This document shows, in pieces, positions 1-32,000 of a stretch of 32,000 nucleotides of DNA (positions are counted from its first letter, which is position 1; the number at the start of each line of letters is the position of its first letter). The stretch is from Methanothermobacter thermautotrophicus str. Delta H (lineage in GTDB: Archaea > Methanobacteriota > Methanobacteria > Methanobacteriales > Methanothermobacteraceae). Location of the stretch: NCBI RefSeq assembly GCF_000008645.1, contig NC_000916.1, positions 1,290,001 through 1,322,000 on the forward strand. Reading direction: 5' to 3'. The notes under the pieces are model-generated. The model searched no databases. It saw only the letters and a program-made list of their open reading frames with translations, and was not told the DNA's origin. The position numbers were made by a program, and so were the translations under genes.

Positions 1-418
1 AACCCATTGTTCCGCGCTCCTCAGTACCTATACGTCCCTTCACCACGCCTAAAAAAACCTCGGGTTCGGAGTTGGGGGTGCAGAACCCAACAGCCGACCT
101 GAACTCGGCGTAGCGATCTTCAACATTTTCCATGAGCTTTAATATGCCACGGTTTCCTATGGTATCCTGTACATAGGCAGAATAGGGTCCTGGAAACCAT
201 TTAAGAGCCCTTATAAACAGTCCTGCGTCCTCAACGATCACAGGACCATCCATGATCCTGGCAGCATGTTCTGCACCGTAACGGGCCACCTCCTCAAGTG
301 TTCCCTGAAGTTCCGGGTAGCCCAGATCAGCATGCATCAGTTCTATTCCAGTACCATGGAATATCTTCTCTGCCTCAGATAACTTGTGTTTATTACCGGT
401 TATAAATGTTACCTTCAT
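1..418 (-). CDS. non-canonical purine NTP pyrophosphatase (Ham1/RdgB/ITPase family); 3' part lies beyond the window start
   Basis: Absent from the ORF track because it has no stop in the window. Reverse-strand ATG at 418..416 opens [88 protein letters not shown]... This shows the ITGNxxK, EDxGL and FPGPYS motifs typical of Ham1-family proteins. Confidence 0.8.
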
Positions 419-480
419 GATGAACCTCCTCAGTCAGTATATTCAGGGGGTTTAGTATCGTGTGGATATTAATTCTGAGC

Positions 481-2085
<1,605 letters not shown>

Positions 2086-2173
2086 TTAATTAACCACCTG
2101 TGACCCTGCTCCTTCTGGAGTGTAACTAATTTATGTATCTCCGGTTATAACTATTGTATCGTTGGAAAGGTGA

Positions 2174-3253
2174 ATGGAAATGTTTGATGGACTGAAGATC
2201 TATGGTTCCGGCAATTACCTTGAAGGTGTTACTGACAGGGATTCCCTGTTCATCTGCGCCGTTGCAACAACCGAGACATCAAGAATCCCGGGAATAACAG
2301 GGGCAGGAGCAAGCCCCGAACTCACAGAGTACACTCCAGCAGCTGATGTTGAACTCATAGTTCATGATGCCCCCAGGTGTCTTCCTGAGATACCCCAGAC
2401 CATCGTGGAGGGGGAGGCAGCCCCCACACCGGCTGTGATAACCAAGGCGGCCCTGGAACTTGCAGAGGTCCCCTTCATGGTCGCCGATGCAGGCGCCTCG
2501 GTTAAACCCGATGTTCCCTATATAAACATTAACTCCGAACCCGGAGGTGATATAAGGACAGGGAGGGCGGTCACCGAACCTCAAAGGATATATGAGAGGG
2601 GTTTGATGGTTGGAAGGACCCTCTCCTCCCTCACAGAGCATCTGGTGGTGGGTGAGAGCACACCGGCAGGTACAACAACTGCCCTGGGCGTTTTAACGGC
2701 CCTGGGATATGATGCTGATTTCAGGGTCAGCGCCAGCATGCCCCACAACCCACATGACCTCAAGAGGGAGGTTGTGATGGCAGGACTCAGTAATGCAGGG
2801 ATCGAGAAGGGGGACTGCTCCAGGGAACCCTTCAGGGCAGTGGAGGCAGTGGGGGACCCCATGATACCTGCGGTTGCAGGGATATGCATGGGCAGCACTG
2901 TACCGGTGACCCTTGCAGGTGGTACCCAGATGACAGCGGTCTGCGCCCTTATGAGGGCCATTGACCCGGACTTCGACTTTTCAGATACAGCAATTGCAAC
3001 GACCATATTCGTTGCCGAGGACAGCACCTCCGATATAAACAGGATAGCAGAGCAGATAGGTGATATTGACATCTATGTGGTTGACCCTGACTTCGGGTCT
3101 GCCTCGCACAGGGGGCTCCATGAGTACCTCAACGGTTCTGTGAAGGAGGGTGTTGGGGCCGGCGGCGCCATGCTACTGGCACTTCTCCATGGCATACCCG
3201 TTGAAATGGTGAGGGAGCGTATCGAGGAACTCTGCAATACAATACTGGCCTGA
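2174..3253 (+). CDS. CobT-like phosphoribosyltransferase homologue (UPF0284 family)
   Basis: 359-aa ORF containing GESTPAGTTTALG, a CobT/DMB-PRT-like glycine-rich motif. The family assignment is from memory. The second ATG at 2180 has better spacing to the AGGTGA RBS at 2168-2173 and may be the true start. Confidence 0.7.
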   Translation: MEMFDGLKIYGSGNYLEGVTDRDSLFICAVATTETSRIPGITGAGASPELTEYTPAADVELIVHDAPRCLPEIPQTIVEGEAAPTPAVITKAALELAEVPFMVADAGASVKPDVPYININSEPGGDIRTGRAVTEPQRIYERGLMVGRTLSSLTEHLVVGESTPAGTTTALGVLTALGYDADFRVSASMPHNPHDLKREVVMAGLSNAGIEKGDCSREPFRAVEAVGDPMIPAVAGICMGSTVPVTLAGGTQMTAVCALMRAIDPDFDFSDTAIATTIFVAEDSTSDINRIAEQIGDIDIYVVDPDFGSASHRGLHEYLNGSVKEGVGAGGAMLLALLHGIPVEMVRERIEELCNTILA

Positions 3254-3275
3254 AATCCTTTAATGGAGGTTCCAG

Positions 3276-3917
3276 ATGACTTCAGGGTCCCGCTGGGATG
3301 GCATCATCCCACACCCTGGAATTCTTGCCTTTGCAATGGCACTCTACCTTCTTGGCTTTGTACTGGATGCCTCGGGAAGACCACTGGCCTATGGGTTCCT
3401 CACAGGGGACATGGTGGTCCACTTCTTCACGTTCCCTGGTCTCAGGGAGCAGTTCATCGATTACCTGTTAGCAACTGCCTTCTGGATATTCATATCAAAC
3501 ATAACCCAGGTTACAGTCTTCATCTTCTCCCTGGCAACATTTTATCCTGTTCTTAAGATTTTCGTCCTTGCAGGGGCCCTCTTACATAACCTTCTGGTGG
3601 GGTGGGGTGTCAGGGGGCTCCTGATCTATGCGGGGACACTGCACCTGCACCTTGAGGTCACAGGGTGCCTACTTTCACTTCAGGCAGCCCTTGTATTTGT
3701 GAGGTCCCTCCTTGGGACCATCCAGCACAGGTCCAGAGGACCTCTCGTCACAGCCCTCAGGGAGAACCTTGCATACCTTATCCCACTTATAATACTTTTA
3801 TTCGCCATTGCAGCAATTCTGGAGGTCTTCTGGAGCACCTGGTGGGTTTATAACCTCACCCATGGACCGGTATCATGGAGATACTTCTATACCCATGTAT
3901 TCTCTGTGGAACTCTGA
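3276..3917 (+). CDS. polytopic integral membrane protein, function unknown (possibly DUF95/SpoIIM-like)
   Basis: 213-aa ORF with about 5-6 hydrophobic segments. GGAGGT RBS at 3265-3270. Codon usage is consistent with neighbouring genes. The family guess is weak. Confidence 0.6.
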   Translation: MTSGSRWDGIIPHPGILAFAMALYLLGFVLDASGRPLAYGFLTGDMVVHFFTFPGLREQFIDYLLATAFWIFISNITQVTVFIFSLATFYPVLKIFVLAGALLHNLLVGWGVRGLLIYAGTLHLHLEVTGCLLSLQAALVFVRSLLGTIQHRSRGPLVTALRENLAYLIPLIILLFAIAAILEVFWSTWWVYNLTHGPVSWRYFYTHVFSVEL

Positions 3918-4029
3918 TTTTTAATCGATTCAGGAGCTCTGGTATCTGAAACCCTTTAACCTTTATGCATCTGCTTTAACAAAACGAAGAGCTTTGAATA
4001 AAAAAGGTGGTGCGGATACAGCTTCACCA

Positions 4030-4859
4030 TTAGATGAGGGCGGCTGCAAGGATCATGATACCCAGTGCCCAGCAGTAGTAGGCGAATATGTAGAGGTCCC
4101 TCTCCTTTATGAGTTTAAGGAGGAACTTTATGGCTATGTAACCTGACACAGCCGCTGCAGCAAACCCTGCAACCATGCTGGCACCGAGGAGGTTCATTCC
4201 GGCCCCAATGTCCTTGATCTGGATGAGGGCGGCCCCCAGTATCGCGGGTATGGAGAGGAGGAAGCTGTACCTTGCTGCAAGTTCCCTCTCAAAGCCGAGA
4301 AACAGGCCCGCAGAGATTGTTGCACCTGAACGTGATATGCCGGGTGCTATGGCAAGGGCCTGGGCACACCCTATTATGAGTGACTCCCTGACACCGAGTT
4401 TTTCAACTGGAAGCTTCTCCCTCACACGCCTGCTGATATTCTCTGATCCCCACAGCAAAAAGCCTGTGACCAGCAGGAAGAATCCCACGGCGGTTAAACT
4501 GCTGAAAAGTGACTCAAAGAAGTCCTTGAACAGTACACCAGCAAGGCCGGCCGGCACAGTACCGATGATCACCATCCAGGCAAGCCTCTTGAAGGGGTCC
4601 TCAATGATTCCCCTCCTGAATCTACCTGCGGGATGTCCCTCAGACTTGAGAGGAAAGCCCCCAGCATGTGAACTATATCGTTCCAGAAGTATCCAATGAC
4701 AGCCACCAGTGTGCCCACATGCAGCACGGTGTCGAATGCGAGGCTGGAGCTGACACCCATAAGTTCCGGCACCAGCACCAGGTGGCCTGAGCTGCTTACT
4801 GGCAGGAATTCGGTCAAACCCTGCACTGTTCCAATGACTATGGCCTGAAAAACGTCCAT
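4030..4859 (-). pseudogene. uppP: undecaprenyl-diphosphatase (UppP/BacA), reading frame broken by an apparent 1-nt frameshift between 4572 and 4638
   Basis: Two adjacent ORFs together make one UppP. The N-terminal piece is [29 protein letters not shown]...[15 protein letters not shown] (frame ends at TGA 4569-4571). The C-terminal piece is ...[31 protein letters not shown]...GISRSGATI... (frame open from 4638 down to 4030). Start is ATG at 4859 (or 4865). Confidence 0.85.
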
Positions 4860-4861
4860 GA

Positions 4862-4903
4862 ACATCACTTTTAACTTATAAGTTATCACTTATAACCTCA
4901 TCA
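4862..4903. repeat. array of 7-bp units ACATCAC TTTTAAC TTATAAG TTATCAC TTATAAC CTCATCA, the same unit as the array upstream of parA
   Basis: Read directly from the sequence. It fills almost the whole 44-nt gap between the ilvE stop (4904) and the uppP ATG (4859). The 18-mer TAACTTATAAGTTATCAC at 4872-4889 matches TAACTTATAACTTATCAC at 27957-27974 at 17 of 18 positions. Confidence 0.6.
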
Positions 4904-5824
4904 TCAGATGTAGGTGAGCCATCCGAAGCTGTCCTCTGTCTCTGCCCTGATTATCCTGAAGAACTCATCCTGCAGCAGCTTTGTAACGGGACCCCTTCGC
5001 CCGGCACCTATCTCTATACCATCAACTGATCTGATGGGTGTTATCTCTGCGGCTGTACCTGTGAAGAAGGCCTCATCTGCGATGTAGAGCATCTCCCTGG
5101 TTATGGGTTCCTCATGCACGGTAACACCCTCGGTCCTGGCTATCTTTATTACGGAGTCCCTTGTTATCCCCCTCAGAAGGGATGATGAAACAGGGGGGGT
5201 GTAAATTTCACCCTCACTGACGAGGAATATGTTCTCCCCGCTACCCTCACTTATGTAGCCATGGTAGTCCAGCATTATGGCCTCATCATAGCCGTGTCTC
5301 ACAGCCTCCATCTTGGCAAGCTGTGAGTTGAGGTAGTTACCGCCGGCCTTTGCCATGTTGGGCATTGTGTTTGGTGCCATCCTCCGCCAGGTTGAAACAC
5401 CAGCATCGACACCAACCTCAAGGGCCTCTGCACCCAGATAGGCCCCCCATTCCCAGGCAGCCACAGCGACGTCCACTGGGCAGTTCACCGGGTGAACACC
5501 CATCTCACCGTATCCCCTGAATACCACGGGTCTTATATAGCACTCCTCAAGTCCGTTCTCCCTGACGGTCTCAACTATGGCATCACATATCTGCTCCTGG
5601 GTGTAGGGTATGTCCATCCGGTATATCTTTGCAGAATCAAAAAGGCGTTTAACATGCTCCCGCAAACGGAAGATGGCTGACCCCTTACTGTTCCTGTAGC
5701 ACCTTATTCCCTCAAAGACAGATGATCCATAATGCACAACATGTGAGAGTACGTGGACGGTGGCTTCTTCCCATTCAACCATTTCACCGTTTAACCATAT
5801 CTTTCCACTGGCTTCGCATGACAT
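4904..5824 (-). CDS. ilvE: branched-chain amino acid aminotransferase (class IV PLP enzyme)
   Basis: The ORF track gives 4904..5896. I place the start at ATG 5824 ([21 protein letters not shown]...), preceded by a TGAGGT RBS, because the 5' extension runs through promoter-like repeats. Motifs include FEGIRCY, GGNYLNS and EGSGENIF. Confidence 0.92.
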
Positions 5825-5855
5825 GATAATAACCTCAGGTGATTTACTAGGATAG

Positions 5856-5959
5856 GTTATGGTTGGAGGCCTATATAATGCTCTCCATAACCGCAAAACT
5901 TTAGTGGGGTATGTTATGGTCGGAGGTTTATATCAATGCTCCCAAACCGGAAAACTTTA
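5856..5959. repeat. imperfect tandem duplication (about 48 nt, period 57) of a promoter-like segment
   Basis: GTTATGGTTGGAGGCCTATATAATGCTCTCCATAACCGCAAAACTTTA (5856-5903) against GTTATGGTCGGAGGTTTATATCAATGCTCCCAAACCGGAAAACTTTA (5913-5959). Each copy carries TATA-like elements. Confidence 0.7.
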
Positions 5960-5963
5960 TATA
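5956..5963 (+). promoter_or_regulatory. archaeal TATA box (TTTATATA) with an A-rich BRE-like flank, serving the tRNA-Val pair
   Basis: GGAAAACTTTATATATTG ends about 26 nt upstream of the first tRNA nucleotide (5989). This is the spacing expected for an archaeal TATA box relative to its transcription start. Confidence 0.65.
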
Positions 5964-5987
5964 TTGTGAAAATTTAAAGTCACACTG

Positions 5988-6060
<73 letters not shown>

Positions 6061-6084
6061 TTTATTATTCTTCGGGCTTCAGAG

Positions 6085-6156
<72 letters not shown>

Positions 6157-6373
6157 CTGGATTTTCATTTTTTCAGAGGCACACGCCACTCTCAAACTTA
6201 TTTAATGCATTCAGTGCTCACAGGAATATGGCCTGGAGGCAGCACTATTAAGGCACTGCCAGGGACCGGTGCTTTTGATTATTCACCACCAATATATATT
6301 ATCAATGAAAGATAAATAACAAACAGTACATTGGAATTTATTTTTCCGATGTTAGAATTTGGGGGGGTGAAAA

Positions 6374-6994
6374 ATGTACAGATTTCTTTTGGTTGCCATG
6401 ATTTTCCTTGCCATGGGAGCTGCAGCTGCCCAGGAAACTGATGACAACTTACAGGTAAATTCGGATCTTGCAGTGGACGCAGAATACCTTGATCTTGATG
6501 AAAACATTATAACCACTGCCAGCGTTGGCGATGAGGTCTTTGAGGGAGTTGCAGTCACAAACCTCGGCCCTGGAAATGCAACCGGGGTGAAGGTCGATAT
6601 AACAAGGAGCAGTCAGTATCCCTTTGAGTACCTTGAACATGAGGTTTCATGGGACAATGGGGCAAACTGGATCTACAATGATCCATCCTACGACCCATTG
6701 ACCAGCAGGTGGACCATCGGGAACCTACCTGTGGGCGCGGTCTACAAACTTGTTGTGCACCAGAGGGCCACGGCGTCCGGGTCCGCACAGTTCACAGCAA
6801 CAATCTCAGGAGATCAGCCAGACCTCAATACCACAAACAATAATGATACTGCAACAATCATAATAAAGGAATCTCAGGAAGTTCCAGCAGCTGGAGCAGG
6901 AATGGTCCCAATGCAGGAGACAGGCGCAGCAGCAGGTTTACTTGTGGCTGGAATAGGCATACTTGGAGCAGGAATGGTTATCTCAAGAAGATAA
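6374..6994 (+). CDS. secreted/cell-surface DUF11 (conserved repeat domain) protein with a C-terminal sorting-signal-like anchor
   Basis: Signal peptide MYRFLLVAMIFLAMGAAAA/QE. DUF11-like core (GDEVFEGVAVTNLGPGNATGVKVD...WTIGNLPVGAVYKLVV...DLNTTNNNDTATIII). C-terminus PMQETG, then a 19-aa hydrophobic stretch, then SRR. RBS GGGGTGA. Confidence 0.8.
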   Translation: MYRFLLVAMIFLAMGAAAAQETDDNLQVNSDLAVDAEYLDLDENIITTASVGDEVFEGVAVTNLGPGNATGVKVDITRSSQYPFEYLEHEVSWDNGANWIYNDPSYDPLTSRWTIGNLPVGAVYKLVVHQRATASGSAQFTATISGDQPDLNTTNNNDTATIIIKESQEVPAAGAGMVPMQETGAAAGLLVAGIGILGAGMVISRR

Positions 6995-7002
6995 CCCAAA
7001 AA

Positions 7003-7013
7003 TTTATTTTTTT
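7003..7013 (+). terminator. oligo-T tract (TTTATTTTTTT) downstream of the DUF11 gene
   Basis: Archaeal termination typically occurs at T runs of 5 or more. A second T7 run sits at 7058-7064. Confidence 0.5.
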
Positions 7014-7075
7014 GATTCAAGGTTGCTTTGCCATTGCACATATACTGCAGATACCTGTTTTTTTGGTGACGGGAA

Positions 7076-7840
7076 TCAGATCAGTATCAGGATGACCAGG
7101 AGAAGGAGTGAACTGAAAAATACTATCGTACCCTTTATCATTATAACGGCACCGTCCTCCTCCACGAGGTAGGGTATACCATAGGATAGGGCTGCTGCGA
7201 TCATCAGCTTCAAAACACCGGTGAGGCTCGTTCCGAGACCAGCCGCAAGCTGCAGAAGGGTCGCAATGATGAATGACACAGCAACAACTGTCAGGATAAG
7301 TATTATGGTGTTCTGCATCAGACCCCTTATAACTGGAGCCAGAGGTTTGCGGCTCTCCCTTCTTGATAGAACCCCCCTCTGGGGTGCAGTGTGGAATATG
7401 TTTGATGGGGGAGTGTAGACCTCAACCTCCTCCTCATCAGGGTACTCCTCATCCTCATCTTCAGGGACCTGGATTTTCTTTGAGAAGTCCTCTGCAATCC
7501 GTATAAGGCCCTTCCTATCTATGAGCTTCATGTTTCTCTTCACAGCATAATTTCTTGCCTGGGATGAGAAATCAGATGTCGTTACAATTACGACCTTGGA
7601 TGCCTTGAGGGTCTTTGCAGCCATTTCCATTTCCTTCAGAACATCCATTCCAACCTTCCAGTTTTCATCATAATTCTTACAGGCAACAACGACCCCGATG
7701 TCCCCGAGGGCGGTTGGAAGAATTCCGTAGATATCCACTATATGCTGGGAGGTCCTGAAGTCCTTGTAAACCTTAAAACCAGAATCCTCCATGACCTTGG
7801 CAATAAAATCCACCAGTTTCTGTTTCTTCAATTCTTCCAC
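7076..7840 (-). CDS. membrane-anchored protein with an N-terminal Mrr-like restriction-endonuclease-fold (PD-(D/E)xK) domain
   Basis: The first ~120 aa fit the Mrr_cat pattern (HIVDIYG...VVVACK...VVIVTTSDFSSQARNYAVKRNMKLIDRKGL). An acidic linker follows (PEDEDEEYPDEEEVEV), then about 3 predicted TM helices. The track start is GTG at 7840; TTG at 7831 behind AGGTGG is an alternative. Confidence 0.7.
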   Translation of the reverse strand: MEELKKQKLVDFIAKVMEDSGFKVYKDFRTSQHIVDIYGILPTALGDIGVVVACKNYDENWKVGMDVLKEMEMAAKTLKASKVVIVTTSDFSSQARNYAVKRNMKLIDRKGLIRIAEDFSKKIQVPEDEDEEYPDEEEVEVYTPPSNIFHTAPQRGVLSRRESRKPLAPVIRGLMQNTIILILTVVAVSFIIATLLQLAAGLGTSLTGVLKLMIAAALSYGIPYLVEEDGAVIMIKGTIVFFSSLLLLVILILI

Positions 7841-8050
7841 CTGCCGGGGTTAGACTTAATAGAGCTATGTTATAAGATATACTTAAAATTTGATATAAAG
7901 ACTATAAAAAGATAGAGATGATTATTGATGAAGATCAACCATCAGTTTTTTGGATCCATAGAAGAAGATAAGGGCGAGGATTAACATAATTGAGCATAAG
8001 ATAATGATGATTGGTATCAGTTTAGTTCAAATGGAGGAAGATGATCAGCA

Positions 8051-8826
8051 ATGAAGATTCTTATAACAAATGATGATGGAGTTAACTCTTCAGGCATCAT
8101 TGCAGCAAGAAGGGCCGTTGAGGACCTTGGGGAGACAATCATAGTGGCCCCCGCCACGCAGCAGAGCGGGATAGGTCATGCGCTGACACTCTTTGAACCT
8201 GTGAGGGTAAGTGAGGTCACCCTCAGGGATGGCTCAGGGGCCTATGCTGTTTCGGGGACACACACTGACGCTGTTATCATAGGGATATTCGAGCTTATGG
8301 ATGAAAAGCCCGACCTCGTGATATCAGGGATAAATATGGGTGAGAACCTTGGTAAATCAGAACTGACAACATCAGGGACAATAGGGGCGGCAATGGAGGC
8401 TGCAGTGCATGGGGTGCCATCCCTGGCAGTTTCTCTCCAGGTGAGACGGGGTGATATCAAGTTCCATGACGGACATGTTGACGTTGACTTTTCACTGGCA
8501 GCTGAACTCACAGGGAGGGTTGCATCGAGGATACTCAGGAGGGGACTCCCGGAGGGTGTTGACTTCCTGAATCTGAATGTCCCATCTCATCCAGCAAGCG
8601 ATGAGATAAGGATCACGAGGCTGGGGGACCGGATGTACAATGTTCACATAAAGAAAAGGCTGGATCCCCGTGGACGCCCATACTACTGGATAGATGGTGA
8701 CCCTGCAGGTACAGACTTCCGGGTACAGATGTCCACACACTTAAGGCTGAAAACACCGCCACCCTCACCCCCATATCACTCGACTGCACAGCAGGCCCTG
8801 ACTCAATGGAGGGCTGGCTTGATTAG
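8051..8826 (+). pseudogene. surE: 5'/3'-nucleotidase SurE, reading frame broken near 8701-8724
   Basis: The N-terminal 222 aa are typical SurE (MKILITNDDGVNSSGI...SGINMGENLG...TSGTIGAAMEA). After ...YWIDGDPAGTDFR the track frame runs into non-SurE sequence ending at 8839. The conserved SurE C-terminus GTDVHTLKAENTATLTPISLDCTAGPDSMEGWLD* is in the -1 frame (8722..8826). Confidence 0.85.
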
Positions 8827-8992
8827 AGCCCGGAACTGATTTTTAAAAATTTTTTATCCACAGCCATCCAGGTCTCAACGTGACCTGTTTATCCCTGTGA
8901 ATCTGGTGGAGATCTGGGTCTAAATCCGGAAAAATTTCTTTTAAGAGGCATACCCATCCATTATAAAGAGAGAACTTAAAGGTGATAACAGG

Positions 8993-9307
8993 ATGGGATA
9001 CAGTATTTTACCGGCAATACCCGTCACGGGACTTTATATGGTCACCTATTTACTCTACAGGACGGGTTTTATAGGCAGGGCCCTTCATGTGAACCTCTGG
9101 AATCTCGTAATACTGCTGGCATTTATCATATCCGGAATTGGGGGCTTCGTCCTCATGCTGCTTACTGAAGCCGGTGTGAAATTTTACCTCAACCCGCAGC
9201 TGCTCTACTGGCACGTGGAGGCCGGGATTGCGCTCATACCCCTCACAGTTTTCCACTTTCACTGCTACAGGGGGAGTTTGAGGAGAATAGTTGGGGTGGG
9301 AAAATGA
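8993..9307 (+). CDS. small 3-TM membrane protein with conserved His residues (YWH, HxH); paralogous to the C-terminal half of the next gene
   Basis: 104-aa ORF with GGTGAT RBS. It aligns end to end with residues ~118-224 of the 9304..9978 product (LWN, G..G, LNP..YWH.E, H.H.Y conserved). Confidence 0.7.
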   Translation: MGYSILPAIPVTGLYMVTYLLYRTGFIGRALHVNLWNLVILLAFIISGIGGFVLMLLTEAGVKFYLNPQLLYWHVEAGIALIPLTVFHFHCYRGSLRRIVGVGK

Positions 9308-9978
9308 GAATCAGGAGAATTTTAAGGACTCTAACCGGTGTATTGCCCTTCGCAGGTATCATGGCGGCTGGCGTAGCATGTGGTGCTTCCTGTCCCTATG
9401 GACTTGTGAATGACCCCTACCCCGGACAGTGCCCCAGGTTCACGGATCTTAACGGAGACGGGATATGTGACCTTTCACAGTCAACCACAGACTACAGCAC
9501 CTCTGATGATACATCCCGGGACAGCTCTAATGATCAGAGCACCTCAGATGATTCCACGGCGACTTCAGACGATTCAGGTCACAGTGGAGGGGTTGATGCT
9601 CCAGATGAAACACTGCAGCATCCCTCAGTGGAGGAACCCACCACAGATTATCATCTCATACCCCTGAGCCTCATCCTGATCGCGGCTTATATGATCACAC
9701 TCTACCTGATGGGGAGGGGCCTTATCAGGGGATCAGTGCACAGGAGGATCTGGAATATAATCCTGACAGCTGGCTATGCAGGGACTGGAGTCACAGGGGT
9801 TCTCCTCCTCCTCTTCATACGCCTCGGCATAAAAACGGCTCTTAACCCATCGGTTACCTACTGGCACGCCGAACTGGCAATCCTCATGGTCATAGGAACA
9901 TTAATCCACATACACATATACTGGAAGCAATTCAGGGGGATTTTCAGGCACATCAAAAATCAGATATCATCCCCTTAA
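9304..9978 (+). CDS. membrane protein: signal/anchor, Cys-rich motif with DxNxDGxxD loop, Ser/Thr/Asp-rich linker, C-terminal His-rich 3-TM module
   Basis: 224-aa ORF whose ATG overlaps the upstream stop (ATGA at 9304-9307). N-terminus ...AAGVACGASCPYGLVNDPYPGQCPRFTDLNGDGICD. Low-complexity STTDYSTSDDTSRDSSNDQSTSDDSTATSDDSGHSGG. C-terminal module paralogous to the 104-aa protein. Confidence 0.7.
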   Translation: MRIRRILRTLTGVLPFAGIMAAGVACGASCPYGLVNDPYPGQCPRFTDLNGDGICDLSQSTTDYSTSDDTSRDSSNDQSTSDDSTATSDDSGHSGGVDAPDETLQHPSVEEPTTDYHLIPLSLILIAAYMITLYLMGRGLIRGSVHRRIWNIILTAGYAGTGVTGVLLLLFIRLGIKTALNPSVTYWHAELAILMVIGTLIHIHIYWKQFRGIFRHIKNQISSP

Positions 9979-10075
9979 AACATGAATTCCTCTCTGGCAG
10001 CTGCAATTTCGCGGTCGAGATCGGATTCCAGGCGGAGATCAACAGTCTGCACTCAGAAAGCCAGTTGATAATCAG

Positions 10076-10140
10076 GTGATATCTGGAGCAGCATATCAAA
10101 GGCGCTGCTTCACCGGCGCATAAGAAAGTGATATCTGGAG
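10076..10140 (+). promoter_or_regulatory. two perfect 13-nt direct repeats GTGATATCTGGAG (10076-10088 and 10128-10140) flanking a small hairpin; candidate operator upstream of the wHTH regulator gene
   Basis: Read directly. The copies are 52 nt apart, each contains the GATATC palindrome, and GGAGCAGC/GCTGCTTC (10085-10111) can form a hairpin between them. Confidence 0.4.
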
Positions 10141-10181
10141 GGACCACCATAACTCCATCCAGAACTTTGAATGTGGTCCCT

Positions 10182-10466
10182 ATGAAGAGGTTGTTATGGT
10201 GGCTTCTTGCAGGTACAAGGGGAGGTCACAACCGTGGGAGGATAATCCGGATGCTGCATGAGAGACCATACAATAACAACCAGCTGGCCGAGGCACTGGG
10301 ACTTGACTACAAGACAGTTCAGCATCATCTGAGGGTCCTTGAGAAGAATAAGATCATAGTATCCTCAGGGGAGAGGTATGGTAAAATGTACTTTCTTTCA
10401 GATGTAATGGAGGATAATTACCCCCTCTTTGAGGAGATATGGAGCAGAATCGAGGTGTGCGAATGA
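10182..10466 (+). CDS. ArsR-like winged helix-turn-helix transcriptional regulator
   Basis: MKRLLWWLLAGTRGGHNRGRIIRMLHERPYNNNQLAEALGLDYKTVQHHLRVLEKNKIIVSSGERYGKMYF shows an HTH plus wing pattern. The track ORF starts at GTG 10128, but I prefer ATG 10182, from my recollection that homologues start at MKRLLWW. Confidence 0.75.
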   Translation: MKRLLWWLLAGTRGGHNRGRIIRMLHERPYNNNQLAEALGLDYKTVQHHLRVLEKNKIIVSSGERYGKMYFLSDVMEDNYPLFEEIWSRIEVCE

Positions 10467-10780
10467 GGGGAAGGGGTGCCCATGATTTCATCCAGGACCA
10501 GAACTTCACGTTCCTGGCCATAATAGTGGGGCTTTTGAATGTTTTCCTTCTCCTGATCCTTCTCGGAATTTATCTTTCAAGCTACAGGAAGATAAAGTCC
10601 AGCTTCACACTGGGACTGGTGGCCTTCACAGTCCTTCTGATATTGCAGAACACAATATTCATAATCTTCATGGTAACCAGGGAAGGATTCAGGGGTCATG
10701 GAATCGGATTTCCTGTTCTGAGTGTTAATATATGCCAGTTTGCAGCTTTAACAGTACTCCTGAGGATAGCATGGGAATAG
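10463..10780 (+). CDS. small 3-TM membrane protein, translationally coupled to the wHTH regulator
   Basis: ATGA start/stop overlap at 10463-10466 (alternative ATG at 10439). Three hydrophobic segments. No recognisable family. Confidence 0.6.
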   Translation: MRGRGAHDFIQDQNFTFLAIIVGLLNVFLLLILLGIYLSSYRKIKSSFTLGLVAFTVLLILQNTIFIIFMVTREGFRGHGIGFPVLSVNICQFAALTVLLRIAWE

Positions 10781-10953
10781 TCTGTGTCTGCGGCCGCCTT
10801 ACCGTAGCTGGGCAGTGGTCTGCGCTGAGGGAGTAAGCCTGTGAAGTGTATGTGAATCATTACAGGTGTGTGGTCCGTGCTGGAAATTTAAGGCTGTGAA
10901 CTATATATATGTGAATCATTATAGGATTACTAAATCAGTTAAGGGGATTAATA

Positions 10954-11157
10954 ATGAAGGGCAGTGACAAGGAATTCAGGGTTAACAAACAGTTTCTGAA
11001 ATTTAAAAATAAGAACGTTCTACTCACCCTGAAGAACAATGAAGAAACAAGGGGAAAACTCATATCAATCGACAACTACCTTAACACGGTTCTACAGACA
11101 GAAGAGGGCCTTCAGTTTATTAAGGGCACCAAGATAGCCTTCATAGCCATGGAATAA
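10954..11157 (+). CDS. Sm-like (LSm) fold protein
   Basis: 67-aa ORF with AAGGGGA RBS. NKNVLLTLKNNEETRGKLISIDNYLNTVLQ fits the Sm1 motif pattern (V.L.LK.G....G.L...D.YMN.VL). Confidence 0.55.
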   Translation: MKGSDKEFRVNKQFLKFKNKNVLLTLKNNEETRGKLISIDNYLNTVLQTEEGLQFIKGTKIAFIAME

Positions 11158-11191
11158 GTGGGCACTGATTTTATCGGTGGAGGACCGGTAG

Positions 11192-12193
11192 CTAAACCTC
11201 CACCTCTATTCCAAGGATCTCCCTTTTACCATTATATATGTCTCTTGCTATCTGGCACTTCCCATGGAGCCTGAGGTGGGAATCCGTACACCTTACATCT
11301 GCGATTTCCTTCACCATATCCTTCAGCTTTCCATGGAAGTCATAGGGTTCCCTCATGGCACCAACAGATCCCGTGAGGACGATTCCATCGATTCCACTGG
11401 AGATACCTGCAAGTCCCCATATCTCCATGGCAATGGTCATCATCATGGTATCGAGGGCAAGCCTAGCCTCATCCCGACCTGCACGGTACATCTCAAGGAG
11501 TTCCTCCCTGGCCCTTGAGACCTTTGTGTCGATACCCGCTATCTTAACTGCTCCTGCATGTGAAAAACATTCATTCGCTGTTTTCTCACCATCGTCTATT
11601 TTCCTGAGCATTTCAAGGTCAAGGGGTCCGTGTATAACTCCCATGGCACCTACACATGCATCCATGGCACCGACTATCCTGCCATCCTGTATCAGCATCG
11701 TGACGGTATTTGAACTTATGTCTGATACGATCATATTCTCCCAGCCGGTCTCAAGGTATGCGTTGTAGCAGATGCTCACCTTCTCGGGGCTCGCATGGTG
11801 GGAGTAGGCTGCCCTGAACCTCTCATCAAGGCAGGGCGTGTTCCGGTGGAGGCCAGGTATGAGGAGGGTGGGTATCCCCGATGATTCGATTTCACTGTAT
11901 ACTGCTGTTCCACCGCCTGTGACCTTACCTGCCCCTCCAATGGAGATTATACCCCTGTTTTTCACCCTCTCAATGGGCTTTATGGTGCTTATGGCGTCAC
12001 CCATGGCATAGGTTATTGCCATGAGGTCTATCTCGTTGAGGGGAACCCTATCTTTGAGTTCATCAAGGGCGGAGGCTCTACCTGTTGATAGGTCCTCCCT
12101 CCCTATCTTGAAGTGTTCAGCATCATCACCGAGGATGGTGAAGGAGACACCCGTGGTCCCATGGTCCATACCCACGAATACCAAACCAACCAC
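11192..12193 (-). CDS. ASKHA-fold (BadF/BcrAD-like) ATPase, methanogenesis marker protein 12 / UPF0285-like
   Basis: 333-aa ORF with GMDHGTTGVSF (phosphate-1 motif of sugar-kinase/Hsp70/actin-fold proteins) and a second GG..GTG region. The family name is recalled, not searched. The start is uncertain (GTG 12193, TTG 12184 or ATG 12169). Confidence 0.6.
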   Translation of the reverse strand: MVGLVFVGMDHGTTGVSFTILGDDAEHFKIGREDLSTGRASALDELKDRVPLNEIDLMAITYAMGDAISTIKPIERVKNRGIISIGGAGKVTGGGTAVYSEIESSGIPTLLIPGLHRNTPCLDERFRAAYSHHASPEKVSICYNAYLETGWENMIVSDISSNTVTMLIQDGRIVGAMDACVGAMGVIHGPLDLEMLRKIDDGEKTANECFSHAGAVKIAGIDTKVSRAREELLEMYRAGRDEARLALDTMMMTIAMEIWGLAGISSGIDGIVLTGSVGAMREPYDFHGKLKDMVKEIADVRCTDSHLRLHGKCQIARDIYNGKREILGIEVEV

Positions 12194-12216
12194 CTGAAAA
12201 AGAAGTTAAGGGGGGT

Positions 12217-13203
12217 TTACTTCTCGAGTCCGCAGAGTTTCCTCAGCTTTGACCCGACTTCCTCTATCTCCAGTTCACTCTCCAGCTTCCTCATCCTCTT
12301 GAGCATGGGGGCACCCGCCCTGTTCTCAAGGGCCCACTCCTTGGCGAATTTACCGTTCTGGATCTCCTTGAGGATCTCATCCATTTCCTTCTCAGTCTCC
12401 TCTGTTATGATCCTTCCTCTCCTTGTAAGGCCGCCGAACTCTGCGGTGTTACTCACATTGTGCCACATCCCCCTGAATCCCCTCTCATAGATGAGGTCCA
12501 CTATGAGTTTGAGTTCATGGCAGGTTTCAAAGTAGGCTATCTCTGGCTGGTAACCGGCCCTCACAAGGGTTTTGAATGCCGTGTTTATGAGTTCTGTGAC
12601 ACCACCACAGAGCACAGCCTGCTCACCGAACAGGTCTGTCTCTGTTTCCTCCCTGAAGGTCGTCTCAAGGACCCCTGCCCTGGCAAGTCCACATGCCTTT
12701 GCCATTGCAAGTGCCTGCTCCATTGCATCGCCTGTTGCATCAACCTCAACAGCCACAAGGCCGGGTATGCCGAAGCCCTCAAGGTAGGTCCTCCTTACCA
12801 TGGCACCCGGACCCTTCGGGGCCACCATTGTAACGTTGACTCCTTCGGGTGCCTTTATGTAGCCGTAGTGTATGTTGTATCCATGTGAGAAGGATATGGT
12901 GTTACCCTCCTTGAGGTAGGGCCTTATTGACTGTTCGAAAACGGTTTCCTGTATCTCATCGGGTATGAGTATGTGTATGATGTCGGCCTCCCTTGAGGCG
13001 TCCTCGATGGTCATGACATTCATGCCATCATCATGGGCCTTCTTCCAGGAGCTACCACCCCTTCTGAGTCCAACTATCACGTTGAGTCCGCTGTCAGCCA
13101 TGTTCCTGGCCTGGGCTTCGCCCTGGCTCCCGTAACCTATAACCGCTATCTTTTTATCTGCCAGTATCTCCATGTCAATGTCATTTTCATAGTATATCTT
13201 CAT
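12217..13203 (-). CDS. ilvC: ketol-acid reductoisomerase
   Basis: [39 protein letters not shown]... is a class I KARI with Rossmann motif GYGSQG. Start trimmed from 13218 to ATG 13203. Confidence 0.95.
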
Positions 13204-13293
13204 AAAAAACCTCCTCAAGTTCTAATTAACAGCTCATTTAAAATAAAATTTATGGGAGTCCCGGTCTGATCCGGAATTTTTCCGCATTGAGCA

Positions 13294-13803
13294 TCACATT
13301 GTCCTGCTTCCACGGGACATTGCAGTTGGCCCTGTCCTTGCGAGTTCCTTTATTCCAAAGTTCCTCAGAAGCTCCAGGAAGGCGTCTATCTTTTCAGAGT
13401 CCCCTGTAACCTCAACTGTCAGGGCATCGGGACTCACATCCACTATCCTCCCCCTGAATATGTTGGTGTACTGTATTATCTCTGACCTTTCACTCTCTGA
13501 TGGGGCGTGGACCTTGACCATGCAGAGCTCCCTCTTAACAGTTGCCGCGGGTTCAAGGTCCCTGACCTTTATGACGTCTATGAGCTTGTTCAGCTGCTTT
13601 GTTATCTGCTCAAGCACCCTGTCGTCGCCCCTGGCGATTATTGTCATCCTGGCAATGCCTGGGGTTTCTGATTCCCCGACCGTTATGTTTTCAATGTTGA
13701 ATCCACGTCTTGTGAAGAGTCCTGCAACTCGCTGGAGCACTCCTGGTTTGTGCTCCACGAGGGCGCTTATGATATGGGTATCGGGTTCCATCTCAATCAC
13801 CAT
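13294..13803 (-). CDS. ilvN: acetolactate synthase small (regulatory, ACT-domain) subunit
   Basis: [34 protein letters not shown] is an ACT domain. Start candidates are ATG 13803 (overlaps the ilvB stop by 11 nt, GGAAGGCGG upstream) and ATG 13791 (GGTGAT upstream). The track start at 13851 lies inside ilvB and is rejected. Confidence 0.9.
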
Positions 13804-15517
13804 CCGCCTTCCCTGGGGAGTATTTAATTTCCTGGGGGTCCTCCCTTTCAACCCGGTACTCCCCCACTATCTCGGTGAGACCACAGCCGGGGGGGACCAT
13901 GGGGAGTATCTCATCAGGATCTATCACTATATCAAGGAGGGCAGGTTCACCAGACCTTATTGCCCTTGAAAGGGCTTCAGAGGTTTCACCGGGTTCCTCT
14001 ATCCTCTCAGCCTCCACTCCAAATGATTCAGCCAGCTTCACAAAGTCCGGAACTTCGCCCAGGTGTGTATGGGACATTCTCTCATCATAGAAGAGGCGCT
14101 GCCACTGCGCCACCATTCCAAGGTGCCTGTTGTCCATGATACATATCACCACCGGGATGTCGTATTCCCTTATGGTTGCAAGGTCCTGGCAGACCATGAG
14201 GAATCCGCCGTCACCGCACACTGCAACAACGTCACTATCAGGCAGTGCCACCTTGGCACCTATGGCGGCTGGAAAACCGAAGCCCATTGTTCCAAGGCCT
14301 CCTGATGATATGAACTTTCTGGGGGCACGGGATGTGTAGAAGTGGGCCATCCACATCTGGTTCTGTCCCACATCCGTTGTAACGACCGTCTCGTCATCAA
14401 GGACCTGGCTTATCTCCTTTATAACCTGCTGGGGCTTCAGGGGCACCTCATCATAGCTCATCCTTGGCATGCAATCGGCACGGAATTTCTGGACGCTTTC
14501 AAGCCATTGGCTGTCCCTCTTTTCATATTTTTTGAGTTTTGCTATGAGTTCCCTGAGGACGTTTCTTGCATCTCCAACGATGGGGACATCAACCCCAACG
14601 TTCTTACCTATCTCAGCGGGGTCGATGTCGACGTGTATTATCCTGGCGTTGGGGGCGAATTCTGCAACGTTCCCTGTTGTACGGTCTGAGAATCTGCATC
14701 CAACGGCTATGAGGCAGTCGCATTCGTCCACTGTCAGGTTCGCCACCTTGCGGCCGTGCATGCCGAGCATACCCATGGCTGAAGGGTGGTCCTCAGGAAA
14801 GGAACCCTTACCAAGGAGTGTTGTTGTCACCGGGGCCTTTATGAGATCTGATAATTCCTTTATCTCCCTGGACGCCCCTGATATTATAACTCCTCCACCA
14901 GCAAGTATGACGGGTTTTTCTGACCTCCTTATGAGTTCAGCGGCCCTCTTTATCTGGAGGGGGTGGCCCTTTACATTGGGCCTGTACCCTGGGAGCTCCA
15001 GGTCATCAACCTCCTCCATGATCTCCTGTTCCTGTATATCCTTGGGGAGGTCTATAACAACCGGTCCTGGCCGTCCTGTCTTTGCTATGTGGAAGCTTGC
15101 CCTGACAATTGCAGGTATCTCGCTGGCGTCTGATGGCTGGAAACTGTGCTTGGTGATGGGCATGGTTATCCCTATCATGTCCACCTCCTGGAATGCATCA
15201 TTTCCAATGAGGTGTGTTGGGACCTGACCTGCAATGGCCACGATGGGGGCTGAGTCCATGTAGGCCGTTGCAATGCCTGTTACAAGGTTTGTTGCCCCGG
15301 GACCGGAGGTAGCTATGCAGACCCCCACCCTTCCTGAGGCCCTTGCATATCCGTCTGCAGCGTGTGCTGCGCACTGTTCATGTCTTACGAGGATGTGTTT
15401 AAGTTCAGAATCATAGAGCATATCATAGAGTGGCAGTAACTGTCCACCGGGGTATCCGAATACGGTGTCTGCTCCCTGATCCAGAAGTGATCTGATTATT
15501 GCCTGGCCACCTTTCAT
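13793..15517 (-). CDS. ilvB: acetolactate synthase large (catalytic, ThDP-dependent) subunit
   Basis: [25 protein letters not shown]...[16 protein letters not shown]...GDGGF are ThDP-enzyme motifs. ATG 15517 sits 6 nt after a GGTG RBS; the track start 15526 is a GTG. Confidence 0.95.
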
Positions 15518-15539
15518 TGGAAACACCTTGAACGGAATC

Positions 15540-15559
15540 TGTCATTATTATTAATGACA
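15540..15559. promoter_or_regulatory. perfect 8-bp inverted repeat TGTCATTA-TTAT-TAATGACA in the ilvB/purD divergent promoter region
   Basis: Read directly. It lies 22-42 nt upstream of the ilvB ATG and downstream (minus strand) of an A/T-rich TATA-like segment at about 15566-15582, so it would cover the ilvB transcription start region. Confidence 0.45.
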
Positions 15560-15653
15560 TATTTCCTATAAAATATATACTTTCAAATAAGTGCTAAGAT
15601 TATATAAAACAATAGGGAGATTTAACCTTATCAATTTCCAGGAGGATTATCCG

Positions 15654-16964
15654 ATGAAAATACTTGTTGTGGGAACAGGAGCAAGGGAACATGCCATATG
15701 CAGTGCACTGGCAGATGAAGCAACCATATACTCTGTGATGGGTAACAGAAACCCGGGTATATCAAGGCTCGCAGGGAATTCACTGTTGCTCCTGAAGTTG
15801 ACACCGAAGGTGGTCAGGTTCGCATCAGAGAAGGGAGTTGACATGGCATTCATAGGGCCGGAGGCCCACCTTGAGGCTGGACTGGTGGACGCCCTTGAGG
15901 AGGCAGGTATACCCTCGGTGGGACCCACCAGGGATGCAGCCCGCATCGAAACAGATAAATCATTCATGCGCAAACTCTTTGAGGATTACAGAATACCGGG
16001 GTCAATAACCTACCGGGTCTTCAGTGACCCTGAGGAGCTACGTGAATTCATGGAAGACTTTGACAGTGAGGCAGTTGTAAAGCCAGTCGGCCTCACAGGA
16101 GGAAAGGGCGTCAAGATAGTTGGAGAACACCTCAGGGATAACATGGAGGCCCTCAAATACGCAACAGAGGTCATTGAGAAAAGGATAGGCGGTCATCCCA
16201 GTGTGGTGATAGAGGAGCGGGTTGTTGGAGAGGAATTCACTGTACAGGCCTTCTCCGACGGTGAACACATAGTGCCAATGCCAGCAGTCCAGGACCACCC
16301 CCACGCCTATGAGGGCGACCAGGGCCCCATAACAGGAGGGATGGGATCATATTCTGACTCAGACGGGCTTCTTCCATTCCTGACACAGAAGGACTATGAA
16401 GACGCCGTGGAAATAATGCAGAGGACGGTTGATGCCATAAGGAAGGAGACAGGGCCCTACAGGGGCATACTTTATGGTCAGTTCATGCTCTCTGCAGATG
16501 GTCCGAAACTCATAGAGTACAATGCACGATTCGGTGACCCTGAGGCAATGAACGTGCTCCCATTACTTGAATCCAGCATGCTGGAAATATGTGAGGGTAT
16601 AGTGGATGGAAACCTTAAATCAGCAAGTTTCATGAACCTTGCAACGGTCTGCAAGTATCTGGTACCTGAGGGCTACCCTGAATCAGGTGTTGCCGGCGCC
16701 GAGATAAAGGTTGACGAGAAGAAGATAGAGGATATGGGCGTCATAACCTATTATGCGGCTGTGAACCAGGAGGATGATCACATATACACATCATCATCCC
16801 GTGCACTTGCACTCGTGGCCCCTGCAGATGACATATACTCTGCAGAGGAGCTCTGTGAGGAAGCAACGGCCCATGTGAAGGGAAGGCTCTACCACAGGAG
16901 GGATATAGGTACCAGGGAACTCGTTGAGAAGAGGATTAAACATATGGAGGACCTGCGGTCCTGA
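15654..16964 (+). CDS. purD: phosphoribosylamine-glycine ligase
   Basis: [19 protein letters not shown]..., an ATP-grasp enzyme, with GGAGGA RBS at 15641-15646. The 5' extension to 15591 is rejected. Confidence 0.93.
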
Positions 16965-16977
16965 GGGAGTTGGGCAG

Positions 16978-17883
16978 ATGAAGCACCTTCTATCTGTATG
17001 TGACATGGATAACGTGGTGGACCTCCTTGACCTCGCAGATGACTACAAGGAGGGGAAGATCAGGGAAAAGATCCTCAGGGGTAAAACACTTGCCATGATC
17101 TTTGAGAAGTCATCAACAAGGACCAGGGTATCCTTTGAGGTTGGGGCATTCCAGATGGGGGCTCAGCCCCTCTACCTCTCTGCATCGGACCTTCAGCTTG
17201 GAAGGGGCGAACCAATAGCGGATACAGCAAGGACCCTCAGCAGATACGTTGATGGAATAATGATAAGGGCCATAAGTCACTCCGACGTGGTTGAACTTGC
17301 AGGCGAGGCATCTGTCCCGGTCATCAATGGTCTGACAGACCTGGAACATCCATGCCAGGCCCTGGCCGATATGCAGACCATCAGGGAGAAGCTGGGGGGA
17401 TTCGATGGAAGGCTGGTTTTTGTGGGTGATGGTAACAATGTCTGCCACTCTCTCCTCCTCATAACAGCCACCCTGGGGATGGACATGGATGTTGCCTGCC
17501 CCCCCGGCTATGAACCTGACCCCGGCATCAGGGAGATGGCAGGGAAAATAGCAGATGAGACAGGTTCACGGATAAGGGTAATTCATGATCCCTCCGAGGC
17601 TGTCAGGGGGGCCGACGTGGTTTACACCGATGTCTGGGTGAGCATGGGATATGAAGACGAGGCTGAGGACCGTTTAGAGGTCTTCAGACCATACCAGGTG
17701 AATATGGAGCTCATGGAACTTGCAGCTCCCGAAGCCATATTCATGCACTGCCTGCCGGCTGTGAGGGGCCAGGAGACAACAGCCGAGGTTATTGACGGTC
17801 CCCATTCGGTTGTCTGGGATCAGGCAGAAAACAGGCTCCATGCCCAGAAGGCCATAATGCACTGGCTCATGGGGGATATATGA
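16978..17883 (+). CDS. argF: ornithine carbamoyltransferase
   Basis: Motifs STRTR, HPCQ, DVWVSMG and HCLP. Start at ATG 16978, just after the purD stop, with a GAGGGAG RBS. Confidence 0.93.
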   Translation: MKHLLSVCDMDNVVDLLDLADDYKEGKIREKILRGKTLAMIFEKSSTRTRVSFEVGAFQMGAQPLYLSASDLQLGRGEPIADTARTLSRYVDGIMIRAISHSDVVELAGEASVPVINGLTDLEHPCQALADMQTIREKLGGFDGRLVFVGDGNNVCHSLLLITATLGMDMDVACPPGYEPDPGIREMAGKIADETGSRIRVIHDPSEAVRGADVVYTDVWVSMGYEDEAEDRLEVFRPYQVNMELMELAAPEAIFMHCLPAVRGQETTAEVIDGPHSVVWDQAENRLHAQKAIMHWLMGDI

Positions 17884-18093
17884 GTTCCACTCAGCAGGTT
17901 TATGGGCTTAAAGCTCATTAAAACCTTATCATATTCATTCAGGACACCAGAATCGTGACGCAGGGTGTATGGCAGGATCATATTCTTACCCCAGAATGCC
18001 ACTGATGCATGTTTAAAGAAATTTTTCATCCGTCAATTAATTAATAGAAAAACCTTAATGATCGTGATCCAGTCCAAAGACTCCAGGCCACTC

Positions 18094-18101
18094 AAAAAAA
18101 A
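18094..18101 (-). terminator. T8 tract (minus strand) about 26 nt downstream of the argS stop
   Basis: An A8 run on the plus strand equals T8 on the argS strand. It lies in the convergent argF/argS intergenic region. Confidence 0.5.
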
Positions 18102-18126
18102 TTTTAATGAAGGATCCGAAGTGATC

Positions 18127-19809
18127 CTACATGGTCTCCGGGGCATGAATTCCCAGGAGATTGAGGGCGTTTCTGAGGGTTTTTCTAACAGAATCAACAA
18201 GTCTAAGGCGTGCACCCTCAAAATCAGATCCTATAACAGGCGTGGACCTGTAGAAACTGTTGAAGGTATTTGCAAGGTCCTGGGCATACTGTGCCACAGG
18301 GTGAACCCTCCTTGCAAGTGCAGATTCTTCAACCACCACAGGGAAACGTGCAAGAAGACGGACAAGTTCTCTCTCATCACCTTCGGGCTTCCATCCATCT
18401 TCAATATCCTCCTCACCAGTGAATGACGCCTTCTCAAGGAGTTTACATGCCCTTGCATGGGCGTACTGGATGGATGCACAGCCACGCTCAAAGCTGAGGG
18501 CATCATCCCACCGGAATACGATGTGCTTCTCGGGTGAGAGCCTTGCTATGTAGTACCTTATGGCACCGTTGCCGATGGACTCTGCAATATCATCTGCAAC
18601 ATCATCGGGAAGATCCCGCCGCTTTTTAACCTCATGAAGGGCCCTGCTGTGGGCTTCATCCATAAGCTCATCCACGGATATGAACACACCCCTCCTGGTG
18701 GACATTGAACCCTCAGGGAGTGTTATGAACTCATAGAATATGACCTCGGGTCTTTTACCTCCCAGGAGTTCCACTGCAATCCCCACCTGCTCGGCTGCAA
18801 GTTTATGGTCCGATCCAAGGACATCGATGATAACATCCCCCTCCTCTGACTTCTGGAGGTGGTAGGCTATGTCCCTGGTTGAGTAGAGGGAGGTTCCATC
18901 TGACCGTGTGAGCACCAGTTCCTTCTCAAGGCCGAATTCCTCAAGGTCGAGGTATAGGACGTCGTTCTCGCCGGTGTAACCGGTTTTTCTGAGGGATTCT
19001 ATCACCCTGTCAACGGTACCATCCCTTACGAACTGGCCCTCCCATACGAAGCGGTCGTGGTGAACGTGGAGCCTTTTCATGGTCTCCTCCATCCCGCTGA
19101 GGCAGTACTCAACAACCTTCCTGAATAGCTCCTCGTTCTCCCCTGCCTCATACTTCCTTATTAGTTCATCCACCTCGTCCCTGATCCCTGGATTTTCCTT
19201 TAGCCTCTGGTTGACCTCGAAGTAGAGTTTACCTACCCTGTGGTCCATCTTATCCCCGGGGTAGTCCTCAAGGTCTCCATCAAGGTTCAGCAGGCCCCAG
19301 ACTATCATGGCGATCTGTCTACCCATGTCATTAACATAGTACTGGGTTTCGACGTCGTAGCCAGCCATCCTCAGTATCCTTGCAAGGGAATCCCCTATGA
19401 TGGCGTTCCTTATATGGCCTATGTGAAGGGGACCGTTGGGGTTGGCCGAGGTGTGTTCCAGGATCACCCTCTCATCCCTGGGGGGATGTGAACCGTAGTC
19501 ATCCTGGATGGACTCCAGTAGTCTGCTGGAGAATCTGCCGTAATCGACGAAAAAGTTGATGTAGGGCCCCTTGGATTCAATGGTCTCAAATATTTCAGGG
19601 GTTTCTATCACAGACATTATATCCGCCGTTATTTCAATGGGGGCCCTTCTGAGTTTACCTGCAAGTTCGAAGGATACTGTGGATGCAAGGTCCCCGAGCT
19701 GGGGGTTTGGTGGTTCCTCCAGTTTTATTTCAGGGGGTACCTTTATACCGAGCTTTTCAAGTGCCGCTGTTATTGAATCCCTAGCCTCTTTTTCAATGTA
19801 CCTGAACAT
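18127..19809 (-). CDS. argS: arginine-tRNA ligase
   Basis: 560-aa class I aaRS with the HIGH-type motif ([15 protein letters not shown]), an MSTRRG (KMSKS-like) motif and a C-terminal DALR anticodon-binding region. RBS GGTGA. Confidence 0.95.
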
Positions 19810-19826
19810 CTCTTCACCTGCCTTAT

Positions 19827-20261
19827 TCAGAGTCCCTTAAGCCAGAGTGTTATGTATCCAACCCTAGGTATCATGAGGGGCTGTGAACCCACCGTCAGCA
19901 CCCTCGCCTCAACCTGTGATGGATAGACAGGGGCCGGGTCCGGGTCCTGGTTGTTATCACCCTTTGTGATGTAATATCTGGCCCCGTTTCTGTCAGTCTC
20001 AACGCCTATGACCCGGTGTATCACGGGTTCAGGGAACCAGGTGGCGTCATAGATGATTATGTCACCCTTTCTGATGCTTTCAGGGTCCATCTCCTGGACC
20101 CCGAAGAAGCTGGTCTTCTCGATTATGACGATGTCTCCACGGTAGAAGACGGGTTCCATGCTCCCTGATACAACCACGTTCATGTGCTGGGAGGCAACCA
20201 CTGCCAGCACAAGTAGAAGTAGGTACGCGGCTGCCTCAATTACTTCGCGTCTGTCGTTCAT
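19827..20261 (-). CDS. signal peptidase I, archaeal/eukaryotic Sec11 type (S26B)
   Basis: 144 aa with an N-terminal TM segment, then [16 protein letters not shown] and KGDNN motifs. Confidence 0.88.
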
Positions 20262-20269
20262 ATGGACAC

Positions 20270-21919
20270 CTATCTGAGTACTGCACCTGTATCTGCGGAT
20301 CCTGCCAGTTTACGGTAACGTGCAAGCCATCCCTTAACACTGCGGCGGGGTTTAACTGCACTCTGGAGTCTCTCCTCAATTTCCCGGGGACTAAGGTCAA
20401 CCTCAAGTTTTCTTGAGGGTATATCTATTCTGATGATGTCCCCATCATTCACCGCGGCAAGGGGACCGTCCTCCATGGCTTCAGGCGATACATGGCCAAC
20501 GCAGGGTCCCCTTGTACCACCTGAGAACCTTCCATCGGTTATAAGGGCGACCCTTTCAAGGCCCATGCCTGCAATCGCAGATGTCGGGTTGAGCATCTCC
20601 CTCATGCCGGGTCCTCCCTTGGGCCCCTCGTAGCGTATGACGATCACATCACCCTCATCTATCCTGCCACCGAATATGGCCTCCATGCATTCATCTTCAC
20701 TGTTAAAGACCTTCGCAGGACCCTCATGAACCATCATGTCCTCTGCAACGGCTCCCTGTTTCACGACCGATCCCCGGGGCGCCAGGTTACCCCTGAGTAT
20801 TGCAAGACCGCCCTCACTGTGGACTGGACTGTCAAGGGGCCTTATGACGTCCCTGTGTCCTACCTTCACATTCTCAATGTTCTCCTGGACTGTTCTGCCT
20901 GTGCATGTTACACATTCCCTGTTTATATGGTCCTCCAGGGTTTTTAAGACGGCGGGTATCCCGCCTGCCCGGTCAAGGTCCAGCATCATGTGTTCACCTG
21001 CCGGGGAGATTGATGCTATGTGGGGTATTACCCTGCTCAGCTCATCAAAGAGGTCCAGGTTGATGTTGAGTCCATCGATTTCAGCTGCGATGGCCGGGAT
21101 GTGGAGTGTGGTGTTTGTTGAACCCCCCAGGGCGAGGTCAACCATAACCGCATTCTCAAAGGCCTCCTGGCTCATTATCATGGTTGGCTTCAGATTTTCC
21201 TGCACCATTTCAACTATCCTCTTACCTGAGAGCCTTGCAATCTGCCTCTTACGTGAGCTTACGGCGTGGGCGGTTGCACAGCCAGGGAGGCTCATGCCCA
21301 GGGCCTCCGTCAGGCATGCCATGGTGTTGGCTGTGAATAGACCCGCACAGGATCTTGGCCCCGGGCAGGCGCATCTTTCGAGTTCTTCCAGTTCATCCTC
21401 TGACATCTCACCTGCGCTGACTGTTCCAACACCCTCATAAACGTTTATGAGGTCCACCTTTCTTCCCTTAAATTCTCCAGGGAGCATTGGCCCGCCGGTC
21501 ACGACTATGGCCGGTATGTCAAGTCTGGCCGCTGCCATGAGCATCCCCGGGACTATCTTGTCACAGGTTGGAAGCAGCACCAGCCCGTCAAGGGCATGGG
21601 CCATCGCCATGCTCTCCACGGTGTCTGCAACTATCTCCCTTGATGCCAGGGAGTACTTCATCCCGTCGTGGTTCATGGCTATTCCATCACATATCGCCAT
21701 GGTGTTGAATTCAAATGCGACACCCCCCGCAGCATTCACACCCTCCTTAACAGCCTCTGCAAGTTCCCTCAGGTGGATGTGGCCGGGAACTATGTCAGTG
21801 TAACTGTTGGCTATACCTATGAATGGTTTCTCGAAGTCATCATCTGTCAGGCCGCAGGCCCTCAGGAGGGATCGGTGGGGCGCCCTCTGGATTCCCCTCT
21901 TTATTGTATCACTCTTCAT
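20270..21919 (-). CDS. ilvD: dihydroxy-acid dehydratase
   Basis: 549 aa. [25 protein letters not shown] and [12 protein letters not shown] are IlvD/Edd family signatures. Confidence 0.95.
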
Positions 21920-22003
21920 GGAATCACCATTATTATCATCAACCCGATTATTATTAAATATTGGGGGATAATTAATATTAAAGTTACTGCCATATATTAT
22001 AAC

Positions 22004-23233
22004 ATGGACTTCCCGGTAATTAAGTTTTTGATAGCTCTTGCAATAGGTGCGCTGGTGGGTATTGAGAGGGAGCGGCGGATCAAGAGGACAGAATTTGCAG
22101 GTATAAGGACCTTCATGCTCATATCACTTGTAGGGGCACTGTCAGCCTATCTTTCAGGAAAGTTTTTTCTGGCGTTCCCTGTGGCATTCCTTGGGATCAT
22201 CCTCCTCATAGTCGTAAGTTACACAGCAAGCACCAGGGAGGGCGGTGATATCGGGGTAACCGGGGAGGTGGCTGCCCTTGTCACATTTCTCCTGGGGGCA
22301 ATGTGTGTTGCATATGACTACCGGCTGGCGGTGATGCTCTCAATCATAGTAACGGCCATTCTGGCCCTGAAGAGGTACATACACGTTGCAGTGAGGAGGA
22401 TAAGTGAGAGGGAGATGATAGACACCATAAAGTTCCTGATAATAGCCTTCGTAATCCTCCCCCTCCTTCCTGACACCGCAACTGGCCCCTAGGGTGTCTT
22501 CAATCCCTACCAGGTCTGGCTCATGGTGGTTTTCATATCTGCAATAAGTTATGCTGGATACATAGCCATGAAAATAGCCGGACCCGAAAGGGGCCTTGGG
22601 GCTACAGGGATCATAGGGGGCCTGGTTTCAAGTACTGCAGTTGTAACTGCAATGGCAGGGAGGGTGAGGGATTCGGAGGACCTTATGGGACCAGCGGTAT
22701 TCGCGGCGGTCATTTCAAGTTCCATGATGTTCTTCAGGATACTGCTGGAGGTCTCAGTTGTTAACTCCTCACTTGTGGGTTATGTGGCCCCTCCCATGCT
22801 TGCAATGGGTGTTCTGGGTGTTATGCTTGCAGCCATGTTCATGAGGTCATCATCAGGGATCGATTCAGACATCAAGATTGAAAATCCCTTCTCTGTCAAA
22901 CCAGCCCTAATATTCGGGGCCCTATTCCTTGCAATACTCTTCATATCAAAGGCTGCCAGCGTCTATCTTGGCCGTGGTGGTGTACTTGTGGCCAGTGTGA
23001 TCTCAGGTGTTGCTGATGTTGATGCAATAACTGTGAGCATGTCAATCCTTGCAGCAGGGGGCTCCATCTCACAATCAACTGCTGCAGCCGCCATAACACT
23101 GGCGGGGGTCTCAAACACCCTGATAAAGGGGGGAATAGCCCTTGTTCTTGGAACAAAAAAATTCGGGAAAAGGGTGGGGACCCTTTTCGTTGCAATCATA
23201 ACAGCCGGGTTGCTGGCTGTTCTCTTAACATAG
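22004..23233 (+). pseudogene. MgtC/SapB-N plus DUF4010 integral membrane protein interrupted by an in-frame TAG at 22490-22492
   Basis: [37 protein letters not shown]... is an MgtC-like N-terminus. The ORF stops at ...ILPLLPDTATGP*, and the same frame continues GVFNPYQVWLMVVFISAISYAGYIAMKIAGPERG... The ATG at 22523 is exactly in frame and has no RBS. Combined length is 409 codons, typical from memory for fused MgtC-DUF4010 proteins. Confidence 0.75.
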
Positions 23234-23270
23234 ATCAGGAGACTGGTTGTTGCTGTTTTATTGACCTGGA

Positions 23271-23570
23271 TCAGGACCTTATCATGGTGAGGAGCATCTT
23301 GAAGGGTTTCACCGCCATCACGGCGTGGGGCTTTTCTGCAGGCATGATTATCATCTCACCTGCAACCAGGCGGTGCTTCTCTCCGCTTATGGTGACTTCG
23401 GCCTCACCATCAATGACCTGTACCATGGCATCGAAGGGGGCGGTGTGTTCACTGAGGCCCTGACCCCTGTCAAAGGCAAAGAGGGTAACTGTACCTGTCT
23501 CTTTGCGGATTATCTCCCTGCTGACCACCGAGTCGTCCTGGTAATCGATGAGGTTGCTGATCTTCATCAC
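23271..23570 (-). CDS. cupin-fold protein (cupin_2-like)
   Basis: About 98 aa. GLSEHTAPFDAMVQVIDGEAEVTISGEKHRLVAGEMIIMPAEKPHAV is a two-motif cupin barrel. Start is GTG 23570 or ATG 23567. It lies 24 nt downstream of hcp on the same strand. Confidence 0.8.
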   Translation of the reverse strand: MMKISNLIDYQDDSVVSREIIRKETGTVTLFAFDRGQGLSEHTAPFDAMVQVIDGEAEVTISGEKHRLVAGEMIIMPAEKPHAVMAVKPFKMLLTMIRS

Positions 23571-23593
23571 CTTTCCTGTGAGATCCAGTTAAA

Positions 23594-25069
23594 TCACCCC
23601 AGTATCTTCCTGATATCCTCTTCAGGGTCACCTATTGGTGTGAGGTCATAGTTATCAACCAGGAACTTCACTATGTCCTCGTTGGCCCAGCCAGGCAGGA
23701 TTGGACCGATGTACATGCCCTTGAGGTCCAGTGATAGGAGGCTCCAGAGTATGGCGGCTGCCTTCTGTTCCATCCAGCTGAGGATTATGCTGAGTGGCAG
23801 CTCATTTATATCCATCTGGAAGAGGTTGCTGAGGGCCTCAACGAGTTCAACTGCCACTATGGCATCGTTGCACTGCCCGAGGTCTATGAGCCTGGGAACC
23901 CCCTCGATGTCACCCAGGTCCATGGAGTTGAACCGGTACTTTCCACAGGCCAGTGTAAGGACAACGGTGTCCTCTGGCAGTTTTCTCACGAATTCGGTGT
24001 AGTATTTTGCCCTGGGGAGGGGGGAGTCACAGCCACCCACAAGGAAGAATCTCCTTATCTTACCATCCTCAACCAGCTCCCTGATCTTATCTGCCAGTGA
24101 AAGTATGGTTGATAACCCGAATCCTGTTGTGAGGGTCGTGGCATCCTCTTCACTGAGTGGGGGTAGTTCAAGGGCCTTATCTATGAGGGGACTGAAGTCA
24201 TAGCCCTCCAGGTGTTCAACTCCGGGCAGGGCTGCAACACCACAGGTGAACATGCGATCCCTGTAATCATCGCGGGGAAGCAGGACACAGTTAGATGTTC
24301 CAAGTATGGCAGCAGTGTAGCGTGAGAAGGTGTCCTTCTGGTCGAACCATGGGCCTCCGAGCTGGCCGGCAAGATGGGGGTACTTCCTGAGTCCAGGGTA
24401 GCCATGGGCTGGCAGGAGCTCTGAATGGGTGTAGACGTTTATGCCGGTACCCTCGGTCTGCTTCAGAAGCTCCTCGAGGGCCCTGAGGCTGTGGCCGGTT
24501 GCGATTATGGCGGGACCTTCAAGGGCCCCCACCCTAACCTCGGTGGGCTCGGGTTCCCCGTAGGTGTCAATGTGGGCCTTCTTCAGGAGCTTCATGGTCC
24601 TGATGTTCATCTCACCTGCTTCAAGGGCAAGGTCTATGAATTCCCCGGCATCGAAGTTAACGTTTGTGAGGGTTGAATAGAATCCCCTCTCAAGGAAGGC
24701 GTCCACCTCCTCATCAGTGTATCCGAGTTCCCTGGCATGGTAGAGATAGGCTGAAATTCCCTTTATTGCGAATAGAAGGTTGTCCTGGAGTCTGGCAACT
24801 GTTGGTTCCTTTCCACAGACTCCCCTGATTGTGCAGGCCCTTCCACGGACGGTCTGGGAGCACTGATAACAGAACATGTCTATATCCTCGGGTCGCACCC
24901 GTTTTATTTCACCCCGGAGGGGTTCAAACTGGTCCTTGCCCACGTTGCACACAGGGCAGAGCCAGTCATCCGGAAGTTCCTCAAAGGGTGTCCCGGGTTC
25001 TATACCTGAGCGGGGGTCACCCACCTCCGGATCATATATGTAGTCACATACCTTGCAGCGGTACTTCAT
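23594..25069 (-). CDS. hcp: rubredoxin-domain fusion to hybrid-cluster protein (prismane/hydroxylamine reductase family, short form)
   Basis: The N-terminal 50 aa are a canonical rubredoxin ([10 protein letters not shown]...[13 protein letters not shown]). The Hcp N-terminal Cys cluster follows ([23 protein letters not shown]) with the rest of the Hcp body. ATG 25069 is 5 nt after a GGTGAT RBS; the track start is TTG 25075. Confidence 0.88.
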
Positions 25070-25190
25070 TTTCAATCACCATATTAAAAACTGGCAGTAA
25101 ATTATATATAATTTTTGTCACTATTTCAGTATAAAATGTAACAGATAGATGGGGAGGGGACTCCAGGGATATAACGAGTGAGGTGTGTTT

Positions 25191-25928
25191 ATGGATAGAG
25201 GTGTTAATGAAGCCCTGAAGATCATGGGTCTGACAGATTATCAGGCCTCAGCCTACACTGCAATGGTCACGCTGGTATCTGCCAGGGCAGTGGAGGTTGC
25301 CGAGGTCTCGGGCATTCCAAGATCAAGGGTCTATGAGGTCCTGAGGCAGCTCTCAGACAGGGGCTTCGTGGAGGTTGAGAGGGGTAAACCCATGAGGTAC
25401 CATGTGGTGCCACCCTCAGAGGTGTTCAGGAGGGAGAAGGGTAGGATCATCAAAAAACTTGATGAGGCCATGTCCAGGCTTACCGAAATCTATGAGGACA
25501 GGGTTGCCAGGGTACCGACACCTGTATGGCTCATCCATGGACAGGAGAAGATTGTGAAGAAGGAACTGGAGATAATATCCCGTTCAAGGAAGGAACTCAA
25601 GATGAGGATGGGCTTCATATTCAGGGATGAAATAAAGGCACTCCGCCCGGCCCTTGATAGAATAACCGATCGTGGAGTTGAGGTGAGGATCATGGCCAGG
25701 GATGTAATTGATGTACCCGGTGAGGTTGAGGTGAGGAGAATACCCCCTGTCAGGATGCTTGTCCGGGATTCACAGGAGATGATGTGGATATTCTCACGCT
25801 TCACACCCGATGGTGCACCCATCCCTGAAACCGCCATCGGGATATGGAACCAGTACCCTGAGATCGCAGAGAACTATGCCAGGATATTCGACACGGTATG
25901 GAAGGGGGGTGCCGGGAGGTCACCTTAA
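25191..25928 (+). CDS. TrmB-family transcriptional regulator
   Basis: LTDYQASAYTAMVTLVSARAVEVAEVSGIPRSRVYEVLRQLSDRGFVEVERGKPMRY is a TrmB-type wHTH. The gene is divergent from hcp. ATG 25191 follows a GGTG RBS; the track start is GTG 25185. Confidence 0.85.
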   Translation: MDRGVNEALKIMGLTDYQASAYTAMVTLVSARAVEVAEVSGIPRSRVYEVLRQLSDRGFVEVERGKPMRYHVVPPSEVFRREKGRIIKKLDEAMSRLTEIYEDRVARVPTPVWLIHGQEKIVKKELEIISRSRKELKMRMGFIFRDEIKALRPALDRITDRGVEVRIMARDVIDVPGEVEVRRIPPVRMLVRDSQEMMWIFSRFTPDGAPIPETAIGIWNQYPEIAENYARIFDTVWKGGAGRSP

Positions 25929-26120
25929 GATCCTTTCAATCGCAGAGACAGGACATTTCCATTTCAATCAGCACAGAATGTACCTCATTGAAGAGGTTCA
26001 GGAGATCCCTTAAGGGTCATCATCTGAACATTACTAGGGGTTTAAAGATCCACCGGAGCAATATTTAAAAACCCTCACCTTAAAAACAATAACATTAGTT
26101 ATTCTTACCAAGGTGATGGC

Positions 26121-27938
26121 ATGAGGATACTGTTAATTCACTCTGATTACTTGAAATACGAGACAAAGAATAAAACAGGGATAGCAGAGGAAATCCCTGA
26201 AGATAAGATGCAGGGAGATTTCAGGGAGTCCCTGGTGGTTTTCACAGCAGTGGAGGCTGAAGATGAGGATAACCCTGAATCAGTAATTGAAAACGCGGTT
26301 AATGAAATAATAAAGGTTTTCAATGACGTTAAGGCAGAGAACGTCGTGATATACCCTTACGCACACCTCAGCTCCTCGCTCAGCTCCCCCAAAACAGCGG
26401 TGGAGGTCCTTGAGGGAATGGAATCAGCCCTCCGCAGCGAGGGTGTTGATGTCTCAAGGGTTCCTTTCGGGTGGTATAAGGCCTTCAAGATATCCTGCAA
26501 GGGTCACCCACTATCAGAGCTATCAAGGAGCATAAGGCCACAGCCCCCAAAGGTGGAGGAGGAGAGCGAGGAATCCGAGTGGTTCATACTCCACAGGGGA
26601 GAGACGGTTAAACCCGGAGACTTCGAGTTCAAAAACAGGGATCTTGAGAACCTGGTGAAATATGAGCTTGGCGAACTTGAATCCTCTGGTGAAGAACCAC
26701 CACACGTTAGACTCATGAGGGAGAAGGGACTTGCAGACTATGAGCCATCAGCAGACGTTGGACACCTCCGGTGGTACCCCAGGGGAAGGCTGATAAGGGA
26801 CCTTCTTGCAGACTACGTCTACATGCTTGTCACCAGTGAGGGGGCAATGCCAGTTGAGACACCCATAATGTATGACCTCGAGGACGAGGCAATCAGGGTA
26901 CATGCAGAGAAGTTCGGTGAAAGACAGTACAGGATGAAGAACAGGAAGGAACTCATGCTGAGATACGCCTGCTGTTTCGGAGCCTTCAGGATCCTTTCAG
27001 ACTCCTTCCTGACGTGGAAGAACCTGCCTGCATCCATATATGAACTCTCGACCTACAGCTTCCGGCTTGAAAAGAAGGGCGAGGTGGTTGGTCTTAAGAG
27101 GCTCAGGGGCTTTACAATGCCGGATCTCCACACGGTATGTGCTGACCTTGATCAGTCCCTTGAGGAATTCGCCAGGCAGGTCGAGATGTGCATGAGGACC
27201 GGCCAGGACCTCCAGGTGAACTATGAGGTCATATTCAGGGCCACGGCTGACTTCTATGAGGAGTACAGGGAATGGGTACATGAAGTAGCGGATAAAATCG
27301 GAAAACCAGTGCTCCTGGAGATACTCCCCTCAAGGAAGCACTACTGGATTGCCAAGATGGACTTCGCAGCCATAGACTACCTTGGAAGACCGATAGAGAA
27401 TCCAACAGTTCAGATTGACGTTGAAAGCGGTGAGAGGTTCGGGATAACCTATGTTAACAGTGATGAGGAGGAGGTAAACCCAATAATCCTCCACTGCAGT
27501 CCAACAGGCAGCATTGAGAGGGTCATATGCAGCCTTCTTGAGAAGACGGCCATTGAAATGGATGAAAAACCACCTATGCTGCCCTTGTGGCTCTCACCCA
27601 CCCAGGTACGTGTGCTTCCAATTGCAGAGCGCCACATGGAATATGCCAGTGACCTGGTATCAGAACTTATCGCAGCTGACGTAAGGGCTGACCTGGATGA
27701 CCGATCAGAGACCCTCGGAAAGAAGATAAGGAATGCGGCCCAGGACTGGGTCCCCTACGTTGTTGTTATAGGTGACAGTGAAATGGAGGGCAAACTCACG
27801 GTCAATGTGAGGGAAACAGGTGAAAAGCTTCAGATGGGCCTGGATGAACTCATAGAACGTATAAGGGCTGAAACAGAGGGCATGCCCTTCAGAAGACTGC
27901 CGCTACCGGTTAAACTATCCGAGAGGATAAACTTCTAA
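26121..27938 (+). CDS. thrS: threonine-tRNA ligase, archaeal type with N-terminal archaea-specific editing domain
   Basis: 605 aa with a class II core (motifs around [11 protein letters not shown] and the C-terminal anticodon-binding domain). The N-terminal ~140 aa are unlike bacterial N1/N2 editing domains. RBS GGTGAT at 26111-26116. Confidence 0.93.
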
Positions 27939-27941
27939 TAA

Positions 27942-27949
27942 TTTTTTTT
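27942..27949 (+). terminator. T8 tract 4 nt after the thrS stop
   Basis: TAATAATTTTTTTTAATC; an oligo-T archaeal terminator. Confidence 0.6.
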
Positions 27950-27953
27950 AATC

Positions 27954-28002
27954 TGATAACTTATAACTTATCACATATACTTTATAAGTTATAAATTATA
28001 AC
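27954..28002. repeat. seven contiguous 7-bp units TGATAAC TTATAAC TTATCAC ATATACT TTATAAG TTATAAA TTATAAC upstream of parA
   Basis: Read directly with strict 7-nt phasing over 49 bp. The array ends 12 nt before the GGTGAT RBS (28015-28020) of parA and must overlap the parA promoter. Confidence 0.7.
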
Positions 28003-28023
28003 TTAGATCCAGCAGGTGATGAG

Positions 28024-28793
28024 ATGGGAGAGGTAATTTCAATCATAAACCAGAAGGGTGGCTGTGGAAAGACAACAACAGCCGTTAATCTATCAGCAGC
28101 ACTTTCCTCCTTGACAGGAGGGTTCTTGTAATCGACATGGACCCCCAGGGCAATGCAACCACTGGGTTCGGGATAAACAAGTCAGAACTGGAGTCAACAA
28201 TATACACGGTCCTGAGCCGAAAGGCAGCACTGTCCTCTGTGATAATGCCTGCAGAGCTCCAGGACCTCTACATAGCACCCAGTAACATATCCCTCAGCGG
28301 TGCCGAGATAGAGCTCAGCAGTGAGATAGGATACCATGCCATCCTCCAGGAGTCACTGGGGGATGTGAGGAATGACTTTGACTACATATTCATAGACGCC
28401 CCACCATCCCTGGGCATACTCACACTCAACGCCCTCGTGGCCTCTGACAGTGTCATAATACCCATACAGGCAGAGTACTATGCCCTTGAGGGCATGGCAG
28501 ACCTCCTGAAGACAATGAACCTGGTGGAAGAACGACTCCAGAGTCCCTGTCCGATAAAGGGGATACTGCTGACCCTCTACGATTCAAGGACACGACTTGC
28601 AAGGGACGTACAGAGGGAGGTTGAGAAGTTTTTCGGTGAAAGGGAGAACATCTTCAGGACAAGGATACCCAGGAACGTTCGCCTTGCAGAGGCCCCCAGC
28701 CACGGTAAGCCCTGCATAACCTATGACCCCGAAAGTACAGGTACAGAGGCCTACATGAAACTTGCAGCTGAAATACTTGAAATGGAGGGATAG
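28024..28793 (+). pseudogene. parA: ParA/Soj-type partition ATPase (deviant Walker A), frame broken by an apparent 1-nt deletion near 28105-28112
   Basis: [30 protein letters not shown] then a stop at 28129-28131. The other frame, open from 28089, reads ...[22 protein letters not shown]... and continues to 28793 with typical Soj motifs (FIDAPPSLG, IPIQAEYYALEG, RIPRNVRLAEAPSHGKP). Confidence 0.85.
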
Positions 28794-28794
28794 G

Positions 28795-29088
28795 ATGACA
28801 CAGAAGAAGGGCCTTGGAATGGGACTGGATGCACTGATCCAGTCAAGGACAAGGAAGGAACCTGAAAAAGATACCGGAAAGGATGATGATGCACGCATCC
28901 AGGAGGTCATACGGGAAGTTAAGAAGAATCCCCGGGTTACCCTTTGGTCTGCAAGATCAGCAGCTGTTTTAAGGTACCTTAAAAAGACGCAGCCAGAATT
29001 CAGCATAAGCAGGGAGGCATCTGCCCTTATAGAGCAGGCGGTGAGGAATAAGTACCCTGATATATGGGAGCTGTTTTCTGAACTTTAG
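28795..29088 (+). CDS. 97-aa protein: ParB/Spo0J N-terminal box (KKGLGMGLDALI), a charged linker, and a predicted ribbon-helix-helix-like C-terminal domain; candidate ParA partner / centromere-binding protein
   Basis: The ATG at 28795 is 1 nt after the parA stop, with a GGAGGGA RBS. Sequence: MTQKKGLGMGLDALIQSRTRKEPEKDTGKDDDARIQEVIREVKKNPRVTLWSARSAAVLRYLKKTQPEFSISREASALIEQAVRNKYPDIWELFSEL. The track start at 28762 overlaps parA and is rejected. Confidence 0.65.
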   Translation: MTQKKGLGMGLDALIQSRTRKEPEKDTGKDDDARIQEVIREVKKNPRVTLWSARSAAVLRYLKKTQPEFSISREASALIEQAVRNKYPDIWELFSEL

Positions 29089-29114
29089 GCGCCCGTGGAT
29101 CGCCCATGGCTGCT

Positions 29115-30227
29115 TCACTCCCTTCTATCTTTACCCCATTCAGCCAGTGTGGACTGGAAGCCATCAAGGTATATGAATGGTTCTGCCCTATTCATCCTCA
29201 CACCCATCTTTCTGAGCCTTTCAGGTGTGAGGCGTGTCCTGCTGCGCATCTCAATTATTCTCCTGGCAGACTTGGGACCGATCCCGGGGACCCTTATGAT
29301 TTCATGGTAGGGTGCGCTCTCAAGGTCAACAGGAAAGATATCCATATCCATTGCAGCAGCATATTTCGGGTCAAGGTCCGTGTCAAGGTAGCCCCCACTG
29401 AACCTGAGTTCATCTGGACTGAAACCATAGGAACTGAGGAGGGAATCTGCCTGATAAAGCCTAAGAACCCTCATAGGATCAGCTTCATCCCTGGATTCGA
29501 GGGGAGTGCCCTCCATGGGCTGGAAGCCGCTGAAGTAAACCCTTTTAATTGAGAAACGGTCATGGATCCACCCGACTCTTTTCACTATATCCTCATCTGT
29601 TTCATCAACGGCCCCAACCATGAGCTGTGTGCTCTGACCTGAGGGTGCAAGTTCGGGGTGCCTCTTCCGTAACCTGTGTATCCACCTCATTCTCCGGAGT
29701 ATATCAACACCGTAATCCTTGGTTGATGAAAGCTCATCCAGGCCATCGGGGGTGGCTGTCTCGATGTTGATGCTCACACGGCTTGCAAGCTCCATGGCCC
29801 TCTTTATGCTATCCATGGAGGATCCCGGTATGATCTTGAGGTGTATGTAACCACCATAGCCTTCCAGACGGAGGATCCTGAGGGTTTCTATGAGACGCTC
29901 CATGGTTTCATCCGGGTCGTGGCTGACACCGGAACTTAGGAAGAGACCATCAACATATCTCCTCTCATAGTAGTCAAGGAATACCCTGGCAATTTCCTCA
30001 GGGCTGAGCTCCACCGGCATCTCGCATGAGCTGTTTATACAGTACCTGCAGTCATTGCAGCACCTGTTGGTGAGGAGCACCTTGAAGAGGGGGACCCTGC
30101 AGCCCCTGTAACTGGTGTAGTAGATGCCAGGGACAGCTGTATTTCGCTGTGATGGGTCAGCACTGTAATCACACAGGTCAAACTGGGCGCTGTCACTTAG
30201 TACCTGGACCCTTTCACCGAGACTCAT
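29115..30227 (-). CDS. radical SAM protein with C-terminal helix-hairpin-helix domain (putative DNA modification/repair radical SAM family)
   Basis: CxxxCxxC in LLTNRCCNDCRYC. Other family-typical blocks as I recall them: GLFLSSG, TMERL, GYIHLKIIPG, RVSINIE. The C-terminal IIRVPGIGPKSARRIIE is an HhH motif. I prefer start ATG 30227 (MSLGERVQVLSDSAQFDLCDY) with an A/T-rich TATA-like element about 25-35 nt upstream, which suggests a leaderless mRNA. The track start is 30293. Confidence 0.75.
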   Translation of the reverse strand: MSLGERVQVLSDSAQFDLCDYSADPSQRNTAVPGIYYTSYRGCRVPLFKVLLTNRCCNDCRYCINSSCEMPVELSPEEIARVFLDYYERRYVDGLFLSSGVSHDPDETMERLIETLRILRLEGYGGYIHLKIIPGSSMDSIKRAMELASRVSINIETATPDGLDELSSTKDYGVDILRRMRWIHRLRKRHPELAPSGQSTQLMVGAVDETDEDIVKRVGWIHDRFSIKRVYFSGFQPMEGTPLESRDEADPMRVLRLYQADSLLSSYGFSPDELRFSGGYLDTDLDPKYAAAMDMDIFPVDLESAPYHEIIRVPGIGPKSARRIIEMRSRTRLTPERLRKMGVRMNRAEPFIYLDGFQSTLAEWGKDRRE

Positions 30228-30835
30228 GGAGGTATATATGTGGAGGCTTCTATTAATTATTTTACCAGTACATGGACTGCCAGATTTTACCATTAGATTG
30301 GACTGCCAGATGACCAGAAATTAACCATTAAATGAGTTTTAATGACAGTTGGATATATGAACATTTTAACGGCTATTTCACAATTTAAACCACCGAATCA
30401 GGCACGAAATTCGAATCAGACCTCTAAATGATCCAGATGGATTTTGCAGCCTCTTTCAGTATAATCCATTGGACCATCGCAACCAGAAAGGAGCTTAAAA
30501 TGACTTATTTTTCGAAAAAGACGATTTAGATTGTCAAAGAGGTTTAAAGGGGAAATAAAAATGACACATCCATTATCAGCATATTTGAAAAAGGATTAAA
30601 AGGTTTTAATTGAAAAAAAGAGTTTTATGATGCCTTATTTTTTGATTTGGAGGCAAAATATTTATATATGGCTTCGCAGTTATATTCCTACCATCCAGAG
30701 GGAACGATAAACGTATTTCTGGATTGGAGGCGGTACAATTAAGCGATTTTTTATTACATCCCTGTTCCTCCTTCCCATGGTAGCAGCAGGTGTGGCTGCT
30801 TCCCATGATGCGGAGGATGGAAGAACTTTGTAACC

Positions 30836-31228
30836 GTGAAGCCGGTTAAGGTTGCTGCAGCAAAGCACACCTACAAGAAAAAGAGGGTTCATACAAAGGC
30901 CTACTACAGGAAGAAGGTCTACAAGAGGAAACACGTCAGGGCCTACAGACGCATATCCCGTGATGTGGGAGCATCTTACCACAGGGTAACTTCACAGTAC
31001 GTTGAATCGGTGGGTAGATGTTCATGCTCACTCCACACAGACTACGCTGAACACAGGGCTGCCTTCAGGAACCACTGCCCCTTCTGTGGCAGGGACGGTA
31101 CACTGAGGTATGAGAAGGGTCCCACCTGTCCAGAGGGTATGTGGGTATGCAGTCACTGTGACGCGGATTTCTGTCTTGTACATGGAAAGTCCCACACAGC
31201 AAGGGCAAGGTACCTTATCAGGTGCTGA
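30836..31228 (+). CDS. small protein with an extremely basic K/R/Y-rich N-terminus and a Cys/His-rich (zinc-ribbon-like) C-terminal domain, function unknown
   Basis: 130 codons from GTG 30836. There is no in-frame ATG upstream, and a TGA sits at 30806. AGG-dominated Arg usage matches the host genes. The C-terminus carries 8 Cys and 5 His (CSCSLH...HCPFCG...CPEGMWVCSHCDADFCLVHGKSH). Confidence 0.6.
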   Translation: MKPVKVAAAKHTYKKKRVHTKAYYRKKVYKRKHVRAYRRISRDVGASYHRVTSQYVESVGRCSCSLHTDYAEHRAAFRNHCPFCGRDGTLRYEKGPTCPEGMWVCSHCDADFCLVHGKSHTARARYLIRC

Positions 31229-31360
31229 TGCAGTCTCTAAACTCCATCATCTTCTGTCGGCCGCAGGGTATCTTACGGGGCTGATGCATTCCATCAGCTC
31301 CGGTCATTTTTCTCTGTTTGTTACAAATAATTTAAATAAATTGAGCGCTGACCATCATAC

Positions 31361-32000
31361 ATGAGAGTTGTACTTGCAGGGACAGGGAGTGCGGTTGGTA
31401 AGACCACAATAGCAACAGGGATAATGAAGGCGCTCTCAGGTAGAGGCGTGCAGCCCTTCAAGGTTGGCCCAGACTACATAGACCCATCCTATCATACCAT
31501 GGCCACCGGCAACACCTCAAGGAACATTGACTCATTCTTCATGACAGAGGCCCAGATAAGGGAGGCATTCACAAGGGCCATGAAATTATCAGGATCCAGG
31601 ATGGGCATAATAGAGGGTGTAAGGGGATTATATGAGGGTATAAGCCCGATAGGAGATACAGGAAGTACGGCATCAGTTGCAAAGGCACTCGATGCTCCGG
31701 TTGTCCTTATAATAAACTCAAGGAGCCTTGTTAAGAGCGCTGCAGCAATGGTCCTAGGATTCAGAAGCCTCGACAGGGAGGTTAAAATAGAGGGCGTCAT
31801 ACTGAACCAGGTCAAGAACAGGAGGCACTACCTCAAGACCAGAAGGGCCGTGGAGGAACTGACCGGCACAGCGGTTATTGGGGGCATACCCCGCAGCAGT
31901 GAACTCGAGGTTGAACAGAGACACCTCGGCCTTGTCCCTGCAGTTGAGAGGGATACCATAGCAGCCCAAATCGAGAAGTGGGGCCTTGCAATGGAGGAGT
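31361..32000 (+). CDS. cbiA: cobyrinate / Ni-sirohydrochlorin a,c-diamide synthase (CbiA/CfbB family); 3' part lies beyond the window end
   Basis: Absent from the ORF track because it has no stop in the window. ATG 31361 opens [45 protein letters not shown]...[11 protein letters not shown]..., the CbiA N-terminal ATPase domain. I cannot tell from this fragment whether it serves cobamide (CbiA) or F430 (CfbB) synthesis. Confidence 0.88.

What the first reader, a model, noticed from the sequence alone, without database searches (positions are those of the whole stretch)
27954..28009. Strictly phased 7-bp iteron array in the parA promoter (candidate centromere/operator)
Seen in sequence: seven head-to-tail heptads (TGATAAC TTATAAC TTATCAC ATATACT TTATAAG TTATAAA TTATAAC) run without spacers. 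They lie between the thrS terminator and the parA RBS. The core TTATAA is itself palindromic, so the units can be read in either orientation.

Established knowledge: the RHH protein omega of pSM19035 binds 7 to 10 contiguous 7-bp heptads (WATCACW) upstream of the delta (ParA) gene. Those heptads act both as operator and as centromere. ParG likewise binds short repeats upstream of parF.

Inference: this array is the binding site for the downstream RHH-like mini-ParB and autoregulates the operon.

Caveat: the region must also contain the TATA box, and ATATACTTT also occurs in the ilvB/purD promoter region at 15575. Part of the A/T pattern is therefore ordinary promoter sequence.
Basis: partly seen in the sequence, partly recalled or inferred. 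Interest (0 to 1): 0.75.

Follow-up and report, generated by a model that had tools for sequence, protein, structure and literature searches.

The report
Candidate SegB centromere/operator repeats in a methanogen
A run of 7-bp TTATAA(C/G) repeats upstream of the chromosome-partition genes of Methanothermobacter thermautotrophicus is real, conserved across methanogen genera, and is most likely the previously unidentified DNA site bound by the archaeal segregation protein SegB.

Summary
Positions 27954-28009 carry eight phased heptads (consensus TTATAAS). They lie between the thrS stop/T8 run and the Shine-Dalgarno sequence of a ParA-type gene.

The 97-aa downstream protein is a homolog of Sulfolobus SegB (PDB 7DUV, E=2.5e-8). 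SegB is a ribbon-helix-helix centromere-binding protein. Its known site, TCTAGA-S-TCTAGA, has the same geometry: a 6-bp palindrome plus 1 bp, period 7.

Phased TTATAAS arrays flank segAB in Methanothermobacter, Methanobacterium, Methanobrevibacter and one Methanobacteriota MAG. Three arrays lie downstream of segB in tail-to-tail gaps that should hold no promoter. Other AT-rich promoter-like segments of the window score much lower, and simulations gave none.

Two further arrays lie towards cdc6/oriC: one at window 4869-4896 (ilvE-uppP) and one 3.1 kb left of the window. Both are positionally conserved in some relatives.

Best reading: a segS-type SegB binding array acting as centromere-like site and autoregulatory operator. 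Binding itself is untested. This is a new member of a known kind. It gives a concrete, testable candidate for the euryarchaeal SegB site, which the papers found and read here do not report.

The parts
27954..28009 (.). Main heptad array (candidate segS): TGATAAC TTATAAC TTATCAC ATATACT TTATAAG TTATAAA TTATAAC TTAGATC. The units are 6-bp palindromes TTATAA plus one base, usually C or G, with a 7-bp period.
   Evidence: It is identical in 4 conspecific contigs. It is conserved in phase in the M. marburgensis clade, the M. tenebrarum clade, Methanobacterium and Methanobrevibacter.
27975..27988 (+). Central deviant unit plus the next heptad (ATATACT TTATAAG). This is the probable TATA-type core promoter element of segAB, embedded in the array. 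If the TTTATAAG is the TATA box, the inferred transcription start is near 28011.
   Evidence: The block RTATAMTTTATAAR is conserved in three Methanothermobacter lineages. ATATACTT also occurs at two other promoter-like places in the window. The transcription start is inference only; no TSS data were found.
27936..27949 (+). thrS stop codon (27936-27938) and T8 run (27942-27949). This is a likely archaeal oligo-T terminator bounding the array on the left.
   Evidence: thrS was identified by NCBIfam NF003068, E=2.3e-279.
28014..28020 (+). Shine-Dalgarno sequence AGGTGAT of segA, 3 nt before the ATG at 28024.
   Evidence: Read directly from the sequence.
28024..28793 (+). segA-position ParA/Soj-type Walker ATPase gene. 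In this window it is broken by a 1-nt deletion in a C run at 28106-28107. It is intact (256 aa) in conspecific contigs.
   Evidence: Pfam AAA_31/CbiA. The alignment with L001-L003 shows CCC against CC. The nearest solved relatives are bacterial ParA 8ray (2.8e-72) and Thermus Soj (6e-60). Sulfolobus SegA 7dut scores 6e-19.
28795..29088 (+). segB: a 97-aa SegB homolog with an RHH-type DNA-binding domain. It carries the signature KNPRVTLWS and a conserved N-terminal LGMGLDALI peptide. Public records (e.g. AAB85932.1) name it 'hypothetical protein'.
   Evidence: phmmer against PDB hits SegB 7duv_A at E=2.5e-8 over residues 13-93. There is no Pfam or NCBIfam family. There are 345 homologs; those among the best 120 that carry an organism name are all methanogens, nearly all Methanobacteriales.
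4869..4896 (.). Second array of the same heptad (TTTTAAC TTATAAG TTATCAC TTATAAC). It lies in the 42-bp gap between the ilvE stop (4904, minus strand) and the uppP ATG (4861, minus strand), 23.1 kb from segA.
   Evidence: The position is conserved in Methanothermobacter KEPCO-1 (L215 7172-7213), Methanobacterium LT607756 (L217 1599-1661, 9 units) and four Methanobacterium-like metagenome contigs L133/L134/L136/L203.

Best explanation
The array is most likely a segS-type binding site for the SegB protein encoded two genes downstream. It would be the Methanobacteriales counterpart of the Sulfolobus SegB site.

Proposed mechanism (inferred from homology and anatomy):
- Each TTATAA hexamer is a dyad-symmetric site for one SegB dimer, which inserts its two-stranded beta-ribbon (NPR-V-T-L-WS) into the major groove.
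- The 7-bp spacing places neighbouring dimers about 240 degrees apart. They can then touch through the alpha2-alpha3 loop, whose key proline is conserved, and coat 50-60 bp as a left-handed protein spiral.
- This nucleoprotein block presents many copies of the flexible N-terminal LG(M/R/K)GLDALI tails to the DNA-bound ParA/Soj-type ATPase (SegA position). That gives a partition complex.
- The block also covers the TATA-like unit and the stretch down to the inferred transcription start of segAB, so it should repress the operon (autoregulation).
- Additional arrays would serve as further loading sites on the origin-proximal side of segAB. They lie downstream of segB in other genera, and at ilvE-uppP and the AcnX 3' end in this species.

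Shown here: the repeat, its statistics, its conservation and positional association with segAB, and SegB homology.

Inferred: binding, cooperativity, repression and the segregation role.
For: Protein evidence:
1. The downstream protein is a SegB homolog (7duv_A, E=2.5e-8). It has the family signature motif and sits directly after a ParA-type gene.
2. Residues that contact bases in Sulfolobus SegB are partly changed: K52->R47, G54->T49, K75->S70. W56, S77, R78 and the dimer-dimer proline P72 are kept. This fits the same binding mode with a different hexamer.

Geometry and absence of the canonical motif:
3. Known SegB sites have the same geometry. The ChIP-seq/footprint motif is TCTAGA-S-TCTAGA (PMC12284271). 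S. acidocaldarius segS is described as three 7-bp repeats (PMC12139799). Sites lie just upstream of segA. In 93 heptads collected here, position 7 is C or G in 86% despite the AT-rich context.
4. The canonical Sulfolobus motif is absent from the window: 0 hits at up to 3 mismatches.

Conservation and statistics:
5. Phased arrays occur 15-45 bp upstream of segA in M. thermautotrophicus, the M. marburgensis clade, the M. tenebrarum clade and two Methanobacterium-like loci. They lie 290-630 bp upstream in a Methanobrevibacter MAG. The flanking intergenic sequence is not conserved.
6. Arrays also lie immediately downstream of segB in tail-to-tail gaps in L010, L011 and L120, where no promoter is expected.
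7. In 150 kb of non-redundant Methanobacteriales DNA, 12 of 16 high-scoring clusters lie within 600 bp of segAB. Thirty Markov simulations gave none.
8. A DNA-only scan of 185,579 genomes returned two Methanobacteriota loci among its first 120, and both arrays abut segAB.

Distal sites and origin:
9. Distal arrays are positionally conserved across genera. This parallels the multi-site binding of Sulfolobus SegB.
10. cdc6, with a 52-bp tandem repeat next to it, lies on the same side. By synteny this is about 40 kb from segA.
Against: - No binding, footprint, ChIP or expression data exist for this protein. Every functional step is inferred.
- Methanothermus fervidus has segAB with an identical beta-strand (NPRITLWS) but no array within 10 kb on either side.
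- The AlphaFold monomer model is mediocre (pLDDT 72.6). Foldseek ranks SegB first, but only at E about 1.3.
- Every TTATAA unit also resembles a TATA box, so part of the conservation upstream of segA could be promoter constraint.
It is therefore unknown whether arrays are rare and origin-proximal or frequent everywhere.
- Distal sites show turnover: site 2 is absent in L216 and site 3 is absent in L215 and L217.
- The partner ATPase is closer to bacterial Soj than to Sulfolobus SegA, so details of the Sulfolobus mechanism may not transfer.
Confidence: 0.72

Rival explanations
1. The arrays are bound by SegB but act only as transcriptional operators, with no role in chromosome segregation. They would autoregulate segAB and regulate uppP or other neighbouring genes.
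For: - The main array overlaps the TATA-like unit and the inferred start region of segAB.
- Site 2 lies upstream of uppP in every genome where it is present.
- The Barilla 2016 review states that Sulfolobus sites might also be regulatory.
Against: - Arrays occur in tail-to-tail gaps downstream of segB (L010, L011, L120). One also lies at the convergent AcnX/GAF junction, partly inside coding sequence.
- The distance from site 2 to the uppP start varies from 7 bp to about 460 bp. That is unlike a fixed operator.
- In Sulfolobus most SegB sites are intragenic and the proteins act in segregation.
Confidence: 0.12
2. The arrays are the site of a different DNA-binding protein, such as an unidentified Methanobacteriales transcription factor or chromatin protein. 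Their association with segAB would reflect regulation by that factor, not SegB binding.
For: - No binding data exist.
- M. fervidus keeps segAB without nearby arrays.
- Distal arrays show that the motif is not exclusive to segAB.
- A TrmB-family regulator gene lies just upstream of thrS in this species.
Against: - The geometry matches experimentally defined SegB sites exactly: 6-bp palindrome plus S, 7-bp period.
- Arrays hug both ends of segAB across four genera.
- The TrmB-like gene is missing in the M. tenebrarum-clade and Methanobacterium loci, which keep the arrays.
- The Thermococcales TrmB motif TATCAC-N5-GTGATA, recalled from memory, is not present (read).
Confidence: 0.12
3. The array is ordinary archaeal promoter sequence: stacked TATA-like boxes in AT-rich intergenic DNA with no specific iteron function.
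For: - TTATAA resembles a TATA box.
- ATATACTT recurs in two other promoter-like regions of the window.
- The region has only about 35% G+C.
Against: - No other AT-rich segment of the window exceeds a phased score of 17/24, against 22 for the arrays.
- Thirty Markov simulations of 150 kb gave no hits.
- Position 7 is C or G in 86% of units.
- Arrays occur where no promoter is expected.
- Strict 7-bp phase is kept across genera while the flanks diverge.
Confidence: 0.03
4. The array is a neutral 7-bp microsatellite produced by replication slippage, or an RNA-level structure in the segA leader or thrS terminator.
For: - The repeat is tandem and partly palindromic.
- The 92-nt stretch folds somewhat better than shuffles (z = -2.4).
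Against: - Units are imperfect in a conserved way and the array sits at orthologous positions in different genera.
- There is no Rfam match.
- Most of the array lies upstream of the inferred transcription start.
- The fold is what any palindromic repeat gives.
Confidence: 0.02

Closest known systems
SegAB/segS chromosome segregation system of Sulfolobales (S. solfataricus SSO0034/SSO0035; S. acidocaldarius)
   Same: - The small protein is a sequence homolog of SegB, with the RHH domain, the signature ..NP(K/R)I.(V/L)WS, and conserved W56, S77, R78 and P72 equivalents.
- It is encoded directly after a Walker ParA-type gene.
- The candidate site lies just upstream of the ATPase gene.
- The site consists of 6-bp palindromes separated by one base (S), with a 7-bp period.
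- Further sites lie elsewhere on the chromosome.
   Different: - The hexamer is TTATAA, not TCTAGA, and the Sulfolobus motif is absent here.
- The arrays are longer: 4-9 contiguous units, against 2-3.
- In some genera the arrays also flank the 3' end of segB.
- The ATPase (256 aa) is far closer to bacterial Soj/ParA than to the 220-aa Sulfolobus SegA.
- The N-terminal peptide is LG(M/R/K)GLDALI.
- The host is a rod-shaped methanogen reported to be diploid (review), not a spherical crenarchaeon.
- There is no experimental evidence for this system.
omega/delta partition-regulation system of plasmid pSM19035 (inc18)
   Same: - An RHH dimer binds contiguous 7-bp heptads without spacers upstream of the ParA-type gene.
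- The site doubles as operator and centromere.
- The protein wraps the DNA as a left-handed spiral. Yen et al. 2021 draw this comparison for SegB.
   Different: - The omega heptad is WATCACW, non-palindromic, with meaningful unit orientation (from memory).
- Here the units are palindromic TTATAA. Only the single TATCAC-containing unit in each M. thermautotrophicus array fits WATCACW.
- No sequence similarity to omega was detected.
- This system is chromosomal and archaeal.
ParG/ParF of plasmid TP228 and ParR/parC of pSK41 (RHH centromere-binding proteins)
   Same: - A small RHH protein has a flexible N-terminal tail that activates the partner NTPase.
- Iterated short repeats upstream of the operon act as centromere and operator.
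- The structural similarity to SegB is reported in PMC8682754.
   Different: - The repeat units and spacing differ: tetramer boxes for ParG, about 20-bp repeats for ParR (from memory).
- ParR works with an actin-like ParM.
- No sequence homology was detected here.
Bacterial chromosomal ParABS
   Same: - The ATPase is Soj-like, with M. xanthus ParA 8ray as best hit at 2.8e-72.
[quoted passage not shown]
- The sites appear to lie within about 40 kb of cdc6/oriC.
   Different: - The centromere-binding protein has no ParB HTH or CTPase domains.
- The sites are heptad arrays, not 16-bp parS palindromes.

Membership tests
SegAB/segS (archaeal) | Centromere-binding protein homologous to SegB, with the C-terminal signature (K/R)(D/N)P(K/R)I(G/T)(V/L)WS | tested here: met
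   7duv_A SegB at E=2.5e-8, aligned over residues 13-93. The window protein has KNPRVTLWS. N45, P46, R47, L50, W51 and S52 are invariant in 42 homologs. The signature is quoted from PMC12139799.
SegAB/segS (archaeal) | segB lies immediately downstream of, and is co-oriented with, a Walker ParA-type ATPase gene | tested here: met
   The segA stop is at 28791-28793 and the segB ATG at 28795. The same arrangement is seen in all 12 orthologous loci.
SegAB/segS (archaeal) | Ribbon-helix-helix fold of the DNA-binding domain | tested here: inconclusive
   Sequence homology covers the RHH region of 7DUV/7DV2. The AF2 monomer model (pLDDT 72.6) has the helix order alpha1-(beta region)-alpha2-alpha3-alpha4. 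Foldseek ranks SegB chains first, but only at E about 1.3 and rmsd 12 A. The ribbon forms only in the dimer, which could not be modelled.
SegAB/segS (archaeal) | Specific SegB sites close to and upstream of segA, built from dyad-symmetric hexamers in 7-bp register | tested here: met
   This is met at the sequence level only. The array is at 27954-28009, 15 bp from the ATG, with consensus TTATAAS. It is conserved in orthologous loci. For comparison, TCTAGA-S-TCTAGA and [AGNGTNN]x3 are the known sites.
SegAB/segS (archaeal) | Canonical Sulfolobales motif TCTAGASTCTAGA present | tested here: not met
   There are 0 matches at up to 3 mismatches in 32 kb, against 7 expected. This is consistent with changed base-contact residues K52R, G54T and K75S. 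The family is defined by the proteins, not this sequence, so this marks a diverged site rather than exclusion.
SegAB/segS (archaeal) | Site-specific DNA binding by SegB and stimulation of the ATPase by its N-terminal tail | not testable with these tools
   This needs EMSA or footprinting and ATPase assays. Only conservation of the N-terminal LGxGLDALI peptide was seen.
SegAB/segS (archaeal) | ATPase orthologous to Sulfolobus SegA | tested here: inconclusive
   The ATPase is a ParA/Soj-family protein. It scores 6e-19 against Sso SegA 7dut, but 2.8e-72 and 6e-60 against bacterial ParA/Soj. The literature treats SegA as an orthologue of bacterial ParA.
omega-type heptad iterons (pSM19035) | Contiguous 7-bp repeats upstream of the ParA-type gene | tested here: met
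omega-type heptad iterons (pSM19035) | Heptad consensus WATCACW and an omega-family protein | tested here: not met
   The consensus here is TTATAAS. There is no PDB hit to omega, only to SegB. The WATCACW consensus is taken from the finding and from memory.
Archaeal core promoter (BRE/TATA) | A single TATA-like element about 26 bp upstream of the start, with no requirement for phased repeats | tested here: inconclusive
   A TATA-like block RTATAMTTTATAAR is conserved in the middle of the array. No TSS data were found. The flanking phased heptads, and the arrays in non-promoter positions, are not explained by this family.

The most novel reading that the evidence does not exclude
TTATAAS heptad arrays are the so far unidentified centromere (segS) of euryarchaeal SegAB. 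In Methanothermobacter they would form an origin-proximal cluster: cdc6/oriC, then the AcnX 3' end, then ilvE-uppP, then the segA promoter, all within about 40 kb.

The machine that reads them would be a chimera. It combines a bacterial-type Soj ATPase with a SegB RHH domain carrying a ParB-like Soj-activating N-terminal peptide. That would show SegAB working in a rod-shaped methanogen that is reported to be diploid, with a parS-like origin-linked layout rather than the dispersed Sulfolobus pattern.
Probability: 0.35. Interest if true: 0.72.

Novelty: new member of a known kind. Interest (0 to 1): 0.6.

Why it matters
SegAB is the only dedicated chromosome-partition machine described in archaea, and its DNA sites are known only for Sulfolobales.

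The open problem:
- Kabli et al. 2025 (PMC12284271) found no site near segAB in Thermococcus sibiricus. They suggested that euryarchaeal sites have a different sequence.
- The 2016 review (PMC5120986) lists archaeal centromere characteristics, and SegAB variation in Euryarchaea, as open questions.
- None of the papers found and read here reports a site for Methanobacteriales.

What this finding adds:
- It gives a precise, cross-genus-conserved candidate: phased TTATAAS units, with coordinates.
- The candidate can be tested directly by EMSA or footprinting with a 97-aa protein.
- Genome annotation also benefits, because the protein is 'hypothetical' in public records.

Tried and rejected
- **Genome-wide distribution.** It was swamped by 7-nt repeats of cyanobacteria, Bacteroidota and Thiomargarita. 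Only two Methanobacteriota loci surfaced, so the number of arrays per Methanothermobacter genome remains unknown.
- **Metagenome scan with IlvE.** It was still useful, because only the four Methanobacterium-like loci carry arrays.
- **Structure.** The AlphaFold monomer plus Foldseek result was inconclusive. A dimer could not be submitted.
- **N-terminal peptide.** A phmmer search of PDB with the 28-aa N-terminal peptide found nothing. The ParB-like reading of LGxGLDALI therefore rests on memory.
- **Literature.** No TSS map for Methanothermobacter was found. No paper on a Methanobacteriales SegB site was found. The MTH1412 origin search found nothing.
- **TrmB-type operator.** Rejected. There is no TATCAC-N5-GTGATA, and the TrmB-like neighbour is absent from lineages that keep the arrays.
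- **Sulfolobus motif.** Absent from the window.
- **Known RNA family.** None at the array.
- **Replication-origin repeats.** Rejected for this locus. The ORB-like 52-bp repeats sit next to cdc6, about 40 kb away.
- **One look-up (P0230).** Not on record.

Full report
**1. The observation**

Positions 27954-28002 read TGATAAC TTATAAC TTATCAC ATATACT TTATAAG TTATAAA TTATAAC. An eighth, weaker unit TTAGATC runs to 28009. Tandem Repeats Finder reports period 7, 7.1 copies, score 58.

The array is bounded as follows:
- On the left: the thrS stop (27936-27938) and a T8 run (27942-27949).
- On the right: AGGTGAT (28014-28020) and the ATG of a ParA-type gene (28024).

The repeat is far beyond chance:
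- A two-heptad pattern gives 14 hits against 0.44 expected.
- A three-heptad pattern gives 7 against 0.00.
- A phased score over four heptads reaches 22/24 here. It never exceeds 17/24 in the other AT-rich, promoter-like segments of the window.

TRF also revealed a second array of the same unit at 4869-4896.

**2. The organism and the genes**

ThrS and the 97-aa protein are identical to Methanothermobacter thermautotrophicus records AAB85930.1 and AAB85932.1. The latter is named 'hypothetical protein'.

The ParA-type gene is split in the window by a 1-nt deletion in a C run. It is intact (256 aa) in three conspecific contigs. uppP (-1 nt) and mgtC (TGG->TAG) are also damaged. These lesions are either sequence errors or strain lesions.

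The 97-aa protein has no Pfam or NCBIfam family. It does match the solved structure of Sulfolobus solfataricus SegB (7duv_A, E=2.5e-8, residues 13-93).

SegB is a ribbon-helix-helix centromere-binding protein. In the SegB-DNA crystal structure:
- Lys52, Trp56 and Lys75 contact bases.
- Pro72, in the alpha2-alpha3 loop, mediates dimer-dimer contacts along the DNA.
- The authors note that Lys52 is Arg in euryarchaea (PMC8682754).

In the Methanobacteriales proteins the ribbon is NPR(V/I)(T/S)LWS, against DPKIGVWS in Sulfolobus. Trp, Ser77, Arg78 and Pro72 equivalents are kept, while Lys52->Arg, Gly54->Thr and Lys75->Ser. This fits the same binding mode with a changed specificity.

The ATPase is nearer to bacterial ParA/Soj (8ray 2.8e-72; Thermus Soj 6e-60) than to Sulfolobus SegA (7dut, 6e-19).

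**3. What is known about SegB sites**

ChIP-seq and footprinting in Sulfolobus define a 13-bp motif TCTAGA-S-TCTAGA. Sites lie just upstream of segA, with about 30-50 further chromosomal sites (PMC12284271).

S. acidocaldarius segS has been described as three 7-bp repeats (PMC12139799).

For Euryarchaeota the site is not known. In Thermococcus sibiricus none was found near segAB, and the authors expect a different sequence.

The geometry of the window's array is the same as in Sulfolobus: a palindromic hexamer plus one base, period 7. In 93 heptads collected here the profile is T.94 T.97 A.94 T.83 A.89 A.94, with C or G (.86) at position 7. The Sulfolobus motif itself is absent from the window.

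**4. Comparative test**

Orthologous loci were fetched through SegB homologs. Phased TTATAAS arrays lie 15-45 bp upstream of segA in these lineages, while the surrounding intergenic sequence differs:
- M. thermautotrophicus (identical in four further contigs)
- The M. marburgensis clade
- The M. tenebrarum clade
- Two Methanobacterium-like genomes

In the Methanobacterium-like loci further arrays lie directly downstream of segB. They sit in the gap shared with a convergently transcribed radical-SAM/HhH gene.

The two Methanobacteriota loci it returned both have their arrays against segAB:
- A Methanobrevibacter MAG, with arrays upstream of segA.
- A Methanobacteriota MAG, with an 8-unit array overlapping the segB stop.

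In 150 kb of non-redundant Methanobacteriales DNA, 12 of 16 high-scoring clusters lie within 600 bp of segAB. Simulated sequence gave none.

The exception is Methanothermus fervidus. Its segAB follows another gene with a 14-bp gap, and no array lies within 10 kb.

**5. Distal sites**

*Site 2 (window 4869-4896).* This array fills the gap between ilvE and uppP. The same position carries an array in:
- Methanothermobacter KEPCO-1 (L215)
- Methanobacterium LT607756 (L217, nine units)
- Four Methanobacterium-like metagenome contigs

The other 76 IlvE-bearing contigs (about 420 kb) have none.

*Site 3.* A third array lies 3.1 kb left of the window, at the convergent junction of AcnX and a GAF-domain gene (L213 15177-15204). 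An array also follows AcnX in the M. tenebrarum clade (L216 15102-15129), but not in KEPCO-1 or in Methanobacterium L217.

No array occurs in the 10 kb downstream of segB.

*Position relative to the origin.* In L216, cdc6 and a perfect 52-bp x 3.7 tandem repeat lie 5 kb beyond the AcnX array. By synteny this puts cdc6, the presumed origin, about 40 kb from segA in M. thermautotrophicus, on the side where the distal arrays lie. This is an inference, because that stretch of this genome could not be fetched.

**6. Mechanism**

The best-supported model has three steps:
- SegB dimers occupy successive TTATAA hexamers and contact each other through the conserved proline loop. They coat the array as described for SegB and omega.
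- The complex presents N-terminal LG(M/R/K)GLDALI tails (invariant L7, G8, G10, L11, A13, L14, I15) to the Soj-type ATPase.
- The complex also occludes the TATA-like central block (RTATAMTTTATAAR, conserved in three lineages) and the start region, giving autoregulation.

Only the sequence facts, the homology and the conservation are shown. Binding, cooperativity, repression and segregation are inferred.

**7. Rivals**

- *Ordinary promoter sequence.* This is contradicted by the within-window control, the C/G preference at position 7, and arrays in promoter-less positions.
- *A different binding protein.* This cannot be excluded without experiments. It is disfavoured by the exact geometric match to proven SegB sites and by the tight flanking of segAB. 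The neighbouring TrmB-like regulator is absent from lineages that keep the arrays.
- *An operator-only role.* This is hard to square with arrays between convergent genes and with the variable distance to uppP.
- *RNA structure or neutral microsatellite.* Neither fits the cross-genus positional conservation, and no Rfam family matches.

**8. Verdict**

This is the segS-type site of a SegAB system in Methanobacteriales. It has a new hexamer, longer arrays and additional conserved sites towards the origin.

It is a new member of a known kind. Its value is a precise, testable candidate for the euryarchaeal SegB site, which the papers found and read here leave open.

The main weaknesses are:
- No binding evidence.
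- An unmeasured genome-wide distribution.
- The M. fervidus exception.

Noticed in passing
window 28100-28110 (segA), 4569-4640 (uppP), 22489-22491 (mgtC): Three genes are disrupted relative to conspecific contigs. segA lacks one C of a CCC run. uppP has a 1-nt deletion that splits it into 106-aa and 181-aa ORFs. mgtC has TGG->TAG. These are either errors in this sequence or real lesions of the strain. If real, this strain would lack a functional partition ATPase.
   Followed up: yes
window 28795-28845 (SegB residues 1-17): The N-terminal peptide LG(M/R/K)GLDALI is invariant across 42 Methanobacteriales SegB homologs. It resembles, from memory, the ParA-binding motif at the N-terminus of bacterial ParB. 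The partner ATPase is closest to bacterial ParA/Soj. In M. thermautotrophicus and the M. marburgensis clade the central basic residue is Met rather than Arg or Lys.
   Followed up: partly
L213/L214 15177-15204 (about 3.1 kb left of the window start): A third TTATAAS array (TTAAAAG TTATAAC TTATAAG TTATAAC) lies at the convergent junction of an AcnX gene and a GAF-domain gene. It overlaps both 3' ends. An array follows AcnX also in L216 (15102-15129), but not in L215 or L217.
   Followed up: partly
L216 20360-20552: A perfect 52-bp tandem repeat (3.7 copies) containing ACATTTCAACTGTAAAA lies next to a cdc6/orc1 gene (19037-20182). This is probably the replication origin with ORB-type repeats. 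By synteny it is about 40 kb from segA.
   Followed up: partly
L009 (Methanothermus fervidus-like), whole locus: segAB is present and the SegB beta-strand is identical (NPRITLWS), yet there is no TTATAAS array within 10 kb. segA starts 14 bp after a radical-SAM gene. This is unexplained; the sites may lie elsewhere or may have been lost.
   Followed up: partly
window 29115-30293 (minus strand) and orthologous loci: A radical-SAM protein with a C-terminal helix-hairpin-helix domain is encoded convergently, right after segB, in Methanothermobacter, Methanobacterium and the L120 MAG. This is a conserved neighbour of unknown role.
   Followed up: no
window 30259-30311: A 26-bp tandem repeat (2.1 copies, score 83) lies at the 5' end and upstream region of the radical-SAM/HhH gene.
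   Followed up: no
window 7870-7884, 15575-15583, 27975-27983: ATATACTT occurs at 7877, 15575 and 27975, extended to ATATACTTT at the last two. All three places are promoter-like AT-rich segments. It is probably a local form of the TATA element.
   Followed up: partly
L010 18768-18788 and 18854-18874: Two more TTATAAS arrays occur in a Methanobacterium-like contig, 8.4 kb from segAB. They lie between a ferredoxin-like gene and an FMN-reductase gene, both on the minus strand.
   Followed up: no
L066 2853-3000; L025, L069 and many others: Cyanobacteria (Microcystis, Okeania, Nostocales), Thiomargarita/Parabeggiatoa and Bacteroidota carry long tandem 7-nt repeats. These match TTATMAS and saturated the genome scan. 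They are unrelated to segAB.
   Followed up: no
window 5989-6060 and 6085-6156: Two tRNA genes lie just upstream of ilvE, between it and the next gene.
   Followed up: no
window 25185-25928: A TrmB-family regulator gene lies between the prismane/rubredoxin gene and thrS. It is present in M. thermautotrophicus and the M. marburgensis clade. It is absent at this position in the M. tenebrarum-clade and Methanobacterium loci.
   Followed up: partly

What the first reader, a model, noticed from the sequence alone, without database searches (positions are those of the whole stretch)
28795..29088. Mini ParB: ParB N-terminal box fused to a putative ribbon-helix-helix domain, encoded 1 nt after parA
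Seen in sequence:
- The 97-aa ORF begins MTQKKGLGMGLDALIQS. This is the GLGxGLxAL box that opens chromosomal ParB/Spo0J proteins.
- The rest of ParB (the CTPase/ParB-N domain, the HTH and the dimerisation domain) is absent.
- After a charged linker, the last ~50 aa read PRVTLWS / ARSAAVLRYLKKTQ / PEFS / ISREASALIEQAVRNKY. That is a strand-helix-turn-helix pattern like RHH (Arc/MetJ/CopG) DNA binders.

Established knowledge: the N-terminal peptide of Spo0J/ParB stimulates Soj/ParA ATPase. Type Ib plasmid systems (ParF-ParG, delta-omega) pair a small ParA with an RHH centromere-binding protein whose flexible N-terminal tail activates the ATPase.

Inference: this is a hybrid adaptor with a type Ia activation peptide on a type Ib DNA-binding module, located on an archaeal chromosome. 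I am not aware of such a partner being characterised in methanogens.

Caveat: the position normally holding the activating Arg/Lys (GLG-R/K-G) is Met here, although KK precedes the box.
Basis: partly seen in the sequence, partly recalled or inferred. Interest (0 to 1): 0.8.

Follow-up and report, generated by a model that had tools for sequence, protein, structure and literature searches.

The report
SegB-type partner carrying ParB's ParA-binding peptide
The 97-residue gene after parA belongs to the archaeal SegB family of centromere-binding proteins, and its first 15 residues match the short peptide that bacterial ParB uses to bind and switch on ParA; the family is already known, but this chimeric make-up and its likely DNA site do not appear in the papers I could search.

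Summary
A 97-aa ORF (28795-29088, +) starts 1 nt after the parA stop and sits behind a GGAGG ribosome-binding site.

- **C-terminal half:** it is homologous to Sulfolobus SegB, whose solved structure is a ribbon-helix-helix (RHH) centromere binder (PDB 7DUV, E 2.5e-8 with the single sequence, 5.9e-14 with a profile; hhalign 98.5%).
- **N-terminal box:** L-G-x-G-L-D-A-L-I is invariant in relatives across Methanobacteriales. [quoted passage not shown] In some relatives it is letter-for-letter LGRGLDALI, as in an annotated Parabacteroides ParB.
- **Partner ATPase:** it is a bacterial Soj-type ParA (53% identical to Bacillus Soj, 34% to Sulfolobus SegA). It keeps ParB's hydrophobic docking pocket.
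- **DNA site:** the upstream array is seven ATAACTT heptads, i.e. TTATAA-S-TTATAA. This has the same layout as the Sulfolobus SegB site TCTAGA-S-TCTAGA. Such sites flank the operon in 64 of 72 species and never lie inside the two genes.

The protein is a SegB-family member, and segAB cassettes in Methanothermobacter are already noted in the literature.

Two caveats apply:
- The central Arg/Lys of the box is Met here.
- parA in this window carries a 1-nt deletion, which is probably an assembly error.

No biochemistry exists for this clade.

The parts
27956..28005 (.). Array of seven 7-bp units (consensus ATAACTT). Read in 13-mers it is TTATAA-S-TTATAA. It is the candidate SegB-binding centromere/operator and ends about 19 nt before the parA start codon.
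   Evidence: TRF reports period 7, 7.1 copies, consensus ATAACTT. The 13-mer has 9 matches at up to 2 mismatches in the window against 0.20 expected, and 0 of 100 shuffles reach 9. The same motif lies within 200 nt upstream of parA in 64 of 72 species loci and never inside the genes.
28024..28793 (+). parA, a Soj-type deviant Walker A ATPase of 256 aa when intact. In this window it is interrupted by a 1-nt deletion in the C-run at 28106-28107, which gives a premature stop at 28129-28131.
   Evidence: Translations are. Four near-identical metagenome contigs carry CCC at that run and an intact 256-aa gene. Pfam AAA_31, CbiA and ParA match. Best PDB matches are M. xanthus ParA 8RAY at 249 bits and T. 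thermophilus Soj at 206 bits; Sulfolobus SegA 7DUT reaches only 73 bits.
28784..28788 (+). GGAGG Shine-Dalgarno-like sequence 6 nt upstream of the ATG of the 97-aa ORF, inside the 3' end of parA.
   Evidence: Read directly from the sequence.
28795..29088 (+). segB-like gene: the 97-aa centromere-binding protein candidate.
   Evidence: Translation. phmmer against the PDB hits SegB 7duv_A at E 2.5e-8. The profile search gives 5.9e-14. hhalign against Sulfolobales SegB gives 98.5%, E 3.9e-15. There are 345 homologues, and relatives in 231 species genomes.
28804..28839 (+). N-terminal ParB-type ParA-binding box: residues 4-15, KKGLGMGLDALI. The hydrophobic residues are L7, L11, L14 and I15, and the central residue is M9.
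   Evidence: These columns are invariant. The spacing is identical to M. xanthus ParB L11, R13, L15, L18, I19. The only PDB hit of the box profile below E=1 is the N-terminus of T. thermophilus Spo0J. Annotated ParB N-termini read ALGRGLDALI, LGRGLSALM and LGRGLAALI. AF2 predicts a helix at residues 9-19, at low confidence (mean pLDDT about 50 over residues 1-20).
28840..28923 (+). Charged linker of variable length (residues 16-43); its first part is predicted disordered.
   Evidence: Linker length ranges from about 10 to about 100 residues among homologues. pLDDT is below 50 for residues 20-28.
28924..29085 (+). SegB-type RHH domain (residues 44-97). The presumed beta-strand is NPRVTLWS (45-52) and includes R47, the equivalent of the Sulfolobus DNA-contact residue K52. 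Helices are predicted at 53-63 and 73-86, with a short helix at 88-93.
   Evidence: Aligned to SegB residues 35-101. The SegB signature motif from PMC12139799 is matched at 8 of 11 positions, with one further I-to-V change. PMC8682754 states that K52 is replaced by Arg in euryarchaea. AF2 model of the domain has pLDDT 82.5.
4869..4895 (.). Second small cluster of the same motif (TTTTAACTTATAAGTTATCACTTATAA). It lies in the short gap between an aminotransferase-like gene and the start of uppP, and is a possible additional binding site.
   Evidence: Three overlapping 13-mer matches at 1 mismatch each; context. Not followed up in relatives.

Best explanation
The ORF encodes a SegB-family centromere-binding protein that partners a bacterial-type (Soj-like) chromosomal ParA.

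**Shown by computation**
- The C-terminal 55-60 residues are homologous to the RHH DNA-binding domain of Sulfolobus SegB.
- The first 15 residues carry the canonical ParA-binding motif of bacterial ParB.
- A variable linker joins the two.
- The gene is fixed immediately downstream of parA across Methanobacteriales.
- Arrays of ATAACTT heptads (TTATAA-S-TTATAA) flank the operon.

**Inferred mechanism**
1. Dimers bind the heptad arrays through the beta-ribbon, in which R47 is the equivalent of SegB K52. This builds a partition complex next to the operon. The array ends about 19 nt before the parA ATG and overlaps the likely TATA region, so binding probably also represses the operon's own promoter.
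2. The two flexible N-terminal tails of each dimer fold into short helices.
3. [quoted passage not shown] This tethers the complex to nucleoid-bound ParA-ATP and promotes ATP hydrolysis and ParA release.

In most relatives the central residue of the box is K or R, as in ParB. In this organism it is Met. Binding is therefore expected, but the strength of ATPase stimulation is uncertain.
For: **Homology to SegB**
- phmmer against the PDB gives E 2.5e-8, the profile search gives 5.9e-14, and hhalign gives 98.5%.
- SegB is an RHH protein whose N-terminal 21 residues are needed to stimulate SegA (PMC8682754).

**The box**
- It is invariant in 24 homologues and present in all complete copies in 80 species loci.
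- Its spacing equals the M. xanthus ParB motif, whose four hydrophobic residues are each needed for ParA recruitment (PMC12462528).
- Annotated ParBs encoded next to Soj-like ParAs begin ..ALGRGLDALI..LGRGLSALM and ..LGRGLAALI. The motif pattern has no off-target match in 242,545 residues.
- The only PDB hit of the box profile below E=1 is the Spo0J N-terminus (E 0.023).

**The partner**
- ParA scores 275 bits and 53% identity to B. thuringiensis Soj, against 85 bits and 34% to Sulfolobus SegA.
- The ParB-pocket residues of M. xanthus ParA (V116, L150, L152, L155, L187, L192) are I, L, I, L, L, L here, and are hydrophobic in nearly all 79 ParAs compared.
- The invariant residues Y81 and E117 are kept in all 79.

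**The DNA site**
- TRF finds a period-7 array, and the 13-mer is about 45-fold above chance in the window.
- Density is about 20-fold higher in the 200 nt upstream of parA than elsewhere in 72 species loci.
- All 370 matches lie in the operon flanks and none inside the genes.
- The hexamer-S-hexamer layout matches the ChIP-derived Sulfolobus SegB site (PMC12284271).
- The same heptad occurs upstream of an Archaeoglobaceae homologue that has the same NPRITLWS strand.
Against: - **No experiment.** There is no experimental work on any euryarchaeal member.
- **Central Met.** The central box residue is Met here. In M. xanthus ParB, R13A keeps ParA binding but almost abolishes ATPase stimulation and segregation (PMC12462528).
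- **ParA contact residues.** Two acidic ParA residues thought to contact that Arg (E82, D110) are mostly S, T or A in Methanobacteriales ParAs. This holds whatever the partner's central residue is, so no clear co-variation was found.
- **Broken parA.** parA is frameshifted in this window.
- **Weak structural support.** Monomer AF2 models gave no significant Foldseek match. The best was SegB 7dv2_A at E 2.5, TM 0.48. The RHH fold therefore rests on sequence homology, not on a structural match.
- **Site assignment.** The heptads are assigned to this protein by location and by analogy only.
Confidence: 0.75

Rival explanations
1. The protein is only an RHH autorepressor of the parA operon. The heptads are an operator and the N-terminal box has no role in ParA control.
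For: The array ends about 19 nt before the parA ATG and overlaps a TATA-like TTTATAAG. Many RHH proteins are repressors. The central activating residue is Met here.
Against: An operator role does not explain several things. The 9-residue box matching ParB's ParA-binding motif is invariant. The ParA pocket is retained. Large site arrays lie downstream of segB in many species (144 matches). The homologous SegB is a partition protein (PMC8682754, PMC12284271). Autoregulation and partition coexist in ParG and omega (my own knowledge).
Confidence: 0.1
2. The system is decaying in this lineage. parA is a pseudogene and the box has lost its activating Arg/Lys, so the small ORF is a relic or has been put to another use.
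For: There is a 1-nt deletion and a premature stop in parA in the window. Met sits at the central box position.
Against: Four near-identical contigs from independent metagenomes have an intact 256-aa parA. A second conserved gene in the window, uppP/BacA, is also split by a frameshift, which points to assembly indel errors. The 97-aa protein is 89-99% identical among its closest relatives. The M/L variant is stably kept in several clades together with intact ParA.
Confidence: 0.07
3. The N-terminal resemblance to ParB is convergent or coincidental, and the tail binds a different partner or a different surface of ParA, as was proposed for ParG on ParF.
For: The motif is short. Sulfolobus SegB has only the second half (ELDFLL followed by lysines). 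The acidic patch for the central Arg is poorly conserved in these ParAs.
Against: The motif is identical over 9-10 residues to real ParBs, lies at the same distance from the N-terminus and is preceded by the same basic residues. The partner ATPase is of the Soj type that ParB peptides activate, and it keeps the pocket residues. Convergence driven by the same pocket would still give the same mechanism.
Confidence: 0.08

Closest known systems
SegB of the SegAB chromosome-segregation system (Saccharolobus solfataricus, Sulfolobus acidocaldarius; PDB 7DUV, 7DV2)
   Same: - The C-terminal RHH domain is homologous.
- The gene lies directly after a ParA-like gene.
- A flexible N-terminal tail is implicated in ATPase control.
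- The linker is variable in length.
- The binding site has the palindromic hexamer-S-hexamer layout and lies next to the operon.
- Euryarchaeal orthologues, including Methanobacteriales, are already listed in the literature.
   Different: - **N-terminus:** it is the full ParB-type LG(K/R/M/L)GLDALI box here, against MSELDFLLKKK in Sulfolobales.
- **Partner:** it is a 256-aa Soj-type ParA only 34% identical to the 220-aa SegA.
- **Candidate site:** it is TTATAA-S-TTATAA rather than TCTAGA-S-TCTAGA.
- **Beta-strand:** it reads NPR(I/V)(T/S)LWS rather than DPKIGVWS.
Bacterial chromosomal ParB/Spo0J (type Ia ParABS): the N-terminal ParA-binding peptide only
   Same: The motif and its position are the same: basic residues followed by L-G-(R/K)-G-L-x-x-L-I within the first 20 residues. 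The cognate ATPase type is the same and the docking pocket is conserved.
   Different: There is no ParB/Srx CTPase domain, no HTH and no ParB dimerisation domain. CTP-gated clamp closure therefore cannot bring the two peptides together; the RHH dimer would have to do that. The central residue is Met in this organism.
Type Ib plasmid centromere binders ParG (TP228) and omega (pSM19035)
   Different: No sequence similarity was detected in the PDB searches. The partner here is a Soj-type ParA rather than a small ParF/delta-type ATPase. The tail motif is the ParB type. The location is chromosomal.
AspA-ParB-ParA of Sulfolobus plasmid pNOB8
   Same: It is another archaeal partition system that mixes bacterial-type ParA/ParB parts with an archaea-specific DNA binder.
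   Different: That system has three components: a real ParB N-domain protein acts as adaptor and a separate DNA binder (AspA) contacts the DNA. Here a single 97-aa protein combines the peptide and the DNA-binding domain.

Membership tests
SegB (archaeal RHH centromere-binding protein) | Significant sequence homology to characterised SegB over the DNA-binding domain | tested here: met
   7duv_A at E 2.5e-8; profile search at 5.9e-14; hhalign 98.5%, E 3.9e-15 over 66 columns.
SegB (archaeal RHH centromere-binding protein) | Signature motif K/R-D/N-P-K/R-I-G/T-V/L-W-S-Y/P-P/E (PMC12139799), including the DNA-contact K52 (Arg in euryarchaea, PMC8682754) | tested here: met
   Residues 44-54 read K-N-P-R-V-T-L-W-S-A-R. 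Eight of 11 positions match, I to V is conservative, and the last two differ. R47 is invariant in 24 homologues.
SegB (archaeal RHH centromere-binding protein) | Encoded immediately downstream of, or overlapping, a ParA-like ATPase gene | tested here: met
   The spacer is 1 nt in the window. parA lies directly upstream on the same strand in 77 of 80 species loci, and the other three contigs are truncated.
SegB (archaeal RHH centromere-binding protein) | Ribbon-helix-helix dimer fold | tested here: inconclusive
SegB (archaeal RHH centromere-binding protein) | Site-specific binding to palindromic sites near the operon | not testable with these tools
   A candidate site was found: TTATAA-S-TTATAA arrays flank the operon in 64 of 72 species loci. 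Binding itself needs EMSA or ChIP.
SegB (archaeal RHH centromere-binding protein) | N-terminal tail stimulates the partner ATPase | not testable with these tools
   The box is conserved and the ParA pocket is conserved.
ParB/Spo0J (ParB/Srx CTPase clamp) | ParB/Srx N-terminal domain with a CTP-binding motif, a central HTH and a C-terminal dimerisation domain | tested here: not met
   No Pfam or NCBIfam match at E up to 10; the protein is 97 aa.
ParB/Spo0J (ParB/Srx CTPase clamp) | N-terminal ParA-binding motif L-G-(R/K)-G-L-x-x-L-I | tested here: met
   The hydrophobic positions and glycines are all present. The central residue is M in the window. Across 74 Methanobacteriales copies it is K in 44, R in 19, M in 8 and L in 3.
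Type Ib ParG/omega RHH partition proteins | Sequence membership in the ParG or omega families, paired with a small ParF/delta-type ATPase | tested here: not met
   Neither ParG nor omega chains appear in the PDB sequence searches. The partner ATPase is Soj-type: ParF 4dzz scores 44.6 bits against 249 bits for chromosomal ParA.
Chromosomal ParA/Soj (the partner gene) | Deviant Walker A KGGxGKT, full-length similarity to chromosomal ParA, and a conserved ParB-binding pocket | tested here: met
   The motif [10 protein letters not shown] is present. M. xanthus ParA scores 249 bits and B. thuringiensis Soj is 53% identical. Pocket residues and Y81/E117 are conserved. The copy in this window is frameshifted.

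The most novel reading that the evidence does not exclude
Outside Sulfolobales, 'SegB' would be a literal chimera: the portable ParA-activating peptide of bacterial ParB mounted on a SegB RHH dimer. It would drive an ordinary Soj-type ParA through the same dimer-interface pocket that ParB uses, and would mark the chromosome with (ATAACTT)n heptad centromeres that flank its own operon.

The Sulfolobus N-terminus (ELDFLL-KKK), paired with the divergent SegA, would then be a shortened derivative. On that view SegAB arose from a ParABS-like system by replacement of the ParB body. The recently proposed transfer from Sulfolobaceae to Methanobacteriales would need revisiting.
Probability: 0.55. Interest if true: 0.6.

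Novelty: new variant of a known kind. Interest (0 to 1): 0.5.

Why it matters
It links two partition systems that the literature treats as separate. SegB is described there as having no sequence similarity to bacterial proteins, and a 2025 preprint calls the euryarchaeal N-terminal regions lineage-specific domains of unknown function.

If the box works as in ParB, three things follow:
- The ParA-activating peptide is a transferable module that does not depend on the CTP-gated ParB clamp.
- A 97-aa protein plus a heptad array would be a minimal, testable centromere system for a methanogen that the literature describes as diploid.
- The natural K/R-to-M/L variants would offer a test of what the central basic residue does.

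The work also gives a concrete candidate centromere motif for Methanobacteriales. A motif search seeded with the Sulfolobus consensus found no convincing site near segAB in the one euryarchaeon discussed (Thermococcus sibiricus; PMC12284271).

Tried and rejected
- **Family libraries:** Pfam and NCBIfam scans of the 97-aa protein gave only noise.
- **Short-peptide search:** tblastn of a 25-aa N-terminal peptide against plasmids found no match, because the query is too short. I replaced it by fetching annotated ParB genes next to Soj-like ParAs.
- **Structure searches:**
  - Foldseek of the full-length monomer model found nothing.
  - Foldseek of the C-domain model put SegB on top, but not significantly.
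  - A dimer or a ParA-peptide complex could not be modelled with the tools.
- **Genome scan:** the diverse alignment A4 was too variable to seed the scan, so the scan used A1 and returned only Methanobacteriales.
- **Co-variation, box centre against ParA acidic patch:** I compared the central box residue (K/R against M/L) with the ParA residues equivalent to E82 and D110. There is only a weak trend: D/E in 15 of 68 and 11 of 68 ParAs in the K/R group, against 0 of 11 in the M/L group. This is inconclusive.
- **Co-variation, box against ParA type:** I tested 'box present means Soj-type ParA, box absent means SegA-type'. This was rejected. Box-less and degenerate-box relatives outside Sulfolobales also sit next to Soj-type ParAs.
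- **Literature:** the 2012 PNAS paper that first described SegAB is not held. I therefore could not check whether its alignments already point out the ParB-like box.
- **Alternative ORFs:** the overlapping minus-strand ORF 28584-29006 and the longer TTG-started frame from 28762 were considered and set aside. Relatives conserve the plus-strand protein from the ATG.

Full report
**1. The observation**

Window 28795-29088 (+) translates to MTQKKGLGMGLDALIQSRTRKEPEKDTGKDDDARIQEVIREVKKNPRVTLWSARSAAVLRYLKKTQPEFSISREASALIEQAVRNKYPDIWELFSEL. The parA stop is TAG at 28791-28793 and the ATG is at 28795. A GGAGG lies 6 nt upstream of the ATG. Neither Pfam nor NCBIfam recognises the protein, so no ParB/Srx domain, HTH or ParB dimerisation domain is present.

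**2. What the C-terminal half is**

- A sequence search of all PDB chains hits SegB of Saccharolobus solfataricus: 7duv_A at E 2.5e-8 and 7dv2_A at 2.7e-7, over query residues 13-93.
- A profile built from 24 homologues raises this to 5.9e-14.
- A profile-profile comparison with 12 Sulfolobales SegBs gives 98.5% probability and E 3.9e-15 over 66 columns.
- SegB has a solved ribbon-helix-helix fold, binds DNA site-specifically, and needs its unstructured N-terminal 21 residues to stimulate the SegA ATPase (PMC8682754).
- Residues 44-54 (KNPRVTLWSAR) match the published SegB signature at eight of eleven positions, with I to V as a further conservative change.
- R47 sits at the position of the DNA-contact residue K52. 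That paper says K52 is Arg in euryarchaea.
- Structure prediction supports this only loosely. The full-length monomer model has mean pLDDT 69.5, and the C-domain model reaches 82.5. Both show an extended segment followed by helices, in the expected order.
- Foldseek gives no significant match. SegB 7dv2_A is the top hit for the C-domain model, at E 2.5.
- An RHH needs a dimer, and a dimer could not be modelled here. The fold assignment therefore rests on homology.

**3. What the N-terminal box is**

- In 24 homologues spanning 54-92% identity, L7, G8, G10, L11, A13, L14 and I15 are invariant, while the linker varies from about 10 to about 100 residues.
- M. xanthus ParB binds ParA through L11, L15, L18 and I19, with a central R13 (PMC12462528). 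This L-G-R-G-L-x-x-L-I spacing is exactly that of L7-G-M9-G-L11-D-A-L14-I15.
- A 27-position profile of the box, searched against 177,635 PDB sequences, has a single hit below E=1. It is residues 1-15 of T. thermophilus Spo0J (E 0.023).
- I fetched annotated ParB genes lying next to Soj-like ParAs on PLSDB records. Their N-termini read MAALKRSALGRGLDALIT (Parabacteroides)..RGLGRGLSALM (Phaeobacter)..RRLGRGLAALI (Rhizobium) and VAKGLGRGINVFF (B. thuringiensis Spo0J). Methanobacterium relatives of the window protein read ..ESALGRGLDALIR.
- The motif pattern matched 86 times in 242,545 residues of open frames, always in a SegB-like ORF or a ParB.
- The box is therefore a ParB-type ParA-binding motif in sequence terms. 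Whether it arose by descent or by convergence cannot be decided here.

**4. The partner**

- With the frameshift repaired, the upstream gene is a 256-aa ParA.
- Its best PDB matches are M. xanthus ParA (8RAY, 249 bits), T. thermophilus Soj (206 bits) and H. pylori Soj (191 bits). Sulfolobus SegA (7DUT) scores 73 bits.
- It is 53% identical to B. thuringiensis Soj. That is as close as bacterial ParAs from different phyla are to one another. It is 34% identical to SegA.
- The six hydrophobic residues of the M. xanthus ParB-binding pocket are I, L, I, L, L, L here and are hydrophobic in nearly all 79 ParAs compared.
- The invariant Y81 and E117 near the central Arg are kept in all 79.
- The less conserved acidic E82 and D110 are mostly S, T or A.

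**5. Conservation and distribution**

- The protein has 345 homologues in the 5.8-billion-protein set.
- A full HMMER search finds 289 cluster representatives.
- 231 GTDB species genomes encode a relative. The best 80 are all Methanobacteriales by name or similarity: Methanothermobacter, Methanobacterium, Methanobrevibacter, Methanosphaera and Methanovirga.
- parA is directly upstream on the same strand in 77 of these 80 loci; the other three contigs are cut.
- More distant relatives also begin with (K/R)LG(K/R)G(L/I/V)xA(L/I), including one from Archaeoglobaceae MAGs. In that locus the pair sits between two cdc6/orc1 genes.
- Sulfolobales SegBs instead begin MSELDFLLKKK. This aligns with the second half of the box only.
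- All non-Sulfolobales partners examined are Soj-type ParAs, even where the box is missing or degenerate.

**6. The DNA site**

Read in 13-mers it is TTATAA-S-TTATAA.
- The ChIP-derived Sulfolobus SegB site is TCTAGA-S-TCTAGA (PMC12284271). It has the same layout: two copies of a palindromic hexamer around a central G or C.
- In the window the 13-mer has 9 matches at up to 2 mismatches, against 0.20 expected. Five are in the array, three are at 4869-4895 and one is at 7870.
- In 72 species loci, 64 have at least one match (up to 1 mismatch) within 200 nt upstream of parA. Density is 11.5 per kb there and 0.58 per kb elsewhere.
- Of 370 matches, 226 lie upstream and 144 lie downstream of segB. 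All but one of the downstream matches are within 400 nt of segB, and none of the 370 is inside the two genes.
- The Archaeoglobaceae locus has the same strand sequence NPRITLWS and also carries ATAACTT units upstream of parA. The Sulfolobus locus has its own motif at the segA start.
- This pattern strongly suggests a cis-acting site recognised by the operon's product. Because the array reaches to about 19 nt from the ATG, autoregulation is likely. Both points are inference.

**7. Caveats specific to this window**

- **Central residue.** The central box residue is Met. Among 74 Methanobacteriales copies it is K in 44, R in 19, M in 8 and L in 3. In M. xanthus, R13A keeps binding but nearly abolishes ATPase stimulation and segregation. 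Activation in this organism is therefore uncertain.
- **Broken parA.** parA lacks one C in the run at 28106-28107, relative to four near-identical metagenome contigs whose gene is intact.
- **A second frameshift.** uppP/BacA is also split by a frameshift. I therefore think both are assembly errors, but this has not been shown.

**8. Comparison with what is known, and verdict**

- The protein is a member of the SegB family, not of the ParB family. Functionally it resembles type Ib RHH partners (ParG, omega).
- segAB cassettes in Euryarchaeota, M. thermautotrophicus and Methanobacteriales have been reported (PMC5120986, PMC12139799, PMC12284271). The existence of the gene pair is therefore known.
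- Four points are not stated in the papers I could search:
  - the euryarchaeal N-terminus is the canonical ParB ParA-binding motif;
  - the partner is a Soj-type ParA rather than a SegA-type ATPase;
  - the candidate centromere is an ATAACTT heptad array flanking the operon;
  - the box-bearing form is widespread outside Sulfolobales.
- The founding 2012 paper was not available to check.
- I rate this a new variant of a known kind, of moderate interest.

Noticed in passing
window 28100-28131: parA is frameshifted. One C is missing from the run at 28106-28107 compared with four near-identical metagenome contigs (L001-L004), which gives a stop at 28129-28131.
   Followed up: yes
window 4030-4889 (minus strand): The undecaprenyl-diphosphatase gene (Pfam BacA) is split into two ORFs, covering profile positions 1-74 and 87-257. 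This is a second frameshift in 32 kb and suggests indel errors in the assembly.
   Followed up: partly
window 4869-4895: A second cluster of three overlapping TTATAA-S-TTATAA-like units lies in the short gap between an aminotransferase-like gene and the uppP start, about 23 kb from the operon. It could be an extra binding site or a promoter element.
   Followed up: partly
L048 and L097 (same 2,385,948-bp Methanobacteriaceae chromosome): One chromosome carries two parA/segB-like cassettes: a canonical one (LGRGLDALI) and a divergent one whose box is degenerate (GLGNDMGKLL).
   Followed up: partly
L091 (Archaeoglobaceae MAG), 1-5327: The parA/segB-like pair lies between two cdc6/orc1 genes, which suggests a position near a replication origin. 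ATAACTT units are also present upstream of parA.
   Followed up: partly
L094 1100-1222; L093 1-86: SegB-like relatives that lack the box have different period-7 repeats upstream of their parA (for example TTTTTAG four times). This hints that heptad arrays are general to the family but differ in sequence.
   Followed up: no
proteins P0037, P0041, P0050, P0090, P0096: Several NCBI records name these 125-167-aa SegB-like proteins 'AAA family ATPase'. This looks like a misannotation carried over from the neighbouring parA.
   Followed up: no
window 23594-25075 (minus strand): A 493-aa ORF opens with a rubredoxin-like CxxC...CxxC segment ahead of a long cysteine-rich body. This was read from the translation only.
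   Followed up: no
Sulfolobales SegB N-termini (P0267-P0297): These all begin MSELD(F/L)(L/I)(L/F) followed by a basic run. This aligns with the LDALI-K half of the euryarchaeal box and may be a shortened ParB-type motif.
   Followed up: partly
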